Origin: Candidatus Thorarchaeota archaeon
GTDB taxonomy: Archaea > Asgardarchaeota > Thorarchaeia > Thorarchaeales > Thorarchaeaceae
Length of the DNA: 64,000 nt
Direction of reading: 5' to 3'
Assembly: GCA_016933575.1 (NCBI GenBank)
Contig: JAFGAR010000088.1
Coordinates: 203,764-267,763, forward strand
Of the stretch, positions 1-64,000 are shown piece by piece; positions within the stretch are counted from its first letter, which is position 1, and each line of letters begins with the position of its first letter. Position numbers and translations under genes: made by a program. The notes below the pieces were generated by a model, which did no database searches, was not told where the DNA came from, and saw only the letters and a list, made by a program, of their open reading frames with translations.

Positions 1-705
1 TGTTGTTTGTAACAGCCCTGTTACTTTCACAAGATCACCAGGTCGTGATATATCAACAATATCGCCTTCCAGAATAATATCAACTGATCGCGGCATTTGA
101 CCAGGAGGTAGTTCATCAGGAGATTCTTGAATTCTTACTTTTTGCCAATCTCTAAATTGAGACTCATGAGGAAGCAGTCTCATCGGTGTTTTTTTATCGC
201 AGAGTGGGCAACGAGCAGGTTCTGTATACCTTCCTTCTTCTTGCGTCTGAGGAATCTTCTCATCACAGATACGACACTGAAACATAGCCTGTACTAGAAG
301 GGGTTTTACTTCACTAGCCCGCATCATAATCCCACTCACATGTACAAGTTTTCCAATGTGTTTTGAGCGAATAGCACGAAGTGCTACATGGTCGCTATAG
401 TTCGTAATTCTTGCTTTGATGGTTGTTATGTCGATACTGTTAACGTAATCGGGATCTTCTATCCTGAGAACAGAAACGAGTGCCTCATTGACTGTGTCAA
501 TGAATTTCTGAGGATTCTCAGTTGCTAGAGCTAAGAACAAATTATCAAAACTGATTAAATCTTGGAAATCAATAGACAATGAAACTTCATCATTGATAGA
601 CATTTGTTGAACCCGGGTCCAATATGCCAGAGCTCCTTGTTCATCCTTATAGGTTCTGAGAAATTCCTCAAATCGCTCTTGTGATTCATCATAGCTGGAC
701 ATCAT
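1..705 (-). CDS. mcm: MCM replicative helicase, N-terminal part (runs off window start)
   Basis: Manual translation MMSSYDESQERFEEFLR...IGKLVHVSGIMMRASEVKP...FQCRICD...CPLCD...DWQKVRIQESPDELPPGQMPRSVDIILEGDIVD..PGD matches MCM N-domain, Zn finger and OB fold. Confidence 0.96.
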   Translation of the reverse strand, partial: MMSSYDESQERFEEFLRTYKDEQGALAYWTRVQQMSINDEVSLSIDFQDLISFDNLFLALATENPQKFIDTVNEALVSVLRIEDPDYVNSIDITTIKARITNYSDHVALRAIRSKHIGKLVHVSGIMMRASEVKPLLVQAMFQCRICDEKIPQTQEEGRYTEPARCPLCDKKTPMRLLPHESQFRDWQKVRIQESPDELPPGQMPRSVDIILEGDIVDISRPGDLVKVTGLLQTT

Positions 706-799
706 AATCATCCTCGATATTTATACAAAGACACTCGTACATCTGCATTCAGATTCCTGTTCTTGAGGGTTTGTATTTAAGGGCACTAATACTCACAGC

Positions 800-1357
800 C
801 TATTCTGACATATTTTGGCGCCAACTAGAGAATAATTCAATTAGTTCTTCACATAACCAACGTTCATGAAGGGCCATTTGCTGCTTCTTCTCAGTATATG
901 CATTGGATTTAGCTACTCGAAGTATCTTTGAAAGTCGTGTTTCGATTAATGATGGAGGAATTTTCAATAAATCTTCAACTGCTTCATATTCTCGAGGGTC
1001 TGTTGATGTCATATCGCTTTGCAACCGCAATATCTTACGATTCATTGCTGTGTAGAGAAATGGATGAAATGTCTGGAGCACATGAGGTTTTTTCTCTTCT
1101 TCGCGGGATAAATTTTGGAGTCTTCGTAAGGACTCGTATGCTGCTTCTGGAGCGACTTCGGCGTATTTTAGTTTGATTAGCTGCTCTATAATCCAGTTCG
1201 GTAGTTCAGCCCTATCGCCTTTCTTGTATGAACCTATCCTTATACCAGCTACTGGAGTTTCAGGTATATCTTTCAAAAAGATACACTCCCGGATTTCGTT
1301 AAGGAAAAGCATCTCAAATCTCTTCATGGCTTCTTTTGAATCAGTGCAAATTCTCAT
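800..1357 (-). CDS. GINS complex subunit (Gins23/Psf2-Psf3 type); true start may be 1327
   Basis: N-terminal B-domain motif IGSYKKGDRAELPNWIIEQL followed by a helical A-domain (RLSKILRVA); directly upstream of mcm on the same strand. Confidence 0.75.
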   Translation of the reverse strand: MRICTDSKEAMKRFEMLFLNEIRECIFLKDIPETPVAGIRIGSYKKGDRAELPNWIIEQLIKLKYAEVAPEAAYESLRRLQNLSREEEKKPHVLQTFHPFLYTAMNRKILRLQSDMTSTDPREYEAVEDLLKIPPSLIETRLSKILRVAKSNAYTEKKQQMALHERWLCEELIELFSSWRQNMSE

Positions 1358-1457
1358 GGCTGTACATGTTATCCTATCTTTATCGAGATAAAGGCCTTGC
1401 TCTACAAACCTGAGTAATAGGGATTAATTACGGTAGTTAATTCATAGAAAATGGTGA

Positions 1458-1475
1458 CTCCAGAGTTTTCTGGAG
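1458..1475. promoter_or_regulatory. Palindrome CTCCAGA-GTTT-TCTGGAG in the divergent gins/mcm - rfc promoter region
   Basis: 7-bp perfect inverted arms; TCCA/TGGA core resembles a mini-ORB. Confidence 0.4.
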
Positions 1476-1546
1476 AATCTTTTAAGAGGTTAATAATGCC
1501 TGTTCGAAGTAACTGATGGATTATTACAAAATGGTGGGAAGCCCTG

Positions 1547-2509
1547 ATGGATTTAGACTTGTGGACTGAGAAATATCGACCTCCTACTCTAAAAGAAATC
1601 CTTGGTCAACAGCCAATAATTGAGAGTTTAATGAAATTTGTAGAAAGCAAAGCAGTACCTCATTGCCTCTTCACAGGTCCGCCTGGTACGAGTAAAACTA
1701 CGGCTGCTACTGCAATGGCAAAAGATCTGTTTGGAGCAAGCCATGAACGTAATTTCATGGAACTCAATGCTAGTGATGAGAGAGGAATTGATGTTGTCAG
1801 AAATCAGATTAAGAATTTTGCACGGACCATGCCCTCTGGAGATGCACCATTCAAGATACTTGTATTGGATGAAGCAGATCATTTGACTGCTGATGCACAA
1901 CATGCCCTACGGAGAACTATGGAGTCTTATGCTCAATCTTGCAGAATGGTTCTAATTTGCAATTATTCAAGTCGAATAATCCCGCCAATTCAATCAAGGT
2001 GTGCAATTTTCCGCTTTTCACGATTGGATGATGATGAAATATCTTCGCGTTTAGAATATATAGCAAAACAAGAAAAATTAAAGCTCGATTCAAATGGAAC
2101 TAAAGCCATTCTTTATCTTACAGAGGGCGATATGAGAGCCGCTATAAACTTGCTTCAGGCTGCATCATCAACAGGTCAAGTAATCACAGAGAAGATTGTT
2201 TATGCAATTTCCGGTAGAGCAAGCCCCGAAACAATAAAGACAATGCTTGCTCATGCTCACGAGAGAAAATATACTGATTCTCTTCAATTGCTCAAATCTT
2301 TACTACATCATGAGGGTATATCGCCAAATGATTTAGTCAAACAAATACATAAAGAGGTTCAATCATTGAATCTATCTAATCGACAACAGATGAATGTCTT
2401 AGAACAAATAGCTGAAGTCGAGTTTAGAATTGGTGAAGGTGCTAATGGAGAAATCCAGCTAGGTGCATTGTTGGCATATATAGGGTCGGGCAGTGATACC
2501 AGTGAATGA
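1547..2509 (+). CDS. rfcS: Replication factor C small subunit
   Basis: WTEKYRP, GPPGTSKTT, ELNASDERGIDVVR, LDEAD, IQSRC. Confidence 0.97.
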   Translation: MDLDLWTEKYRPPTLKEILGQQPIIESLMKFVESKAVPHCLFTGPPGTSKTTAATAMAKDLFGASHERNFMELNASDERGIDVVRNQIKNFARTMPSGDAPFKILVLDEADHLTADAQHALRRTMESYAQSCRMVLICNYSSRIIPPIQSRCAIFRFSRLDDDEISSRLEYIAKQEKLKLDSNGTKAILYLTEGDMRAAINLLQAASSTGQVITEKIVYAISGRASPETIKTMLAHAHERKYTDSLQLLKSLLHHEGISPNDLVKQIHKEVQSLNLSNRQQMNVLEQIAEVEFRIGEGANGEIQLGALLAYIGSGSDTSE

Positions 2510-3722
2510 AGATAGTCTTCCTTGGCCTGAAAAACACAGACCAACCAGTCTAAAGTTCATCGTAGGTAACTCGGACACAATAGATATGTTAAAGAAATGG
2601 GTCCTATCTTGGAATAAAGGAGTTCCTGATAAACGGGCTGTTCTGTTAATCGGACCTCCTGGTACTGGGAAGACTGCGACTATTGGAGCTCTGTCACATG
2701 ATTTGAATATGGAACTGGTTGAATTCAACTCAAGTGATAAACGGAATAAGGATAGTATTGAAACACTTGTTTGGAGAGCTGCTTCGCAGCAGACACTTGA
2801 TGGTCGGTCTCGAATTATACTTTTAGACGAAGTAGATGGTCTTTCAGGAACAAGTGATAGAGGCGGAGTTGGTGCAATACAGAAAATCATCAAAGAAACG
2901 GTACATCCCATAATGATGACAGCTAATGACCCAGAGAGTCCTCGATTGAAGGACTTGTTCAAAATTTGTCAAGTCTTTACTTTTGAGCCAATTGATATCA
3001 ATGAGATTATACAGGTACTAACAAAAATAGTCAGACTTAACAAAGCTGAAGTTTCTGAAGATGTTATCAACCAAATTGCAGAGAATTCTGCAGGAGACCT
3101 TCGTGCAGCAATATCCGATTTGGAAACATATGTGAAACGTGGTGTAGTATCAGAATCTATCGAATCAGTAACAAGAGATGTAAGACGCGGAACAGAAGAA
3201 ACCCTTAGTAGACTTTTCATGACCAATGACTCAGGTTTCGCTCGAAGAGTGCTGTCTGAGTCCGAATTGGATCATGATATGCTAGTTCTATGGTTAGAAG
3301 AGAATCTGCATCTTCATCTTCTTTCTCCAAAGGAATTGGATCAGGGATTTGAAGCACTATCACTTGCTGATTTGACCTTGGGGAGAATCATGCTAAATCA
3401 GAATTGGAAGCTTCTTTCTTACCTGTATGATTTTATTGCATTAGGTGTCATAGGAAGTAGGACTGAAACACCTTATAGAAAGATTAGTTATTCAAGACCG
3501 ACATGGCCTCTTCTTGTTTGGCAAGGAAACAAATCGCGAGATAAACGATCAGATATTCTTTCAGCACTAGCAAGTCTGACAGGTGTTTCTAAACGGAGAG
3601 TAATGCAAACCCATTTCGATACTATTACCGAGATAATTGGTATCAGACCTGGATTAATCAAAGACTATGCAAGTTGGTTGAATGTTGAGAAAACATCATT
3701 GAAGAAGCAAAGTAATCGGTAA
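2493..3722 (+). CDS. rfcL: Replication factor C large subunit
   Basis: WPEKHRP, GPPGTGKT, EFNSSDKR, LLDEVDG, GDLRAAI; follows rfcS. Confidence 0.93.
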   Translation: MIPVNEDSLPWPEKHRPTSLKFIVGNSDTIDMLKKWVLSWNKGVPDKRAVLLIGPPGTGKTATIGALSHDLNMELVEFNSSDKRNKDSIETLVWRAASQQTLDGRSRIILLDEVDGLSGTSDRGGVGAIQKIIKETVHPIMMTANDPESPRLKDLFKICQVFTFEPIDINEIIQVLTKIVRLNKAEVSEDVINQIAENSAGDLRAAISDLETYVKRGVVSESIESVTRDVRRGTEETLSRLFMTNDSGFARRVLSESELDHDMLVLWLEENLHLHLLSPKELDQGFEALSLADLTLGRIMLNQNWKLLSYLYDFIALGVIGSRTETPYRKISYSRPTWPLLVWQGNKSRDKRSDILSALASLTGVSKRRVMQTHFDTITEIIGIRPGLIKDYASWLNVEKTSLKKQSNR

Positions 3723-4515
3723 TACCAGACAGAGTTAGACTTGATCTTCTAAGAAAGTCTTGTCGGGTACTTAGGTATTTGTGGATTCTTCTCAATGCAT
3801 ATTTACTGGATATTAACCGTAGGGGAACAATAGTTTCTACTAATACGAGATTTTCAGGTGGTGCAGGTTCAATTCCACCACGAAAAGTTCTGTGACTGCC
3901 TTTTAGTACTTCTAAAACTACATCAGGTTTTTTCTTGCCTTGACCAATCTCAGTCAACAGTGTTACAACTTTTCTTACAAATTTCCAGAGAAAGCTCGTT
4001 CCAAAAACATCCAAGAAAAAAACTCCAGAAAACTCTGCAACTGCCATGTTGAGTACAGTAGTGACAGTATTTCGCCTTTCGTCAGGTTTTGATAAGAATT
4101 GAAAGTCATTAGAGCCAAGTAGTAAATGAATCGCTTTTCTTATGTTTTTCAGGTCGATTGTCTTCCAAGAGTCATCAAGAAAGTACCTGTAATGGCGCAT
4201 CAATACACTTGAACGAGGTTTAAAGTCTTCAGGGGCTATTATCTTAGCCCATAGTACAATATCTTCAGGAAGATGTTTGTTAATTCCTTCAATACTGATT
4301 TTCCTATCAGTAGTTATTAGAGCTAACTGACCAAGGCTATGAACACCACGATCAGTTCTTCCGGATAAATGAACGGTTTGAGGTGAGTGTGATTCTCCAC
4401 TCCATTTTGAAATAGCTCTAATTAGCTCGCCTTGAACTGTTCTCAAACCAGGTTGATGTTGTGAACCGTGATAGTGGTCTCCGAGGTAGAACAGACGTGC
4501 CAAGTAATCTGGCAT
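3658..4515 (-). CDS. truA: tRNA pseudouridine(38-40) synthase
   Basis: YLGDHYHGSQ.QP, SGRTDRGVHS, R.YRY, SFLWKFVRK. Confidence 0.93.
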   Translation of the reverse strand: MPDYLARLFYLGDHYHGSQHQPGLRTVQGELIRAISKWSGESHSPQTVHLSGRTDRGVHSLGQLALITTDRKISIEGINKHLPEDIVLWAKIIAPEDFKPRSSVLMRHYRYFLDDSWKTIDLKNIRKAIHLLLGSNDFQFLSKPDERRNTVTTVLNMAVAEFSGVFFLDVFGTSFLWKFVRKVVTLLTEIGQGKKKPDVVLEVLKGSHRTFRGGIEPAPPENLVLVETIVPLRLISSKYALRRIHKYLSTRQDFLRRSSLTLSGITDYFASSMMFSQHSTNLHSL

Positions 4516-4531
4516 TCAACAATTTCACTCC

Positions 4532-4816
4532 TTATGATTCCCAAAGATCAAAGAAATTTCGTAATGAACGTGCTCGTAGGTCTTCAATCTTGTAGCGATA
4601 GATCTTAATCCTGCCAAACTTCTTTTCTTCAATTAATCCAGAGCTCATCAATACTTCTAGATGTGACTTTGTAGAACTATGATTTAACTCCACTCTTCTA
4701 CAGAGCTCGGAGATATTTAGTTCAGTGGCTTTTGCTAGTTCTTTCAAAATCTTAATTCTCCCTCTAGAGGAAAAAAGATCTTCAATGGCAACCTTTGGAA
4801 ACTTCTCAGTTTTCAA
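4532..4816 (-). CDS. ArsR-like winged-helix protein downstream of cdc6
   Basis: RIKILKEL..ELNISELCRRVELNHSSTKSHLEVL..SGLIEEKKFGRIKIY. Confidence 0.8.
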   Translation of the reverse strand: MKTEKFPKVAIEDLFSSRGRIKILKELAKATELNISELCRRVELNHSSTKSHLEVLMSSGLIEEKKFGRIKIYRYKIEDLRARSLRNFFDLWES

Positions 4817-4823
4817 TAGTATT

Positions 4824-6029
4824 TCACAGCTCCTGTGAATCTAGTATAGTTGTAATGTAGCTCTCCAACATTTCAGCAGGAACTTCAGAAAGCCCAATTA
4901 GTGTTGTTTGTCCACGTTGACCACTGCCTGATCGTTTTGTATCAATAATTCCGTGAGCATTAAGATCTTGAATCCATTCCCAAATTTGAGTGTGGGCTCT
5001 AGGTTCTTCATTATACTCCTCGCATGAGGAACGGTACATGTCTTCAACTTCACCCATGGTGACATAGGCGCTGCGAGTTTCTTTTAGTTGACGAGCTGTA
5101 GCTAAAAGAAGTAGCTTATGTTGTGGGGAGAGAGTACTGAATATTTCTTTTCGTAATTCAGGATGCGTATCTGCCTTTGCTTGTCGTGCATAGTCAGGAA
5201 CTACAATATCGGTTTGATCATTATCAGCTTGTTTTCCAGCACGCCAAAGTAATTCTATAGCATATCTTGCATCTCCACGTTCTGCTGCAATGTCTGCGAT
5301 TACATGTATGGTTTCGTCCATTACTGAGCTTTTCTCAAATGCCATTTCAACGCGGTTTCGGAGTATATCATATAATGCATCTCTATCATATCTTGAAAAA
5401 CGTAGAATGTTTCGTTGAAGTGTACTAAGTGTGCTCGAGTCAAGAATATCTTCATCAAGTGGGATTTTACGACCGATTCCAATCATCGAAACACGCTGAC
5501 GAGCATTGAGTTGATCGTCTGTGAGTCGGGTCAAATCATATAGAATATCAGCCCCTCTCTGTCTGATGAAATAATCAAGTTCATCAAGAATGAGAAGTAA
5601 ATATCTATCTTCTTCATCGAGAACCTCAACTAACATCTGTAGGAGTTCTTCTGGTGAGTGACCACGACGAGGAAATTCTGGCTTGAATTCTCTAAGGGCT
5701 CGAAGAAAGACAAGATAGGCTGTCTTATTTACACGACAATTGATGTGAATATTATGGAGATTGATGTTTCGGCGTTCAGCTGCTTGGACCATCTGTTCAG
5801 CAAATCTCTTTGCAACAGCAGTCTTTCCAGTTCCAACTGGACCTTCAATGATGAATTTATGACTGGTTCGCCCTGGAGAGTTAATCAATGTCTTAAAATT
5901 CTGTGCAAGAGTTCTAAGCTCAGATTGACGGTGAGGAAGGCTCTCAGGTACATAGTCGATTGATAGGAACTGCTCAGATTTGAAAACACTGCGTTTGCTT
6001 AGTTCATCCTCAATATAATCATGCACCAT
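4824..6029 (-). CDS. cdc6: Orc1/Cdc6 replication initiator
   Basis: YVPESLPHR, GPVGTGKT, INC, LILDELD, GDARYAI, C-terminal winged helix. Confidence 0.97.
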   Translation of the reverse strand: MVHDYIEDELSKRSVFKSEQFLSIDYVPESLPHRQSELRTLAQNFKTLINSPGRTSHKFIIEGPVGTGKTAVAKRFAEQMVQAAERRNINLHNIHINCRVNKTAYLVFLRALREFKPEFPRRGHSPEELLQMLVEVLDEEDRYLLLILDELDYFIRQRGADILYDLTRLTDDQLNARQRVSMIGIGRKIPLDEDILDSSTLSTLQRNILRFSRYDRDALYDILRNRVEMAFEKSSVMDETIHVIADIAAERGDARYAIELLWRAGKQADNDQTDIVVPDYARQAKADTHPELRKEIFSTLSPQHKLLLLATARQLKETRSAYVTMGEVEDMYRSSCEEYNEEPRAHTQIWEWIQDLNAHGIIDTKRSGSGQRGQTTLIGLSEVPAEMLESYITTILDSQEL

Positions 6030-6238
6030 AACAGACCAATGTAATTTTTATCAGAACCACCTTAAAAGCATTTGCGGATTGTACGATTAAAAGTACATTA
6101 TGAGGGGAGGTTGCCGAAAGTATTGGCGAGCTCCTAACTCAAGATCCATATCATTGTCATAAAGACTCATCGGGGTCATAGCAATCATCACTCGCCAAAT
6201 GATTAGAGGATAGTTCCCCCATAAACTTGACGACAAAA

Positions 6239-6313
6239 TGGTGCGACCGCCGGGATTTGAACCCGGGTCACAGGCTTGGGAAGCCTGCATCTTAACCCCT
6301 AGACAACGGTCGC
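6239..6313 (-). tRNA. tRNA-Gly(CCC), no intron, CCA encoded
   Basis: GCGACCG...CAGGC-TT-CCC-AA-GCCTG...GGTTCAAATCC-CGGCGGTCGC-ACCA. Confidence 0.95.
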
Positions 6314-6430
6314 TGTGCAAATCACTCAGACTGTGGTTGATAAAAGACTATCGGCAAATGCTATTCGAATTTGTCCTAAGAATATGCTTATCTGACTCCT
6401 GTAGTCAAAATGGACTCGAGAGATACGAAT

Positions 6431-7561
6431 ATGGCTCCAAATATACGTACTAATTTCTGGCAGGGAAACCAAGCTTGTGCAGAAGCAGCAATAGCTGCAG
6501 GCTGTAGATTCTTTGCAGGTTATCCAATAACACCGGCTTCTGAGATTGCAGAAATTATGTCCCTTAGACTGCCCAAAGTAAATGGTGTATATATTCAGAT
6601 GGAAGATGAAATAGCTGCTATTTCTGCTATAATTGGAGCATCTTGGGGTGGTATAATGACAATGACTGCTACTTCGGGTCCTGGTTTTAGTCTCATGCAA
6701 GAAAATCTTGGTTATGCAATAATGACTGAAACTCCATGTGTCATTGTTGATGTACAAAGAGGTGGACCTAGCACTGGTCAGGCAACAAAAGCTGCGCAGG
6801 GAGATGTTATGCAAGCAAGATGGGGCACTCATGGAGACCATGAGATGATTGCATTAGTTCCCAATTCACCTCAGGAAACATACGAACTTACAATTAAAGC
6901 ATTCAAACTCTCTGAAGAACTTAGACATCCTGTCATTCTTTTATCCGATGAAATTGTAGCACACTCCAGAGAAAGAGTAGTGGTTGATGTACCATCAAAA
7001 CCTTTGGTTAAAAGAAGATTTACAAGAAAAGATCAGCCACCCTTTGGAGGTGTTGATGATGATGGACATGCATTAATGCCAAAATTTGGTGATGGACATA
7101 ATCTGTTGGTAACAGGTTCAACTCATGATAATGATGGATTAAGAAAAACTTCAGAGTCTGAAGCACATGATAAACTTGTTCGGCGGCTCAATCAAAAAAT
7201 TTGTGATGCACAAAATCTCTTAGAGGATGTTGTAATATCTGGTCCAGAAACTGCTGAATGGGGAATTATTTCTTATGGATCAACTTCAAGATCTGTCGAT
7301 GAATTAATGATTACCAATACTTCTGGTCTAACAATTAAGTCAATGAGACTGAGAACAGTATGGCCTTTTCCAGATGAATTTGTCAAAGAGTTTAGCTGTA
7401 CTGTGGATAAGTTGCTTGTACCAGAATTAAACCTTGGACAATTGTCAAGAGAAGTTACACGTGTAGTACGAAAAGGAGTTGATGTCGTTTCTTTGAACAA
7501 GATTGGGGGAGGACGTATGATAGAGCCACATGAATTATTGGATAAAATGAAGCAGTCATAA
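6431..7561 (+). CDS. korA: 2-oxoacid:ferredoxin oxidoreductase alpha subunit (no beta subunit adjacent)
   Basis: GNQACAEAA, FFAGYPITPASE, QMEDEIAA, TATSGPGFSLMQE, VQRGGPSTG. Confidence 0.9.
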   Translation: MAPNIRTNFWQGNQACAEAAIAAGCRFFAGYPITPASEIAEIMSLRLPKVNGVYIQMEDEIAAISAIIGASWGGIMTMTATSGPGFSLMQENLGYAIMTETPCVIVDVQRGGPSTGQATKAAQGDVMQARWGTHGDHEMIALVPNSPQETYELTIKAFKLSEELRHPVILLSDEIVAHSRERVVVDVPSKPLVKRRFTRKDQPPFGGVDDDGHALMPKFGDGHNLLVTGSTHDNDGLRKTSESEAHDKLVRRLNQKICDAQNLLEDVVISGPETAEWGIISYGSTSRSVDELMITNTSGLTIKSMRLRTVWPFPDEFVKEFSCTVDKLLVPELNLGQLSREVTRVVRKGVDVVSLNKIGGGRMIEPHELLDKMKQS

Positions 7562-9264
7562 TATGATGGTGTTTCTTGTGGAGAGATATTCTCAGGCAGT
7601 TCTTCACCAGTACTTGATTCAATGATTATGTTAGATAATGTTGTTCTCATCCATATTGTTACGTTAATTGATTCGATGGATGATAAAAAGTATGATGCCG
7701 CTGTTTCAAAGTGGATTTTGTGTATACCTGGAACTAGCCAATAGGGTAGCTGTATGGATATCATTTGTGTCGAATTGAGATTTTCAATAGTTGCAAAGGG
7801 GAAGAGTTCATCAAAATAATACAGAGATAGTTTAACAATCTCCACGGAATTGTTGTTTTGGTCATACGCGTTCAAGTCGATTTGTATAGATTCGCCATAA
7901 TATATGGTGTCAATTGAAAAGTTAACATTTAGTTCACCAATAATGAACAATTGAAACTCTGGGGATTCAGTTGAGAAATTATAGTACTCACTTTTGCTTT
8001 TTATTTGAATTAGATGAGGTCCAACTGATAGATTGTGCCAAGCTTCTATTTTTTGAAAAGTTATAGAATCTGGAAAAACATCAAAAAGGAGTTCAATTTC
8101 GCCTAAATTGTCAGATAATTCTAATGGAATAGATTGGTTCCAAGTAAAAGTTTCACTAATTATAAATTCAATCGTTACATTACTACCTATGATAACAGAC
8201 CAGTTGCTCTGTGTTGGATAGAACTGCAGTATGTTTTTAAAAACAGAAACAATAACGGTTTCCGTCGCTGTTTGGAATTGAGAATTGATAGCGGTAATGT
8301 TGATTTGATAAGAACCAGGACCTGTTTGAAAAGGGATTACAACTTCATACTCGCCACTACTTTTGTCTGTAAATAGTCCATTACCAAAACTAGAATTCCA
8401 AAAAATTGTACTACCTATTATAGCTGTATGATCTTCAGTTTCGTGATATAGTGAGATATTGGCATATTCAAAGTCACTCCCATCGGGTGACTGACTTAGG
8501 ATAGAGTCAGGTTTTTGGTCAATTACAATATTAGAAGCCGCAGGGACGACAGAGATTGTTAGTTCTTTTGAGAATGAGAGAAAATCGTTGTTGCCGAACC
8601 CTGTAATTATTAAATCATAAATACCTGGCTCGCTCAAAGAGCCATTCCAATATAGATTGAAAGTGCCTTCAGAATTGGTTGTTTTATTTTCATTGATAAT
8701 GGTTTCAAAGCTGGGATTAACGACTTGAATATTGACAAGTTCATTATTGTAAGTTATATTTTCGTTATGTATACTCTCAACATTCAAAGTAAAAGTAGTA
8801 CTATTGCCAGATACTGCAGTTAACGGTGTTTCTGGTGTCACCGTAAGATGACCTCGCATTATTGTTACTATAACACTGTCACCAGCTCCTTGAGACACTG
8901 TGTCGAATATTTCCACATTGAATAGTACAAAAGCTTGAGTTCCGTTTATACCGGGATTGGTATGTTCTGGGAGAATTGAGTACGAGGAGTTCACAAAACG
9001 TTCATTTGGTGATGGTGGGATAAAGAACTCGTCTGCAAAAGCAGGGCCAAGATCGGTTACTACTGCAAAGGAAACATAGCACCATCCCTCGACTCCGAAA
9101 TCAGCAATTATCTTGGAAACCATGTCAATCGTTTCCCCTACTTCATAGACCAGTTTATCGGTTTCAAAATATTGAAAATCAAAATAGAATGCTGATGCAG
9201 GAATTACCAAACTAAATACGACTATGAAAGATAGTGATATTTTTATCAAAGTCTTCTTTTGCAC
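7273..9264 (-). CDS. Secreted beta-rich (Ig-like repeat) surface protein
   Basis: N-terminal signal peptide; Thr/Asn/Ser-rich beta repeats (ETDKLVYEVGE, TNSEGTF, PGIYDLIITG); 3' end overlaps korA antisense. Confidence 0.7.
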   Translation of the reverse strand: MQKKTLIKISLSFIVVFSLVIPASAFYFDFQYFETDKLVYEVGETIDMVSKIIADFGVEGWCYVSFAVVTDLGPAFADEFFIPPSPNERFVNSSYSILPEHTNPGINGTQAFVLFNVEIFDTVSQGAGDSVIVTIMRGHLTVTPETPLTAVSGNSTTFTLNVESIHNENITYNNELVNIQVVNPSFETIINENKTTNSEGTFNLYWNGSLSEPGIYDLIITGFGNNDFLSFSKELTISVVPAASNIVIDQKPDSILSQSPDGSDFEYANISLYHETEDHTAIIGSTIFWNSSFGNGLFTDKSSGEYEVVIPFQTGPGSYQINITAINSQFQTATETVIVSVFKNILQFYPTQSNWSVIIGSNVTIEFIISETFTWNQSIPLELSDNLGEIELLFDVFPDSITFQKIEAWHNLSVGPHLIQIKSKSEYYNFSTESPEFQLFIIGELNVNFSIDTIYYGESIQIDLNAYDQNNNSVEIVKLSLYYFDELFPFATIENLNSTQMISIQLPYWLVPGIHKIHFETAASYFLSSIESINVTIWMRTTLSNIIIESSTGEELPENISPQETPSYYDCFILSNNSCGSIIRPPPILFKETTSTPFRTTRVTSLDNCPRFNSGTSNLSTVQLNSLTNSSGKGHTVLSLIDLIVRPEVLVIINSSTDLEVDP

Positions 9265-9387
9265 TAGCTAGCACCAGTAAACAGTCTTGATTTTCCCTAA
9301 AAAGGACCACATGGAAATAACGACAGGTTTAATTCAAGACCAAACCAGCCTTTTGATAGTGCCTCCAAGATTATGGAGTAAATTTAC

Positions 9388-9753
9388 ATGGTAATCCGAC
9401 TCAAAGATGCAATTATTGATTCTGTTGATGACACAGAAACTAGAAGACTGAGATTGTTGAAAATATCATCAAAAAGTGATGGTGCAGCACTTACTCTTGA
9501 ACTACCAGAAGCGCTCTGTGGTGCATTAAATACAAGTGATGTAGTCGATATTGTTGTTGATTCAAAACCAATTCCTAAAAGTGACGCTTCTAAGTTATAT
9601 ATTGAAGGCACAGTGTTCAAGAAATCTGATAAGAAGGGACTAGAGGTAATTGGTTCGATTGGTGGTCTTCGTTTTGTGATTAATATTGCAAAGGCAACAC
9701 CAAGCCAGATTAGTACGTTTGATACGGAAAAATTCTATCTGACGATTAAATAG
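9388..9753 (+). CDS. rpo8: RNA polymerase subunit Rpo8 (RpoG/RPB8-like OB fold)
   Basis: YIEGTVFK...SIGGLRFVI...FYLTIK parallels RPB8 YVMYGKVYR...SYGGLLMRL...VYLLMK; size fits. Confidence 0.75.
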   Translation: MVIRLKDAIIDSVDDTETRRLRLLKISSKSDGAALTLELPEALCGALNTSDVVDIVVDSKPIPKSDASKLYIEGTVFKKSDKKGLEVIGSIGGLRFVINIAKATPSQISTFDTEKFYLTIK

Positions 9754-9906
9754 ATCTGGCAAAAAGGCCCAAGAATACTTTCGGGCACCTCTATCTGACT
9801 GGGCTTTTTGTGTCTATAGTGTGGAGTTTGTTGTTCATTCAAGTGAATATCTGACAAGCACTAATGAACAAAGACCTTCTGAAATCCAGTTAGGGAAACG
9901 TGTTCG

Positions 9907-10962
9907 TTGTTTTTATGGGTGTGGTTTTTGACTGATGGAACATTTGAAAATAATTCGACGCACTTACTATCATGTCCCGACTGTAATGGCTTCTTAATTA
10001 CAAGTCAAGGATACATAGTATGTGGAGAATGTGGACTAGTAATTTCAAGAGAATATGTTTCTCCTACTTATCAAATGGGGGAACAACAAAATAGTGAAAC
10101 TCCTGATGCTTCAATGTATGTATCTCTGGGTAATAGAATGCATATTGTTGATGGATTAGGAAGTTACATAGGATTTCACAAAGACAAGTACTTTCAAGAC
10201 GCTCATGGACAAGCTCTAACAGGGAGAACACAGAAAAAATTCAAACGGCTTAAAACAATATATAGCACTAGGATTCGGATTGGAAAAAATGAGGCTAAGT
10301 ATCGAGCCCTAAGAACTCTCAATCATGTTTCAAAACTACTAATGTTGAATGAACAAGTTCGTGATCGTACTGCATATCTATACAAAAAGGTTGTATCAGA
10401 ATCAGTAGAAAAGGTTAGCAACAACATTCTCCTTGTTGCGGTATGTCTTCTTATGGCAGTGAGAGAGTATAAGAATGATGCTCCAATCACGCTAGACGAG
10501 ATTGCAGATGTATTTGAAAAATGTGGACATCGTGTCAATGTGAGAGCAATAGTACGGGAGGCTCTTAGGCTTAAATCACTAACAGGTTATGCGCCAGAGA
10601 TTAGAAAACCAAAGGACTATGTCCCAAGAGTGCTTTCGATGTTAATGAATAGTACAAAGGTTTTGAACAAAGTCAAATCTCGAGGATGGGACCCTAGTGA
10701 ATATGAGAATGCACTCAGAAACAAAATTATGGGCGTACTAGAGATGATACCCGCATCGAAACGGGGTGGGCGTAATCCGTTTATATTTACAGTATCTGTA
10801 GCTTATGCAAGCGATCGTTTGATTGCCGCACAGAATGATAAACGTCCAGTTCTAACACAAAGGTTGACATCAACAGCAACGGAAGTTGCAGAGTATAGCA
10901 TTAGAGACCATTTTGGAATGATGAAAAAGATTGTCGAGATACCTGATGAGATTGTACAGTAA
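9907..10962 (+). CDS. Divergent TFB/TFIIB-family paralogue
   Basis: Zn ribbon CPDC..CGECGLVI and two cyclin-like repeats (A.LYKKV, ITLDEIA, GRNP, LTQRL..ATEVAEYSIRD). Confidence 0.8.
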   Translation: MFLWVWFLTDGTFENNSTHLLSCPDCNGFLITSQGYIVCGECGLVISREYVSPTYQMGEQQNSETPDASMYVSLGNRMHIVDGLGSYIGFHKDKYFQDAHGQALTGRTQKKFKRLKTIYSTRIRIGKNEAKYRALRTLNHVSKLLMLNEQVRDRTAYLYKKVVSESVEKVSNNILLVAVCLLMAVREYKNDAPITLDEIADVFEKCGHRVNVRAIVREALRLKSLTGYAPEIRKPKDYVPRVLSMLMNSTKVLNKVKSRGWDPSEYENALRNKIMGVLEMIPASKRGGRNPFIFTVSVAYASDRLIAAQNDKRPVLTQRLTSTATEVAEYSIRDHFGMMKKIVEIPDEIVQ

Positions 10963-11008
10963 GTTGCATCCTTTGACATACTGTTGGTTAGAGGAGTGTC
11001 AGTAGCGA

Positions 11009-12685
11009 ATGAAACAAAATGTGAATGTCATTCATTGTTCTTCAGGTCGTTGTGATAGATGTTCTGAAAGAGCTGGAGAATCATGTCAGAAACTAAGAGA
11101 GCTAGGTGAAAATCCTGATTGTTCAGTTCTTCTTTTAGAAAGCAATAGTGGATTAATACATTTTAATATTGCAGGAAGTCCTATTCCAAATCAACCACCA
11201 TGGGTTTCAGATAGATGGGAAACTGTGTTTATTGGACAGGACGATGATTTGTTTTCTGAACTCGATTTCGTAGCTGGAGCTTATTGTGTTGGGCCCTATC
11301 TCTCTCTTTTCTCAAAGCAATCTGGTGATTATCAGGTGAGATATACAAGTCTACCGATAGTAAGGACATCATTAGAATTAGCATTACTAAACCAGCTTGT
11401 GAATGAGAATAGGATTTTTTTCAAAAATTCAGGCAATTCTAGAGAGAAACTAACAGAACAACAAACGCGTTTAATGCTTGAGATTTCGGAATACATTAAA
11501 AAACACATACCGGAAATAAATGAGAATACAAGAACGAGATTGTCACAGATTGCGGCGCATCAAAGAAATGTTCTTGGACCACTGTTTCCTTTACTAATGG
11601 ATGAATCGATTGAGGAGATATATCTAGATAGACCAAGATCAACAATTTATTTTGATCATCAAGAACTAGGAAGATGTAATACATCATTCACATATAATGA
11701 GAAAGATGTATCACGGATTATAACCTTCATGAGATCAGAGAGTAATTTACATCTTGATAGAAGTAATCCATCTCTAAAAATGGATCTTGATGTTTTAGGT
11801 AATCGCCTCAGATTGTCTGCAAGTGTTCCGCCCCTTAGCTTAGAAGGAGTTCATCTTGAGATACGACGAGCACGCAGAAAGCCTTTCACTCTATACGACT
11901 TGATTGACAATGATACTATCACCTACGAAGCTTCTGCAATTCTGCTATTAGCAATAGCCAGTAGATTGAATATTACGATAACAGGTGGACCGGGAACAGG
12001 AAAAACAACCCTTCTTAATGCTCTGGATATGACAACTCCGCGGATATGGAGAAAAATCTATGTTGAAGATGCTATTGAAAGTAGACTGTTAATGGACCAT
12101 CATCAAGTGAAGCTACAAGTTGACCCTGTAGATGAATCTCATAGAAAATTGAGTAAAAGTGATGAGATAATCAAGTGTCTTCATCGTTCGCCAGACTATT
12201 TGATTCTTGGCGAAATTCAGACTATTGAACATAGTAAAGCTCTGTTTCAAGCAATTGCTGCAGGGCTAAAATCAGTGCAGACCTGTCACAGCAATTCGGC
12301 GTCTAATCTCATTTCTAGATGGATATGGGGACATGGTATTGAACGAAGCAATCTCGCCATGATGGATTTGATTGTAACTCTCGAAAGACCAATACCAGGT
12401 CAATCACTAAGAAGAGTGAGTGAGATTGTTGAAATACGTAGAGGTAAAGAGAATGGTCTTCAAACTTTTCTAGGAACAAACACAATTTATGATGGAGAAG
12501 AACTTGGAGATTGGGCGGATGATGGAGCCTTCATGATTCATGCAAGAAACGCAGGAATAGAAAACCTTGATGATGTAATGAATGCACTAATATCATCTCT
12601 TCAAAACCAAGGCAATTATGCTAATTTAGAAACTCTTAGCGAAATACTTTGGTCATATGGTCATCCAATGAAATTCACAGGTTAA
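11009..12685 (+). CDS. Type II/IV secretion (VirB11/TadA/FlaI family) ATPase
   Basis: PLLMDESIEEI, SVPP, GGPGTGKTTLLNAL, VEDAIE, LHRSPDYLILGEI, TCHS. Confidence 0.88.
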   Translation: MKQNVNVIHCSSGRCDRCSERAGESCQKLRELGENPDCSVLLLESNSGLIHFNIAGSPIPNQPPWVSDRWETVFIGQDDDLFSELDFVAGAYCVGPYLSLFSKQSGDYQVRYTSLPIVRTSLELALLNQLVNENRIFFKNSGNSREKLTEQQTRLMLEISEYIKKHIPEINENTRTRLSQIAAHQRNVLGPLFPLLMDESIEEIYLDRPRSTIYFDHQELGRCNTSFTYNEKDVSRIITFMRSESNLHLDRSNPSLKMDLDVLGNRLRLSASVPPLSLEGVHLEIRRARRKPFTLYDLIDNDTITYEASAILLLAIASRLNITITGGPGTGKTTLLNALDMTTPRIWRKIYVEDAIESRLLMDHHQVKLQVDPVDESHRKLSKSDEIIKCLHRSPDYLILGEIQTIEHSKALFQAIAAGLKSVQTCHSNSASNLISRWIWGHGIERSNLAMMDLIVTLERPIPGQSLRRVSEIVEIRRGKENGLQTFLGTNTIYDGEELGDWADDGAFMIHARNAGIENLDDVMNALISSLQNQGNYANLETLSEILWSYGHPMKFTG

Positions 12686-12762
12686 ATTCTAAATACTGAG
12701 ATTTTGAATTTTCTTTAGGACCTTAAAAGGTTCGAAGGTGAAAAGAGCTTGAGGTGTAGCTA

Positions 12763-12969
12763 TTGGATAATCATGAATTCATTGGTAATGAACAAGGCGG
12801 TCCCTTGGTAGAAGAGAGCCTCTTGCTTGGCCTTGCTGTAGTTACTGTTTCAATAGTAATTGCTGTAATTCTGCAAGCTACAGGTTGGGCACAAGATGTC
12901 ATTACTGGACTTTTACAACTGTTACAAGATAGTTGGGGAAATCTTACTCAGCTATTTGGAGCCCCGTAG
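12763..12969 (+). CDS. Small pilin-like protein with class III (Flp/type IV) signal peptide
   Basis: NEQG|GPLVEESLLLGLAVVTVSIVIAVIL: Gly cleavage site, Glu at +5, hydrophobic helix; directly after the secretion ATPase; GAGGTG SD upstream. Confidence 0.65.
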   Translation: MDNHEFIGNEQGGPLVEESLLLGLAVVTVSIVIAVILQATGWAQDVITGLLQLLQDSWGNLTQLFGAP

Positions 12970-13071
12970 CGCGAAAATCTTGTTTTATATTGATGATGTT
13001 CTAATTGCAGGGGGAAAGGCTTATTTGCAGTCGGAGAGGGTTGCCTCTACGCTCCGGGCTGGCATACCAAA

Positions 13072-13181
13072 GCTCCGGTAGATCATCCTAGTATTTTCTA
13101 TGATGATACCGATTGTAGTCCGGCCCAGCATGGGGGACTCTCGATCCCCCGACCCGGGTTCAAATCCCGGCCGGAGCACCA
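13072..13181 (+). tRNA. tRNA-Glu(CTC) with a 32-nt intron at position 10/11 (13082-13113)
   Basis: Removing the intron gives GCTCCGGTAGTGTAGTCCGGCCCAGCATGGGGGA-CT-CTC-GA-TCCCC...CCGGAGCACCA; splice helix CGGT/ACCG and intron stem ATCATC/GATGAT. Confidence 0.85.
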
Positions 13182-13194
13182 ATTTTCATGTTTT

Positions 13195-15162
13195 CTATCG
13201 TAGTAGATACTTTTTTCGTAGAGTTGGTATGAGTATAATACTAAGAGACGCAAGTAGACTAACTGAAAACCCGTTAATTCCAATGCCTTGAGCTGCTAGT
13301 AGATCTACTATAGAGATAGAAATACTAATGAAACCTACACTATTCTCTACTCCTGAATTCTCTTTAATTATGTAATTCAATGAATAATTGCCGCTAATTG
13401 ATGGAAGAGGAAGATGCAGTTGTATTATACCATTTTCTTGAGAGAGTAATCTATATTCTAAAGTCAACCATACAAAAGATGCATGTAAACCCTCTAATAG
13501 TGTCCCATTCAAACATACTATTTGAAGAGTTACTACTACTTCTTGGAATGGATGAATCACCTCAAAATTCTCTAATATCACACGAACAGGAATTATTCTA
13601 CTGACGATAAGATAGTAATCAAATCCTGCTGAGAGAGCATATTGTATCATATCACCAAGATAATTAAAGGATAGATTATAGTGACCTTCTGAACTTGGAA
13701 CTGAAATTGAAAACGAAACTATTCCTTCACTATTTGTTACTAATGATGTTAAAATCGTATCATTGATTAAAAGCTGAATTGTTCTGGAAGTACAGTTTCC
13801 GTTCCAATCGGTCATTCTGATTGTAAATATAGTGACTTGATTGGGGGATGCATATTGGTCAATATTTGTATCTTCAAGTGTTAGCTTCGGTAGTGACCAG
13901 ACTGTACAATTTCTGGAATAACTACCATTAGTAAGAAACTGGTTTTCAATTTCTAGAGATATTGTATGCAGTCCTACAGGATTAGTTATTGAAAATAAGG
14001 CATTAATGAATGAGACACTCTCTTGTAATTGTATACTCCTATTGAAGCCGCTCACTAAATCAACGATTTTTATTGTCGTATCGCCTATTGGCCGTCCGAG
14101 AATATCTAGTATGGACAATGATAGATTGACTTCTGTTCCAAGTATTGCATTTTCAGGGATATCAAGGGTTATTATGGCGGGGCTATTGATATTAAAATTC
14201 AAGATAGCAAAAGTATCCGTGTAACGATCAGTTCCATTATAGAAGAATCCTAGAGAATGCGTACCCAATGAATATTGATTATTAATACTAAGGATTAGAG
14301 TCCCATTACCAAAGCTATCGGTTACAATATTGCAAACGAATTTTGCATCGACAAATATTCCAATATCCTCGGATAGACCTCCTTCAGGTCCAAAAAGATT
14401 CATTTCAATGACCAAGTCTTCACCAAGCAAGACTTCGTTCTGCCAATCTATCAGTTCTATTGTAGATTGTATCTGTTGGATATTGACAATGACTGTTTTT
14501 TCTGTTCTTGCCAAAAAATGCTCCAAATCTTGTTCAAAGATCAATCTAATTGTATTCTCTCCTAGAATACACCAAGAAGTATTACAATTTAATACAAATG
14601 AGGCAATTCCAGAAGAATTGGTAGTCAATATAGAAATAATATCGACACCGTGAAAGACACTAATTGTGGCATCTTGTATTGGTAAACCTAAATCATCAAG
14701 AAGACGGGCAGAAAAAGAAAGTGTATCTCCTGGTGCTAGTGATTGATTGTCATAATCAATGATAATTTCTGTTGCTGCAATAATATGCATAATCGTCCAT
14801 TGACAAGAGGATGCAAGATAGAGTGTATCATTTCCCCTAAATGTTGCATTGATGAATACAGGACCAAGGGGATAGATACCGGGAATATTCCAATCAATTG
14901 TTGCCAAACCGCTAGAATCGGTGATATCATAACCTATCATAATGTCATGTGTCTGATCAAAGAATTCAATCAATTGATTTGGTACAGGATCACCATAGGT
15001 TCCATTCTGTAGTAATAGTGTAGAGATGTTTACTCTTTCGCCCCGTTGGACTACAGTTTCTCCTTCAGCGGTGGCAATATTGGTATTTGAGGTAATAATG
15101 ATTAAAGATATCAGTCCTAGAATGAGGAAGATTGTAAACCTGCTCATCTTTATCAGATACAT
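13195..15162 (-). CDS. Membrane-anchored Ig-like repeat surface protein
   Basis: Signal peptide, repeated TD/TN-x-x-G-x-A strands and F.G...Y motifs, C-terminal TM helix plus basic tail (LRKKYLLR). Confidence 0.75.
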   Translation of the reverse strand: MYLIKMSRFTIFLILGLISLIIITSNTNIATAEGETVVQRGERVNISTLLLQNGTYGDPVPNQLIEFFDQTHDIMIGYDITDSSGLATIDWNIPGIYPLGPVFINATFRGNDTLYLASSCQWTIMHIIAATEIIIDYDNQSLAPGDTLSFSARLLDDLGLPIQDATISVFHGVDIISILTTNSSGIASFVLNCNTSWCILGENTIRLIFEQDLEHFLARTEKTVIVNIQQIQSTIELIDWQNEVLLGEDLVIEMNLFGPEGGLSEDIGIFVDAKFVCNIVTDSFGNGTLILSINNQYSLGTHSLGFFYNGTDRYTDTFAILNFNINSPAIITLDIPENAILGTEVNLSLSILDILGRPIGDTTIKIVDLVSGFNRSIQLQESVSFINALFSITNPVGLHTISLEIENQFLTNGSYSRNCTVWSLPKLTLEDTNIDQYASPNQVTIFTIRMTDWNGNCTSRTIQLLINDTILTSLVTNSEGIVSFSISVPSSEGHYNLSFNYLGDMIQYALSAGFDYYLIVSRIIPVRVILENFEVIHPFQEVVVTLQIVCLNGTLLEGLHASFVWLTLEYRLLSQENGIIQLHLPLPSISGNYSLNYIIKENSGVENSVGFISISISIVDLLAAQGIGINGFSVSLLASLSIILIPTLRKKYLLR

Positions 15163-15398
15163 TCCTCCTTTGAATTAATCATAGATTCAAACACTATTTT
15201 TCATACCCCAATATTGGTCAAGTATAATATCAAGTTCTTCTTCATTCAGTCAGTTCAGTGGTTTTTAATCTCCTATTGGGTGATGATGGGGTGTTTTCCA
15301 CGTTGAGGGGAGTTCTTATGTCAAACTCTAGCACAAGGGTTTGGTTCGATTGAAGTGATATCCATAAGAGGAATCAAAGACTGAGGGAGCAATTCTAG

Positions 15399-18300
15399 AT
15401 GTCATTCAAAACATCCTGCAAACGTACGAAGACTGATGCAGCAAAGGGTCATGCATTTAGCACATGTCTTTGGATACGTCGGTTTTGGATTATTGGATTC
15501 TCAGTCACGGTAGTATATTTTCTAGTTATCTATTTGTTGCCACTTTCCAGAGTGATTGGCACCCCGATAGTTCCTTTCAAACTTGCCATAGAATTAGTGA
15601 TTTGCATAATTCCAATTTTCACTAGTATTGTTCTAGCCAGACAAGAGATTGTACAAATAGAAACATCGATTTCTTTTGAGAATGAGGTTCTCATAGTGAA
15701 CAAAGGTGCTTTAATCACTGGAATATGCTGTTTAGAGATTGTATCCGTATCAGGTTCTGTCATTTCTGATGATGATGGACATGTCAAATATAATACATCG
15801 ATGTTATTAGCTATTAGAGTAGGGATGCACAAATCAGTAAAGATAGCTTTTGAAGCAGGTGTATCAAAAGGAGAACCGTATCTTCGAATTTTCATTGCTG
15901 TTACTGGTAATGAACTTAATAACATCAAGGAAGTTTTGAGAAGAGAAGCAACTAGAGCTGAAGCTATTCTTTTAGCGTCGCTCAATGCTGTAGAATTACG
16001 GATACTTGAAAACAACGATTTAATGCAAGCAGTGGGTTTGTTATCAGGAGATTTAATTCCGGATTTTGGCACTGTAGATGATACAAATGAAACTAAGACA
16101 TTAATATTTCTAAAAGGAAGTCCACGTGTTAATCCATCCGTTGAGACATCACAAATTGGAACTTTTATTTCCACCGCATTGAAACAGGACTATTCTGTTA
16201 GTTTAACGTGTGTCTTTTCTGTAGCAAAACCTGGAAGAGAGAGACAGAAATTGGAGGGCAGATGGAAAACAATTCAATCGAAAGAAAAACGAAAAGAAGA
16301 AACTTTGAGAGATCATGCAGAGAAGAAGAAACTCATAACACAATACGAAGAGATACAGGATAATGTTGGATGGTTTGATTCATCAGTATATTTTGTTGTT
16401 AAGGCATCAGAATCAGAAGATATCAACGTACTTCAAGAAGGAGTCAGTGGTCTAATCCAATCTATTTGGGGAGGAGATAATAAAATCAAGTTGGTATCTC
16501 AAACCATTTCCAAAAGAAATGCGTTCAGATTACTTACAAGAGAACATATGAAAAAACAGAGAGTGCATGTTAGCAGTCTTGCCTCATTTGTAAACACGCC
16601 TATTCGAAAATTACCAATAATTAGCCCAGAACTTGCACCAATATTTCCGGTCCCTCCACGAAACATGGTAAGCAATGAACTGGTTATCGGTGATTCTATT
16701 TTTGATGGGAAACCATATTCAAGTGTGGGTTTGAAGATAGAATGGTTGCGAGAACATGTTGCTGTTTTGGGTGCAACGGGTACTGGAAAAACAACACTTG
16801 TTAAACATCTCATCACTCAACTCAGTAAAAAAACAAGTGTTCCTTGGTGGATTTTTGATATCAAAGGATCTGAGTATGCAGGTCTTATTGGACATATTGA
16901 TGGTGAAGTGATTATTCTCAAACCAGGATTGGATCCAAAATTTGTAATTAGTCTGATGAATCCTGATACAAGTAATGATGAGAGTAGTGCATATTCAACA
17001 TTCATTATTTTAAGAGAACTCCTGAAAGAAAGAGGTGAATCATCCGAACTCTCTCCAGCTATGGAGAAATTACTCAGAGAATCAGTAATCAAACTAGCAT
17101 CATCTCTTGACAATAGTAACTCAATTCAATCTCTTATTGAAATGATAGTTAAACAAACTACTGATGATAGAATGGGAAAAATGACAAGTGATGCTCTTCT
17201 CAATAGGCTTCAGATATTGAACCAAGAACCACTGGGAAGCATACTTCGTGGTGGTTCATCTGCAATTAACATTTCAGAGTTATTGGACAAAAGGGTAATT
17301 CTAGATTTAAGTTATGTATCTAGAATAGGAGGAATGGAGTCAACTCGTATTCTCTACAATCTTATTGCTAAGCATATCTTTGAAAGTGCTATGAAGAGAG
17401 GTATAGTGCCTGGAATACATCATGTCGTGGTCCTCGAAGAAGCAAGTAACCTAGTCCCCGAGAGTTATTCAAGGCATTCATCAGCTGATGTGACTACAGG
17501 AGAATCCATGGTTATGTTGCAACGTGCTACGGGACAAGGTGTAATTGTTGTATCAACCAGACCCAATATATCATCAAATATACTTGCAAACACGTCTACA
17601 AAAATCACCTTCAGACTTCCTTATGATAGTCAGATAGGTGGTAAGTTTCTATCGCTTGAAGATAATCAGGAAGTCTATTTGAGAGGATTAAAGCGAGGGA
17701 GAGCTCTTATAGCAATCCCAAACACAGATACTTTTGAAATTGCTACGAAACCCTTTGTTGATATGCCTCCTATAAGTTCGGATGCATCTCATCAAATACC
17801 AAAAGAAGAGAGAAGAGAAACAGATCCTAAAGATGAGATTATAGAATTTGAAAAACAAAAAACTCGGGCACTTGAAGATGAAGCTAAGACTGTCATTTTT
17901 GATAGAGTCGGACGATTTGGTAATCATATAGTTGCTTTCTTGGCTTCTAAAGGGATGTCGACAGAACAAGAAATTCGAGAGCTTCTATCTACAATTGACT
18001 CGAGTGTGATGGAGGATGATATTTCTGAGGTGATTAGAAACCTTATCTCATTAGGTACCATTGAGAGAGAGTCTCTAGCACTTGTACCAGGAGGCTTTCT
18101 GTATACTTTACCGGATAGAGGATTGGAAGCAATTCGAACAGTAATTGTTCAATACATTTTTGATAGACTGGAAATAGAGGAAAATGAAGCTCTTCGGAAA
18201 ATGCATCATCCAAATTGGCCAGATATAATCATTGAAGACAAAGCGGTTGTCATTATACCTGATCATCTTAGAGCTTCGTCAATGGAATCGACCTTGGACA

Positions 18301-19175
18301 AAATCAGACAACATATGGGTATTCTTGGAAATGGTATCAATGAACTTTTCATTGTGGTAAGAGGAAGCGTAGCAGCAGCTAAACTTCGAGAACTTCTTGA
18401 TAGTTCTGAGGATTATAATGCAGTGACCGTGATTTCTGCATTCCCAAGCTCTCTTGATTCGATGATAGAAAATATCGGTGGTAATACTCAATCTCCCGAT
18501 GAAAAGATAACAGACAGTGAACCCTTGACCGATACTGAAAACAAGGAAGATACGGGATTGATTGGAGCTATGCATGAGATTGGACCAGCTACAAGTAGAG
18601 CCATTCAGATTCGATTATGGTTTGGTCTTATTCAGGATTTTGTTGATTTATCAAATGGTCAAGTAGGATGGGATGTATTATTAGACTTCATTGAAACGAC
18701 AGCACTTCAATCGTTGAAAGGGAGATCAGCTCCATTAACTGTTGAAGAGGGGAGACGGGCGCTAACAGAGTTGCTTGCTGATGAGGTGCTTATAGCAGTA
18801 CGTACAAATGAAGATAGTAAATTTATTGATGTCAAGCAAGGCCTATGGATAGTGAACTCAACAGTCTTACAAACCTTCAGAGAGAATGCTATTGGAGTGA
18901 TTGAAGGTGAACTTAGGAAACATCACTCTAATGTTACAAGAAGTCATGGATATTACGATCTTTGTGCTGGAAATACGTCATATGTGGTATTTCCAAATCA
19001 ACAACAATTAAGCACATTGTTAAATCTTCACAGTGATGTAGCATGCAGAACATGCAAATCGACTCAGGTAATATGTATCCTTACAGCATCAGAATATCTT
19101 GAAGATAATATGGTTACGCCAGGTAATTTGATTGTGAAAACGATGGATGATAGCTTATCTGCATTGGTGAGCTAA
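15399..19175 (+). CDS. Membrane-associated HerA/VirB4-like ATPase with a long C-terminal extension (wHTH and possible nuclease-like folds)
   Basis: Two N-terminal TM helices; HVAVLGATGTGKTT, IFDIKGSEY, VVLEEA, STRP..ILANTSTKITFRL. Confidence 0.8.
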   Translation: MSFKTSCKRTKTDAAKGHAFSTCLWIRRFWIIGFSVTVVYFLVIYLLPLSRVIGTPIVPFKLAIELVICIIPIFTSIVLARQEIVQIETSISFENEVLIVNKGALITGICCLEIVSVSGSVISDDDGHVKYNTSMLLAIRVGMHKSVKIAFEAGVSKGEPYLRIFIAVTGNELNNIKEVLRREATRAEAILLASLNAVELRILENNDLMQAVGLLSGDLIPDFGTVDDTNETKTLIFLKGSPRVNPSVETSQIGTFISTALKQDYSVSLTCVFSVAKPGRERQKLEGRWKTIQSKEKRKEETLRDHAEKKKLITQYEEIQDNVGWFDSSVYFVVKASESEDINVLQEGVSGLIQSIWGGDNKIKLVSQTISKRNAFRLLTREHMKKQRVHVSSLASFVNTPIRKLPIISPELAPIFPVPPRNMVSNELVIGDSIFDGKPYSSVGLKIEWLREHVAVLGATGTGKTTLVKHLITQLSKKTSVPWWIFDIKGSEYAGLIGHIDGEVIILKPGLDPKFVISLMNPDTSNDESSAYSTFIILRELLKERGESSELSPAMEKLLRESVIKLASSLDNSNSIQSLIEMIVKQTTDDRMGKMTSDALLNRLQILNQEPLGSILRGGSSAINISELLDKRVILDLSYVSRIGGMESTRILYNLIAKHIFESAMKRGIVPGIHHVVVLEEASNLVPESYSRHSSADVTTGESMVMLQRATGQGVIVVSTRPNISSNILANTSTKITFRLPYDSQIGGKFLSLEDNQEVYLRGLKRGRALIAIPNTDTFEIATKPFVDMPPISSDASHQIPKEERRETDPKDEIIEFEKQKTRALEDEAKTVIFDRVGRFGNHIVAFLASKGMSTEQEIRELLSTIDSSVMEDDISEVIRNLISLGTIERESLALVPGGFLYTLPDRGLEAIRTVIVQYIFDRLEIEENEALRKMHHPNWPDIIIEDKAVVIIPDHLRASSMESTLDKIRQHMGILGNGINELFIVVRGSVAAAKLRELLDSSEDYNAVTVISAFPSSLDSMIENIGGNTQSPDEKITDSEPLTDTENKEDTGLIGAMHEIGPATSRAIQIRLWFGLIQDFVDLSNGQVGWDVLLDFIETTALQSLKGRSAPLTVEEGRRALTELLADEVLIAVRTNEDSKFIDVKQGLWIVNSTVLQTFRENAIGVIEGELRKHHSNVTRSHGYYDLCAGNTSYVVFPNQQQLSTLLNLHSDVACRTCKSTQVICILTASEYLEDNMVTPGNLIVKTMDDSLSALVS

Positions 19176-19969
19176 TTCAGCGAGATTCTTGTACATATTA
19201 TTGGTTTGCCTAGAAACAGATTTGTTAATCGATTTGGGATAAGGAGATTGAATATCACTACATCTATCTTGTGATTAGCCAAGTCTAGAAGCTCGCTAAT
19301 TTTTTTCGCCATTCCTCCGGTTACATCAATACTTGAAGATGGACCTGTTAGTGCGAGAATTTGGTCTTTGTTTGTTTTATCTATCAGAGGAATGTGTTTT
19401 GCATCGGGATTAATTTCAGGATTCTCGGTAAGAACTCCATCAACATTTGTTCCAATGAAAACAGACTTTGCCTGAAATTTTTCTGCGAGAAATACTGCAA
19501 TGGTATCTCCACTGAGAATTGATGCAGCTTTCTTCATATCGATACAGACATCTCCGTGGATAATCACTGAAATACCTGCATTAAGTGTCTGTTCAATTAT
19601 TTCAGTTGGAAAGTTATGGATAAAACCATCATGAAGAGTGACAAAGTTGAAAGGCGAGAAAATTGCTCCTAAAACTCCTTGCTGACTAAGTTCTTCTTCA
19701 ACTCTTGAAGCAAGTTGAGACATATTACGCCGGATGTCAGGTATTCCTAAAAGCAGTCTATCTGGAGGCGTATTTGGATTACCAAATCCATGTTTATGAG
19801 CAGCTTGATGTCCATGAGCACCACCACCTAGAACGATAAGAAGTGGGGCGCCACATACAGCAATTTCTTTTGCAATCCGTCTTAGTGACTTAAGATTGAC
19901 CCTTGGAGGCATGGATTTCTTATCTGTTATTACTGATCCACCAAGCTTGATTACAATAAGATTCTCCAA
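19172..19969 (-). CDS. ipk: Isopentenyl phosphate kinase
   Basis: VIKLGGSVITDK, GGGAHGH, HGDV, ILSGD, DVTGGMAKKI; TTG start at 19969 preferred. Confidence 0.9.
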   Translation of the reverse strand: MENLIVIKLGGSVITDKKSMPPRVNLKSLRRIAKEIAVCGAPLLIVLGGGAHGHQAAHKHGFGNPNTPPDRLLLGIPDIRRNMSQLASRVEEELSQQGVLGAIFSPFNFVTLHDGFIHNFPTEIIEQTLNAGISVIIHGDVCIDMKKAASILSGDTIAVFLAEKFQAKSVFIGTNVDGVLTENPEINPDAKHIPLIDKTNKDQILALTGPSSSIDVTGGMAKKISELLDLANHKIDVVIFNLLIPNRLTNLFLGKPIICTRISLN

Positions 19970-20110
19970 ATGAAACACGATTTGTGCTGAACATATCATC
20001 GACTTATGGACGTTACCATACCTGTGGAACATTCATTCACAAGACAAGCTTTTTATCCAGTTCACTTTCCAAAGCCTTGGACACCTCTTAAGACTGAGAG
20101 TGATTACAGT

Positions 20111-20422
20111 ATGACTCAAAGAGCAAGAATTCGATTATCAAGCACGAGTACAGAACATCTGGATGGAGTCTGTAATCAAATCAAGAGAATTACACGAAAG
20201 ACAGGTGTCCGTATGGCAGGCCCTATTCCCTTGCCTACACGGAGAATGGTAATTCCTACTCGAAAGACTCCATGTGGTCAAGGTTCCGAGTCATGGGATA
20301 AATGGGAAATGAGAGTACATAAACGTCTCATTGATATCGATGCTGATGAACGGGCTATTAGACAAATAATGCGTGTAAGAATTCCTGATTCGGTATATAT
20401 TGAGATTGAGTTAACCGGGTAG
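20111..20422 (+). CDS. rps10: 30S ribosomal protein uS10
   Basis: [35 protein letters not shown]. Confidence 0.97.
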
Positions 20423-20504
20423 ATTAGTGCGTTTCTATCCAAATACAAAGCCTTTTTGCATGATTATACAACGCTTACTTATTCTGCCTTGAGGAATCTT
20501 ACCT

Positions 20505-22331
20505 ATGTGCGGTATAATTGGTGTTGTGCAGAAACGAGGAGATGTCGCTCCATTTCTACATCAAGCCCTAAAACGACTTGAGTATAGAGGGTACGATTCG
20601 GTTGGAGTGACAACCATTGCAGATGGAAGATTACATATTAAAAAAGAGAAAGGCAAAATCGAAGAAGTCCATAGAAAATTAAATCTTGATGAAATGCCTG
20701 GATCCATGGGCATTGGACACACTCGTTGGGCAACTCATGGAATCCCATCCATGCTTAACTCGCATCCTCATTTTGATTGTTCAGGAAAAATTGCAGTGGT
20801 TCATAATGGGGTAATTGATAATTTTATGGAACTGAGAGCAGAGCTACGTGAAAAAGGTCACAAACTTCAATCAGAAACCGATACTGAGGTCATCCCACAC
20901 CTGATTGAGGATTTTATGAGAGATGGTATGGATTTAGTACACGCAGTCAGAGAAACAACAAAACGGATTCAAGGCACATATGCAATTGTAGCAATGAGTA
21001 CAAATGCTGAAGAAAATTATCTTGTCTGTACAAGAGATGGAAATCCTCTTGTCATTGGCAGGAAAAAGGACGTGTCATATGTATCTTCGGATATTCCAGC
21101 ATTTTTACCCATGACGAATGATATGATACTTCTTCTTGATGGTGAAATTGCAAGCCTTTCAGCTGATGGTATAAAAATTGAAAAAATATCGGATGAAAGT
21201 GAAGTACATCGAGATAGTATCAGAATCAGCTGGACCGCGGATCAAGCTCAAAAAAGTGGTTATCCTCATTTTATGCTCAAGGAGATTCATGAACAGCCTG
21301 ACGCGATTCGAAACACCTTAAGACTCAGAAGTGAAGTGATTAGAGAAGCTGCAGAGATAATAAATTCATCAGAACGCATCTTCATGCTAGCGATGGGGAC
21401 ATCAGGGCATGCTGCAAGAGCTGGAAGACATATGTTCTCTTCGATTGCTGGAATACTTCCAGTGTTCGAACTTGCAAGTGACTTTTCGGATACTGTCTAT
21501 GGCGCCTTATCAGACAAAGACTGTATAATTGCAATAACTCAATCAGGAGAAACTACGGATACAATATCTGCGGTGAAGTATGCAAAGGAACATGGAGCAA
21601 AAATAATAGCTATCACAAATGTTGTAGGAAGTTCGATAACAAGGCTAGCAGATCATACTATATTGACTCAAGCTGGTCCGGAGATTGGAGTGGCGGCTAC
21701 GAAGACTTTCATGGTACAATTGACCTCCCTAGCACTTCTTGCTCTAAGCGTGGGAGAACTAACAGGCTTTGCTGATTCAAGAGTTATTAAGACAAAACGT
21801 GAGTTCTTGGAAAAACTACCTGACATTATTTCTGACACAATTTCAAGGAATGAAGAACCAGCCAGAAGACTAGCAGGCCAAATATATGATAAACCAAGTC
21901 TCCTCTTCTTGGGAAGAGGAGTATCCATGGCTACTGCAGAAGAGGGTGCTCTCAAACTCAAAGAGATAGCCTATAATCATGCTGAAGCATATTCTGCAGG
22001 AGAGTCAAAACATGGTCCAATTGCTCTGGTTCAAAATGATTATCCTGTGATATTTGTGGTTCCAAATGATGAAACCCGTAGTAGAATGATAGGTAATATT
22101 ATGGAAATGAAGGCAAGAGGAGCCCTTGTAATCTCTGTAATATCAAAGGATGACAAGGAACTAGAGAGCCTTTCTAATCATATCTTTACTATTCCATGGG
22201 ATATAGAACCTGAGTTCTCTACAATGGCATTCATAATTCCGCTTCAACTCTTTAGCTATTATATGGCGTTAAGAAAAGGATATGATCCAGATAAACCACG
22301 CAACTTGGCAAAATCAGTGACAGTACTTTAG
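20505..22331 (+). CDS. glmS: Glutamine-fructose-6-phosphate aminotransferase
   Basis: MCGIIG, LEYRGYDS, GHTRWATHG, DKPRNLAKSVTV. Confidence 0.98.
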   Translation: MCGIIGVVQKRGDVAPFLHQALKRLEYRGYDSVGVTTIADGRLHIKKEKGKIEEVHRKLNLDEMPGSMGIGHTRWATHGIPSMLNSHPHFDCSGKIAVVHNGVIDNFMELRAELREKGHKLQSETDTEVIPHLIEDFMRDGMDLVHAVRETTKRIQGTYAIVAMSTNAEENYLVCTRDGNPLVIGRKKDVSYVSSDIPAFLPMTNDMILLLDGEIASLSADGIKIEKISDESEVHRDSIRISWTADQAQKSGYPHFMLKEIHEQPDAIRNTLRLRSEVIREAAEIINSSERIFMLAMGTSGHAARAGRHMFSSIAGILPVFELASDFSDTVYGALSDKDCIIAITQSGETTDTISAVKYAKEHGAKIIAITNVVGSSITRLADHTILTQAGPEIGVAATKTFMVQLTSLALLALSVGELTGFADSRVIKTKREFLEKLPDIISDTISRNEEPARRLAGQIYDKPSLLFLGRGVSMATAEEGALKLKEIAYNHAEAYSAGESKHGPIALVQNDYPVIFVVPNDETRSRMIGNIMEMKARGALVISVISKDDKELESLSNHIFTIPWDIEPEFSTMAFIIPLQLFSYYMALRKGYDPDKPRNLAKSVTVL

Positions 22332-22380
22332 GGACTTTATATCCTCTGTTATAGATAGATAATTGTAAGAGGAATAACAA

Positions 22381-22629
22381 ATGCCTTTCTATCTTCTAAG
22401 CCCTCTATCGGACTTTGCCAATCTCATTGCAGGATATTTAATGGAGATATGGGACTTTCTCATTTTTATTGGAAATATCTCATCTTTCATCATTGTATTG
22501 ATAGGAGCAATTCTCTGGTTTACAGACGTTAATGCAAAGAGAGGGAAAGGGTTAGTCTTGGGAGGCGTTCTTCTTGCAATAACTGTTCAATATTTCGTAT
22601 TCTTCCCACCAGCTTTCACGTTCTTCTGA
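22381..22629 (+). CDS. Two-TM membrane protein resembling VirB2/TrbC/CedA1-type pilins
   Basis: Two hydrophobic helices joined by a basic loop (LIGAILWFTDVNAKRGKGLVLGGVLLAI). Confidence 0.5.
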   Translation: MPFYLLSPLSDFANLIAGYLMEIWDFLIFIGNISSFIIVLIGAILWFTDVNAKRGKGLVLGGVLLAITVQYFVFFPPAFTFF

Positions 22630-22643
22630 TATCTCGTAGAGAG

Positions 22644-23858
22644 TCACATCAAATCTTTTGAAATGATTGTTAGAGTATCAGTAAGACGATCAATATCTTC
22701 AATTGAATTGTAAGCATGAACAGATGCTTGAATTAATCCGTCAAGTGATATTGATTGAATAAGTGGATGAGCACAAATGAGACCGCTTCTTACAGCAATA
22801 TTTGACTCATCAAGAAATAATGCTATATCATGACAACCAATTTCAGAAGAATCGCCAAGATTGAATCCAACGATTGTGGTTTCATTATTGGGTCGACCAT
22901 AGAGTGTTAGAGTATCAATCTCTTCAAGCCGTTGTCGCATATAGTTTACCAGCTGTGTGATGTATTTTGTCATTCCATTTGCATGCAGATTGGTGAGATA
23001 ATTTATAGAAGCACCCAAACCTGCTATTGCTGGAACATTGATATAACCAGATTCGAACTTATCAGGTTGAAGAGCAATTTCATAGGATTTCCCTACTACA
23101 TTTGAAACTGAGGAACCGCCAAGAATACCAGGTATATGGTTTCTTTCGATAGACGGATTGATCCATTGAACTGTCAGTCCTGGTGGAGCCATTAGACCGA
23201 TATTTGCGGAGAAGACGAGAATATCGCAATCAAGATGAATTGGGGACTTTTCTGTAATACCAACAGATCTTGTTGCATCTGTTAACAGAAGAGCATCATG
23301 CGAATGTACAACTTCTGCAATTTTTGATACAGGGTTTCTTGTACCAATTCCAGGAACTATATGACTGACAGCGACAATTCCAGTTCTCTCATTGACCATA
23401 TCTTCAAGTGAAGATAATGAAACAGCTCCATCATCTTCGATTGGTACGATATCCACTTCGATATTCAGAACTTCAGCGGATCGTAATAATGAAACTAAGA
23501 CTGAGTTTTCCTCGCCTTGAGAGATAGCAATTCTATCTTTCTTCTTTTGCTTCCAATCATATCCATATATCAGAGAAGCAATTGATGAAGGTATAGACTT
23601 TTGAAATGATAAAGAGGCTGGTTCTGCTTCAAGAAATTGAGACAAGGATTTTCGAGTGTTTTCAACAATAGTACTACCTTGGATAGCTAGCTTGTGAGCT
23701 CCTTTTCTTGCGGAAGATACTATTTTATCAAGGAAGTATGTTGTTGCTTGGATAGAAGTTCGAGGAACAAGTGTCGTACTTGCAGAATCTAAATAGACAA
23801 GATCTGGAATCTTCTCGAAGACACCAAAGTCTGATTTGATATCCAATTTAGCTGTCAT
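22644..23858 (-). CDS. SufS/CsdA-like class V aminotransferase-fold protein lacking the PLP lysine
   Basis: YLDSASTT, KFESG, IAVRSGLICAHP, ASVHAYNSIEDID; FSGHK motif appears as FSANI. Confidence 0.8.
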   Translation of the reverse strand: MTAKLDIKSDFGVFEKIPDLVYLDSASTTLVPRTSIQATTYFLDKIVSSARKGAHKLAIQGSTIVENTRKSLSQFLEAEPASLSFQKSIPSSIASLIYGYDWKQKKKDRIAISQGEENSVLVSLLRSAEVLNIEVDIVPIEDDGAVSLSSLEDMVNERTGIVAVSHIVPGIGTRNPVSKIAEVVHSHDALLLTDATRSVGITEKSPIHLDCDILVFSANIGLMAPPGLTVQWINPSIERNHIPGILGGSSVSNVVGKSYEIALQPDKFESGYINVPAIAGLGASINYLTNLHANGMTKYITQLVNYMRQRLEEIDTLTLYGRPNNETTIVGFNLGDSSEIGCHDIALFLDESNIAVRSGLICAHPLIQSISLDGLIQASVHAYNSIEDIDRLTDTLTIISKDLM

Positions 23859-23911
23859 TATAGTCTATTGTTGAATAAACTGCTTTAATACCATACTATA
23901 TTCATTCGAGA

Positions 23912-24907
23912 TTGATGACTTTCCCAACTAATCTTGTTGAGGGGTTTTTCCTCATCACTTCGGACAATCTAATCTTTGAAGTAAAAGGATCAATACACCC
24001 GCCAGATCGTGTCATAGCTTATGTAAGATACGTCCCTAAGTGTGCTGGTAGCACTAGTTACCAAAAGGTGTATGATTTGAGAGAGAGAGAGAGTTATTTG
24101 AAAAGTAAATTTCCGAATTATTTGTGGTACAGTGGGGTACATGGGAGAATCTTACAGTCAGTGTCATATGATAGAATCAAGAAGATATTCAATCCTGTTG
24201 AAAAAATATCTCAAATGAAGAAGAATTTTGTAAGTCTATCAGATATTGGACAAACAACTATTATGCTAACCAATAGATTGTTGGAATTCACAGGTATCTC
24301 AGAAACCAGCATCGGGGTCACAGGTTCTCAACTGGTAGATTTAGCAAGCAAGAAATCTGATATCGATATTGTGATTTATGGTGAAGATGTTTGTCGTGGC
24401 TTCTATGACCAACTAGCAAATAGCTATAATTTGATTCCTGGGATTAAAGAGTATTCGGGCTCATTGTTGGATAAACACTTGAAGTTTAGATGGAGAAATT
24501 TGATTAATCACAGGAAAATTCTAAGAGAGATAGAAAGAAAAAAGAAATTGCAAGGTATTTTTGAGGGGAGAGAGTTCTTCATCCGATTAGTTAGGTTTCC
24601 TGAAGATGTTGATGAAGTATATGGACTCAAAAAATATGAGTTGTTGGAACCTTGTGAAATTACAGGAATCATCACCGATGATTCAGATTCTATATTTTCT
24701 CCCTGCAGCTATCAGGTTGAGTCATTAGAAAGGCCTAATCTGAAAAGACTAGTCAGTTTTCGAGGAAGGTTTACCGAGCAGGTTTCGAAAGGAGATTCAG
24801 TTAGAGCAAGAGGACGACTTGAAAGAGTGATTAATAACAAATCTGGAGAGTCCTTCGATCAACTTGTACTAGGTGAGAGTTCTTCTGACTATCTGATGCC
24901 CTTCTGA
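23912..24907 (+). CDS. Archaeal predicted nucleotidyltransferase (Pol beta-like)
   Basis: HPPDRVIAYVRYVP, IGVTGSQLV..SDIDIVIYG, C-terminal OB-like RGRLE. Confidence 0.75.
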   Translation: MMTFPTNLVEGFFLITSDNLIFEVKGSIHPPDRVIAYVRYVPKCAGSTSYQKVYDLRERESYLKSKFPNYLWYSGVHGRILQSVSYDRIKKIFNPVEKISQMKKNFVSLSDIGQTTIMLTNRLLEFTGISETSIGVTGSQLVDLASKKSDIDIVIYGEDVCRGFYDQLANSYNLIPGIKEYSGSLLDKHLKFRWRNLINHRKILREIERKKKLQGIFEGREFFIRLVRFPEDVDEVYGLKKYELLEPCEITGIITDDSDSIFSPCSYQVESLERPNLKRLVSFRGRFTEQVSKGDSVRARGRLERVINNKSGESFDQLVLGESSSDYLMPF

Positions 24908-25057
24908 TTTTCACATAGTCACTTCATCAACAACAGTTCACAATATATTCCTGTGAATGGCGCCAATATTGTGAATACTCTGGAAAAATCAGCGTTTTGA
25001 GTGCTTATTCTAGAAAATTTGACAATGATATATCTCCTTATACCTGTGAATAGACAC

Positions 25058-25079
25058 ACCCCTTCGTTTCCAGTGGAAC
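25058..25079 (-). promoter_or_regulatory. ORB (origin recognition box) with G-string
   Basis: Minus strand GTTCCACTGGAAACGAAGGGGT matches the archaeal ORB consensus; lies in a ~450-bp intergenic region. Confidence 0.75.
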
Positions 25080-25361
25080 TAAGTAATTGGACATATGAAA
25101 TCCTTATGGACTTATTCACATATCCCATAATTTAGTGAATGATAAAAAGACTGGAGAATTATCTTATTTTTGGTAATAGGGCTCTCATAATGCTTTTTTA
25201 TCATTTATGAGATGTCACAGGACGTGAGCACATAATATACGGAGCGGACGTGTTCTATATGTTAGCAGACGCACTATGTAGCTCTTATCTTGGTATATCT
25301 AATTCACATACTCACACTTATTTGGAATGTACGAGTAGTCTATTGTGAATGAATTGTTTAG

Positions 25362-26018
25362 ATGGTATACTCTAAAGGTGAAAAGAAATTGAATGATGGA
25401 GACCGCACTAACAAGATCTATGAGTTTACCTATAGTTCTGCACCAGGTCTCCGGGAGATTTTTCAATGTAAATATGTAAGCCCGAGTGAAGCTCTTAACA
25501 GATTTAGTAAGATACTTTCCTTGACTGAATCGCCCTTTGATTTCAAAATTGTTGTGTCAGATGAAACAATGGGAGAAGAATCTAGTTTTCAGGTAAAAGG
25601 TGGGAGTATTGAAGAGATGTTCGCTAAGTTCAAAGTCTTTCTGGAAACAAGCACTGGGTTCACCTTTGAAGATGTTGTAAGTGAAATACAAGATACTGAT
25701 TATGATGAAGCACGATTTGATACTATGAGTAATTATGAAAAGATGCAGCTAATCATCTATGCATCTTTTAAACATGGGAAATTTTCATCATTGGATGTGG
25801 CAGAAATATATGAGGATTCATTCAATGAAGACCTACCGAAGAGTACTGCTTCGACATATCTAGCTAGAATGTGGAATAACGGAAAAGGGCATTTGGAACG
25901 GTATGGAAATCGATCTGGATACACCTATCGACTCAAAACAGAACTAAAGGAAGTTCAAAAAGAAACAGATAGGGCAGAAGAGCTTCTTGCAGCAATCCAG
26001 ATGCGAGTCCGCGATTAG
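25362..26018 (+). CDS. Hypothetical protein with C-terminal winged helix
   Basis: FSSLDVAEIYEDSFNEDLPKSTASTYLARM...LERYGNRSGYTY. Confidence 0.65.
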   Translation: MVYSKGEKKLNDGDRTNKIYEFTYSSAPGLREIFQCKYVSPSEALNRFSKILSLTESPFDFKIVVSDETMGEESSFQVKGGSIEEMFAKFKVFLETSTGFTFEDVVSEIQDTDYDEARFDTMSNYEKMQLIIYASFKHGKFSSLDVAEIYEDSFNEDLPKSTASTYLARMWNNGKGHLERYGNRSGYTYRLKTELKEVQKETDRAEELLAAIQMRVRD

Positions 26019-26058
26019 TCTATTTTATAATAGCTCCTCTGCATTTGTATTTGTTGTA

Positions 26059-27375
26059 TTACAAATCCATAGTATGTTCTTCAAGTGCGATATCTAGACC
26101 AGCGAGCTCTTCAAGAATTGGTTCATAAATCTCTGGAATGATTGGTCGATATACTCCTGTAAGATTTATTCTTCCTTCGAGTATCATTCTACTGGCAATA
26201 GCCACTGGAAGTGCAACAGTTCGTGACATAGAACTATCTCCGTTAGGAATACCATAGTCAATGAGGGTTGAGGTGATTTTTTGCTTCTTTCCAGGATATT
26301 CCACAATGAACTCATGATGCATGACAATCATATCACGCTCGCCAGGTGTGTATTGCATCTTCTCTTCGAACAAATGGCAGAGTGCGTCGAGTCTCGTGTT
26401 TATACCTGATGGAATCAGTCTTTCTTCAAATAGTCCTAACCATTCAAGACGTGTAATAATTTGGTGATTAATATCAATTTTACAGAATTTTGCCACTGCT
26501 TCTTTGATGTCATTGCTTCCTGCAGATGTCAATTCCTGAATCATTGCGGCATATGTTATCCCATCTAAAGATCGTTCTTCAATATCGAGCAGACCTAAAT
26601 CAGCAATTTTATCGAGCGTTTCACACCAACCAACATTTCTGAATGTACCTCTAAGCATGGTCTTTGTTTCTGGAATGTTGTAAATGTCAATGTAGGACAT
26701 ACTGTCTCGATTAGGATACCCTTCGAATGTACCGATTCCAGGGACCTCCATGAGTTCATAGTTTTCGAAGAGCTCAGCTCCAGGTATTTTGACATCTTTA
26801 CCATCACGGAGGAAATGAGCATCGTTTCTCCCAGCAAGAAGAACACCCCGAGGACTCCATGATAGTTTGTATCCATAGGGATTGTTGTTCGAATCGGGTG
26901 CAGGGAGTCCACCTGTAAAAGATGTGAAGCTTGCAATTTTTCCGCCATTATCATGAACATTGTCAATGATTTTCATAGCGCTCATGTGATCTATACCAGG
27001 ATCAACACCGCATTCATTGAGCAATAAAACACCTGCAGACTTTGCGTCTTTCTCTAGAGCTTTCATCTCATCTGAAATATAAGAAGTGGTACAGAATGGT
27101 TTCTTGTGTTTAATTGCAACTTTTGCAGCTTTCACATGGTATGTGTATGGAAGAAGAGAACAGACAAGATCAACCTTTGCAGTTAGTTCCTCGAGAAGAT
27201 TATCATCTTTTGCGATATTGAAAGCAAGAGCTTCAGCATTTTCACAGCCCTTAATCAGACGTTCAGCCTTCTCCTTTGTTCTACTAGCAACCAATACATG
27301 GAAGCCGTTCTCACTCAAATAGTGGATATAAGGACGGGCTACAAGCCCGGCACCTAGACAGAGTACTTTTTTCAT
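26059..27375 (-). CDS. Saccharopine dehydrogenase (glutamate-forming, Lys9/AASS C-terminal type)
   Basis: LGAGLVA, SLLPYTYH, NECGVDPGIDHM, GGLPAP..NNPYGYKLSWSPRG, MSRTVALP. Confidence 0.93.
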   Translation of the reverse strand: MKKVLCLGAGLVARPYIHYLSENGFHVLVASRTKEKAERLIKGCENAEALAFNIAKDDNLLEELTAKVDLVCSLLPYTYHVKAAKVAIKHKKPFCTTSYISDEMKALEKDAKSAGVLLLNECGVDPGIDHMSAMKIIDNVHDNGGKIASFTSFTGGLPAPDSNNNPYGYKLSWSPRGVLLAGRNDAHFLRDGKDVKIPGAELFENYELMEVPGIGTFEGYPNRDSMSYIDIYNIPETKTMLRGTFRNVGWCETLDKIADLGLLDIEERSLDGITYAAMIQELTSAGSNDIKEAVAKFCKIDINHQIITRLEWLGLFEERLIPSGINTRLDALCHLFEEKMQYTPGERDMIVMHHEFIVEYPGKKQKITSTLIDYGIPNGDSSMSRTVALPVAIASRMILEGRINLTGVYRPIIPEIYEPILEELAGLDIALEEHTMDL

Positions 27376-28694
27376 TTGGTTTTGTCCTCCCTCAATAGAT
27401 ACTCATTGAGATATTGATAACTCGGGGTTAGTTTTCCACGATAAACAATAACTGCATCTTTTAGCTCCCTAGGCAGATTGACTTCATCAATAGAAGGAGC
27501 TTTAAAGTCAGCATTTGCAAAATCGGGAAGAAAACGGATTAGTGTTTCACCAAAGGATGTTGATGATTCCCGCGGAAGTTCGCATGGGAGATTATCAACT
27601 GCCATGATAACAGGACCTTCTCCTATAACACCTGTTTCAGCACGATCTTCATCAATTATATAACAAAAAGCAGGTTTTCCGGGCGTAGTACACTTGACAG
27701 TGAACTCGATTGCACCTCCGACATCACATGAGATGTCACCGATGACGCGGAGTTTTCGATTAGCTTCATTCCAATGCTTGCGAATAAAGTCCTTTGTTAT
27801 CAGTCGTGGATATTTATCAGTCCAATAGATACAATTCATGATAACTGTCATGTATTGAACATACTCATGAAACACGCCAGTGTAGTTTTTCTTCCCATTC
27901 TTGTAATAGTCCTGAAGATTAAAATCAGAGTTTGGATCTTTTGGTTTCACTAGGTGCTCTTCTTTAAAGATGCATTTATACAAGAGATTCTGCTCTGGTT
28001 CAAGATTTGGCAAATCAGCAGGTTCCACTATTTTGTGTGGGAGAATGTCGAATATTTCTTGAGCTCCCCGCGACACGTTACCATAGCCTGCAAAACCAAC
28101 TACAAACGGAATCAATTCCTTTGGAAGACCTTGTTCCTTAATCTGATTCCCGATACGTCCGAATTCTGCCTTAACAGCATCTAAGCCCTTTAGATCTAAT
28201 GTAGATTTCATCTGTCTAAAGGGATTGGGGCTGATACCCTCAAATTCAAGACGTTTTCCAAGAACACGAAAAGTATCAGAGATACCTGCCATTCCAGCCC
28301 AGTTTCCAAAGAATATCAAACGACGACCTTTGTCATCTGTAACTCGTTCATAATCAATCAGAGTGGCGCCTGTTTCTATAATATTCCGGAGTAGAGGCAT
28401 ATTGTACGCCTGCCCTTTGATAGTGTGGCTGAAGAATACATAGACTGCATCGCTCTCAAAGAATCCAATAGGCATTTCCTTGATTCCGAAAATTACAGGA
28501 ACACCGCTTCCCTTCAAAGGTTTGATAGTTGCTCCAACTTGCGCATATTCTTCTTCTGTAAAAGCGCGTTGATCATTGGGTTCAACAACGAAATCGATGC
28601 CGCTTTGTTCTCGCAAAAACTTGACTTGATCGGGTGTTAATGGAACTCGTGCTTCAAATGCTTTTTCTTCCTTACGTAAACCGATGCGGTTCAT
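27372..28694 (-). CDS. Lysine-ketoglutarate reductase (AASS N-terminal type)
   Basis: EARVPLTP, FFSHTIKGQAYNM, LIDYE, GYGNVSRGAQEI, NCIYW..KYPRL, DISCD, MAVDNLPCELPRESS. Confidence 0.9.
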   Translation of the reverse strand: MNRIGLRKEEKAFEARVPLTPDQVKFLREQSGIDFVVEPNDQRAFTEEEYAQVGATIKPLKGSGVPVIFGIKEMPIGFFESDAVYVFFSHTIKGQAYNMPLLRNIIETGATLIDYERVTDDKGRRLIFFGNWAGMAGISDTFRVLGKRLEFEGISPNPFRQMKSTLDLKGLDAVKAEFGRIGNQIKEQGLPKELIPFVVGFAGYGNVSRGAQEIFDILPHKIVEPADLPNLEPEQNLLYKCIFKEEHLVKPKDPNSDFNLQDYYKNGKKNYTGVFHEYVQYMTVIMNCIYWTDKYPRLITKDFIRKHWNEANRKLRVIGDISCDVGGAIEFTVKCTTPGKPAFCYIIDEDRAETGVIGEGPVIMAVDNLPCELPRESSTSFGETLIRFLPDFANADFKAPSIDEVNLPRELKDAVIVYRGKLTPSYQYLNEYLLREDKTK

Positions 28695-28818
28695 GCAATT
28701 TCCTCCAGAGCCAGATAATGACCGAAGCTGTTCTGAGGCTGCGAGCCAAGCTACTGACGCTTAACCTTTTCCCTGCCGGCCATGACCAGTATTTGTTGTA
28801 TTACACAATTTGAAAATC

Positions 28819-28832
28819 AGAACATGTGTTCT
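28819..28832. promoter_or_regulatory. GAAC-N4-GTTC palindrome, copy 1 (AGAACATGTGTTCT)
   Basis: Near-identical to the copies at 29156 and 29401. Confidence 0.55.
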
Positions 28833-28852
28833 TCAATTTGGGTTTCAAGATA

Positions 28853-29149
28853 ATGTCAGCTACGTATCTCTATCTCTATGACTGTCGACGGGCAAGACAA
28901 ACAAATGCACGTCGAGTTGCATTTACTAAGGAGCTCTATGGGTATACATATACTTGGAAAACAAAATCAGGGGTTAGAGAAAAACGCAAGCCAGGTCTCT
29001 TGGATGAGTGTCTTGGAACTGAAGCTGTGGCGGACTCGGCAATTCTAGTACCTAATGAACACCGAACGATTTTTGACAGTCTGTTTTCGACCTATCAAGA
29101 TATTCTCAAACTCAAAGTCTATGAAATTGTACAAGAGATCTTTCAATGA
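28853..29149 (+). CDS. Small Cas2/VapD-like ferredoxin-fold protein next to the candidate oriC
   Basis: YLYLYD first strand, F.KELYGY, GLL, SAILVP, KVYEI; ATG at 28853. Confidence 0.55.
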   Translation: MSATYLYLYDCRRARQTNARRVAFTKELYGYTYTWKTKSGVREKRKPGLLDECLGTEAVADSAILVPNEHRTIFDSLFSTYQDILKLKVYEIVQEIFQ

Positions 29150-29155
29150 GATTTG

Positions 29156-29167
29156 GAACACGTGTTC
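29156..29167. promoter_or_regulatory. GAAC-N4-GTTC palindrome, copy 2 (GAACACGTGTTC)
   Basis: Perfect 12-bp palindrome. Confidence 0.55.
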
Positions 29168-29223
29168 GAGTTAATCTCATGCAAAGATGTTTCCAGATAA
29201 TGGTTGTAGATTATGTGGATAAT

Positions 29224-29388
29224 ACCCCTTCATTTCCTATGGAAATGGAAAAATGGAGTGATCATGAGCGGTCATTCTAATAATGATAAAAATGGAGATA
29301 AATAAGAGCTGTGTAAACAACTATTTATACTTATTGATAACTATTCTAATAGACTTCTGATTAATATTTCTAGTGGAAATGATGGGGT
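29224..29388. other. Candidate replication origin: two inverted ORBs flanking an AT-rich spacer
   Basis: 29224-29245 (-) TTTCCATAGGAAATGAAGGGGT and 29367-29388 (+) TTTCTAGTGGAAATGATGGGGT (18/22 identical), separated by ~120 bp of AT-rich DNA. Confidence 0.75.
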
Positions 29389-29398
29389 ACTATAGAAC

Positions 29399-29416
29399 TT
29401 AGAACACGTGTTCTAA
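29399..29416. promoter_or_regulatory. GAAC-N4-GTTC palindrome, copy 3 (TTAGAACACGTGTTCTAA)
   Basis: Perfect 18-bp palindrome abutting ATGTATTAC x2. Confidence 0.6.
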
Positions 29417-29535
29417 TGTATTACATGTATTACGGATATAAAGAAACCTAGTAGACAAAAATAATCCAATACCACAAGACTGATACAGTGTTCTTAATGC
29501 AAACCGGCATACGTTAGAAAGTGGAGGATCCATGA

Positions 29536-31428
29536 TTGGCGAAACCTCAAGAATTGCTTGAAGACACACCTGGAAAAGAAGTACTACTTCTAGCGAACGA
29601 GGCGATTGCTCGTGGAGTGTTAGAGGCTGGAGTTCGACTTGTTTCTCTCTATCCAGGCACACCTAGCAGCGAAATTGGAAACAATCTTACTTTCATGGCA
29701 CCGCATATTCCAAATTTCTACTTTGAATTCAGTACAAATGAAAAGGTAGCCTTGGAAGTTGCTGGAGCTGCTGCAGTGGCTGGTGTTAGATCCATGATGG
29801 TCTGTAAAGGACCTGGACTGAATGTTGCCGCAGATCCATTCTTTTCTCTTGCATACGTAGGAGTACGCGCTGGAATGGTCATTGTTGTTGCTGATGATCC
29901 TAGTATGTGGAGCTCACAAAATGAGAATGATAGTCGATATTATGCATTAATGGGAAACATGCCAATGATGGAACCTGCAGATCCTATCGAAGCAAAATCA
30001 ATGCTACTTGAAGCATTCAAGTTTTCTGAAATATTTGAACTTCCAGTTCTGTTTAGAACAACAACCCGTGTGAATCATACTAGAGCTCCCATAAGATATG
30101 GACCAATTCTTCCACGTCCTGACAAAGTAGAATTCAAAAAGGATCCTTTCAGATTTGTACCAATTCCATCCGTTGCTAGAACTAGACATCCATGGTTACT
30201 TGCTCAAATCGAGAAAGCACGAGAAGTATCTGAAACCAGTCCTCTTAATTTTACAGAGGGTCAAGGAGATTTAGGAATTATTACTAGTGGTGTTTCATAT
30301 AATTATGTGAAAGAAGCTCTTGTTGTAATGAACCTTAAAGCTGAAGTCTTGAAGCTTGGAATCACTCATCCAATACCTGAGAAGAAGATTATTGATTTTC
30401 TTAAGCGACATAACAAGGTAGTCATCGTAGAAGAGCTTGAACCCTTCATCGAAACACATACTCGCCGATTATCACAGCTGCATTCTATCAAAGTGGAAAT
30501 ACTCGGCAAAGATCAGGGCTATTTCTCTCGTGTTGGTGAATACAGTCCTCGAATAGTTATGGAAGTCCTGTGCACAATTAATAATTGTAATACACCTATT
30601 AATTGGACAGAGATTGACAATAGAGTAGGAAAGATACCCGACTTACCACCAAGACCTCCTCTGCTATGCGCAGGTTGTCCTCATCGAGCATCTTACTATG
30701 CCATTCGAACAGCAACTAGAGGAAAAGCAATCTATCCTTCTGATATCGGTTGCTATACTTTGAGTATAGCTCCGCCTCTGGAAACAGCAGACATTCTCTT
30801 TGATATGGGTTCGTCGATTTCTACTGCATGTGGAATAGCAGAAGTAACTGACCAAGATGTTGTAGCAACAATTGGCGATAGTACCTTCTTTGCATCCGGA
30901 TTGCCCGGAATTGTTAATGCGGTATACAATCAACATCGAATTTGTCTTGTTGTTCTTGACAACAGAACAACAGCAATGACTGGGCATCAACCACATCCTG
31001 GTACAGGGATTACAGGTATGCAAAAGAAAGTTACACCTCTAGACATCGAAGATGTATGTAAGGGTCTCGGTGTGAAATATGTTAAAACAATCAATCCTTT
31101 TGAATCAGTAGCTGGTCTTGTTGGCGAAGTTCGAGAGATGGTAAAATGGTCTAGAGAGAATCATAGTCCTGCAGTACTAGTTTCCAAAGAACCATGTGCT
31201 TTGCTGACAGCTGCTGATCGTCGTCGTCAAGGACTTACTCCACCAAAATACTATGTTGATTCAGAAACATGTACTGCCTGCAAACGTTGCCTTAATCGTT
31301 TATCTTGTCCTGCAATGTACATGGACCCTGATACAGAAAAAGCAGTCATAGATGAAACACTCTGTAATCTATGTGGAACATGTGTAGCAGTCTGCCCTCA
31401 AGGTGCAATTAAGCAGGAGGGTAAATAA
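29536..31428 (+). CDS. iorA: Indolepyruvate:ferredoxin oxidoreductase alpha subunit
   Basis: YPGTPSSEI, STNEKVALE, GLNVAADP, LCAGCPHR, DIGCY, IGDSTF, C-terminal 2x[4Fe-4S]. Confidence 0.96.
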   Translation: MAKPQELLEDTPGKEVLLLANEAIARGVLEAGVRLVSLYPGTPSSEIGNNLTFMAPHIPNFYFEFSTNEKVALEVAGAAAVAGVRSMMVCKGPGLNVAADPFFSLAYVGVRAGMVIVVADDPSMWSSQNENDSRYYALMGNMPMMEPADPIEAKSMLLEAFKFSEIFELPVLFRTTTRVNHTRAPIRYGPILPRPDKVEFKKDPFRFVPIPSVARTRHPWLLAQIEKAREVSETSPLNFTEGQGDLGIITSGVSYNYVKEALVVMNLKAEVLKLGITHPIPEKKIIDFLKRHNKVVIVEELEPFIETHTRRLSQLHSIKVEILGKDQGYFSRVGEYSPRIVMEVLCTINNCNTPINWTEIDNRVGKIPDLPPRPPLLCAGCPHRASYYAIRTATRGKAIYPSDIGCYTLSIAPPLETADILFDMGSSISTACGIAEVTDQDVVATIGDSTFFASGLPGIVNAVYNQHRICLVVLDNRTTAMTGHQPHPGTGITGMQKKVTPLDIEDVCKGLGVKYVKTINPFESVAGLVGEVREMVKWSRENHSPAVLVSKEPCALLTAADRRRQGLTPPKYYVDSETCTACKRCLNRLSCPAMYMDPDTEKAVIDETLCNLCGTCVAVCPQGAIKQEGK

Positions 31429-32043
31429 ATGAGTCGTAATACTAGTAATACAATTATCAACATAGCTATATCCGGCGTTGGCGGTCAAGGTGTCTTGACT
31501 CTTGCAGAACTTCTTGCAAAGGCAGCCCTGAAAGAAGGCTTGAACGTGCGGGTCGGTGAGATTCATGGAATGGCTCAACGAGGTGGTCATGTAGTATGTA
31601 CCGTTAGAATCGGTGATGCTCACGGTCCAGTAATTGACACAGGTACTGCAGATCTATTAGTTGGTTTTGAACCGGTTGAAACATTAAGAGAAATTCATCT
31701 AGTCAAAAGGGGTGGATATGTGCTGATGAGTTCACATATTCAATTTCCTGTAGCAGTATCTATGGGGAAGGCCAAGTACCCAAGTAATGATGAAATCCTA
31801 GACACAATCAAGACATTCACGAACAAGATTATTGAATTCGATGCAATGGAGGTCGCCCGGAACTCAGGAAGTTCCAGAGCATTAAACATGGTCATGTTTG
31901 GTGGAATCATCGGCACTGGTCTTGTTCCAATTAGCAAAGATGCTGCTCTTCAAGTCATACGTGAATCGTTTCCCTCTAAATTTGAGAAAATAAACACAAT
32001 TGCAGCAGAAACGGGTATCAACAAGGTCAAGCAATTGCTCTAA
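31429..32043 (+). CDS. iorB: Indolepyruvate:ferredoxin oxidoreductase beta subunit
   Basis: GVGGQGVL, EIHGMAQRGG, ADLLVGFEP.E, NMVMFG. Confidence 0.95.
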   Translation: MSRNTSNTIINIAISGVGGQGVLTLAELLAKAALKEGLNVRVGEIHGMAQRGGHVVCTVRIGDAHGPVIDTGTADLLVGFEPVETLREIHLVKRGGYVLMSSHIQFPVAVSMGKAKYPSNDEILDTIKTFTNKIIEFDAMEVARNSGSSRALNMVMFGGIIGTGLVPISKDAALQVIRESFPSKFEKINTIAAETGINKVKQLL

Positions 32044-32066
32044 TTATGTATTAATTGTATTACATA

Positions 32067-34427
32067 TTATGACCACTGATTGACGAACAGAGCTGCACTA
32101 CTTGCAACTTGTCCTGCTGATACTCCACCATCGCCAGGTGGAATAATTGAATGAAATATAGGAACCAATCCAGACCGCTTCACTTGTTTCCCAATTGCTG
32201 ATGTGATAATCCGATTAAGAGCCACCCCACCAGAAAATCCAATATGTAACACTCCTTCTTCTTCAGCCACATCACAGGCAAGCTTTGCAAGACTCTCACC
32301 TAAATGCCATTGAGCGATATATGCAAGTTCCTTTCTACTGACTCCTTTATTCTTGAGATCAAGAATCTCCAAGAGTGAATTAGTAGTGTCCAAAACAGGA
32401 CCATAATCTGCTTCTACAAATCTTGGTTCGATTCTAATATCACTAGGATGAGCGACTGCCTCCAATTTTATTGGACACTCACCATCATACGAGTTTTCTG
32501 AGCAAATATCCAGGGCAAGAGCTATAGCATCAAGAAATCGACCAGCACTCGTACTTGAAATCGTGTTTATTCTCTGTCTTTCAGATTTGAGTAGAGTTTC
32601 CAATACTTGTTCAGAAATTGGTGTATTAGGTCCCACTTGGGATGATCCTAACATATCCAGGAGTTTCTTACTATCTATCTCTTCTCCAACAATTCCAATG
32701 AGTGATCGTGCAGCATAGACTGCAGACAAATCACCACCTGTGTATACCTGAGAAACAAGCCCTCCTCTTCTCTCAGATTCTTCACAATTACCAACAAGAA
32801 TCTCACCACCCCAAGCAGTTCCATCTGTTCCATATCCATATCCATCAGCTGTAATACAAACAATACGACTATCACAGGGAATCACACCATCAACCATTAC
32901 TGCTGCAAGATGTGCGTGATGATGTTGAATACGAAAGAGGGGAACATTGTTGCTGTTAGACAATCTTTGAGCCAATTCAGTGCTCAAGAATTCAGGATGC
33001 AAATCACAGGCAACAGCATCTAACTTATTGACATCAAGAAGATGTAACATATGTTCAATTGCATCAGAGAGAAAATCAATATTTTCTGATTGATCAGTAT
33101 CTCCAATGTATTGTGTCATATATATTCGACCAGATTTTAGGACCGCCCCTGTTGTTTTTTCTTCTGGACCAACACCAATAATTCTGAGAGATCTCCATGG
33201 CCCGCCAAAGTGAAGTGGTTCTGGTACGTAGCCCCTTGCACGTCTGATGAAAACAGGACTTGTATCATCTAACAATTTGACAACTGAATCATCAGCCCGT
33301 TGATGGATCCTTCGGTTGTGAACTAAGAAATAATCGACAATATCGCTCAGTTCACTCATTATTTTACTCGAATCAATGTACATAGGGACCCCAGTAGGGT
33401 TCGCACTTGTCATGACCAAAGCTGGTTCCTTAGTGTACTTGAAAAGAAGATGATGCATTGGTGCGTATGGTAACATGACTCCGATACTGTCCAAGTTCGG
33501 AGCTATAGCATCTAAGACATCATGCTGTAATATCTGTAATACATTATTTTCAAAGTTCTTCTTCGCCAAGACTATAGGTCTTCTCCATGAAGTGAGAATT
33601 CTTTCTTCAACTTCATTGATATTAACGATACCTTTGAGAGTTTTCAAATCCCGAACCATAATCGCAAATGGTTGGGTTGGTCTTCCTTTTCTTAGTCTTA
33701 ATCTATGAATTACTCTATGATCACTAGTCTTTGTTGCAATGTGAGTTCCAGATATTCCTTGAAGTGCGACTATCTTATCACGGTCAATTAGATTCGCAGT
33801 CATTTCAATTGGATTTCTATCAGAGACCGTTTCACTATCTTTGTCAAGAAGTCGGTAAATTGGACCACACGTTTCACAGGCTGTTGTCTGAGCATGATAT
33901 CTTCTATCAAAGGGATTTGTATAACCTGTATTACAAATATTACATAATGGAAAATCTATCATAGTAGTATTTGGTCTATCGTAAGGAAGATCTGTAACAG
34001 TTGAGAACCTTGGTCCACACGCCGCACATGATGTGAATGGGTAGAGATACCAATGAGATGTTGGATCATCTAGATCCCTGATGCAATCATCACAGATTGC
34101 AATGTCTGGTGGTAATACAGGAATAGCGTCTTTATTTCTCTCTGTTGAAGACTTACGGATTTCGAACTCTCTGAATACCTTCTGTGAATTTGACCATTGT
34201 ACGTCGAGCGAATCTATCCTTGATATCGAAGGAGAATCATGTTTAATATTCCAAATCAAATTTTGAATACTTTCTTCTTCACCTTCAACAATAATCTCAA
34301 CACCTGCATCACCAAGATTCTTGACATAGCCATCAAGCGACAATGACTTTGCAATACGATAGATGAAAGGTCTAAATCCTACTCCTTGAACGATTCCAGT
34401 TACATGGATTGTCGCTTGTTTTTGCAC
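32067..34427 (-). CDS. hypF: Carbamoyltransferase HypF
   Basis: GIVQGVGFRPF, two Zn fingers, VMTSAN, DLHP, QHHHAH, DGYGYG.DG..WGGE, GDGGVSAGQ. Confidence 0.97.
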   Translation of the reverse strand: MQKQATIHVTGIVQGVGFRPFIYRIAKSLSLDGYVKNLGDAGVEIIVEGEEESIQNLIWNIKHDSPSISRIDSLDVQWSNSQKVFREFEIRKSSTERNKDAIPVLPPDIAICDDCIRDLDDPTSHWYLYPFTSCAACGPRFSTVTDLPYDRPNTTMIDFPLCNICNTGYTNPFDRRYHAQTTACETCGPIYRLLDKDSETVSDRNPIEMTANLIDRDKIVALQGISGTHIATKTSDHRVIHRLRLRKGRPTQPFAIMVRDLKTLKGIVNINEVEERILTSWRRPIVLAKKNFENNVLQILQHDVLDAIAPNLDSIGVMLPYAPMHHLLFKYTKEPALVMTSANPTGVPMYIDSSKIMSELSDIVDYFLVHNRRIHQRADDSVVKLLDDTSPVFIRRARGYVPEPLHFGGPWRSLRIIGVGPEEKTTGAVLKSGRIYMTQYIGDTDQSENIDFLSDAIEHMLHLLDVNKLDAVACDLHPEFLSTELAQRLSNSNNVPLFRIQHHHAHLAAVMVDGVIPCDSRIVCITADGYGYGTDGTAWGGEILVGNCEESERRGGLVSQVYTGGDLSAVYAARSLIGIVGEEIDSKKLLDMLGSSQVGPNTPISEQVLETLLKSERQRINTISSTSAGRFLDAIALALDICSENSYDGECPIKLEAVAHPSDIRIEPRFVEADYGPVLDTTNSLLEILDLKNKGVSRKELAYIAQWHLGESLAKLACDVAEEEGVLHIGFSGGVALNRIITSAIGKQVKRSGLVPIFHSIIPPGDGGVSAGQVASSAALFVNQWS

Positions 34428-34585
34428 TGTAGTAGCTCCTTCACATTTTAATATTCAAACTAAATATTAATCCAATGACGTGGTCCTATAACGACTTAAT
34501 GTATCGTAATACAAATAATACAATCATATATTCTACTTAGTATAGGTCCTCTTAAGGCTTGAAACATATAAACATCTGATCAGGC

Positions 34586-34999
34586 TTGACGACTAACACT
34601 CCTATCAAATCATTAGTTCACGAACCAGAGACAACCCCCTCAGTCTTAGCTTCAATTCCTGACAGTCTCAAGTATACACTTCTTGAGTCTATCAGTGTTG
34701 AGAAAAAATCAAGAAAATCAATACTTGTTTCAAGTAACAATCTCACAAATCGTTTCATTCTATCAAGATGGGGAATTCGACCATCTCAGCGAAGGCGATA
34801 CAAGAATCTATTTTCATCGATAAGAAAACACTGCCGAATACTCTTTCAACATTATCTTCTTCGTGGACGTATAGAATGGATTGATAATTCAGGAAAACAT
34901 CTCTTTGGTGTTTTCAAATTTGATGAAGTACGTGGCAATCTAATCTTGGGATTTGTTCCAATGTCTCCAGAATCCGAATGGACTCTTTCTAATCGATGA
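34586..34999 (+). CDS. Basic hypothetical protein (possible DNA-binding)
   Basis: 137-aa ORF, Arg/Lys-rich; flanked by TGTAWTACA arrays on both sides. Confidence 0.55.
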   Translation: MTTNTPIKSLVHEPETTPSVLASIPDSLKYTLLESISVEKKSRKSILVSSNNLTNRFILSRWGIRPSQRRRYKNLFSSIRKHCRILFQHYLLRGRIEWIDNSGKHLFGVFKFDEVRGNLILGFVPMSPESEWTLSNR

Positions 35000-35185
35000 C
35001 ATCCATTAGCGTTTTCTGTAATACAAGTATCACAATATTTAAAGAAGAGGAATAAGTTATCTACCTTTGTATACAATATTGTATCCGTGCAGAACAACAG
35101 ACTTCACATTGAAGGAAATGCGTTATTGGTGGCTTAGAAGGCTTTTAGAAGCATTTTCTATCTACCATGAAGGAGCACTACCAGG

Positions 35186-35716
35186 ATGAACAATAATGAT
35201 AAAAAAATGAGGGAGATAGCATCTGGAACAAAACAGGTATTACAAGAACCAATTCTTAGACTACTACAAGCCGGGTCTGTACTAAGTCTCCCACAGCTTG
35301 AAACACTTCTAATAGATTTGGTCATCGAAGACAACTATGGTACTCATATCACTTATGATGATAAAGCATCTTTTAGATCCAAATCCGGAACTAGATCAAA
35401 AGGCGTTTCAAGAGGTGCATTCAATAGAACATTAAAACAAGCCAGAAAAAATGTGACAAGGTGTCTCTATACAATGCTACTCCTTACTTACCTTGGTTTG
35501 TTTGAACTTACGATATTTCGTCCTTTCGAAGAAGTTGCAGCTCGTATCGGCGATTATCGTAGAATCAGAGAAATACTCGCAGGGAAGACAGACTTGAGTC
35601 AAGAGGATCTAGAAAGCATCAAAGTCACTGAACGTACGATTATTGCAGCCTTAGAAGATTTAGTTTCATCTCTTGCATTAAAGACCGAAACTTCAAGAAG
35701 GAAACCTATGGAATAA
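35186..35716 (+). CDS. Hypothetical protein with HTH-like segment
   Basis: LSLPQLETLL...YDDKA...GVSRGAFNRTLKQARKN resembles a sigma-region-4/Tfx-like HTH. Confidence 0.6.
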   Translation: MNNNDKKMREIASGTKQVLQEPILRLLQAGSVLSLPQLETLLIDLVIEDNYGTHITYDDKASFRSKSGTRSKGVSRGAFNRTLKQARKNVTRCLYTMLLLTYLGLFELTIFRPFEEVAARIGDYRRIREILAGKTDLSQEDLESIKVTERTIIAALEDLVSSLALKTETSRRKPME

Positions 35717-36217
35717 TTTGAAAATATGTATTATTTGTATTACATCATGAATTCTAGATAGTCCTAGAATTTTAGTCAGAGCTGTAAAAAAGAAACGGCT
35801 CGAGTGTGTCGTACAGAAGAAGCGCGACAGACATCTGGAATCACATTCCGGCACTAGCGCATTCAAGCTACCGTTAAGTCATCCTGGAGATTTTTTGAGG
35901 AGATAGAGATGACAATGAAAGTACCTGAAACGTCAGAGTGATTGTGATCCATCGACGTCAGCCTATCTTCCATTGTTACAACACACTCATACAATGACAT
36001 GTAACAATTGTACATAGTTCTAATCTTAGAACGAGAAATTCTAGGTCAAATCATCAAAGTCTTGGCGCGAAATTATATCGAAAGGATTAGAATCTCCATA
36101 TATCTAATACTAGTAATACAAATAATACATTTTCTACTCAATAGCACAATTAATCACATAAGTATGAGAACCATATCAAAAGTAAACCAATGATTATCAA
36201 AATCACGAGGTCCAGTA

Positions 36218-37447
36218 TTGTCTGAAGAAAAGAATCGTTCATCAATCCTGAAAGCCGCAAAAGACCGCGCAAGGCAATCAGAAATGCAATCAAATATTCA
36301 AATGATTACTGATGCCATTGGAGACCGAAGGGATCGCGACCTATTAGACATTCTTTCCCAATTGGAACAAGATACTGGTTGGCCAATCGCTCTCGAGTAT
36401 CTACTTGAAGCAAAAGACTTTTGCTACTCACTTCCAATTGGATCTGGTCCAATAAGGACTCAACTAGAACCCCTCAAGTATCGAGAGATGGTATTTTCCA
36501 TTTTTTCATGTGATGGACTTGAGCCAATTATCACGCCTACCATTGAACTACTAACTCCTTTGAAAGACGAGCACTCCCTTCTGGATGCATCTCGCAAATT
36601 GCGCAACAGAATCGAGCAATTAGCTATGAATCAAATTCAATCTGGAGATACATTGTTTTTCGACTCTTCAGATTTTGGAATCTCATTTTCAAAAGAATTC
36701 TCAAACACACTTGATCAAATGATGAACAAACAAATCCATGGACTGGTCTTGGAGAAACATAATGATGAGATTGACATCAGTCCTCTTTGGCAATATGAAA
36801 CAGGTCGTTTAACATTATCAAAATTGGGAATTAGAGGGAAGGAGATAGATCTTGAAACTGCTAATCTAGTATTATCTGTAATACAACAACCAATCACAAT
36901 CTCTAATTCTTCTACACACAATAGTTCCCCATTACATCATCCAACAAATCCAAAATACAGGGAATTGCTTGACTGCATTATTGAACAGAACATCGATGGA
37001 CTGCGTTCATTGTCAAGTAGACATTCTTACATTATACTAAAACAACTATTAGAGGAAGCAATAGATCGATATGCTCAAACATCATCAAGTCTAGATTATA
37101 GACGAATTCTAAATCTTATCAATGCTCATGTCAGAATCCGAACTCCAGAATCAATTCAATTACTTCAACTTCTCATAAATCACAAGGATATACGTATTGC
37201 ATCTGTGGCAATCACGGCTTTGGGCAACTTCTATCACGAGTCAGCTGTATATGTCTTGGTGGATTCTTTATGTGATACCAAAAATATGGAGATTGTAAGA
37301 AGAACCACAGCTGCAATCAAAACCATTGCACGAAGGTGTCCAGAAACCAATTATGTAATCATGCAAGCTCTTGAATCTGCATGTACACACAAAGCTCGAT
37401 TACGACATATACAGAAGGAAATTGGCAAGCAAAAGGCTTTGTATTAA
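36218..37447 (+). CDS. Hypothetical protein with C-terminal HEAT repeats
   Basis: DIRIASVAITALGNF..AVYVLVDSLCD..EIVRRTTAAIKTI. Confidence 0.7.
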   Translation: MSEEKNRSSILKAAKDRARQSEMQSNIQMITDAIGDRRDRDLLDILSQLEQDTGWPIALEYLLEAKDFCYSLPIGSGPIRTQLEPLKYREMVFSIFSCDGLEPIITPTIELLTPLKDEHSLLDASRKLRNRIEQLAMNQIQSGDTLFFDSSDFGISFSKEFSNTLDQMMNKQIHGLVLEKHNDEIDISPLWQYETGRLTLSKLGIRGKEIDLETANLVLSVIQQPITISNSSTHNSSPLHHPTNPKYRELLDCIIEQNIDGLRSLSSRHSYIILKQLLEEAIDRYAQTSSSLDYRRILNLINAHVRIRTPESIQLLQLLINHKDIRIASVAITALGNFYHESAVYVLVDSLCDTKNMEIVRRTTAAIKTIARRCPETNYVIMQALESACTHKARLRHIQKEIGKQKALY

Positions 37448-37511
37448 TAGTATTACATGTATTTTATTACTCTCGACAGACATAAATCGTATTCGTATCA
37501 GGCGTCAGATT

Positions 37512-38897
37512 ATGACAGGTTCTCATGACGAAATTTTCCAAAGTATTGATCCTTTCTTCAACCCAAAACGTGTAGCTTTAGTTGGTGCATCTGCAGACTA
37601 TCGGAAACTAGGGAATTCAATTCTAATGAATCTCTTAGCTTCAGAAATTGAAGTGTATCCAATAACTCATAGCAGAGAACACGTTCTTGGAGTAAAAGCA
37701 TACCCCAGTCTTTCTAATTTGCCAGAACCTGTTGATCTTGTGATAGTGGTAGTCGCTGCTAGACATTGCCCTCCACTAATGTCGGAGATAAGAAAGGCTG
37801 GAGCTAAGAATGCTGTGATAATATCTGGTGGGTTTAGTGAGACCGGTCCTGAGGGGCAGGAACATGAAAGAGAATTGGTAAAAGCAGCAAGAGATTCAAA
37901 TGTAAGAATAATTGGTCCTAATTGTGTTGGCGTTTCTAATAGTCGTCTCTTTAATGGTACCTTTACAATGATGCCAGAAAGAGGAAATATCGCATTTGTA
38001 TCTCAGAGTGGTGCTCTTGGAGGTATGAGTATATACACAACAAGAGCGAAAAGAATCGGAATGAGTAAATTTGCAAGCATTGGTAATTCAGCTGATGTAG
38101 GATTCGTTGAAATCTTGGATTACTTCACACAAGACTCTAAGTCAACTGTAATTGCAGTGTATATTGAAGGTGTCAATGATGGGCGTGCATTATTTGAATC
38201 ACTTCAAAGAGCAGCCGTAGTGAAACCAGTTGTTGTATTAAAAGGTGGAAGAAGTGAAGCCGGAGGACATGCAACCCAATCGCATACTGGTTCTCTTGCC
38301 GGTTCATCACAAATCTTTGATGGGATGCTTCGTCAAGCTGGTTGTGTGACAGCTCCCACTCTTGACACACTTTTTGAAATATGCAAGCTCTTTGATTATC
38401 AACCTCTCCCCAGAGGTTGTAATATTGGTATTATTAGTAATACAGGAGGAGCAGGAGTACTAGCAACAGATTCTGCTTCAGTATCTGGACTATCTATTGC
38501 TTCATTTGAGGACGAAACAAAACACGAATTACGTCAAGTATTGTCACCCATAGCATCTGTCAATAATCCTATCGATGTTGTTGCAAGTGGTGGAAGGAGA
38601 GAATATCGAATTGCCACGGAGCTTCTTCTGAAAGATCCAAATGTAGACATGCTGCTTGTCATTTGTGGAGTACCAACATTTGCAGGAATGACACAGACAG
38701 AACACGCGGCAGGGACTCTTGAAGGTGTAAGGATGGCTTCAACTGAGAAACCTGTTATCGGAGTATGGCTTGCAGGTGACGTTGGAAAACCTGGCAAGGA
38801 TTTGTTAGAAATGAACAGAATCCCATGCTTCGATGATCCTGCCTTGGCTGCACTCTGCATGTCGCGAATTGCTGAATATGCTAGGAATCACAAATAA
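37512..38897 (+). CDS. acdA: Acyl-CoA synthetase (ADP-forming) alpha subunit
   Basis: FFNPKRVALVGAS, ISGGFSE, RIIGPNCVG, SQSGALG, SHTGSLAG, NPID. Confidence 0.92.
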   Translation: MTGSHDEIFQSIDPFFNPKRVALVGASADYRKLGNSILMNLLASEIEVYPITHSREHVLGVKAYPSLSNLPEPVDLVIVVVAARHCPPLMSEIRKAGAKNAVIISGGFSETGPEGQEHERELVKAARDSNVRIIGPNCVGVSNSRLFNGTFTMMPERGNIAFVSQSGALGGMSIYTTRAKRIGMSKFASIGNSADVGFVEILDYFTQDSKSTVIAVYIEGVNDGRALFESLQRAAVVKPVVVLKGGRSEAGGHATQSHTGSLAGSSQIFDGMLRQAGCVTAPTLDTLFEICKLFDYQPLPRGCNIGIISNTGGAGVLATDSASVSGLSIASFEDETKHELRQVLSPIASVNNPIDVVASGGRREYRIATELLLKDPNVDMLLVICGVPTFAGMTQTEHAAGTLEGVRMASTEKPVIGVWLAGDVGKPGKDLLEMNRIPCFDDPALAALCMSRIAEYARNHK

Positions 38898-38930
38898 CGA
38901 TGTATGTAATACAAATATTACAACACTGGA

Positions 38931-39230
38931 CTACTTGAGATATTCCTCTGCGATTTGGGGAAATTGTCTTGTTATTGCTTCACGAAGCTGTTGCTCAACC
39001 CACATACTCAGATTAATTGCATTATTCTTTCGAATAGCTTTTAGACATGCTCGAAGATCCATTGGTATTGAAAATGATACAATAGGACTCTTTCGTTCCT
39101 TATTGGGTACAGCCGCAAGCATCTCAGTTGTCTTTGTCAAAGCTTGTGATTCACGAGAAACTGATTTTGTGGTTGGACTCTCTTCTTCTTTTTCAGCTTC
39201 TTCACGTCTATATTTTCCAAGTAGACTCAT
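38931..39230 (-). CDS. Ribbon-helix-helix protein with disordered N-terminal tail (ParG/SegB-like architecture)
   Basis: ATG 39230 is 1 nt after the ATPase stop, with AGGAGGT SD; PIVSFSIP-DLRACLKAIRK-NLSMWVEQQLREAI is an RHH pattern. Confidence 0.7.
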   Translation of the reverse strand: MSLLGKYRREEAEKEEESPTTKSVSRESQALTKTTEMLAAVPNKERKSPIVSFSIPMDLRACLKAIRKNNAINLSMWVEQQLREAITRQFPQIAEEYLK

Positions 39231-39231
39231 A

Positions 39232-40212
39232 TTATTGTACCTCCTTGAGTAGGGATGCATAAGCCTCAGCAACAAGTTCAGCAATCTCTTGGGTCACAGT
39301 TGGATCATTATTTTTCCTAAGAGTTTCAGCTGCTACTTGTTGGCACCCACGTGCTAACATTCTGATATCGCGTGGGTTTCCTTTTGCTGCATCATTAATC
39401 ACTTTGATTGCATCTTCACTGAATGGATAGACTTCAAAAGTATCAGGGTTGAAACTGTCTATCCTTCCTTGCGCATATGCAATTCTTCTACCAATGAACT
39501 CTCGTGCTTTCTCTGTACTAAGTGGTGGTACGTCAAGTGGCTCAGTACGATCAGCAATCTGTGGTAAGAATGATAACATAGCATTCCAATACATCGTAGT
39601 TCCAGACATGACCAATGTGACAATTGGTTCATCAAGAACTTGAGACTTGCCATATGTATCAACCATTTCTTCCGTAGGCAAATCTGCTAGATAACGAAGT
39701 TTGTGAAATGCTGCTTCTTGATTATCTGCAACATCTTCAATGAATAATGCAGTCCTACTTTTTTCTTCGATATATCTTCTTAGACTTTCTTTTGCTACTG
39801 CATCAATTATTTGACTTGATTCCCATGATCTCTTGTATTTCACTCTCAGTGAGTCTGCAATAGCTGCTGCCATTTGTTTCTCATAGAGTCCAGTCATTCC
39901 CACATATCCAGTGACGAATTTATTCCCTCGTCGATCTGCCAATGTAGGAAGGTCTCTTAGTGCCAAAAGCATTAGTGTACTCTTACCCGATCCGACTGGC
40001 CCCCTGATGAAAACATGCCTCTCGTTTGTGATTATCAAATCGACAATGGAATCCAAGAAGTTACTATCCTCGATATACAATCGGCTGTCAGGCATTTTGA
40101 AACCGCGAAATGGTGAAAACCTAGCACCAATTCTCTCTTCCCATGCTCGCAGGACTTCTTTACGAGTGTTAAAGTGTCGAATCAATGCACTTTCATGGAT
40201 AGCAATCGTCAT
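39232..40212 (-). CDS. ExeA/GspA-TnsC-like AAA+ ATPase
   Basis: SPF, GPVGSGKST, Walker B LFIED, LVMSG, IADR, L..EKAREFIGRR, FSEDAI.VI..A.GNPRDI; no wHTH or peptidoglycan-binding tail. Confidence 0.8.
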   Translation of the reverse strand: MTIAIHESALIRHFNTRKEVLRAWEERIGARFSPFRGFKMPDSRLYIEDSNFLDSIVDLIITNERHVFIRGPVGSGKSTLMLLALRDLPTLADRRGNKFVTGYVGMTGLYEKQMAAAIADSLRVKYKRSWESSQIIDAVAKESLRRYIEEKSRTALFIEDVADNQEAAFHKLRYLADLPTEEMVDTYGKSQVLDEPIVTLVMSGTTMYWNAMLSFLPQIADRTEPLDVPPLSTEKAREFIGRRIAYAQGRIDSFNPDTFEVYPFSEDAIKVINDAAKGNPRDIRMLARGCQQVAAETLRKNNDPTVTQEIAELVAEAYASLLKEVQ

Positions 40213-40433
40213 TTGCGTGGACCTCTATTCTCTGAAATCATCGTATCACAAGTAGTGCTTGTAATACAATTTTTCATTTACGAATTCTGATATAAAAGGT
40301 GTGGTAAAAAGCTCCCGGAAGCGAATGATCGTTAAAGAACAGATTCTCCAATACGCAACCTTTTTGAATAGAATAAGATGGCAAGTACGCTGACCAACAA
40401 ATTGGTCTTGAGCTCAACTAGGAGCTGTCTGAC

Positions 40434-40712
40434 ATGGATATTGAACGTATTAAGCATATCATGAACTCTTTGATGATATTATCATTTCTCATATTCGGAG
40501 GACTATCTGCAATCATTCTGATTACAGATGTGCGTCTGAATAATGCAACTGTATCATTACCATTTGCTTTTCTGTTCATTTCCATGATCACATTCATTAT
40601 TACAGGTCAGATTAACGATAAGCCTAAACTCGCACAGAAATATCTAAGAGATTGGCTCATCATCTGCACAATTGGAATAATTATCAGCAGTCTTGCGTTT
40701 ACAATCTACTAA
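40434..40712 (+). CDS. Small 3-TM membrane protein
   Basis: Three hydrophobic segments. Confidence 0.6.
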   Translation: MDIERIKHIMNSLMILSFLIFGGLSAIILITDVRLNNATVSLPFAFLFISMITFIITGQINDKPKLAQKYLRDWLIICTIGIIISSLAFTIY

Positions 40713-40747
40713 GTTTCTCCTGCTTCTCAAGTATCGAAGTGATACAT

Positions 40748-41383
40748 ATGAGTAAGATTCTACCTGGTACAAAGACAACTCGGATGGAGCTTCTTGCTCT
40801 AAAGAATAGAATGAAGCTTGCTGAAAGAGGTCATGATCTTCTTAGAGAGAAACGTGACTCATTGATAATGGAGTTCTTCAATGCCATAGCTGAAATCAAA
40901 GAAGCCCGAGAGAAGGTAGATTCAACTCTGTCTGATGCATTTTCTGCACTAACACAAGCAAAGATGGTTATGGGTCCTGCTAGAGTAATTGAGTTTGCCT
41001 ATGCTAGTAAGTTCGAAGCTGATCTCAATATCGCTACTAGATCTATGATGGGCGTAAGAGTTCCAGTTCTATCTGTTGAACAACGGAGTCCTGAATTGCC
41101 TTATTCTCTTTCAGACTCAAGTACCAAATTTGATGTAATGGGTGAGAAATTTAAAGAAGCGCTAAAAGCAATAGTTCGTCTGGCAGAAATTGAATCAACA
41201 GTTAAACGCCTTGCCTTAGAAATTGAAAGGACGAAAAGACGTGTATCAGCTCTTGAAACAGTTGTTATCCCACGACTTGATGCAACAGTCCGTTTTGTAA
41301 AACTTGCTCTCGAAGAACGCGAACGCGAAGATTTCGTGCGACTCAAGATGGTTCGGGATTGGATAACTGCTGAGGAAGAATGA
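40748..41383 (+). CDS. atpD: A/V-type ATP synthase subunit D (isolated from the operon)
   Basis: TRMELL.LK.R..LA.RGHDLLREKRD, MGVRVP, EIERTKRRV.ALE..VIP, LEERERE.F.RLK. Confidence 0.95.
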   Translation: MSKILPGTKTTRMELLALKNRMKLAERGHDLLREKRDSLIMEFFNAIAEIKEAREKVDSTLSDAFSALTQAKMVMGPARVIEFAYASKFEADLNIATRSMMGVRVPVLSVEQRSPELPYSLSDSSTKFDVMGEKFKEALKAIVRLAEIESTVKRLALEIERTKRRVSALETVVIPRLDATVRFVKLALEEREREDFVRLKMVRDWITAEEE

Positions 41384-41419
41384 CGAAATGTATTACTAGT
41401 AATACAATATAGTTATGAC

Positions 41420-41818
41420 TCATTTAGTACGTAATTTTAGAATAGCTGCTGCTAAATCGCCTTCTGTTTCAATAAGAGCCTTTTTTGCAGTTTCAATATT
41501 AACACCTGTTTGACCTGCAACAAGAGCAGCATCTTCAATTGGAATCTCAATCTCTTTGCTTAGTACTTCTTCTTCTGTACTTGGTGCAGCTATACTTTTT
41601 GTTGAACTCGATAATCCTCGTTCAGTCTTAGATCCAGACACTTGATATGTTTCAATTCCAGCTTGTTTTACCATGGTCACTTGTGGCTTTGAAACCACCC
41701 ACTCTTTATCCGCAAAACGAAATATCACCTCTTTGACTCCTTCAAGATCTTTCTGCTCAATACCCATCTTTTTCATCATACGTTCAATTTGTTTAGGTGA
41801 CATTCCTCTAAATCCCAT
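41420..41818 (-). CDS. nac: Nascent polypeptide-associated complex protein
   Basis: RMMKKMGI..L.GVKEVI, TYQVSG, C-terminal UBA (GDLAAAIL). Confidence 0.93.
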   Translation of the reverse strand: MGFRGMSPKQIERMMKKMGIEQKDLEGVKEVIFRFADKEWVVSKPQVTMVKQAGIETYQVSGSKTERGLSSSTKSIAAPSTEEEVLSKEIEIPIEDAALVAGQTGVNIETAKKALIETEGDLAAAILKLRTK

Positions 41819-41922
41819 ACAATCACATCTGTTGATAGATTCTAACTGCTGAATAGATTTCTATAAAATCTGTTACACATGTTGATGCTTTTATCTATGG
41901 ATAAAATGATTACGCTTTGAAA

Positions 41923-42750
41923 TCATACCGGCTTGACAGATATATCAAACACAACATGTTCTATTCCTGGTGAGTAATTCTTTATCTTTCGAGTATTGGT
42001 TAAGGACACAAATCCTCTCTGTAAACAGATTTCTGAAATACTACTAATAATTGCACTTAGAGACTTATTTGGTAGAGCTAAGTGCATGTGAATAGTTCCC
42101 CCTTCTTCCACTAATGTGTCTAAGGCATATGGAAGATACGTTTCTGTATGATGAAGATAACCCATAACAACACGATTTGCACTGTGAGATGGATGAACTA
42201 CTCGACAGTCCCCTAAAATAGCAGTCACCCTATCCTCAAGTCTATTCAGTCTTATATTTTCAACAAGATATCCATATGCTTCTGGGTTGAGTTCAATTGC
42301 AGTAACAGAAGCATATCCCCATTTAGCGATAGGAAGAGCAAATTGTCCCACACAGGAGAACATGTCAACTACTTTCTCACCTGCAGCAATACGCTTGTAG
42401 ATGTTTATTCGTTCTTTTTTATTTCCACCAGAAAAAGTGATAGTGATAGGGTTGAATTTGTAAGAAATGCCATTCTCTACATGTATCGTAGTGGTATCAT
42501 GATTTCCAGCAACTATCCTATAACTCGGTTTCCGTGTTTCCCCCTCAGTTGGTCCTGTTTGAATAGCCACTGTCTTTATTCTCTTGTCATATTTGAGAGT
42601 AGCCTCTCCAATCTTAGAATGATATTCTCTGAGTGTAGAATCCACATGTAATAGGGCAACATGTCCTACGACATGAAAACCTGAAGGGACGTTTGCATTT
42701 TCAGGCAAGCTATCCCTCAAATAAAATCTGAGGAATTCTTGATACCTCAT
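41923..42750 (-). CDS. Trm5/Taw2 (TYW2)-family tRNA SAM-dependent transferase
   Basis: HVENGISY, FSGGNKKER, VDMFSCVGQF, IELNP, ANRVVMG. Confidence 0.85.
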   Translation of the reverse strand: MRYQEFLRFYLRDSLPENANVPSGFHVVGHVALLHVDSTLREYHSKIGEATLKYDKRIKTVAIQTGPTEGETRKPSYRIVAGNHDTTTIHVENGISYKFNPITITFSGGNKKERINIYKRIAAGEKVVDMFSCVGQFALPIAKWGYASVTAIELNPEAYGYLVENIRLNRLEDRVTAILGDCRVVHPSHSANRVVMGYLHHTETYLPYALDTLVEEGGTIHMHLALPNKSLSAIISSISEICLQRGFVSLTNTRKIKNYSPGIEHVVFDISVKPV

Positions 42751-42780
42751 AGTTATCCCAATAATTACTAGAATCGAAGC

Positions 42781-44010
42781 CTAGCAGTACATACTGCTTG
42801 GAGCGTTGTCAGTTCCTCCGCGTTCTTGAACCTTTGAGATTGCCTTTTGAAAATCCTCTTGAGTCACACAAACACGTTTTTCCCGAATGGCAAACATACC
42901 CGCTTCAGTACAAATACTCTTGATATCTGCACCAGTTCTATCTTGAGTGATAGAAAGTAGTCTATCAAAATCAATTTTCTTCTCGATGTTCATTCCACGA
43001 GTATGAATCTTGAAAATCTCTCGTCTACTCGTTTCATCTGGGAGTGGGAATTCAATTATTCTATCAAACCTCCCAGGTCTTAGTAGTGCTGGGTCTAGTA
43101 TGTCCGGACGATTTGTTGCTCCTAGAACGGCAACTTGACCACGAGCTTCGAATCCATCAAGTTCGCTAAGCAATTGCATTAATGTCCTCTGAACTTCTCT
43201 ATCTCCTGATGTTGCAATATCGAGTCTATGAGACCCAACCGCATCAAGTTCGTCAACGAAAATTATTGCTGGGGCTTTCTCTTTTGCTAGCATGAAAATT
43301 TCACGAACAAGTCTAGCCCCTTCACCGATAAACTTCTGAACAAGTTCTGATCCTATGACTCGAATGAATGTAGCATTTGTTTCATGTGCAACCGCTCTTG
43401 CACAGAGAGTTTTCCCTGTCCCAGGAAGTCCTGTCAGAAGTACTCCTTTTGGCGGTTCGATACCGACCTGTTCGAACAATTCTGGTTCAAGCAGAGGAAG
43501 CTCAACAGTTTCTCGAATCTCCTGAAGCTGATTCCTAAGTCCTCCTATATCAGTATAAGAAACATCAGGTGCGTCCTCAATCTCCATTGCTCTAATTAAT
43601 GGATCTCGAGAAGGTGGAAGCTCTTGAGTGATCGCAAAAGAACGTTGATTCAGAGCCACAAGTGCACCAGGTTGCAACTTTTCCTGAGGAATAGATGATG
43701 CCACATGTACAACAAAATTTGGTCCAGTAGAGCTTTTGACTATGGCTCTTCCATCATCTAAGAGTTCGATGATGGTTGCTGTAATTAATGGAGATTGCCT
43801 TAGTTTTTCCAGCTCGGTTCTCAATGTCTGAGTTTCCTTCTCAAGCCTGCTACGTTCTGCTTGCAGAATTTGTTTTTCTGTTTCCAAGGCACGAAGTCTT
43901 CTTTCTAAGTGCCTGGTATAGCTCTGTGAGTAAGTGGAGTCGTCAACACTACCCTCGTCTTTTGCATCTGTAGTACCTGGCAAGAGATGGCACCTCAAGA
44001 CCTCATCCAC
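42781..44010 (-). CDS. pan: Proteasome-activating nucleotidase
   Basis: [58 protein letters not shown], HbYX-like MYC end. Confidence 0.97.
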
Positions 44011-44131
44011 TGATGAGGTTTTAAGGCTTGCTTTGAGGGTTTCAATTCAATTTTTGAAAACTACAGATATGTCTGCTCGATAATCTTTATCAATATCCAT
44101 CAAGAATCAATCCTATAAGAGGGAATCAATT

Positions 44132-44734
44132 GTGCCTAGTTGTGAATTATGCGGTAGAAGTATGAAAGGTCAAGGTCGAAATGTTATAGTCGAAGGGGCT
44201 TCGATGCTTCTTTGTCCTCAATGTGCTTCTAAATTCGGACAACAAACAGATAGTACTTCTCAGCGAGCTGAATCCAAGCCGCGATATAGTCCTTCTTGGA
44301 TGGGAGGATCAGAACGACAATCACTCTCAGAAATCAAACCCCGTTCTTCAGCAACACCTCCCATGAAAGTCAAACCAAAACCGAAGCCTAGGAAACAAGC
44401 AACAGGAATTCTACTTGAGGATCTAGAACTCGTAGAGGACTATGCCAATGTCATTCGGACCGCACGACAGAAAAAAGAGATGAGTCAGGATGAGCTCGCT
44501 CAGAGAGTCGGAGAAAGTATCTCAACTCTGAAAGCAATTGAAGCTGGACGTCAGAAACCAACTGAAAAAACAATCAGAGGCCTTGAAAGGGAGTTAGATA
44601 TATCACTTCTTGAGCCACTTGGTACGGTTCCATTAAAAGTAAGCAAGTCACAATCCATTGCTGGACCGACATTGGGAGATCGTGTTATCGTTAAGAGAAA
44701 GAAATCTCAAAAGGCTCGTAAGGATGATACTTAG
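44132..44734 (+). CDS. Archaeal MBF1 (Zn ribbon + HTH)
   Basis: CELCG..VEGA.MLLC..CASKFG and LVEDY..IR.AR...SQDELA HTH. Confidence 0.9.
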   Translation: MPSCELCGRSMKGQGRNVIVEGASMLLCPQCASKFGQQTDSTSQRAESKPRYSPSWMGGSERQSLSEIKPRSSATPPMKVKPKPKPRKQATGILLEDLELVEDYANVIRTARQKKEMSQDELAQRVGESISTLKAIEAGRQKPTEKTIRGLERELDISLLEPLGTVPLKVSKSQSIAGPTLGDRVIVKRKKSQKARKDDT

Positions 44735-44893
44735 CCTATAATACAGGAGTTGAATAATTAACTTCCTAAGAATAGGTCTTATATAGAGTGCAGTAGTATA
44801 TAGTAATAGAACATTCCAACTGCGGATCTTTTCGCTGTGAATTAAAATATCAGACAACTGACCAGTTACTACATGTCTAGGTGATTTCATCAA

Positions 44894-45415
44894 ATGGTAC
44901 ATACAAACTTCAATCATGATCTCTTTCGTCTTGTAGTTGAAGAGATTGCTGGAAAAGAGGGTGTTGATGTTTCTACTGTCTTAGTGAATGCAGAAGAAAC
45001 GACAGATGAAGAAATCGCTACGAAGACTGACTTGAAGTTGAATATTGTTCGAAGAATTCTATACAAATTACATGACAATCATCTTGCATCATATAGGCGA
45101 ATCCGTGATGTAAATACAGGATGGTTCCTCTATTATTGGCGTATAGACCCAAAGAAAGCCCAAGCACTGGTTAACAGAAAGAAGCGTATGGTTCTCAACC
45201 TGCTTGAACAACGACTTGAACATGAAACCAATAATGATCTCTACTCATGTGTGAACCGTGATTCTTCTCCCGTTCCCTTTGAAGAAGCTATGAATCTATC
45301 TTTTCGATGCCCAACATGTAATGGTCAGCTTGAGTATGTCGACAACACAAAGGCAATCTCCTTTCTTAGAAAACGAGTTGAAGAGCTCAAGGCTGACTTG
45401 GAAGCCACAACCTAA
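44894..45415 (+). CDS. tfe: Transcription factor E alpha
   Basis: TDEEIA..LKLNIVRRILYKL, RD..TGWF.YYW, FEEAM..SFRCP.C. Confidence 0.95.
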   Translation: MVHTNFNHDLFRLVVEEIAGKEGVDVSTVLVNAEETTDEEIATKTDLKLNIVRRILYKLHDNHLASYRRIRDVNTGWFLYYWRIDPKKAQALVNRKKRMVLNLLEQRLEHETNNDLYSCVNRDSSPVPFEEAMNLSFRCPTCNGQLEYVDNTKAISFLRKRVEELKADLEATT

Positions 45416-45480
45416 TTTTAACCAGACCAGCCCCTTTTTCTGCAAATAATACCAAATAGCTAACTCACAGAGGAGATTAA

Positions 45481-46251
45481 TTGAAGACTATAACGTTGTT
45501 TTCAAGGGTTTATGGCCAATATAGAAATCGAATGTCTGAAACGGTTAAATCCGGTATCCATGAACTGATTCAGGATTTAGATGCTGATTTGGTGCGATTT
45601 GATATCGATAAAAGAGGGCATATTTCTGTTGAACTCAAGGGTCAAGATGCAGAATTTGCCATCAATTTTCTAACTAATGAGTATGGCACATCTGTTCCTC
45701 TTGAGAATGTAAAAGAAGGCGATATTCTTAGAGGTTCATTAGTGGATGTGGGAAAGGTTGGGTATGGTCTATATGCAGATATTGGTGTTGTGAGTAAGGT
45801 GCGAGTCGATGCTCTTATTCCCTTGCATCGAATCCGTAATCAGTTTCAAAGTAACAGACCTTTAAGAGCTCTAGCACAATCACTTATGCTTGTAGAAAAC
45901 CTTCCAGTCGAAGTATCGATAATTGATATCGATAGAAACATACACAAGATAGAAGCTGAGTTTGCACAGAGCACATTAGACCGTATCAAAGAATGGAGTC
46001 AAGACAATCACGAACGTCTCTTGGTCTTTGGCGCCAATCAAAATATGATTGAGGATGCATTGAAGAAGTCTAGTCATCTGGATGATATCTACAAGATTCA
46101 CGAACTTGGCAAATTTGAGTTCGCACTTGTATGTAAACGAAGCACACGGGCATCTGGCATTATTGCAGCGATTGGTCCTAAACTAAGAGGAGTTCCAATG
46201 CACATTTTTATTCCAAAAGAAATCGGGGAAAATTTTGATGGTCCGCCTTGA
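45481..46251 (+). CDS. DUF2110-family S1/OB protein
   Basis: G.LVDVGKVGYGLYADIG, GIIAAIGP.L; conserved position after tfe. Confidence 0.75.
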   Translation: MKTITLFSRVYGQYRNRMSETVKSGIHELIQDLDADLVRFDIDKRGHISVELKGQDAEFAINFLTNEYGTSVPLENVKEGDILRGSLVDVGKVGYGLYADIGVVSKVRVDALIPLHRIRNQFQSNRPLRALAQSLMLVENLPVEVSIIDIDRNIHKIEAEFAQSTLDRIKEWSQDNHERLLVFGANQNMIEDALKKSSHLDDIYKIHELGKFEFALVCKRSTRASGIIAAIGPKLRGVPMHIFIPKEIGENFDGPP

Positions 46252-46915
46252 TGTGTGGTTAGTCGAAACCCGCCATTTTACATCGCGTCAAGCTGCGAAG
46301 AGAGCAATCAAGGATGGATATGTTATTGTAAACGGAGATTGTTCGAAACCTTCCTACAAAATCACTGGAAAAGAATCGATTCAGATATTAGATAACTATC
46401 CTAACATGCCAATGGGATTTCATAAGCTCAAAGCGATTGATGATTCAATGGAGGAAGATCTTGTTACACCTCCTTGTTTAGCTCTTGATATAGGAAGTTC
46501 TGTAGGAGGATTTCTTTCTTATCTGAGTCAAAAAGGTGCTCGAGTCATCGGTGTTGAGATATCAAATCGATTTGAAAAAGAGTTGAAGAATCTGGTGGAA
46601 TCCAATTCTCTTGTTTCAGTTGTTTATGCAGATGCTTTTGAGATAGAACCAACTTCTTTAGTTGACAAAGATAGTCTTGACATTCTCCTTATTGATGTCA
46701 CAACCGATCCCTCTGGAACACTTCACTTAATCTCAAAATTCTCTCCTTTTCTGAAGAAGAATGGAACCCTAGTTTCCGCGTTCAAAATTGAAAACAAATC
46801 TGAGATTGTATTACAACTATTAACAAACGTGGAGAACCTTGGATATTCAGACATAAGAAGTCTTCATCTTGAAGACACAAGACAAGAAGTACATATCATT
46901 GCAAGGCGAATGTAA
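46235..46915 (+). CDS. TlyA-like S4 + FtsJ rRNA methyltransferase
   Basis: RLDVWLV..SRQAAKRAIKDG.V.VNG..KPS; LDIGSSVGGF. Confidence 0.8.
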   Translation: MMVRLDVWLVETRHFTSRQAAKRAIKDGYVIVNGDCSKPSYKITGKESIQILDNYPNMPMGFHKLKAIDDSMEEDLVTPPCLALDIGSSVGGFLSYLSQKGARVIGVEISNRFEKELKNLVESNSLVSVVYADAFEIEPTSLVDKDSLDILLIDVTTDPSGTLHLISKFSPFLKKNGTLVSAFKIENKSEIVLQLLTNVENLGYSDIRSLHLEDTRQEVHIIARRM

Positions 46916-46951
46916 ACAACTTTTTATTGGAAAGGCTAAAGCCTCTCTTTA

Positions 46952-47061
46952 GGGCCGCTAGTCTAGCCCGGCTATGATGTCTCGTTTACACCGAGAATTA
47001 TACCGAGTTTAATACTAGGTATTCTCGAGGGTCGCTGGTTCAAATCCGGCGCGGCCCACCA
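46952..47061 (+). tRNA. tRNA-Val(TAC) with a 32-nt intron at 44/45 (46998-47029)
   Basis: TCTCG-TT-TAC-AC-CGAGA; BHB helix CGAG/CTCG; splicing restores variable loop AGGTC; CCA encoded. Confidence 0.9.
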
Positions 47062-47146
47062 CTTTCTAGAGAAGCTCCATAAAATTCTAGAATAGGTTTT
47101 GGTACCTTCGAGATATACAGACTGGTCCAAATTGGCCGGGAGTTCT

Positions 47147-47299
47147 GCGGGAGTAGCCAAGCCCGGTCAAAGGCGGCGGACTTAAGATCACATGAAGATA
47201 AGGGGTCATGTAGAGAAGTCATCCGCTCTCGTAGGAGTCCGTGGGTTCGAATGAATCCAGAGGTATCCTCTGATTCCGACTAGCCCACCTCCCGCACCA
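47147..47299 (+). tRNA. tRNA-Leu(TAA) with introns at 37/38 (47187-47220) and 59/60 (47252-47282)
   Basis: GCGGA-CT-TAA-G|...|A-TCCGC, long variable arm, T-loop intron hairpin CAGAGG/CCTCTG. Confidence 0.88.
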
Positions 47300-47360
47300 T
47301 TTTCCATATTGAGTTCGTATACCAACTTCTAAAAGCACCCTAAACAGGCAAACCGATACA

Positions 47361-47924
47361 ATGCCAATTCAGACCCTATTGTCTTCCATAAGTCTAATCT
47401 TACTAATGGAGTTAGGTGACAAGACGATGCTTACTACCATGTGTCTGAGTGCACAGTATCGTCGACCCAAACTAGTACTTTTTGCAACTATGACTGCACT
47501 TGCTGCATCTTCAATTATTGCTATAGTCATAGGATTCATTCTCTCGTATACGCTTCCTGTCGAAGCCATTACTTATGTTTCTGGAATATTATTTCTTGGC
47601 TTGGGTATCCTTACTTTAGTAAATTCTAACTCAGAGGTTCCTGATACATGTGATAATCCTGGGACTCTTTTTGGCATGTTTTCATTAGTTCTATTATCTG
47701 AGCTTGGCGATAAGAGCCAAATCGCAATTCTCGCATTAGCTGCTCAATCGGCATTTCCGATTTTTGTTTTTCTCGGTTCGGTTATTGCATTTCTCATAAT
47801 CAATTCAATTGGCGCCGCGACTGGATATCATATTGCAGAACGTATTCCCCTAAAAATAGTGAAAAGAGTTGTTGGAATTATCTTCATTCTTTTCGGACTA
47901 CTTGTCGTTTTTGGAATTCTATAG
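47361..47924 (+). CDS. TMEM165/GDT1 (UPF0016) cation transporter
   Basis: Two ELGDKT/S motifs. Confidence 0.93.
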   Translation: MPIQTLLSSISLILLMELGDKTMLTTMCLSAQYRRPKLVLFATMTALAASSIIAIVIGFILSYTLPVEAITYVSGILFLGLGILTLVNSNSEVPDTCDNPGTLFGMFSLVLLSELGDKSQIAILALAAQSAFPIFVFLGSVIAFLIINSIGAATGYHIAERIPLKIVKRVVGIIFILFGLLVVFGIL

Positions 47925-47988
47925 TCAGTGACGAAGCCTTTATGACCGAGCTATTCCCGTTGAGCTCAAGCTCGAAGGTGAGGATACA

Positions 47989-49338
47989 TTGAGTCTTGAT
48001 GATTCTGGTTATAGTGGTACTCTTTTAGAAAAACTCTCCTTGCTTAAAATAAAGATTGGAGATACTATCAAAATCACACAAGGCGGCACTGAATACACAG
48101 GAGTATTAATGCCTAGAAGTCAAATTGGAGCTGACTCTGCTCATATAGTTATCAAGCTGAAAAGCGGGTACAATATTGGAATACGATTGGATGAAGATGC
48201 CATACTTCACCATATCCAAACCACCAAACGAAATCATAGAAAATCCTCCAGTCCTGAAGTAGAGAGAGCCAATCTACAGAAAGTATCTATTCTAAGTACT
48301 GGTGGCACGATTGCAAGTAAGGTTGATTATCAGACTGGTGCAGTAAATCCAGCACTAACAGCGCAAGATCTCTATGACACAGTACCTGAACTCCAGAATT
48401 ATGCTAATATTCAAGCAAAAGTTATCATGAGTATTCTTTCTGAGAATATCCGACCTACTGATTGGACAAAAATAGCTCAAAAAGTTGTATCTGAGATAAA
48501 AACTGGTTCAGATGGAGTCGTTGTAGCACATGGTACTGATACCCTTGGTTTCACTGCAGCCGCACTGTCATTCGCTCTTCAAAATCTTCCAGTACCTGTG
48601 ATTCTCGTTGGTTCTCAGCGTTCTTCAGACCGTCCATCTTCCGATTCCGCAATGAATCTCATAGGTGCAGTGAATTTGGCAGCAAAGGCTGATGTTGCTG
48701 AAGTCCTTATTCTGATGCATGCTGAAACTAGTGACAGTTTTCTTTATGCTCATCGAGGTACCAGAGTACGGAAGCTGCATACTAGTCGAAGAGATGCCTT
48801 TCAATCTGTGAATGACTATCCTCTATTTCGGATAGAATCCGATACAATCGATGAATTACATACCCCATTACTACGAAGAGATAAGGACAGAAAGATTGCC
48901 TTGAAAACCAAATTCGAAGAAAAAGTGGCATTATTGAAAACATATCCTGGTATCGAACCCCTACTGATAGAACATCTAATCGACAGTGGTTATCGCGGAC
49001 TAATAATAGAAGGAACCGGTCTTGGCCATACACCTGATTGCATACAGTCGTCCATCAAGAGAGCAATTGACTCTGGAATTGTAGTTGCAATGACAAGCCA
49101 ATGTCTTTTTGGAAGAACAGACATGAATGTCTATCGTTCTGGAGTAGAACTTCTTGAAATTGGAGTTATTTCTTGTGAGGATATGCTTCCTGAAACAGCT
49201 CTGGTAAAACTCATGTGGGCTTTAGCCAATACCAAAGACCCTGAAGATGCAAAGAATCTCCTTTTGCAACCTCTTGTTGGTGAAATAGATCTGCGGAGTG
49301 AAGAATCCGAATACGTACCGAGAACAGGGAGATTTTGA
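47989..49338 (+). CDS. gatD: Glu-tRNA(Gln) amidotransferase subunit D
   Basis: KLKSGYNIG, STGGTIASKVDY.TG, HGTDT, GSQRSSDRPSSD. Confidence 0.97.
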   Translation: MSLDDSGYSGTLLEKLSLLKIKIGDTIKITQGGTEYTGVLMPRSQIGADSAHIVIKLKSGYNIGIRLDEDAILHHIQTTKRNHRKSSSPEVERANLQKVSILSTGGTIASKVDYQTGAVNPALTAQDLYDTVPELQNYANIQAKVIMSILSENIRPTDWTKIAQKVVSEIKTGSDGVVVAHGTDTLGFTAAALSFALQNLPVPVILVGSQRSSDRPSSDSAMNLIGAVNLAAKADVAEVLILMHAETSDSFLYAHRGTRVRKLHTSRRDAFQSVNDYPLFRIESDTIDELHTPLLRRDKDRKIALKTKFEEKVALLKTYPGIEPLLIEHLIDSGYRGLIIEGTGLGHTPDCIQSSIKRAIDSGIVVAMTSQCLFGRTDMNVYRSGVELLEIGVISCEDMLPETALVKLMWALANTKDPEDAKNLLLQPLVGEIDLRSEESEYVPRTGRF

Positions 49339-49339
49339 A

Positions 49340-51256
49340 ATGGTCGACACAGAACGGTATCAGAAACTCGGATTGATGGTTGGTCTCGAGCTTCATCAGC
49401 AACTTAATACTGACAGAAAATTGTATTGTCATTGCCCTACAACAACTCGTGATGATGAACCTGATGGTACATTCATCAGAAGACTGCGACCTACTCAGAG
49501 TGAGATGGGTGAGGTTGACCCAGCAGCACTCTTCGAGTTTCAGAAACAGAAAAGATTCTGTTATGAGTACTATAACGAAACAACATGTCTTGTTGAATCT
49601 GATGAAGAACCTCCACATGATTTGTGTGAAGACGCGATAGATATCTGTCTGACTGTCGCAAATTTTCTTCATTCCATGCCTGTTGATGAAATTCACCCAA
49701 TGCGAAAGATTGTCATCGATGGATCGAACACCACAGGTTTTCAACGTACTGCAATTATTGCTAATGGCGGAGAGATATCTGTAGGCGGAAAATCCATTGG
49801 AATTCAGACCATTTGTCTCGAAGAAGATGCAGCCCGTAAGATTGCCGATGACGATAAAAATAACATGAGAATATACAGACTAGATCGTCTCGGTATCCCT
49901 TTAATTGAAGTTGCAACAGACCCCGATATTCGCTCTCCTTCTGAAGCACAAGAGGTCGCACTAGCAATAGGTCTTCTGTTAAGATCAACTGGACGAGTCA
50001 AACGAGGACTTGGAACAATTCGTCAAGATGTCAATGTATCCATTAGGAATGGAGCTATCATTGAAATCAAAGGGTTTCAGCAACTTGATATGCTATCTAC
50101 ACTTATCGAATTAGAAGCTTTCCGACAAGCAAAATTACTTGAAATCCGTGACACTCTGAAGACTCGCGGCATCACCCAAGAGGATATCAATCAAAAGTCC
50201 ATTGATATTACGGACGTGTTCACAAAGACCGAATCAAAAGTGATTAGAAATGCCATCACGAATGATGGAGTTGTATATGCAATACGTCTTCCTGGTTTTT
50301 CAGGTCTTATTGGCATGGAAATTCAACCCGAACGTCGTCTAGGAACCGAATTTTCTGATTATGCAAAGTTCTGGGGAAGCGTAGGTGGAATATTCCACTC
50401 CGATGAACTACCAAAGTATGGAATTACAGATAATGATGTATTAAAGGTCCGTAAATTGCTAAGAGCTAAAGAAGAAGATGCTGTAGTTATCGTTGCATCC
50501 TCAAAACAGAATTGTCAGGACGCTTTGGATGCAGTTATTCTTCGTGCAAAAGAGGCTGTAAAAGGTGTGCCAGCCGAAACTCGAACTCCGCTTCCAAATG
50601 GCACTTCAAAGTATGCTCGTCCTAGACCTGGTTCATCACGAATGTATCCCGAAACTGATGTGAGACCGGTAAAGATTACGGAGTTTCGTCTAAATAAAAT
50701 CAAGAAGAATATGCCTGAAACAATAGAGCATCGTGAGAAGAGATTCATCAAAGAATACGGGTTGAGTGCTGACCTTGCGTATCAAATTACAAGGTCAATA
50801 AACCTAGATATTTTTGAACACGTGATCAAAGAAACCGAAGTCGCACCAACACTTGTTGCCGCAACTTTGGAAAATACTCTTGTTAGTCTCTCCAGAGATC
50901 AAGTTCCTACTGAGAATTTACAAGAACATCACTTTATTGATCTATTCAAATCCATTGAGAAGAATAAATTATCATCAGAGGCAATACCAACAATACTCAC
51001 TCATCTTGCCAACAATCCTAATCAAAGTATTGAAGCCGCCTTACAAGCTACAGACTTAGCTATGGCAAGTAGCATAGAAATTGAAGTTGCTATTAGGAGA
51101 ATTGTAAAAGAAAGAGAAGGTTTCATTCGAGAACAAGGAGAGCGTTCGATAGGAGGGCTCATGGGCCTAGTCATGAAGGAATTTGGCGGAAAAATTGATG
51201 GGAAAATTGTTAGAGATCTTCTATTAGTAGAGATTCGAAAACTGCTAGAAATGTAA
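49340..51256 (+). CDS. gatE: Glu-tRNA(Gln) amidotransferase subunit E
   Basis: GLELHQQL, RKIVIDGSNTTGFQRT, LDRLGIPL.E, RMYPETD. Confidence 0.97.
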   Translation: MVDTERYQKLGLMVGLELHQQLNTDRKLYCHCPTTTRDDEPDGTFIRRLRPTQSEMGEVDPAALFEFQKQKRFCYEYYNETTCLVESDEEPPHDLCEDAIDICLTVANFLHSMPVDEIHPMRKIVIDGSNTTGFQRTAIIANGGEISVGGKSIGIQTICLEEDAARKIADDDKNNMRIYRLDRLGIPLIEVATDPDIRSPSEAQEVALAIGLLLRSTGRVKRGLGTIRQDVNVSIRNGAIIEIKGFQQLDMLSTLIELEAFRQAKLLEIRDTLKTRGITQEDINQKSIDITDVFTKTESKVIRNAITNDGVVYAIRLPGFSGLIGMEIQPERRLGTEFSDYAKFWGSVGGIFHSDELPKYGITDNDVLKVRKLLRAKEEDAVVIVASSKQNCQDALDAVILRAKEAVKGVPAETRTPLPNGTSKYARPRPGSSRMYPETDVRPVKITEFRLNKIKKNMPETIEHREKRFIKEYGLSADLAYQITRSINLDIFEHVIKETEVAPTLVAATLENTLVSLSRDQVPTENLQEHHFIDLFKSIEKNKLSSEAIPTILTHLANNPNQSIEAALQATDLAMASSIEIEVAIRRIVKEREGFIREQGERSIGGLMGLVMKEFGGKIDGKIVRDLLLVEIRKLLEM

Positions 51257-51321
51257 TAGCCTGTACAGATTGAAGGTTAACTTTTAATAGATAATCTGAA
51301 CGTGTGCCTCTACTTGATAAT

Positions 51322-51493
51322 GCCGCAGTGGCCTAGCCTGGTTAAGGCGCGAGACTCATAATCTGGCCGACATTGCGCGGTCTAAACTTGGGGTCACTGT
51401 CTCATGCCCGGCCCGAGATGCGAAATCTCGAAATCGGGGGCTCGAAACTTCATCACATAAAGTGATGATGCGAAAATCCCCCCTGCGGCACCA
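51322..51493 (+). tRNA. Elongator tRNA-Met(CAT) with introns at 37/38 (51361-51424) and 59/60 (51447-51476)
   Basis: GCCGCAG/CTGCGGC acceptor, CGAGA-CT-CAT-A|..|A-TCTCG, intron stems GGCCG/CGGCC and TCATCAC/GTGATGA. Confidence 0.87.
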
Positions 51494-51572
51494 ATTCATT
51501 CAGTTAATCTTTTCTGAAGATTTCGTAATGGATATAGATTTTTTATGCCTCTACGTTGGAAATATTGTTGGT

Positions 51573-51812
51573 GTGAAAGTCGTGGAAGGATTTGAAGAAT
51601 CAAACATCCCCAAACCGATTCATGAGCAATTGAGAAATCATCTTGGCAAACACGTTAATGTTTGGGCTGCTGGTCGTGTATTGAGAAAGAGCGGAATATT
51701 ATTGCAAGTTGGTTTGGATTATATAGAAATAGGTCAAGTTCGGAATGAAGAAGTTGTGGAACGCCAGTATATCCTTCTTAATCAAATTTTCCTCATAGAA
51801 CCTAAAAAGTAA
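51573..51812 (+). CDS. Small protein with probable Sm/Hfq-like beta barrel
   Basis: LRNHLGKHVNV..SGILLQVGLDYIEI..YILLNQIFLIEP; start moved downstream of the tRNA. Confidence 0.45.
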   Translation: MKVVEGFEESNIPKPIHEQLRNHLGKHVNVWAAGRVLRKSGILLQVGLDYIEIGQVRNEEVVERQYILLNQIFLIEPKK

Positions 51813-51940
51813 GATATTGGTTTCTAATATGATACCGTTTCTTCATTTATAAAGAACATAGGGTTTCTATCCTTTTTAGTGCTCTTTTAGAATAACTAAT
51901 TCATTGATGGGATTATTAGGAATAATCCACACTGAAGAAT

Positions 51941-52150
51941 ATGACATGCGAGAAATGGAAACTAGTTGGTGGTCGTGTCTATAGACTCGCAGAGGTCTTT
52001 GATAATATGTTAGACGCAGTAAGTCTTGCAAGAGAAATGAAGAAATCAGATCATGTATTTCTATCGAAGACAAAGGACAACCAATGGGCTGTATACTGGC
52101 GAGCTAGACGACCTCAGATTCAATGTGAAGCGAAATATTACAGCGTCTAA
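51941..52150 (+). CDS. Hypothetical protein
   Basis: 69-aa ATG ORF filling an intergenic gap. Confidence 0.5.
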   Translation: MTCEKWKLVGGRVYRLAEVFDNMLDAVSLAREMKKSDHVFLSKTKDNQWAVYWRARRPQIQCEAKYYSV

Positions 52151-52193
52151 CAATCATGTGGGTGTTTAATACCGTAGAACTATACCCAAGTCT

Positions 52194-52505
52194 ATGATAT
52201 CCGACCCACAATTTACTGAAGCTGGAATAGATGATAGACAAATCAGAGTTCAGTCTTTAGGTCAGCTAATCACTACAGAAAACCAAGGGCAGTTCGAGAA
52301 ATTACTAAGAGGCATATCATGGTCTGGTGTAGTTGAAATCACTGATTGGTCGTTATATGCAATAGAGGCATTAATCAAAGTCTGTGCAGATGAAAACTTA
52401 TCTCTCACATTAAAGCACGAGGCGAGATTTTTTATGCCAATACACTTTCCCCAAGGAAAGATGCTTAAATCATTTGCAAAAGCACTGATTGCTGGCAACC
52501 TTTAG
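52194..52505 (+). CDS. Hypothetical protein
   Basis: 103-aa ATG ORF co-oriented with its neighbours. Confidence 0.55.
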   Translation: MISDPQFTEAGIDDRQIRVQSLGQLITTENQGQFEKLLRGISWSGVVEITDWSLYAIEALIKVCADENLSLTLKHEARFFMPIHFPQGKMLKSFAKALIAGNL

Positions 52506-52581
52506 TCATATAATCTCTTTCTTTTCTATCTAACAATCTCTTTATTGGGGTCTTACTCTATACAAAACGTGGTGATAGAAT

Positions 52582-53787
52582 TTGGAATTCACTTTCAAGA
52601 CGCTAGATGATGTTGACTATATTGGAAAACGAATTCTTGTTCGTATTGACATGAATTGTTCTGTTGATCCTGAAACAAAGCAAATTACAGATAGTTCTAG
52701 AATTGATGCAGCACGACAGACTCTGGAAGAACTCTCAAAAAGTAAAGTAGCACTCATGGCTCATCAAGGTCGTCCTGGAAGTGAGGATTTCATTTCATTG
52801 GTGCAACACACAGATATTCTAAGAGATTTAGGGTTTAATGCAAAATATGTTGATGATATCTTTGGTCCAACCGCAAAAAATGCCATAAAACAACTAAAAA
52901 ATGGAGAAATCCTTGTACTTCAAAACGTGAGAAATTTTGATGGTGAGATGAAAAACGCCTCTCCAGAAGAGGTCGCCCTCGAGCCAATAGTACAAGAGCT
53001 TTATCCTCTTTTCGATTTGTTTGTCAATGATGCTTTTGGCGCTGCTCATCGTTCTCAAGCATCGCTCGTAGGTTTTACTGTTGTTCTTCCTTCCGTAGCT
53101 GGAAGGCTCGTTGAAAAAGAAATCCGTACACTTATCGCTGCAACAGACACCGAACAACATCCTTGGACGCTTGTCCTTGGGGGCAGTAAGGTTGAAGACA
53201 AGGTAAAGACTCTGAACAAACTGTTGTCGACTGGTCGGGTGGATAATGCACTGCTAGGTGGACTTATCGGAACATTGTTTCTAATTGCAGATAACAAGGT
53301 ACCGGAGTCATATTCTGCCCCAATAGAAGGATTCGATGCAGCAATTGAAACAGCTAGAGAATTATTATCAAAATTCAGCGATGTACTTATTCTTCCTGAG
53401 GATGCTTCAGTGGAACGTGATAATCAGAGAATCGATTGCGGATTCAAAGATATGAATGGAGATCCATTTCTAGATATTGGCCCCCAAACTGTCAAGAAGT
53501 ATATCTCGATAATCAAGAGTTCCGCAGTAGTCTTTGGGAATGGACCAATGGGTTATTTTGAGAAAGAAGAATTCGCCACTGGAACTGTTGAGGTACTTCG
53601 AGCAATTGCTCAATGTAAAGGCGTTACTGTAGTTGGTGGTGGTCATATGGGTGCAATGGCAGTAAAGATGAATCTTGAAAATAGTATTACCCATATTAGC
53701 ACAGGCGGTGGAGCCACAATCAATTTTCTCACAGGAAAGAAACTTGATCTTATAGCTGCTCTGGAAGAAGCTGCAAAACGGATGTAA
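52582..53787 (+). CDS. pgk: Phosphoglycerate kinase
   Basis: VRIDMN, HQGRPG, NDAFGAAHR, LGGSKV.DK, NGPMG.FE, HISTGGGA. Confidence 0.97.
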   Translation: MEFTFKTLDDVDYIGKRILVRIDMNCSVDPETKQITDSSRIDAARQTLEELSKSKVALMAHQGRPGSEDFISLVQHTDILRDLGFNAKYVDDIFGPTAKNAIKQLKNGEILVLQNVRNFDGEMKNASPEEVALEPIVQELYPLFDLFVNDAFGAAHRSQASLVGFTVVLPSVAGRLVEKEIRTLIAATDTEQHPWTLVLGGSKVEDKVKTLNKLLSTGRVDNALLGGLIGTLFLIADNKVPESYSAPIEGFDAAIETARELLSKFSDVLILPEDASVERDNQRIDCGFKDMNGDPFLDIGPQTVKKYISIIKSSAVVFGNGPMGYFEKEEFATGTVEVLRAIAQCKGVTVVGGGHMGAMAVKMNLENSITHISTGGGATINFLTGKKLDLIAALEEAAKRM

Positions 53788-53793
53788 AACATC

Positions 53794-54084
53794 ATGCAAG
53801 TATCCGATATTATCTATATAGGTCCATTAGTGTATATCATCATAATCAATATCATTGCATTTCTAGCTATGTTGTGGGATAAAAGAAAGGCATCCCATAA
53901 TGAATGGCGGGTGGCTGAAACAACATTGTATATACTTGGTTTCTTAGGTGGTGCTATTGGTATCCTTGTAGGGATGTACAAGTTTCGTCACAAGACCAAA
54001 AAGAGAACTTTCCAGGTAATAGCTATTGTTGGTTTGATTATATCACTAGTAATCTATTTTATTGTAATATCCCATTACATCTAA
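53794..54084 (+). CDS. DUF1294 membrane protein
   Basis: DKRKA..WRVAE.TL..LGG..G..M.KFRHKTKK. Confidence 0.9.
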   Translation: MQVSDIIYIGPLVYIIIINIIAFLAMLWDKRKASHNEWRVAETTLYILGFLGGAIGILVGMYKFRHKTKKRTFQVIAIVGLIISLVIYFIVISHYI

Positions 54085-54132
54085 GACAATTGTATTACAA
54101 CTATTAATTCATGAAAAAAAGAAAAGTAAAGA

Positions 54133-54165
54133 TGGAGCCCCAGGCGCGAATTGAACGCGCGACCT
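54133..54165 (-). pseudogene. Isolated 3' half of a tRNA (Thr-like), att-like remnant
   Basis: AGGTC-GCGCG-TTCAATT-CGCGC-CTGGGGC-T-CCA with no recognisable D or anticodon arm upstream. Confidence 0.75.
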
Positions 54166-54300
54166 CACTACAAAGATATAATGTGAGTCACTTTTTTAAT
54201 CGTATTATTTAGTGAGAATATAACATAAAAAGAACATGAGATAAAAAGAAGTCCTTAAGAGGAAAATAGTTCAAGCCAGTCTGGGGTGCGTAGTCTAGTA

Positions 54301-57300
54301 CTATTTGATTAGTTTTTCACTCTTCATTTTTTGAACGCATTCTTTCACTGCCTTGTCCATATCATCATCGCTGAGATTGAACTCGGTAAGTAGTGACTTG
54401 ACTTCATTCACAAAATACTCTCTCCTGAGAAATCCTAATTGTCTGATGTCATGGAGATGCTTAGTAACAGGAACTTTGTAAGTTTCAAGTTCAGACACAA
54501 GGACTACATAAAGCACTTTTCCGCCAACAGCATCTTGGTCAATAGTGACATAGTCAAATTTCGCTCGTGCCTTATCCTCTTTTACTCCATAAATCTCAAT
54601 GGCTTCAACTATTACTCCTTTTAGCTTTGACGTCAAGTTTCTGTTTGTTGTTATTCCTAACTCTTGGAGAAAACCTGTCAGTTCACTCTCCAATAGGTCT
54701 TGAACTTCAAATCGATACCGTAATGCAACATTCTTCTCATTGATTCGTTTCTCTGTGGTCTGTCCTGTACCTTTCTCTCGTACACCAATTATTACATACT
54801 CAGGTTCAATAGTGATATATGGAATCCATCTGTCAGGATTCTGCAAGTATACTCCAGGGAGATGTGAATCATATTTTTGTCCTAACACCTGTGCTATCAT
54901 TGTACGAAGATGCCAAGACTCTTTAATCTCGTCGATACAGTCTTGTCTGATTACTAGATCAAAGGTATGACCTGCCCATTCTTGTTTTTCTTCAGACCAA
55001 TAGATAATCTCTTGTGATTCCAAGAGAGAACGTACCTGAGCATCGGTGAACCTAGTCACCATGATTTCTTGAAGTTCTGGAGAGATCTTGAATGGAGTAT
55101 TAATATTGACTCGCCAGCAGGAACCATGTTTTACACCTGGTTCGTTACTGACATGAAGAGGTTCACCATATGAACTTCCCGACCAGAAAAGATAGTGATG
55201 AGGTGTTATCTTAGCAAGAGTATGTTGTTTCTTGATATCTTCCAAGGAGATGTGTTTCAGTGGACAGGTCCAAGGGTCATGGTATAATTCAATGGTGATA
55301 TCATGCTCCATAGAAGTATTTAGCAAATCTTTTGCAGTTGGAGGCAAATTCAGACTCATTCCTGGATATGGATTATATCTAGTAACCCATGGCTTGAGTA
55401 CTGCTACATCTTCATTATATGAGATATCATTAAACCGATTCCAAATCAACCGTTGTCCAGTAACTATTACTGGTTCACATTCGTTATCAGGACGTCTGAG
55501 AATCTCAAGAAGGTCAACAGTTCTGTTGACGAGTAACTCTCCAATCAGGTTCTGAGTTCTCCTATTGATAAAGGCAGCTTTGTACATCTCATTATCTCTA
55601 TCAAGTGACACAGTACAGGTCGCTGGGGTACATCCGTCTAGCCCATTGTCGAGAATAAACATGGCCCTCAAAACCATGTCATCAGTCTTGTGATGAGGTT
55701 GTCGAACCTCATCATACTCGATAGGCTGGAGGTAACGAATCTCTGACAGTTCAAGGGTGCGTATCAGCGTGACATCTTCGTATCTTCTAGTTGTATAGTG
55801 AAGTCTTCCTATTGGAATCCATTTTTTGTTCTCTCTATCATCAATCCAGAGAATCTGTTCTCCATATTGTTCTGCCACAAGAATTCGTATTCGAGTTCCA
55901 TCACCCTGGAGTCGTGCATGCCAGCTTAGTAGACTGATATCACTCTCACTCCAGAGAGTCTTTCCCGAAACCATCTCTTGGAGAACTTCTCTTGGATCAA
56001 GGGTAGGATCAATTCCTCGTGGGTTTAAGAATGCTACATTCATATCATTGATTCCCGGACTACGTTGAAACAATAACCAAAGAAGGGTCGAGTCAGTAGC
56101 TCCCGAGGATGGTAGGACTATCATCTGTCCGAACCTAATCTTGGTCAATGTTTTCTGTTTGTCAAGCATCCTATTCTTATCTACGATTCTCTTCCGTAAT
56201 CGTTCCAAGAGCTTGTGTCTATCAAGGACTGAGTCCCCCATAGTGTGAGTCTTAGGATAGACTGGCTTCATTCCCAGACCGATGAGATGCCACGGTCGAA
56301 CATAGTCCCATAGAGATGCTAATGTCTGTGGAAATACTACTTCTGGATTGCTACCTACGGTAGCAAGTATCAGAAGAAAGAGATGATTTCCTATTAAGAG
56401 AAGGATATCTGGGTGCTTCATCTGCATGGTATTCACATGCTCTTTCTGTGCCATTGAGAGGTTTCTTGAGATGGAACGATATGGAAGTAATCTCTCCCAA
56501 ATTCGTTTGCTCAACGTACTGGTTTCCAGAGTCTGACGGACCAGACGTAATGTGTTCAAGAGAGAGGTCGTGTCTTCTGGGTGAATCTCTGGTAGTATTT
56601 TCTCAATCTGATCAAGTAGCTCGATCAAATCAACATCAGTATCTTGTTTCAGAAACTTGATTGTGCCAAATAAGTGGCGTATCTCGGTCAGCGCAATTTT
56701 CCTGCAATCCATCTCATAGTTCGTAAGATAATACTCTGAGGGGGGTCGTGTTGTCCTCTGTTGTTGAGGGACTGCAAGTCGCATCTCTCTGGTTTCTCTT
56801 CTTCTATTGATATCGATTATAGGTAGTAAGAGCTTTACTCTCCCATCCTTCTCTAACTCTTTCTGAACTTGAGTTGGATTGAATATCAGTCGGGGTATGA
56901 CGTCTTGAGGTATACTATATTCTGCTGATACTTCTTCAATCTCAAGATCGAAATCTGAGCGTGGTACAGGATTATACTCTTGATGAGGTAACAGATGTGG
57001 TATCAGTTCCATTATCTGTTTAAATTGCTGCTCTCCATACCAATTACTATGCTGGACATCACCACCAATCCTATAATGAACCTCAGTGCTAGTACGTCCA
57101 CCAGATTGAAAATTCTGTCCCCATCCCTGTAAAGGAGCAATCTCAATTATTTTGAAATCTGGAGACCTCCCTGGTCGTTCTATGATTATACCTCGTTCAT
57201 GATAATTTGTTGACACTTGTGCTCTCGAACGTTCTGGAGGCATAGGAACGTTCCAGATGATGATATCAACAATATTCTGCCATACAGAGTCCTGATAGAA

Positions 57301-59598
57301 AGGTGCTACACATCTTGTGGAATAGGTAATACTGTTCTGAGCAATTGGCACAGATCGTGCAAACCACACGATAGTACTCTTCGCAGGGACCGAATTGGAG
57401 AGGAGTGTGACAATCTCATCAAGATACTTCTTATGAGATTCTGGAGTACTCTGACGAAGATGTTCCCATCCGGAAACCACAATCAGCGGATTTTGACTTC
57501 CAGTCAATTGATTCTGAAGCCATGTTCGGATGTGACTGATTGACGCACCTTCGTAGATAAAAGATTGAATACGGTCTGAGAGAGACCTCATCAGAACTCT
57601 CTCTCTGAAGAAACGTCTGATTGACCTATCCTGGTACTTGATTCGAAACTGTTTCTTTCTCAGAACAAAGTCTGTGTATTCTCCAATTAGATCAAACCAG
57701 TACACATCTCGATGTCGTCTTTTAGCAAGACTGTGAATGTACTCAAGTCCGTGCCAGCGTTCTGCAATGGATGCTGCAGACTGAGAAGGAGCACTGCTAC
57801 CAGAAACTGTAAGATAGAGTTGAAACTCTTTTCGATCCTCTACTCGATACTTGAAGGGTTTCTGCGGCTGGGGGATGTCCAGTTCTTCAGTTCCTGTGTT
57901 TGGTTGTGTCACAGCTAGCATCCGCATTACAATTCTGAGATTATTCTGTCCCTTTGCTGGAACGAGAAGATCTCCTGTTGATAATGTTCCATCGATACAA
58001 CCCTGATATGCCTTCAATACCAACGGAAGGACTGCCTCACTGATCTCTCTCCAATTCTGGCACGAATCGACAATCAAAACAGCCTTTGCCAGACTCTTTT
58101 GTGCATCAAAGTCCTTCCACATGAATCTCTGATAATCAGCAAGTACCGCTTGTTCATATGCATCTAGCTGTTCTACTTCGTAGGTATCAGGAGTTGTAGA
58201 TAGAGTATTTTTCCACTCATCATCAGTCATCTCACGATGGTTCAGGAAAAACTCTCGGACCACATTCTCCTTGTCCTTAGAGTGTGACTCTGTTCCATAG
58301 ATATCAAAATCAAAAGCACTCTTGGTCTTCAGGTCAATTATCATGAAGGGTTCACAGATAATGATAGAGGGAGCACCATCAACACGGGTCTGTTTCTTTG
58401 CGCGTGCAAGGATAAAGTCAAGTCGCCCTCTTCCATCATCAACAGGGAGTTCTGAGAGCAAGATTAGTCCGCTATTATCATAGGCCATCTCTGTTCCATG
58501 ATAGATAATTCCATTGAAACTAAAGGGACTCTGAAAATTCTTGCTAACGAATCGATGAATCTTGACCCCTAATCTTCTACTTTGTTCTTGATATTCTTGT
58601 AGAAGACCCACAGAGTCCGTTTCATCTAGAATACCATTCTCCAATAGTTTATCAAGAGTCTGTAATGATTCATCTAGGATGGCCCCATTTCGTCTTGTTT
58701 GAGTAACAACATCTTGGAGAATGTGGCTCTCTGTACCCTTATCCATCTTCTTGTTCTGATCCTCATTTATCTCTTCAATCTCAATAGGAACATCCTCTGT
58801 GGTAGATTGCATAACCTCTGCTGTAATCGACTGATGTTTTCCATTACGAATGCCATACTCATTCTGTATCAGTTCAACAACAACCCTAAGTTCCCGTAGT
58901 CCTTCTCTGACATAGTTTGACAATCCAGATCTCCGTTCAGAATATACATAGTCCAGAAAGGGGAGAAGTCTGAGTAGAAGCATATCGACATATCTCTTTG
59001 CATCTTTTATCGGAACACCATACTTCAGACACTGCCGTCCGAGTTCCATGAGGGGACTTCTAATCATATCAGCAAAGTCAAGTTCCGGAAGATGATTATG
59101 TCTGACAGGATAGAATGGTACCTTTGAGGATCCATGATATCCATCGATTATTTTTCCATCATCAATCTCAACAGAAACTGGTTTTGGGAAGAAATATCTC
59201 CCTTTTGTGACATCTCGTAGCCTACCTCCTGTATAGTCCCATATAATATTGAGATACTTCTTTGTTCCGTCTTCTCGTTTCACTCGTTTTGTTTCTGTAT
59301 TCCCATACCGGACTGAGGTCTTCAAAAGAATTCGAGTGAAGCTTCGTCGAATGTTGTTTTCAGCCTTGAGCAAAGGTGTTGCATCAGGACTACCATCTCT
59401 TACTGTCTGTTGATATTCTTCTTTTGCAGTACTCCATACCTTTGCCATTCCTTTAATTCGTTTACCTAGTCCAAAATATAGTGCTCTAGATTTCCCTGTA
59501 GCCCTATCTCTTGCTAAGGCAAGAGTGATTGCCATCCCCATCTTGAAAGCAGTAGTAAGAATTCTTGAGGGATTTCTAGGATACAGGATATTTGTCAC
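54301..59598 (-). CDS. Very large protein with RecB/Cas4-like PD-(D/E)XK nuclease domain
   Basis: SELPV...GRLDFIL...IIDLKT...EQLDAY; remainder unassigned. Confidence 0.65.
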   Translation of the reverse strand: MTNILYPRNPSRILTTAFKMGMAITLALARDRATGKSRALYFGLGKRIKGMAKVWSTAKEEYQQTVRDGSPDATPLLKAENNIRRSFTRILLKTSVRYGNTETKRVKREDGTKKYLNIIWDYTGGRLRDVTKGRYFFPKPVSVEIDDGKIIDGYHGSSKVPFYPVRHNHLPELDFADMIRSPLMELGRQCLKYGVPIKDAKRYVDMLLLRLLPFLDYVYSERRSGLSNYVREGLRELRVVVELIQNEYGIRNGKHQSITAEVMQSTTEDVPIEIEEINEDQNKKMDKGTESHILQDVVTQTRRNGAILDESLQTLDKLLENGILDETDSVGLLQEYQEQSRRLGVKIHRFVSKNFQSPFSFNGIIYHGTEMAYDNSGLILLSELPVDDGRGRLDFILARAKKQTRVDGAPSIIICEPFMIIDLKTKSAFDFDIYGTESHSKDKENVVREFFLNHREMTDDEWKNTLSTTPDTYEVEQLDAYEQAVLADYQRFMWKDFDAQKSLAKAVLIVDSCQNWREISEAVLPLVLKAYQGCIDGTLSTGDLLVPAKGQNNLRIVMRMLAVTQPNTGTEELDIPQPQKPFKYRVEDRKEFQLYLTVSGSSAPSQSAASIAERWHGLEYIHSLAKRRHRDVYWFDLIGEYTDFVLRKKQFRIKYQDRSIRRFFRERVLMRSLSDRIQSFIYEGASISHIRTWLQNQLTGSQNPLIVVSGWEHLRQSTPESHKKYLDEIVTLLSNSVPAKSTIVWFARSVPIAQNSITYSTRCVAPFYQDSVWQNIVDIIIWNVPMPPERSRAQVSTNYHERGIIIERPGRSPDFKIIEIAPLQGWGQNFQSGGRTSTEVHYRIGGDVQHSNWYGEQQFKQIMELIPHLLPHQEYNPVPRSDFDLEIEEVSAEYSIPQDVIPRLIFNPTQVQKELEKDGRVKLLLPIIDINRRRETREMRLAVPQQQRTTRPPSEYYLTNYEMDCRKIALTEIRHLFGTIKFLKQDTDVDLIELLDQIEKILPEIHPEDTTSLLNTLRLVRQTLETSTLSKRIWERLLPYRSISRNLSMAQKEHVNTMQMKHPDILLLIGNHLFLLILATVGSNPEVVFPQTLASLWDYVRPWHLIGLGMKPVYPKTHTMGDSVLDRHKLLERLRKRIVDKNRMLDKQKTLTKIRFGQMIVLPSSGATDSTLLWLLFQRSPGINDMNVAFLNPRGIDPTLDPREVLQEMVSGKTLWSESDISLLSWHARLQGDGTRIRILVAEQYGEQILWIDDRENKKWIPIGRLHYTTRRYEDVTLIRTLELSEIRYLQPIEYDEVRQPHHKTDDMVLRAMFILDNGLDGCTPATCTVSLDRDNEMYKAAFINRRTQNLIGELLVNRTVDLLEILRRPDNECEPVIVTGQRLIWNRFNDISYNEDVAVLKPWVTRYNPYPGMSLNLPPTAKDLLNTSMEHDITIELYHDPWTCPLKHISLEDIKKQHTLAKITPHHYLFWSGSSYGEPLHVSNEPGVKHGSCWRVNINTPFKISPELQEIMVTRFTDAQVRSLLESQEIIYWSEEKQEWAGHTFDLVIRQDCIDEIKESWHLRTMIAQVLGQKYDSHLPGVYLQNPDRWIPYITIEPEYVIIGVREKGTGQTTEKRINEKNVALRYRFEVQDLLESELTGFLQELGITTNRNLTSKLKGVIVEAIEIYGVKEDKARAKFDYVTIDQDAVGGKVLYVVLVSELETYKVPVTKHLHDIRQLGFLRREYFVNEVKSLLTEFNLSDDDMDKAVKECVQKMKSEKLIK

Positions 59599-59783
59599 AA
59601 TGTCATATTTGATTAATATTTAATAAATTATTCGGGAAATTCGACATAATGAATTATTTGATTTAATGGAATATTATGGAATTATTAACGATTTTAATAA
59701 AATTATATCTTGCAGTCTTAATAAATTTATAAGATATCGAATAGACATTATTACGAGTTCAAAAGACATCTTCGGGATAAGGA

Positions 59784-61624
59784 GATGAGTGAACTCAACT
59801 GACTCAAGACACGGGTCAGAAATTTATAAGATATAGGCGAACAACATGGCTCGTTCCAAGGGTGTGACAATCGCGGTTAAAATTCCCATCAAATGGGAGG
59901 CTATGACCGAGAGGACTAGGCAGAGGCTTAGACAGACCATTGGACGAGATACCAGGGTGATTCATGCATTTCTTGGAGTAATCGAAGAGCATGAAGAAGA
60001 ATTACTGATAGGCAAAAATAAGGATAGAATTGATGGTAGCAAAGTAGACCAGCTCACTATGACTGCTCTCAAGGTGAAATCAGGACATGAACAGAGAACC
60101 ACTGTTCCGCATGATTTCAAAGTCAGGTTTCCTCGAATCTCTCAGAATGAGATGGATGAATGTGGACTAACTGCAGTTGCGCTCTATGAGAGTTATCTCA
60201 AACTAAGGAAGAAGAAAGGACGGACTACTTCACGTCCGACAAGAATCAATTGTACTCGTAGAATACCGCGATGGGTCTTCTCTCAAAGATTCAAGCTAAT
60301 CAGAAGAAAGACCTCTGCTTCTAATTGGTGGATAGATATCCGTGATGCCCTTGACTCCGTAAAAGCGGAAAGAGTACGTCATGATCGATTGTCAATTCCA
60401 CTGAAGATATCTCCCTATCATCTAAACCAGATAGAACGGGGTGAGGTGAAAGCATTACAGATTTTCACTGATAGAGAACAGAAATGGTGGGTAAGTCTGG
60501 CTGTTCGTATCACAATTGATGAGCCTCAAGAATCTGACTTACCTCCTGCAATTCTTGGTATCGACCTTGGAATCGAGAAAGCAGTGTGTTCAACTCTCCT
60601 CACTCCAGAGAAGGTACGAGAAACAAAATACTTCATCCAGAAAGAGAAAACCGTGCAAATCAAGAAATATGATAAGATTATAGCTGAATTGCAACGAGAG
60701 ATGCATACCAGACAGAATGAAAACTTATCCTATGACTGGGTAGCCAAGAGGCTTCGTCGATTGCATTCTAAGAGAGAAAACATAGCTAAGGAGTACGATC
60801 GTGTTCTTGTTCGACAAATACTTGACTATATCTCTGAATTATCCAAGAACTATACACTCTATGTTGCCATTGGTCGCCTGAAAAATATACGAATGCGTGC
60901 AAAGAAAGGTAACTATCAAGGTCGCAAGTTCAGGGGAATGATACACTCTTGGGCATTTGCTCGGATAACTGATAGTCTGAAACACGGACTAGCCCAGATT
61001 GGATGGAAGATTGATGGAAAGGATTCACGCTTCAGAACTGTTCCTGAAATGTGGACATCTATTATCTGCTGGAAGTGTGGGGGCAAGGGCAAGAGATCTA
61101 GACAGAATTATTTCCGCTGTCCATCTTGTGGACACAAGACCAATGCAGATCGAAATGGTAGTATCAATATTGCAACACGCATGCTTACGCTCACAAAGTC
61201 ACTGCACTCTGTGAGAGGACTAGGCAAGTGGGAAAGTGCTATTGCACAAAGCCTGCAGCCAAAAGCCCGAGAGAAGAAACCTTCACAAGGGGAGTCCTTA
61301 CTCTCCAAAATAGAACCTGCATCAGGTTCTGGAGAGTCCGCGGCTGTTCACTTTGTCCAGTTGGATCTTACCAGCTTCAGTGATGAACCTGGTGAGAGTG
61401 ATAATGACCCCGCCGTGGGAAGTACTGTGGGAACATTCCCTGCCGCTGAAAGTGATGTATCAGTATCAAAGCAGGAAAAAGAAGCCAGGTCTGTAGGAGG
61501 GATCCCATCTCAATGATGACAGACAATGCTCTTACCAATTTAGAAATCCCTTGGATTTCCGAAAGTGGTGACACTGGTAAGAGAGGGGTGGAACACAGAA
61601 GTTTCTTGTTGATGTTCACTCATC
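59784..61624 (+). mobile_element. Inverted-repeat-bounded element carrying only tnpB (non-autonomous)
   Basis: Left GATGAGTGAACTCAAC (59784-59799) and right GTTGATGTTCACTCATC (61608-61624) are inverted repeats with a 1-nt indel; no transposase and no clear TSD. Confidence 0.6.
59846..61516 (+). CDS. tnpB: TnpB/Cas12f-like RNA-guided nuclease with rearranged RuvC-II
   Basis: RuvC-I ILGIDLG; RuvC-II VAIGRL (E to G); PEMWTS-CWKC..CPSC Zn finger; RuvC-III NADRNGSINI. Confidence 0.88.
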   Translation: MARSKGVTIAVKIPIKWEAMTERTRQRLRQTIGRDTRVIHAFLGVIEEHEEELLIGKNKDRIDGSKVDQLTMTALKVKSGHEQRTTVPHDFKVRFPRISQNEMDECGLTAVALYESYLKLRKKKGRTTSRPTRINCTRRIPRWVFSQRFKLIRRKTSASNWWIDIRDALDSVKAERVRHDRLSIPLKISPYHLNQIERGEVKALQIFTDREQKWWVSLAVRITIDEPQESDLPPAILGIDLGIEKAVCSTLLTPEKVRETKYFIQKEKTVQIKKYDKIIAELQREMHTRQNENLSYDWVAKRLRRLHSKRENIAKEYDRVLVRQILDYISELSKNYTLYVAIGRLKNIRMRAKKGNYQGRKFRGMIHSWAFARITDSLKHGLAQIGWKIDGKDSRFRTVPEMWTSIICWKCGGKGKRSRQNYFRCPSCGHKTNADRNGSINIATRMLTLTKSLHSVRGLGKWESAIAQSLQPKAREKKPSQGESLLSKIEPASGSGESAAVHFVQLDLTSFSDEPGESDNDPAVGSTVGTFPAAESDVSVSKQEKEARSVGGIPSQ

Positions 61625-61640
61625 ATATTACAAGAAATGG
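61517..61640 (+). ncRNA. Putative omegaRNA 3' portion (may begin inside tnpB)
   Basis: Stems CTCTTACCA(61529)/TGGTAAGAG(61575), GAAATCC/GGATTTC and GTGGAACA/TGTTCAC, ending at TTCAC. Confidence 0.55.
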
Positions 61641-61930
61641 GTTATCGCGACCTGCTGATTACAATGGGTAAAATCAATTTGCAGCAAATTGGGTCTCGAA
61701 GTCTGCAATGCTAAGTACTTCACAATTTGGGATATTTCTTAATGAGATCATTTTCAGCTTCGTTAATTTTCTGGGCTAGAAAACTTCTAACATCAGATTC
61801 TCCTTGTAACTGGATCATTGAAACTCCCATACTGACTATCAGTACAATACCTAATAATGATAATCTGTATCACATACTCCAGTAACCATAAGATATTACA
61901 GTCCATCTTGTAAACTTAGACAAAAATTGG

Positions 61931-62073
61931 TGGAGCCCCGGCCGAGATTTGAACTCGGGATCTCCTGATCTCTTGATCAAGAAACTGCAGTCATCTGACA
62001 TACAAGTCAGGCGCTTTCTAGGAAATGATCCAGAATATGATCACAACCTCTTAGACCACTTAGCTACCGAGGC
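61931..62073 (-). tRNA. tRNA-Thr(TGT) with introns at 23/24 (62015-62049) and 37/38 (61970-62000)
   Basis: GCCTCGG/CCGGGGC-T-CCA, CCTGA-CT-TGT-A|..|A-TCAGG; BHB helices TCTA/TAGA and CTTG/CAAG. Confidence 0.9.
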
Positions 62074-62188
62074 ACGCGCTGGGATTAATCTAAACTGATT
62101 ATAGAGTTTTCGCAATTGCCTTCTTTTTTCCTCATTTATTTCAGAATTTCTTGACTCGTTTCATCTTAGATAAAGCCAAGGGATTTAG

Positions 62189-62236
62189 TGCTAGGGGCGG
62201 GATTTGAACCCGCTATAGCCTCTAAGCCACTGGGGC
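62189..62236 (-). pseudogene. Chimeric anticodon-less tRNA-like sequence
   Basis: GCCCCAG-TG-GCTTAGAGGCTATAGC fused directly to GCGGG-TTCAAAT-CCCGC-CCCTAGC-A; the acceptor strands do not pair with each other. Confidence 0.7.
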
Positions 62237-62293
62237 AGTCCTAATTTCACGAAATGTGTCTTGGTTTTAAAAGCTACTCTTCGGTATATCAGA

Positions 62294-62836
62294 TCACTTA
62301 TCGTGATAGACATTGTCTATGATTATTGCATATGCCAGTAGCATCAATCTTGGTGCATTCGGATCAACGATGCGAATAACATAACGATCTTTGAAATTGA
62401 ATGCAGGCGCAAAAACATCTCTCCATTTGTCCCCCTTCTTAATCTCCGCATAGACTCTATTCTTATCATGAGGATCAGTTATCACAAAGTTCCATTTTGT
62501 GACACCACCTTGGGCTTTATAGATCATATTGTCTTCTGAATCATACATATCAATAGACCCTCTTAGAGCAACCATTGGTCTTTTTCCACGACCTATTAGG
62601 TCTCCATTTGGTGTCTTCACATCATAGATTGGACGTGCACTCACAAGTTTCTTAGCGATTATACATACTACCGAATCATCAGGATTTCTTAGTTCAATCT
62701 CAGCTCGCATCGAGATGAGTTTCCTTTTCATAATCCCTATTTTTTCGCCTTGTGGATTGTAAATCTCGCCACCACCGAATTTCCATGTTTTCTCGTGTAG
62801 TACATAGTGTTCAATTGATTGATCTAATAGACTCAT
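62294..62836 (-). CDS. LURP-one/scramblase (tubby-like) family protein
   Basis: Repeated G..IG..K strand pattern, WNFVI, DRYVIRI, LLAYAIIID. Confidence 0.8.
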   Translation of the reverse strand: MSLLDQSIEHYVLHEKTWKFGGGEIYNPQGEKIGIMKRKLISMRAEIELRNPDDSVVCIIAKKLVSARPIYDVKTPNGDLIGRGKRPMVALRGSIDMYDSEDNMIYKAQGGVTKWNFVITDPHDKNRVYAEIKKGDKWRDVFAPAFNFKDRYVIRIVDPNAPRLMLLAYAIIIDNVYHDK

Positions 62837-63130
62837 AATAAATCACCATCAAGATGATTTACACTCAAACGAATACAATTAAGATAAACTGGGTTGAATA
62901 CCTTGGTACAAATCAGATAAGAACCCCATCTCATGTTGTTTTTGTGCCTGAATATTCTTATTCATCAAGGACATGTTTATGAGGTACTGTGCGCAAATAA
63001 CCGATAAGGACAGAATCCTTAATTGATTAACCCGTATCACACCTGTGTCATACAAACTCTAATGCTTACGAGAAAAGTAAAATAGCACACAGAAATGAAA
63101 CTTAGGATGACGTACCAATAGGTGAGCCAA

Positions 63131-64000
63131 ATGCAGGATTATAATACATTCGCACAATCCATAGTCGATTTATTCGTTCCAATCGCACAATTTTTCCAAT
63201 CATTAGGTATTCCATTTGGTCCTTTTGGATGGATGTTTATTATCGGAGCATCTCCACTAGTTCTAATTATAGTCCTATTGGTGTTTCGAGGTCGTCGCGG
63301 CTCCGGTGGTACTGATGTTCATGAAGGAATTAAGAAAATCATTGCATCAACTGGTGATGTTTCAATTGGAATGGCTGGCGCAAAGAAACTCAAATATCTC
63401 AAGACCCCAGGTCATGCATTAGTATTCCTCAAGATTGAAGAAAATGCAATCCAACAGGCATTGACCGCAGTTGATTACTATGCTCAGCAGGGCGATATAG
63501 ATGAATCTATGAAGACAAAACTTGTTGAAACATACCAAGAACGTCTTGACGCAATAAAACAAGCTATTACCAGAGATGAACAATTCAAAGAGATTCTTGA
63601 TACATCAACTGCTGTTGACAAGGCACGATCCGATTATCTCCAGAAACTTGCTGCTATGTCTGGCACAGCAGTGGAAACAGACGAAACTTCTGAAGCCGGT
63701 CCTTCTAGTGTTGGGATGCCAGATGCTGTACGAACAACTCCTTCAGGTGGCAAGCCTCCCGGTGGAGGAGCTCCTGGTGGTGGGCCTCCCGGTGGAGGAG
63801 CTCCCGGTGGTGGACCTCCTGGCGGAGGAGCTCCCGGTGGTGGACCTCCTGGCGGAGGAGCTCCCGGTGGTGGACCTCCTGGCGGAGGAGCTCCTGGTGG
63901 TGGACCTCCTGGCGGAGGAGCTCCTGGTGGTGGGCCTCCCGGTGGAGGAGCTCCTGGTGGTGGGCCTCCCGGTGGAGGAGCTCCTGGTGGTGGGCCTCCC
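63131..64000 (+). CDS. Single-pass membrane protein with helical domain and Gly/Pro repeat (runs off window end)
   Basis: MQDYNTFAQ...GWMFIIGASPLVLIIVLLVFRGRR TM, open to the window end. Confidence 0.8.
   Translation, partial: MQDYNTFAQSIVDLFVPIAQFFQSLGIPFGPFGWMFIIGASPLVLIIVLLVFRGRRGSGGTDVHEGIKKIIASTGDVSIGMAGAKKLKYLKTPGHALVFLKIEENAIQQALTAVDYYAQQGDIDESMKTKLVETYQERLDAIKQAITRDEQFKEILDTSTAVDKARSDYLQKLAAMSGTAVETDETSEAGPSSVGMPDAVRTTPSGGKPPGGGAPGGGPPGGGAPGGGPPGGGAPGGGPPGGGAPGGGPPGGGAPGGGPPGGGAPGGGPPGGGAPGGGPPGGGAPGGGPP
63761..64000 (+). repeat. 30-bp tandem repeat encoding GGGAPGGGPP, at least 8 units
   Basis: ggtggaggagctcctggtggtgggcctccc with synonymous third-position variation. Confidence 0.95.

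Follow-up and report, generated by a model that had tools for sequence, protein, structure and literature searches.

To our knowledge, all described DNA-partition systems employ a ParA-, actin- or tubulin-type NTPase, or none, and nothing is known experimentally about the origins and chromosome segregation of Asgard archaea. In type Ib cassettes such as ParF–ParG and delta–omega, a small RHH centromere binder with a flexible basic N-terminal tail stimulates the ATPase, recognises short repeats of the heptad type, whether direct or inverted, and autoregulates the operon promoter. In the presence of ATP, MuB and TnsC form polymers on DNA that a terminal peptide of their partner disassembles, a patterning logic resembling that of ParA. 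The SegAB system of Sulfolobales is a chromosomal two-gene operon in which the ATPase gene is followed by that of a small site-specific RHH-motif protein with an N-terminal ATPase-interacting region, and short repeated sites are located by the operon (PMC12139799). Its segS site is one triple repeat located 166 kb from an origin (PMC12139799).

Here we describe an ATPase–RHH gene pair in a 64,000-nucleotide stretch of a Thorarchaeota genome, referred to as the window (Table 1). Like SegAB, this Asgard pair is a chromosomal operon in which the ATPase gene precedes that of the tailed small protein, with repeats adjacent. Unlike SegA, a Walker ATPase of the ParA type, the Asgard ATPase is an AAA+ protein with the Orc/TnsC fold, and unlike segS, at least 14 Asgard arrays are distributed over 12 kb abutting oriC. 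It also differs from the type Ib cassettes, which use a deviant Walker ParA, in having an AAA+ NTPase and in being chromosomal, origin-flanking and dispersed. The genes, folds, motifs, repeat field with its uniqueness, origin linkage and phyletic pattern were all computed directly. The parts of a partition cassette appear to be present, namely a co-transcribed NTPase, a putative site-specific binder and an operon-linked repeat array that is genome-unique in three families. That the operon encodes the adaptor and the AAA+ motor of a centromere-like system linked to the origin is our best explanation, for which we consider the chances to be evenly balanced.

Table 1. Positions of the operon, the repeats and the origin in the window.
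Feature	Position	Strand	Description
Predicted oriC	29225..29387		Inverted pair of canonical ORB boxes
GTAWTAC repeat field	29418..41405		14 strict arrays, exact 9-bp period
Strict array starts	29418, 31436, 32048, 33527, 33919, 34506, 35018, 35728, 36104, 36869, 37441, 38419, 38906, 41390
Looser GTAWTAC sites	26046, 28788
Gene X	35186..35716	(+)	176 aa, HTH-like
Two-unit heptamer array	38906..38921		Directly after the RHH stop, between convergent genes
Tailed RHH partner gene	38931..39230	(-)	99 aa, 1 nt past the ATPase stop
AAA+ ATPase gene	39232..40212	(-)	ORF, 326 aa
Putative operator of the ATPase–RHH operon	40243..40267		GTATCAC, GTAGTGC and GTAATAC, 9-bp-phased

The AAA+ ATPase and its tailed partner

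The Walker A motif of the ATPase is GPVGSGKST (residues 71–79), without the signature lysine of KGG, and its Walker B motif is LFIED (residues 156–160), of which the acidic pair ED is replaced by DE or DD in distant homologues. R222 and R281 are located at the ends of IADR and GNPR, respectively. The catalytic residues are all invariant down to 20% identity; in an alignment of 19 sequences reaching that level, G74, G76, K77, R222 and R281 were invariant, E159 and D160 were conserved, and G204 of the sensor-1 stretch SGT (residues 203–205) was nearly invariant. The AlphaFold model (pLDDT 88.6) consists of an AAA+ alpha/beta core and a helical lid, in which R222 occupies the Box VII position, after helix 4 and before strand 5, and R281 the sensor-2 position, where a lid helix begins. 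The chain stops after the lid, and alignments of Orc/Cdc6 chains to it span only their AAA+ and lid parts, which indicates that the ATPase has no winged helix. Several of these features had been noticed in a sequence-only reading of the locus, which named a classical Walker A without the KGG of ParA, LFIED as an atypical Walker B, IADR as the arginine finger, GNPR as sensor II and the lack of a DNA-binding wHTH, and each is borne out by the alignment and the model. With Walker A and B, sensor 1, the Box VII and sensor-2 arginines and the lid, the protein is a member of the AAA+ superfamily, and its AAA+ module carries a Cdc6-type lid as in Orc1/Cdc6.

A structural comparison, which the same reading had suggested, returned Z values of 12–19 to many AAA+ chains, and its top rows were all AAA+ proteins. 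These included the AAA+ parts of Orc1/Cdc6 (7jgr_G, Z 19.4; 1w5s_A, 18.8; 2qby_B, 18.6; 1fnn_B, 17.5) and MuB/TnsC (8xvb and 7m99, Z 17.3). Against solved chains, a profile of the ATPase matched ORC1 at E 5e-5 (residues 63–311), which was the best long match, and TnsC at E 1.4e-3. The best match among sequence families was TIGR03015 (E 1.2e-6, residues 62–316), whose score of 28.2 bits is below the curated cut-off of 324.5, and the curated Orc1/Cdc6 model TIGR02928 gave 15.9 bits, again below its cut-off (181.3). The Pfam and NCBIfam matches (AAA_22, AAA_16, NB-ARC and TIGR03015) were all sub-threshold, and no Pfam match to Cdc6_C, AAA_31 or CbiA was obtained. The ATPase belongs to the AAA_22/ExeA/TnsC/Orc neighbourhood, has no DNA-binding domain and falls under all curated family cut-offs.

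Several narrower identities were rejected on this basis. ParA or SegA identity is discounted by the GPVGSGKST Walker A, the AAA+ fold with a lid and the missing AAA_31 and CbiA matches, and that of ParM or TubZ by the confident model, which is an AAA+ core with a lid and not an actin or tubulin fold. This agrees with the earlier claim that the motor is none of the three (ParA, ParM or TubZ). It is also not a true Orc1/Cdc6 protein, given that it has no winged helix, no Cdc6_C match and a sub-cut-off TIGR02928 score. The JGI automatic name is of the ExeA/GspA type (COG3267, TIGR03015), and we take the N-terminal G..F.PF...PD motif to resemble that of ExeA; membership of ExeA/GspA was rejected because of the TIGR03015 score and because no T2SS or PEP-CTERM genes were found among the neighbours read. 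The description "ExeA/TnsC-like AAA+", given in the sequence-only reading, holds for the neighbourhood and is too narrow as a label, since Orc1/Cdc6 modules match equally well or better.

The ATG of the RHH gene at 39230 is located 1 nt past the ATPase stop TAA (39234–39232), and GGAGGT is found ahead of this start at 39239–39244, an arrangement indicating that the two genes are translationally coupled in one operon. The RHH partner, for which 388 homologues were found, consists of an N-terminal LLGKYR peptide, a disordered linker (residues 17–38), the predicted RHH domain (approximately residues 48–89) and a conserved FPQIAEEY end. Its model contains a strand at residues 50–52 and helices at 57–70 and 74–89 (pLDDT 81–92). 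The top Foldseek rows were all RHH proteins, each at a non-significant E > 0.5, and SegB (7dv2) was among the matches. In Pfam, a partner orthologue from locus L007 passes RHH_1 (23.2 versus 20.5) and the window protein itself is below it, while single-sequence and profile searches of the partner against solved structures gave nothing useful. The charged N-terminal tail noticed earlier reads MSLLGKYRREE, in which K6, Y7 and R8 do not vary across the 15 partners aligned, and it was found in no other ORF of the Thorarchaeota genome. One lineage encodes, directly after the AAA+ gene, a fusion in which the tail peptide occurs three times in tandem and is joined to a KaiC-type ATPase, not to an RHH domain. 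The conservation of the peptide and this fusion point to a protein partner. When the ATPase and the full-length RHH protein were modelled as a complex from their alignments, the prediction scored 0.00 and gave no answer either way.

Repeat arrays beside the predicted origin

The ORB boxes of the predicted oriC consist of TTCCAnnGGAAA and a G-string and flank approximately 120 bp of AT-rich DNA. This oriC borders the repeat field, which starts at the ORB pair. The inverted pair is kept in loci L001, L002, L010, L013–L016, L018, L020 and L021, and one closed genome (G002) contains just two perfect ORBs, both of which are those of the origin pair. The 117-aa ORFs that adjoin oriC in L010 and L023 are alike in size and were found not to be homologous. 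An ORB-defined origin is located 0.9–17 kb from the ATPase gene in seven Asgard families, three closed genomes included, and an Orc1/Cdc6 gene is found 3–35 kb from the operon. Bona fide Orc1/Cdc6 genes exist alongside the ATPase.

Such proximity can also be explained by replication control, in which the ATPase, as an Orc/Cdc6-like protein lacking the WHD, would be brought by the RHH protein to origin-flanking sites without movement of DNA and would regulate MCM loading or the firing of the origin, for instance via Orc1/Cdc6 contact, sequestration or licensing. Orc1/Cdc6 and ORC1 are the top structural and profile matches of the ATPase, the operon is 0.9–10 kb from the ORB pair in most lineages with the repeat field beginning there, and the Orc1/Cdc6 gene lies within the 3–35 kb just given. 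However, the arrays extend over 12–15 kb and into genes, far more than origin melting needs, family f27 has a compact array 16.5 kb from the nearest ORB, and the slot of the operon in family f13 is filled by ParA–ParB and not by a replication factor. We regard replication control as unlikely, though it deserves serious attention.

The field has 14 strict GTAWTAC arrays within 12 kb, against 2 arrays with this 9-bp spacing in the rest of the genome (3.45 Mb), and 22 matches to the 17-mer were observed in the window versus 0.27 expected. A genome-wide array search placed 11 of 14 matches in the field by the operon, and in the closed genome G001, 21 of 22 repeat matches are within 13 kb in the same field. 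Comparable concentration was observed in other families. In two f27 genomes, 11 of 12 and 11 of 11 repeat matches are within 3.6 kb of the operon, occupying an AT-rich non-coding stretch of approximately 950 bp directly 3' of the RHH gene. Family f19 has GATATC pairs as its repeat together with another RHH strand (NFNVR type), and a closed 3.6-Mb genome of this family has 9 of its 10 GATATC pairs in an 11.4-kb stretch that includes both oriC and the operon. A simple k-mer screen gave no repeat field in the f3 and f21 loci, and a phased-repeat screen of L002 and L010 gave an ambiguous signal, although fields may exist in these loci; genome-unique fields were found in three of the seven families with the origin-linked gene pair. 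Judged from the sequences, the repeat type appears to covary with the RHH type across lineages, which supports the partition reading. A 9-bp period and intragenic arrays are unusual for known centromeres, and this was counted against it.

The putative operator heptamers have a TATA-like TTTTATAT on one side and the ATPase start on the other, and lineage-specific copies of the local repeat occupy the same position in 13 other loci, so that repeat copies between promoter and ATPase start in most lineages fit autoregulation. Many arrays are in promoter-containing intergenic regions, five are inside coding sequence, and two are between convergent gene ends. A local transcription circuit, in which the RHH protein represses its own operon and the metabolic neighbours (ior, acd and hypF) and the co-transcribed ATPase has an unrelated enzymatic role, is consistent with the promoter-associated arrays, one of them over the operon's own promoter, and with the typical role of RHH proteins as repressors. 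It accounts poorly for the intragenic and convergent-end arrays, for the gene-free 1-kb stretch filled by arrays in f27 and for the tail peptide and KaiC fusion that point to a protein partner; furthermore, the neighbouring genes vary by lineage while the link to oriC and the ATPase persists. We consider such a circuit very unlikely.

The dispersed sites, intragenic and between convergent genes, also suit an origin-domain chromatin organiser or loader, in which RHH arrays would nucleate a nucleoprotein domain that the ATPase remodels, or on which it loads another factor such as SMC, without directional transport. The sequence-only reading had listed a local chromatin-organising or origin-regulating role as its alternative. 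The kinship of the ATPase with loader and initiator AAA+ proteins and the presence of a third conserved HTH-like gene, X, in the neighbourhood are in keeping with such a role. No SMC linkage was observed in the loci read, and this possibility is computationally not separable from the best explanation; it is judged to be distinctly unlikely.

Conservation, neighbours and the slot shared with ParA–ParB

The ATPase is 75–92% identical over more than 100 Thorarchaeota proteins. Between two Thorarchaeota genomes it is 81% identical, a value exceeded by just two of 15 syntenic neighbours, TFE (92%) and PAN (83.5%). The family is narrow, with 26 matches at E ≤ 0.001 in 1.84 billion representative proteins. 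Within its own family (f1), 69 of 76 genomes have a single-copy ATPase gene, as do genomes of further Asgard families (f2, 1/1; f3, 4/4; f7, 5/5; f19, 5/6; f21, 3/3; f27, 8/11), and no match was obtained in f5 (0/28), f22 (0/21) and f13 (0/3). No paper describing the ATPase–RHH module turned up in the literature searches made.

Neither a transposase nor a T2SS gene was found among the window ORFs scanned (20.5–39 kb), and none is listed in the Pfam annotations of L001, a syntenic locus that extends over the other side, consistent with what the sequence-only reading had stated about the neighbourhood. Approximately 14 orthologous loci were read without finding a transposase, such as the DDE enzymes (TnsB, TniA or MuA) that accompany TnsC, TniB and MuB within transposons, and no locus contained an integrase. 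A T2SSE-type ATPase gene is located 2.5 kb away in one lineage only (L007/L008). That reading had also named secretion or transposon contexts without the RHH gene as a setting that would speak against it; in all orthologue contexts read, the tailed partner gene is present and an origin is near, and none is in a transposon. These data bear on a mobile-element, defence or toxin–antitoxin cassette, either a target selector resembling TnsC/TniB or a pair with an RHH antitoxin, which is suggested by the fold similarity to TnsC and MuB and by the frequency of RHH proteins as antitoxins. However, the genes are single-copy, syntenic among housekeeping genes and conserved about as strongly as PAN, no locus has a transposase or integrase, and the base composition is even across the operon region. 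This reading was rejected because of the single-copy synteny and conservation of the genes, and its probability is taken to be minimal.

Gene X was found less than 5 kb from the ATPase–RHH pair in every locus checked, was present in all 10 extra loci, and its spread over families nearly equals that of the ATPase. It may be a second candidate binder of the repeats, but its HTH-like helix stays conserved even where the repeats of the lineages differ, which argues against this. A ParA–ParB pair is located between oriC and gene X in both of the f13 genomes that were examined. This slot corresponds to the AAA+–RHH slot of f7, with orthologous flanks, suggesting that ParA–ParB displaces the AAA+–RHH pair in f13, a single family whose members are not independent. 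A phylum-wide survey of ParB revealed partial complementarity, in which 26 of 28 f5 genomes and 3 of 3 f13 genomes have ParB without the module; the f5 ParB gene is not near ORB matches. Many Asgard families have neither the module nor ParB, which indicates that neither is generally required. No TIGR00180 match was found in the Thorarchaeota genome, and ParA/MinD-family matches are present away from the origin in all four genomes checked, so that another segregation ATPase is possible.

Proposed mechanism and comparison with known systems

In the partition reading, RHH dimers would bind the 9-bp-phased GTAWTAC arrays, which are found essentially only in the 12–15 kb by oriC and over the operon's own promoter. 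The conserved basic N-terminal peptide LLGKYR of the RHH protein would reach and control the ATPase, which has the Orc/Cdc6–MuB–TnsC fold and no DNA-reading domain of its own. By analogy with MuB and TnsC, the ATP-bound ATPase would bind to DNA and oligomerise there, and the RHH-marked origin region could trigger its hydrolysis locally or recruit it, as in ParA–ParB and ParF–ParG. The outcome would be that origin-proximal DNA is positioned, held together or segregated. Comparative support for the partition reading comes from the genome-unique repeat fields, the oriC linkage, the covariation of repeat and RHH type, and the presence of ParA–ParB in the same slot in f13. The wider proposal, that the origin regions of Thorarchaeia and of several further Asgard classes are segregated or positioned by a new class of partition machine, in which an AAA+ motor of the Orc/Cdc6–MuB/TnsC type is steered by a tailed RHH protein on oriC-flanking heptamers, is put forward tentatively and with some doubt. 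If this is true, an AAA+ motor of the Orc/Cdc6, MuB and TnsC lineage would constitute a new partition class, and origin recognition would be tied to chromosome handling in Asgard archaea. Even as a replication control or an origin-domain organiser, it would represent an undescribed, highly conserved and origin-specific system. The locus offers several handles, including the predicted oriC, a short DNA motif with lineage variants, a putative 99-aa binder, a candidate activating peptide and the ParAB replacement in a sister family.

Like Orc1/Cdc6, the ATPase has the fold of an AAA+ module with a lid (Z 17.5–19.4) and is encoded next to ORB origins, and unlike them it lacks the C-terminal winged helix, with DNA reading apparently passed to the separate RHH protein. 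It shares with MuB, TnsC and TniB the fold (Z 17.3) and an AAA+ module without a sequence-reading domain, and differs from them in that no transposase is nearby and the gene is single-copy and vertically inherited. Unlike ExeA/GspA, it has no T2SS context. As in bacterial ParABS, a cluster of sites around oriC adjoins the operon, and ParA–ParB occupies the same slot in f13; unlike ParABS, the Asgard module contains no ParB/CTPase fold and no ParA, and TIGR00180 has no match in the genome. On this comparison, the Asgard module appears to have the architecture of a chromosome-partition system whose motor is of a new type, a function that we infer from its parts.

Class and conservation of the ATPase

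The four motifs recognised by the sequence-only reading, GPVGSGKST (71–79), LFIED (156–160), IADR (R222), and GNPR (R281), were all located in the ATPase of the Thorarchaeota genome G000 (3.47 Mb in 215 contigs; window, G000:C64:203764-267763). In a 19-sequence alignment reaching down to 20% identity, G74, G76, K77, R222, and R281 were among the invariant residues, and the Walker B acidic residues read ED in core-family sequences and DE or DD in remoter ones. In the AlphaFold model constructed from this alignment (mean pLDDT 88.6, pTM 0.83), five strands form the AAA+ core, to which a helical lid is attached; R222 falls between helix 4 and strand 5, and R281 opens a lid helix. No domain was present after the lid, where the modelled chain stops without a winged helix; motifs, alignment, and model thus confirm the earlier observation, including the absence of a DNA-binding wHTH. 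Helices 111–121 and 132–150 lie between strands 2 and 3 and are connected by a loop of conserved basic residues (R122, K124, K126, and R127). They are placed as the DNA-contacting insertion of initiator-clade proteins, and may contact DNA.

Curated profiles matched the ATPase below threshold: 23.8 bits against a cut-off of 27 for AAA_22 (matched in 18 of 19 family members), 28 against 324.5 for ExeA-like TIGR03015, and 15.9 against 181 for Orc1/Cdc6 TIGR02928, with only sub-threshold matches to AAA_16 and NB-ARC. The proposed Foldseek check, run for the ATPase, placed archaeal Orc/Cdc6 first (1w5t, E 5e-10) and TnsC and RuvB-type proteins lower. An exhaustive structural search gave Z-scores of 19.4 for Cdc6 (7jgr_G), 18.8 for Aeropyrum ORC2 (1w5s_A), 18.6 for Sulfolobus Cdc6/Orc1 (2qby_B), 17.5 for Pyrobaculum Cdc6 (1fnn_B), and 17.3 for both the MuB (8xvb) and ShCAST TnsC (7m99) filaments. 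The family profile aligned at near full length only with ORC1 (E 5e-5), archaeal Cdc6 (partly), and VchTnsC (1.4e-3) among solved chains. The label “ExeA/TnsC-like” can therefore be kept but is too restrictive, since the libraries stayed sub-threshold and Orc/Cdc6 chains led all three comparisons; the ATPase is a WHD-less member of the Orc/Cdc6–MuB/TnsC–ExeA neighbourhood, outside every curated family. This form may derive from an AAA+-wHTH ancestor, as the C-terminus of a distant homologue (P0137) is extended by a stretch resembling a winged helix, and longer (439–458 aa), very divergent relatives lie beside gene X, near an ORB cluster, in family f12 (L025 10641-11960, L027 8681-10057).

Only 26 matches at E 0.001 or better were obtained among 1.84 billion representative proteins, those at full length being 68, 45, 41, 32, 30, and 22% identical, and more than 100 Thorarchaeota cluster representatives were 75–92% identical. 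Identity to the closed genome G001 (CP070658) was 81%, exceeded among 15 syntenic neighbours only by TFE (92%) and the proteasome ATPase PAN (83.5%); V-ATPase D, NAC, and HypF gave 75, 66, and 58%. In 301 genomes of the phylum, of which related ones are non-independent samples, the gene was single-copy and near-universal in Asgard families f1 (69/76), f2, f3 (4/4), f7 (5/5), f19 (5/6), f21 (3/3), and f27 (8/11), and was not found in f5 (0/28), f22 (0/21), or f14 (0/11). This combination of narrow distribution, high identity, and single-copy, near-universal occurrence in several families characterises a vertically inherited core gene rather than a mobile or defence gene, and the reading of the pair as a mobile or TA element was rejected.

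The tailed partner, a probable RHH protein

A longer, TTG-started ORF for the partner (38931-39284) is not supported, because the partner genes of other genomes begin at the MSLL position. The partner, with 388 homologues, consists of an N-terminal peptide with invariant L4, K6, Y7, and R8, a variable linker (17–38) modelled at low confidence, and a C-terminal strand-helix-helix domain, beyond which the chain ends in a conserved FPQIAEEY. Its top Foldseek rows were all RHH proteins (Arc, CopA, ParD, SegB, CopG), each at E above 0.5, and the orthologue of locus L007 passes Pfam RHH_1. A small gene of this tail-linker-RHH design follows every orthologous ATPase looked up, with three lineage types of tail (LLGKYRKEE, IAKKVKEQE, and FAERFKKIDGGK); the peptide was absent from every other ORF of G000. 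In one metagenomic lineage (L009 486-2472), the ATPase gene lies between a 66-aa RHH-like gene upstream and, downstream, the gene of a KaiC-type ATPase, whose N-terminus holds three tandem VLSKY[RK]K copies. Judged from this fusion, the tail is a portable element travelling with the AAA+ gene, as expected of an ATPase-docking motif, and the arrangement also suggests that the ATPase can serve other clients.

Predicted origin and repeat arrays

Features of the predicted origin and the operon (window coordinates unless a contig is named)
Feature	Position	Strand	Remark
Orc1/Cdc6 gene	G000:C64:157133-158263		46 kb before window start; beside PolD small subunit
Orc1/Cdc6 gene	4824-6029	-	in window
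Third ORB box	25079		window sequence
Inverted pair of canonical ORB boxes	29225-29245, 29367-29387		flank about 120 bp of AT-rich DNA
Gene X	35186-35716		176 aa; HTH-like
RHH partner gene	ATG 39230	-	99 aa; 1 base after ATPase TAA; GGAGGT precedes
ATPase gene	39232-40212	-	326-aa ORF; co-oriented with RHH gene
Three phased heptamer units	40243-40267		between TATA-like box and ATPase start

The pair of origin boxes (ORBs) is kept at the syntenic place in G001, and in loci of f2, f3, f7, f19, and f21 comparable pairs are separated from the ATPase gene by 0.9 to 7 kb, and by 16.5 kb in one f27 genome. The closed genome G002 (1.4 Mb) has just two perfect ORBs, located 5.4 kb from its ATPase gene; in G039 an ORB triple lies at 2 kb. 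In the window, the pair (29.3 kb) adjoins neither Orc1/Cdc6 gene on the contig, so that in this lineage origin and cdc6 lie apart; the ORB-defined origin abuts cdc6 in f2, f7, and f13. The perfect palindrome GAACACGTGTTC occurs twice (29157-29168 and 29403-29414), bracketing the pair upstream of iorA, and both copies are kept syntenically in G001 (L001 20490, 20716); they may serve a separate factor, acting at the origin or at the ior promoter.

The first strict array of GTAWTAC heptamers (29418) immediately follows the ORB pair. A 17-mer of two units gave 22 matches in the window against 0.27 expected, all within 26.0–41.4 kb, and this stretch contains 11 of the 14 matches (≤2 mismatches) in G000. 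Heptamer density there was about 1.5 per kb against 0.07 genome-wide, and 14 exact 9-bp-period arrays were located in 29418-41405 against 2 in the other 3.45 Mb. The arrays occupy intergenic DNA, convergent gene ends (38906, 41390), and the interior of iorB, hypF, the HEAT gene, and acd; phased ones at 32851, 33527, 33919, 36869, and 38419 lie within the coding sequences of hypF, the HEAT-repeat gene, and acd, and some of these recur at the corresponding position in G001. Coding sequence seems to accommodate putative binding sites. A plain circuit, in which the RHH protein would act only as a local repressor, is disfavoured by these intragenic and convergent-end sites and by the partner's tail. 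In most loci, the region preceding the ATPase start holds lineage-specific copies of the local repeat. An ORF for a predicted membrane protein of 92 aa (40434-40712, +) diverges from the ATPase promoter and has a conserved counterpart (66% identity) at the corresponding position in G001.

Such clustering was also observed in other genomes. In G001, 21 of 22 matches fell in a single 13-kb stretch around the orthologous operon, and in f27, whose ATPase is 45% identical, 11/12 and 11/11 genome matches of the same motif were within 3.6 kb of the operon, mostly in about 950 bp of AT-rich DNA free of genes, directly 3' of the RHH gene. In f19, the RHH strand is NFNVR, not IVSFS, and the repeat is GATATC with a 12–14 bp period; 9 of 10 GATATC pairs of a closed 3.6 Mb genome lay within 11.4 kb spanning the origin and operon, against 0 matches for the reversed control pattern. 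Across lineages whose repeats differ, gene X keeps an almost unchanged HTH-like helix, so that covariation in a few lineages makes the RHH protein the better candidate repeat binder.

Gene X, ParA–ParB loci, and proposed mechanism

Gene X is within 5 kb of the ATPase–RHH pair in all loci checked, directly 3' of the RHH gene in some lineages, and shares the phyletic pattern of the ATPase plus f12 and f13. In three f3 genomes (G002:C1:629307-629810, G014:C1:514794-515300, G025:C1:16920-17426), its match spans one in-frame TAG, which could reflect a split gene, read-through, or recoding. No ATPase match was found in the f13 genomes with gene X (0/3). In two closed f13 genomes, the sole ORB cluster is followed within 1–2 kb by ParA (AAA_31, E 1e-53) with its companion ParB (ParB_N + HTH_ParB), then by X and an HTH-CBS gene; the f7 order is Cdc6, ORB pair, AAA+ ATPase, tailed RHH, X, HypF, and an orthologous HTH-CBS gene (51% identical). 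These matching orders indicate that a classical partition pair holds the AAA+–RHH slot in f13, with support from this one family. A Cas12f/TnpB-type TNB-domain fragment between ParB and gene X (L023 9367-9783, f13) may be a remnant of the event by which ParAB entered this slot. Control of origin firing by the module would suit the Orc-like fold and an operon adjoining the origin, but it is disfavoured by the spread of sites over 12–15 kb, the f27 geometry, and the ParAB replacement.

What the analysis shows is the set of parts and their comparative behaviour; from these we propose a partition-type mechanism, each biochemical step of which is inferred. RHH dimers would cooperatively load the 9-bp-phased units, marking origin-proximal DNA, and would also repress their own promoter. 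Their exposed N-terminal basic peptides, many per array, would engage the ATPase, which, by analogy with MuB/TnsC, may coat DNA as an ATP-dependent oligomer that peptide-rich sites would disassemble or recruit. The outcome would be a ParA-like gradient or a tether between sister origins. A static organiser or loader of the origin domain is computationally indistinguishable from this explanation.

No description of an ATPase–RHH origin module was found in a literature search. The closest archaeal system is SegAB–segS (PMC12139799). The module follows the logic of a partition cassette, with the NTPase class and the origin-flanking site field as its new parts.

Follow-up and report, generated by a model that had tools for sequence, protein, structure and literature searches.

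A TnpB with a relocated RuvC-II glutamate, its overlapping guide RNA and a giant Cas1-like partner: probable parts of an Asgard aCas1-TnpB element

Introduction

What is the role of a TnpB protein in an Asgard archaeon when the canonical glutamate of its RuvC-II motif is replaced by glycine and another glutamate appears further downstream? This question is raised by an ORF of 556 aa at positions 59846–61516 (+ strand) in a 64,000-nt stretch of Candidatus Thorarchaeota DNA, hereafter the window.

The exchange of Glu for Gly together with a downstream Glu occurs in many branches of prokaryotic TnpBs, some of them nearly exclusive to archaea (PMC10691335). The group designated TnpB2 has the same rearrangement and includes an archaeal protein of Thermoplasma, TvTnpB, for which cleavage has been shown; activity has been demonstrated experimentally for both TvTnpB and ApmFanzor and cannot do without the relocated Glu (PMC10530073). 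TnpBs with a relocated glutamate are an already documented and experimentally validated class. Elements of Asgard archaea in which tnpB is associated with aCas1 have been catalogued as well, reportedly also by Makarova et al. 2020. They correspond to groups Cas1H-Asgard-1 and -2 of Altae-Tran et al. 2023 (PMC10691335), which describes them only computationally and gives a conserved GTTCACTCA downstream of tnpB that resembles the end of a CRISPR repeat. We consider it likely that the TnpB studied here is a guide-RNA–dependent DNA endonuclease with a rearranged RuvC-II motif and that it forms half of such an Asgard aCas1-TnpB element.

The tnpB ORF and its catalytic residues

Identification of the ORF product as a TnpB was borne out by a match to NCBIfam NF040570 (guided_TnpB; 101.9 bits, cut-off of 100) and by the Pfam matches OrfB_IS605 and Cas12f1-like_TNB, with scores of 47.9 bits for PF07282 and 31.3 bits for PF01385 that both exceed the cut-offs. 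The Asgard host was likewise corroborated, in that homologs up to 75% identical to the protein carry Candidatus Thorarchaeota source names. Relatives were found in Thor- and Heimdallarchaeota and in Odinarchaeia, and a search of viral contigs yielded no member of the family, only distant relatives with identities of at most 34%.

The folded core of the protein comprises approximately aa 1–470. In an alignment of 54 homologous sequences with identities down to 21%, D240 of RuvC-I (in GIDLG; 60563–60565, + strand) is invariant, and Gly343 at the position of the canonical RuvC-II Glu (in YVAIGRL; 60872–60874), Glu401 (in VPEMWTS; 61046–61048), which is located 58 residues past G343 and before the Zn finger, and D435 of RuvC-III (in NADRNG; 61148–61150) are each at least 90% conserved. 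The four Cys residues of the intact CxxC...CxxC Zn finger (C408, C411, C425, and C428; 61067–61129) are also kept. The active site is thus as the sequence-only reading had described it, with Gly in place of the RuvC-II Glu, a Glu further on, both Asp residues intact and a RuvC-I motif that reads DLG. The two homologs that have the canonical RuvC-II Glu, P0282 and P0309, both lack the downstream Glu. Judged from these sequences, the Gly343/Glu401 arrangement is not due to chance, and the Gly and the later Glu come as a linked pair.

In the AF2 model of the protein (pLDDT of 83.2), the strand formed by residues 337–344 ends at G343, and E401 comes directly after the strand formed by residues 396–400. 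The predicted structure matches the beta-4/beta-5 arrangement of rearranged TnpBs as given in PMC10691335. Together with Asp240 and Asp435, Glu401 at the end of beta-5 would make up the active site, with Gly343 replacing the glutamate of beta-4.

Its residues place the protein in the RuvC-II–rearranged type (RIIr, or TnpB2). With these proteins, including TvTnpB of Thermoplasma volcanium, it shares the Gly swap, the later Glu before the Zn finger and the remaining catalytic residues, which are intact in both. It differs from them in the Gly-Glu spacing (58 residues, compared with a quoted value of approximately 45), in its greater length (556 aa including an overlap with an RNA gene), and in its partner, which is a giant Cas1-like protein rather than a Y1 or serine TnpA.

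Given that the catalytic and zinc-binding residues are all conserved and that a covarying guide RNA is present, an active RNA-guided nuclease is the likeliest reading, and this part of the earlier proposal stands. By analogy with other TnpBs, the protein would be catalytically active and have a role in mobility. Alternatively, it might be a domesticated, nuclease-dead binder of the TldR kind that regulates the neighboring giant gene or its own promoter. The paralogs are old (64–67% identity) and fixed in position beside one partner gene, a 13- to 15-nt repeat connects the leader with an upstream promoter-like box, and the canonical RuvC-II Glu is missing, all of which would suit such a regulator. 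However, the family as a whole keeps D240, E401 and D435 as well as the Zn finger, with the Gly/Glu swap coupled, and TvTnpB and ApmFanzor, whose sites are arranged in this way, are catalytically active (PMC10530073). The inactivated TnpBs described in publications lose catalytic residues, whereas all three acidic residues are conserved here, one of them relocated. The distribution of the family also speaks against domestication, as described below, and we regard a TldR-like function as quite improbable.

Relation to Fanzors and Cas12f

The sequence-only reading took Gly plus a downstream Glu as a mark of Fanzors and rearranged TnpBs. As a mark of RuvC-II–rearranged TnpBs the arrangement holds, but it implies no special tie to Fanzors, given that it is common to many prokaryotic branches. 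The protein could be regarded as a specific relative, or an ancestor-like form, of eukaryotic Fanzors that has been kept in the archaeal lineage nearest to eukaryotes: the Gly-for-Glu exchange and the later Glu are common to both, the host is an Asgard archaeon, and relatives are present in Heimdallarchaeota and Odinarchaeia as well. Fanzor1 and Fanzor2 indeed resemble this TnpB in the kind of active-site rearrangement and in the overall TnpB fold, whereas the host here is a prokaryote (Thorarchaeota), neither a eukaryote nor a (giant) virus of eukaryotes, and RuvC-I is DLG.

The similarity scores point away from Fanzors. The family profile scored 139.8 bits against AsCas12f and 136 bits against the TnpB 9nzp, but only 60.8 bits against Fanzor2; the score for ISDra2 TnpB was 44 bits, and Fanzor1 was absent from the matches at E ≤ 0.01. 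In a Foldseek search with the TnpB model, Cas12f and TnpB entries ranked first (E values down to 5e-17), Fanzor2 ranked 22nd, and Fanzor1 had no entry among the best 50 matches. Furthermore, the rearrangement recurs across many prokaryotic branches and the RuvC-III motif NADRN of our protein is that of the 'derived TnpB' clade (PMC10691335), and one published analysis (PMC10711439) traces Fanzors back to a bacterial enzyme clade. A special tie of the Asgard TnpB to eukaryotic Fanzors is not supported, and a specific kinship between them seems most improbable. Because relocated-Glu TnpBs are documented and Cas1-linked TnpBs of Asgard archaea are catalogued, the locus has no bearing on the origins of Fanzors, and the earlier finding, as it was worded, adds little.

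The best structure and profile matches (AsCas12f, OsCas12f, and ISFba1/ISDra2 TnpB) span nearly the whole folded core. The Cas12f and ISFba1/ISDra2 TnpB structures keep the canonical RuvC-II Glu, whereas the protein here has Gly343, and Cas12f works with CRISPR arrays, whereas no array is present at this tnpB locus.

A guide RNA overlapping the 3' end of tnpB

A guide (omega) RNA scaffold was delineated at 61211–61645 (+ strand), where it overlaps the final ~100 codons of tnpB and continues for ~130 nt past the stop codon. The RNAalifold consensus for 31 loci is a structure of ~410 nt with 103 pairs, 49 of which show compensatory changes; the covarying helices lie at 61211–61619 (+ strand). 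The pairs are canonical in 96.9% of cases, compared with 41–45% when partners are slid, and the ratio of 341 GU cells to 31 AC cells places the guide RNA on the + strand. No Rfam family matches the scaffold. The GTTCACTCA motif (61614–61622, + strand) occurs at a large majority of the 31 loci in the alignment, and a further conserved 14-nt motif, AAGAAATGGGTTAT, lies beyond it (61632–61645, + strand). The variable sequence past AAGAAATGGGTTAT is presumed to be the guide, a position that we infer along with the target-adjacent motif (TAM) of the enzyme.

The low-complexity tail of ~100 aa to which the sequence-only reading had drawn attention is present in the ORF, and it is conserved (~aa 456–556) in three paralogs and in a stand-alone copy that the genome also contains; it is not a feature of the protein, however, but arises mainly because the ORF reads through the guide-RNA gene that it overlaps. 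Over aa 456–556, codon-position variation is flat, and two relatives contain an in-frame TGA at codon 543, with the DNA downstream nonetheless conserved. Orphan copies that carry the guide RNA alone also exist. The tail is disordered in the AF2 model (pLDDT of <50), and it is conserved as DNA yet disordered as protein because the last ~100 codons are an RNA gene that is read through. These observations provide evidence for the protein tail being a dispensable read-through, with the ~410-nt scaffold probably made from the 3' end of the tnpB gene itself.

The giant Cas1-like partner gene

A gene for a protein of 1765 aa (54301–59598, − strand) is located head-to-head with tnpB across a gap of 247 nt. 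A Cas1-like catalytic domain at aa 1–235 (58894–59598, − strand) is followed by a set of RecB/Cas4-type PD-(D/E)xK motifs at approximately aa 383–481 (approximately 58114–58476, − strand) and a RecA/KaiC-like domain at aa 586–860 (57019–57843, − strand). The region of aa 1–238 matched nine Cas1 or casposase structure entries (Z of 9.2–12.9, 153–199 residues aligned, rmsd of 3.5–4.1), with no other family matching that region among the 50 structure matches listed, and residues E80, N117, H167, D174, D177 and R180 of the domain are invariant. Sequence comparisons yielded less. The giant genes showed no Pfam or NCBIfam match to Cas1 at E ≤ 10, and the sole match of PF01867 over the genome was a canonical Cas1 encoded elsewhere. 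Comparison of the giant with Cas1 by hhalign was weak (E values of 0.05 and 0.03) and inconsistent in register; the giant profile matched none of the PDB sequences, and the ESM Atlas yielded no usable match. Because the Pfam HMM is silent and the profile-profile comparison is weak, the Cas1 assignment rests on fold and motif spacing. The divergently transcribed protein, with its Cas1-like, RecB/Cas4-like nuclease and RecA-like domains, is presumed to act as the integrase of the element.

Together, tnpB and the giant gene match the published class of Asgard aCas1-TnpB elements in the Asgard host, the position of tnpB beside a Cas1 homolog, the presence of GTTCACTCA, and the absence of a Y1 or serine TnpA. 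In the elements of PMC10691335, the hypervariable sequence lies upstream of GTTCACTCA, whereas in this subfamily that stretch consists of only a few nucleotides and the variable DNA is found past a further conserved AAGAAATAGGTyAT. The sequence-only reading had overlooked that this tnpB is part of the published class.

Casposons insert in or beside tRNA genes and generate target duplications of 14–15 bp. The element resembles them in its Cas1-fold integrase domain (casposase 6opm, Z of 10.9) and in its mobile appearance. It differs in lacking a family B polymerase, in a Cas1-like domain that is without the NH2-terminal beta domain and has nuclease and RecA-like domains attached to it, and in that no target duplication was detected around the whole unit.

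TnpB and its RNA would cut target sites that lack the element and so bring about its retention or copying, a role demonstrated for other TnpBs. The wider interest may lie in the element itself, in which a presumed Cas1-fold integrase with a fused Cas4-like nuclease is combined with a Cas12 ancestor and an exceptionally large guide RNA. Such a locus lends itself to studying how the partnership of Cas1 and TnpB began, a question made testable by the precise boundaries of the guide RNA, the evidence for a dispensable read-through tail, and a locus-specific promoter/leader repeat.

Pairing and distribution of the element

Pairing of tnpB with a giant gene was observed at 27 of 32 loci, with a gap of 244–306 nt in 24 and of 1.2–1.4 kb in 3. 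Co-diversification of the two proteins was expected but was rejected, because their pairwise identities show no correlation (Spearman r = 0.00, a value attained in 950 of 2000 permutations). For example, a TnpB identity of 83% coincides with a giant identity of 32%, and a giant identity of 79% with a TnpB identity of 63%. The tnpB units therefore appear to move or to be exchanged between giant loci.

The element is carried by 57 of 87 genomes of the class, with 0 to at least 16 matches per genome, and truncated and stop-bearing copies occur in this class-wide survey. Such patchy spread, with copy numbers that vary and copies in decay, is in keeping with a selfish element and speaks against a domesticated TldR-like regulator. 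Within the genome studied, the TnpB copies are just 64–67% identical, and there is thus no sign of recent transposition. In the window, the whole island of 8 kb is bracketed by the two halves of a tRNA-Leu(CAA) gene; association with tRNA was considered as a general feature and dismissed, with none found at the other two copies in the genome. A repeat beyond the giant gene was sought and not found, nor was a target duplication found around the whole giant-tnpB unit.

Leader element X and its flanking repeats

A conserved 66-nt element, designated X (59754–59819, + strand; alignment of 32 loci), lies between tnpB and the giant gene, in the tnpB leader or left end. It consists of an outer stem, GAGTTCA/TGAACTC, with a variable, covarying inner stem, followed by a hairpin, CTGACyC...GGGTCAG, and it holds an inverted copy of the right-end motif GTTGAGTTCACTC. 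All copies share this fold of two hairpins (mean z = −4.9), with 26 GU versus 2 AC in the second. A 15-nt, TATA-box–like direct repeat, DR1 (AAATTTATAAGATAT; 59723–59737, + strand), has a conserved CTTAAT in front of it, and X begins 16 nt downstream. An exact second copy, DR2 (59820–59834, + strand), abuts the last hairpin of X and ends 11 nt before the ATG of tnpB. These copies are the sole two matches to the sequence in the window. Across 31 loci, the repeats are 13–15 nt long and locus-specific, differing between loci and not within them.

Such a repeat pair could suggest that the giant protein and TnpB form a fixed CRISPR-like or defence module, in which the repeats around X are a one-unit array generated by Cas1-type staggered integration. 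Cas1-like and RecB/Cas4-like domains do adjoin a Cas12 ancestor here, the constant 13- to 15-nt length of the direct repeats equals the size of casposon target duplications, and GTTCACTCA has been likened to a CRISPR repeat end (PMC10691335). What lies between the repeats, however, is a conserved 66-nt unit and not spacer-like sequence; X is present at every locus; the giant protein has no match in PADLOC; the uncorrelated identities (r = 0.00) and apparent mobility of tnpB units between giants do not suit a fixed pair; and the island interrupts the tRNA-Leu gene in the window as an inserted element would. We consider a module of this kind very unlikely and favor the mobile aCas1-TnpB element.

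Several other candidate explanations for the repeats and ends were rejected. DR1 and DR2 were dismissed as the target duplication of some larger element, because the window contains no further copy and the sequences past the three giant genes have nothing in common. Nor does X qualify as a MITE flanked by a target duplication, since the 16 nt beside DR1 vary and inspection by eye gave no sign of inverted repeats shared with the other end. For the ends of the tnpB unit, too, a target duplication specific to the locus was discarded, with the TGTA before CGAG and after GTTCACTCAC proving generic (own, 4.87; cross, 4.86).

The locus-specific 13- to 15-nt repeat, which copies a promoter-like box from ~100 nt upstream into the tnpB leader, is possibly new. 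The available text of PMC10691335 makes no mention of DR1/DR2, of the ~300-nt overlap of ORF and RNA, or of the decoupled TnpB and giant identities. The last motif of X, AAGAAAyGGGTCAG, resembles AAGAAATAGGTyAT at the end of the 3' guide-RNA scaffold. An unlikely possibility is that RNA spanning X and DR2 serves as a second, built-in guide that steers TnpB to its own promoter and results in autorepression. The conserved CTTAAT before DR1 could then be the target-adjacent motif, and a match of the length of the repeat might give binding without cutting, and hence repression. With a repeat that differs between loci and not within them, every paralogous locus could be addressed individually.

TnpB protein and its predicted catalytic residues

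The tnpB ORF (59846-61516, + strand) runs through 556 codons without interruption. Its product scored 101.9 bits against the NCBIfam model for RNA-guided TnpB (cut-off, 100) and matched the OrfB_IS605 and Cas12f1-like TNB domains of Pfam. Among 1.84 billion representative proteins, 1118 relatives were identified, 54 of which, with identities down to 21%, were aligned. The sequence-only reading had claimed that the RuvC-II Glu is replaced by Gly and that a Glu appears about 58 residues later, with the Asp residues of RuvC-I and RuvC-III intact, and the alignment bore this out: D240 (motif GIDLG) was invariant, and G343 (YVAIGRL) at the canonical RuvC-II Glu position, E401 (VPEMWTS), which follows 58 residues later, and D435 (NADRNG) were each conserved in at least 90% of the homologs. 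C408, C411, C425, and C428 form a CxxC...CxxC zinc finger. Only two homologs retained Glu at the canonical position, and both lacked the downstream Glu; the two positions therefore act as a coupled swap. The TnpB of this locus is probably an active RNA-guided nuclease.

A structure model, named in the same reading as a check, agreed with the swap at the level of its predicted strands. In an AlphaFold2 model built from the 54-homolog alignment and confident over residues 1-470 (mean pLDDT, 83.2), a predicted strand at 337-344 ends at G343 and another at 396-400 precedes E401, the same beta-4 to beta-5 relocation of Glu as described for rearranged TnpBs (PMC10691335). In Foldseek, the structures closest to the model were AsCas12f (E 5e-17), OsCas12f, ISFba1 TnpB, and ISDra2 TnpB; Fanzor2 stood at rank 22, and no Fanzor1 entry was among the best 50. 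The profile of the family scored 139.8 bits with AsCas12f, 136 with TnpB (9nzp), 60.8 with Fanzor2, and 44 with ISDra2 TnpB, and Fanzor1 was absent from its matches at E <= 0.01. Neither set of scores points to a special kinship with Fanzors.

TnpB and Cas12 proteins with an altered RuvC-II comprise two major clades and eight large branches, the largest of which carries Gly in place of Glu compensated by an alternative Glu, and several of which are nearly restricted to archaea (PMC10691335). The same swap is common to all Fanzors and the 'TnpB2' group; ApmFanzor requires the alternative Glu, and DNA cleavage has been shown for the archaeal TvTnpB (PMC10530073). The 'Fanzor-type' site thus recurs among prokaryotes. 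Another published analysis traces Fanzors to a clade of bacterial enzymes (PMC10711439). The Fanzor resemblance of this TnpB is convergent at most.

Guide RNA scaffold in the tail of the ORF

The genome contains three full-length tnpB paralogs, all on one contig and 64-67% identical, as well as one additional copy of the tail region alone. Among 28 coding sequences, the fractions of differing sites at codon positions 1, 2, and 3 were 0.24-0.27, 0.16-0.17, and 0.53-0.54 for residues 1-450, compared with 0.236, 0.224, and 0.286 for residues 456-556. This flat pattern indicates constraint on nucleotides rather than amino acids. The protein model is disordered from residue 482 onward, and in two relatives (L031 and L033) codon 543 is an in-frame TGA, 16 codons ahead of the usual stop, with the DNA beyond it still conserved, which fits RNA-level constraint.

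RNAalifold analysis of 31 loci yielded 103 base pairs across 61211-61619, 49 of them with pair-keeping changes on both sides, and the structure starts exactly at the onset of the flat codon pattern. Canonical pairs accounted for 96.9% of cells, versus 41-45% when partners were slid by one to three columns, and the excess of GU (341 cells) over AC (31 cells) places the RNA on the + strand. The approximately 100-residue low-complexity tail noted in the sequence-only reading is thus present in the ORF, but, given the flat codon pattern, disorder, TGA-bearing copies, and compensated pairs, it is the guide (omega) RNA scaffold, through which the ORF reads, and not a protein feature. Many database 'proteins' of 80-190 amino acids match the tail region only and are probably orphan RNA copies.

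Past the last helix lies the motif GTTCACTCA (61614-61622), followed by a spacer that is 9 nt in the window and varies in length among loci, and then by the conserved AAGAAATAGGTyAT (61632-61645). Beyond this point the loci diverge in sequence, so that the guide most likely begins directly after AAGAAATAGGTyAT.

Related ends were observed elsewhere in the genome. Locus L004 carries a stand-alone guide-RNA region that lacks tnpB (1567-1915; G000:C64:173955-174303), is 78% identical, and has a decayed GTTCACTCA; a separate right-end fragment about 430 nt upstream of it (1079-1153; G000:C64:173467-173541) with GTTCACTCACC and AAGAAATAGGTCAT intact; and a tRNA at 223-307. A degenerate stretch resembling the scaffold end, GAGTTTCTTTTAGTTGAC...AAGAAGTAGCTTAT, at about 5061-5120 (+) of the window may be an old remnant. 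A related yet distinct right-end family, GGAACACGGGAGTTGAAGGTT...GGTTCACTCACC, on contigs C32 (2685, -) and C33 (11709 and 3082, -) probably represents guide-RNA ends of remoter TnpB relatives.

The divergent partner gene

Each of the three paralogs stands head-to-head with a giant ORF of 1615-1765 amino acids across a gap of about 250 nt. In 32 loci whose upstream sequence was long enough, all from other Thorarchaeia genomes, the gap to the head-to-head giant was 244-306 nt in 24 and 1.2-1.4 kb in three. The giant (54301-59598, - strand) had no match in Pfam, NCBIfam, or PADLOC. Residues 1-1200 were modelled with a pLDDT of 78.3 and searched against 48,161 chains. Residues 1-238 gave nine Cas1/casposase matches (8flj, Z 12.9; 4n06, 12.3; 6opm, 10.9; and 4w8k, 7kft, 6qxf, 7cr6, 8d3p, and 5vvk), every one on the Cas1 COOH-terminal catalytic domain, and residues 586-860 matched RecA/KaiC/RAD51-type domains (Z 10-12), with Z scores below about 13 being possibly unspecific for helical domains. 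Against this caution, Cas1 was the sole family for residues 1-238 among the matches listed, and E80, N117, H167, D174, D177, and R180 were invariant in 37 homologs. The order of these residues fits the Cas1 pattern, Glu...Asn...His...Asp-x2-Asp/Glu-x2-Arg. Sequence profiles did not confirm the assignment. Residues 383-481 contain a RecB/Cas4-type motif set (G391-x2-D394, D422-x-K424, and Q477-x3-Y481).

Asgard tnpB genes associated with aCas1 have GTTCACTCA downstream, as at this locus (PMC10691335). Together with the Cas1-like giant, this motif marks the locus as one of the aCas1-TnpB elements known from the literature, with the Cas1 part assigned by predicted fold and residue pattern. The locus is a further member of an already described type, with a few features that merit a bench test.

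A 34-nt direct repeat (59581-59614 and 59630-59663, +; 74% identical) was also present; the first copy overlaps the giant start codon and the second is common to the same giant subfamily.

The tnpB leader and mobility

The sequence upstream of the ATG is arranged alike at every giant-linked locus. A conserved CTTAAT precedes DR1, which is a TATA-box-like 13- to 15-mer (59723-59737 in the window). After roughly 16 nt that vary but finish in GTA comes the 66-nt element X (59754-59819), which folds into two hairpins in every copy (mean z, -4.9) and whose inner stem covaries. DR2 (59820-59834), which repeats DR1 exactly, and GGCGAA follow. Within X the right-end GTTGAGTTCACTC recurs in inverted orientation, and the motif at the end of X resembles that closing the 3' scaffold. 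No third match to DR1/DR2 was found in the window. Within a locus, the longest exact DR1/DR2 match had a median length of 13 nt, versus 6 nt between loci, with only 1.6% of cross-locus comparisons reaching at least 12 nt. Candidate explanations for this identity within but not between loci would be a promoter-directed guide built into the leader, gene conversion, or staggered integration of the Cas1 type that occurred repeatedly.

Two loci (L005 and L025) have a tnpB unit without a giant; both lack DR1, and conservation in both begins at TGTA|CGAG. The family is patchy: of 87 genomes in the class, 57 carry it, as do 17 of the 27 in the genus. A genome has anywhere from no match to at least 16, fragments and stop-bearing copies among them. 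Given that TnpB identity between loci was uncorrelated with giant identity, it seems that tnpB units are not co-inherited with the giant loci but move or recombine from one to another.

Island borders and flanking genes

Two tRNA pieces lie 8 kb apart on the minus strand: a 5' half with anticodon arm (CAA) at 62236-62196, and a T arm with the matching acceptor 3' strand and CCA at 54166-54133. Their acceptor strands match (GCCCCAG/CTGGGGC), and ARAGORN called tRNA-Leu(CAA) in 344 of 425 junction choices when they were joined in silico. An intact tRNA-Leu(CAA) is present elsewhere on the contig (C64:11937-12056), so that the pieces look like an interrupted gene rather than a needed split tRNA. 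They bracket the giant, the tnpB unit, and an intron-containing tRNA-Met, and this 8-kb block most likely splits an old tRNA-Leu gene. The tRNA-Met (61931-62073, -; Rfam tRNA, 47.5 bits; ARAGORN, CAT with a 45-nt intron) lies on the opposite strand, some 290 nt past the right end of the tnpB unit.

Farther out, an ORF of 180 amino acids (62294-62836, -) matched the Pfam families LURP-one-related (E 4e-7) and scramblase (2e-6), which are best known from eukaryotes. Another ORF (63122-64000, +), which extends beyond the window edge, combines an NH2-terminal hydrophobic segment with a long (GGAPGGGPP)n repeat, in which G+C rises to 0.58.
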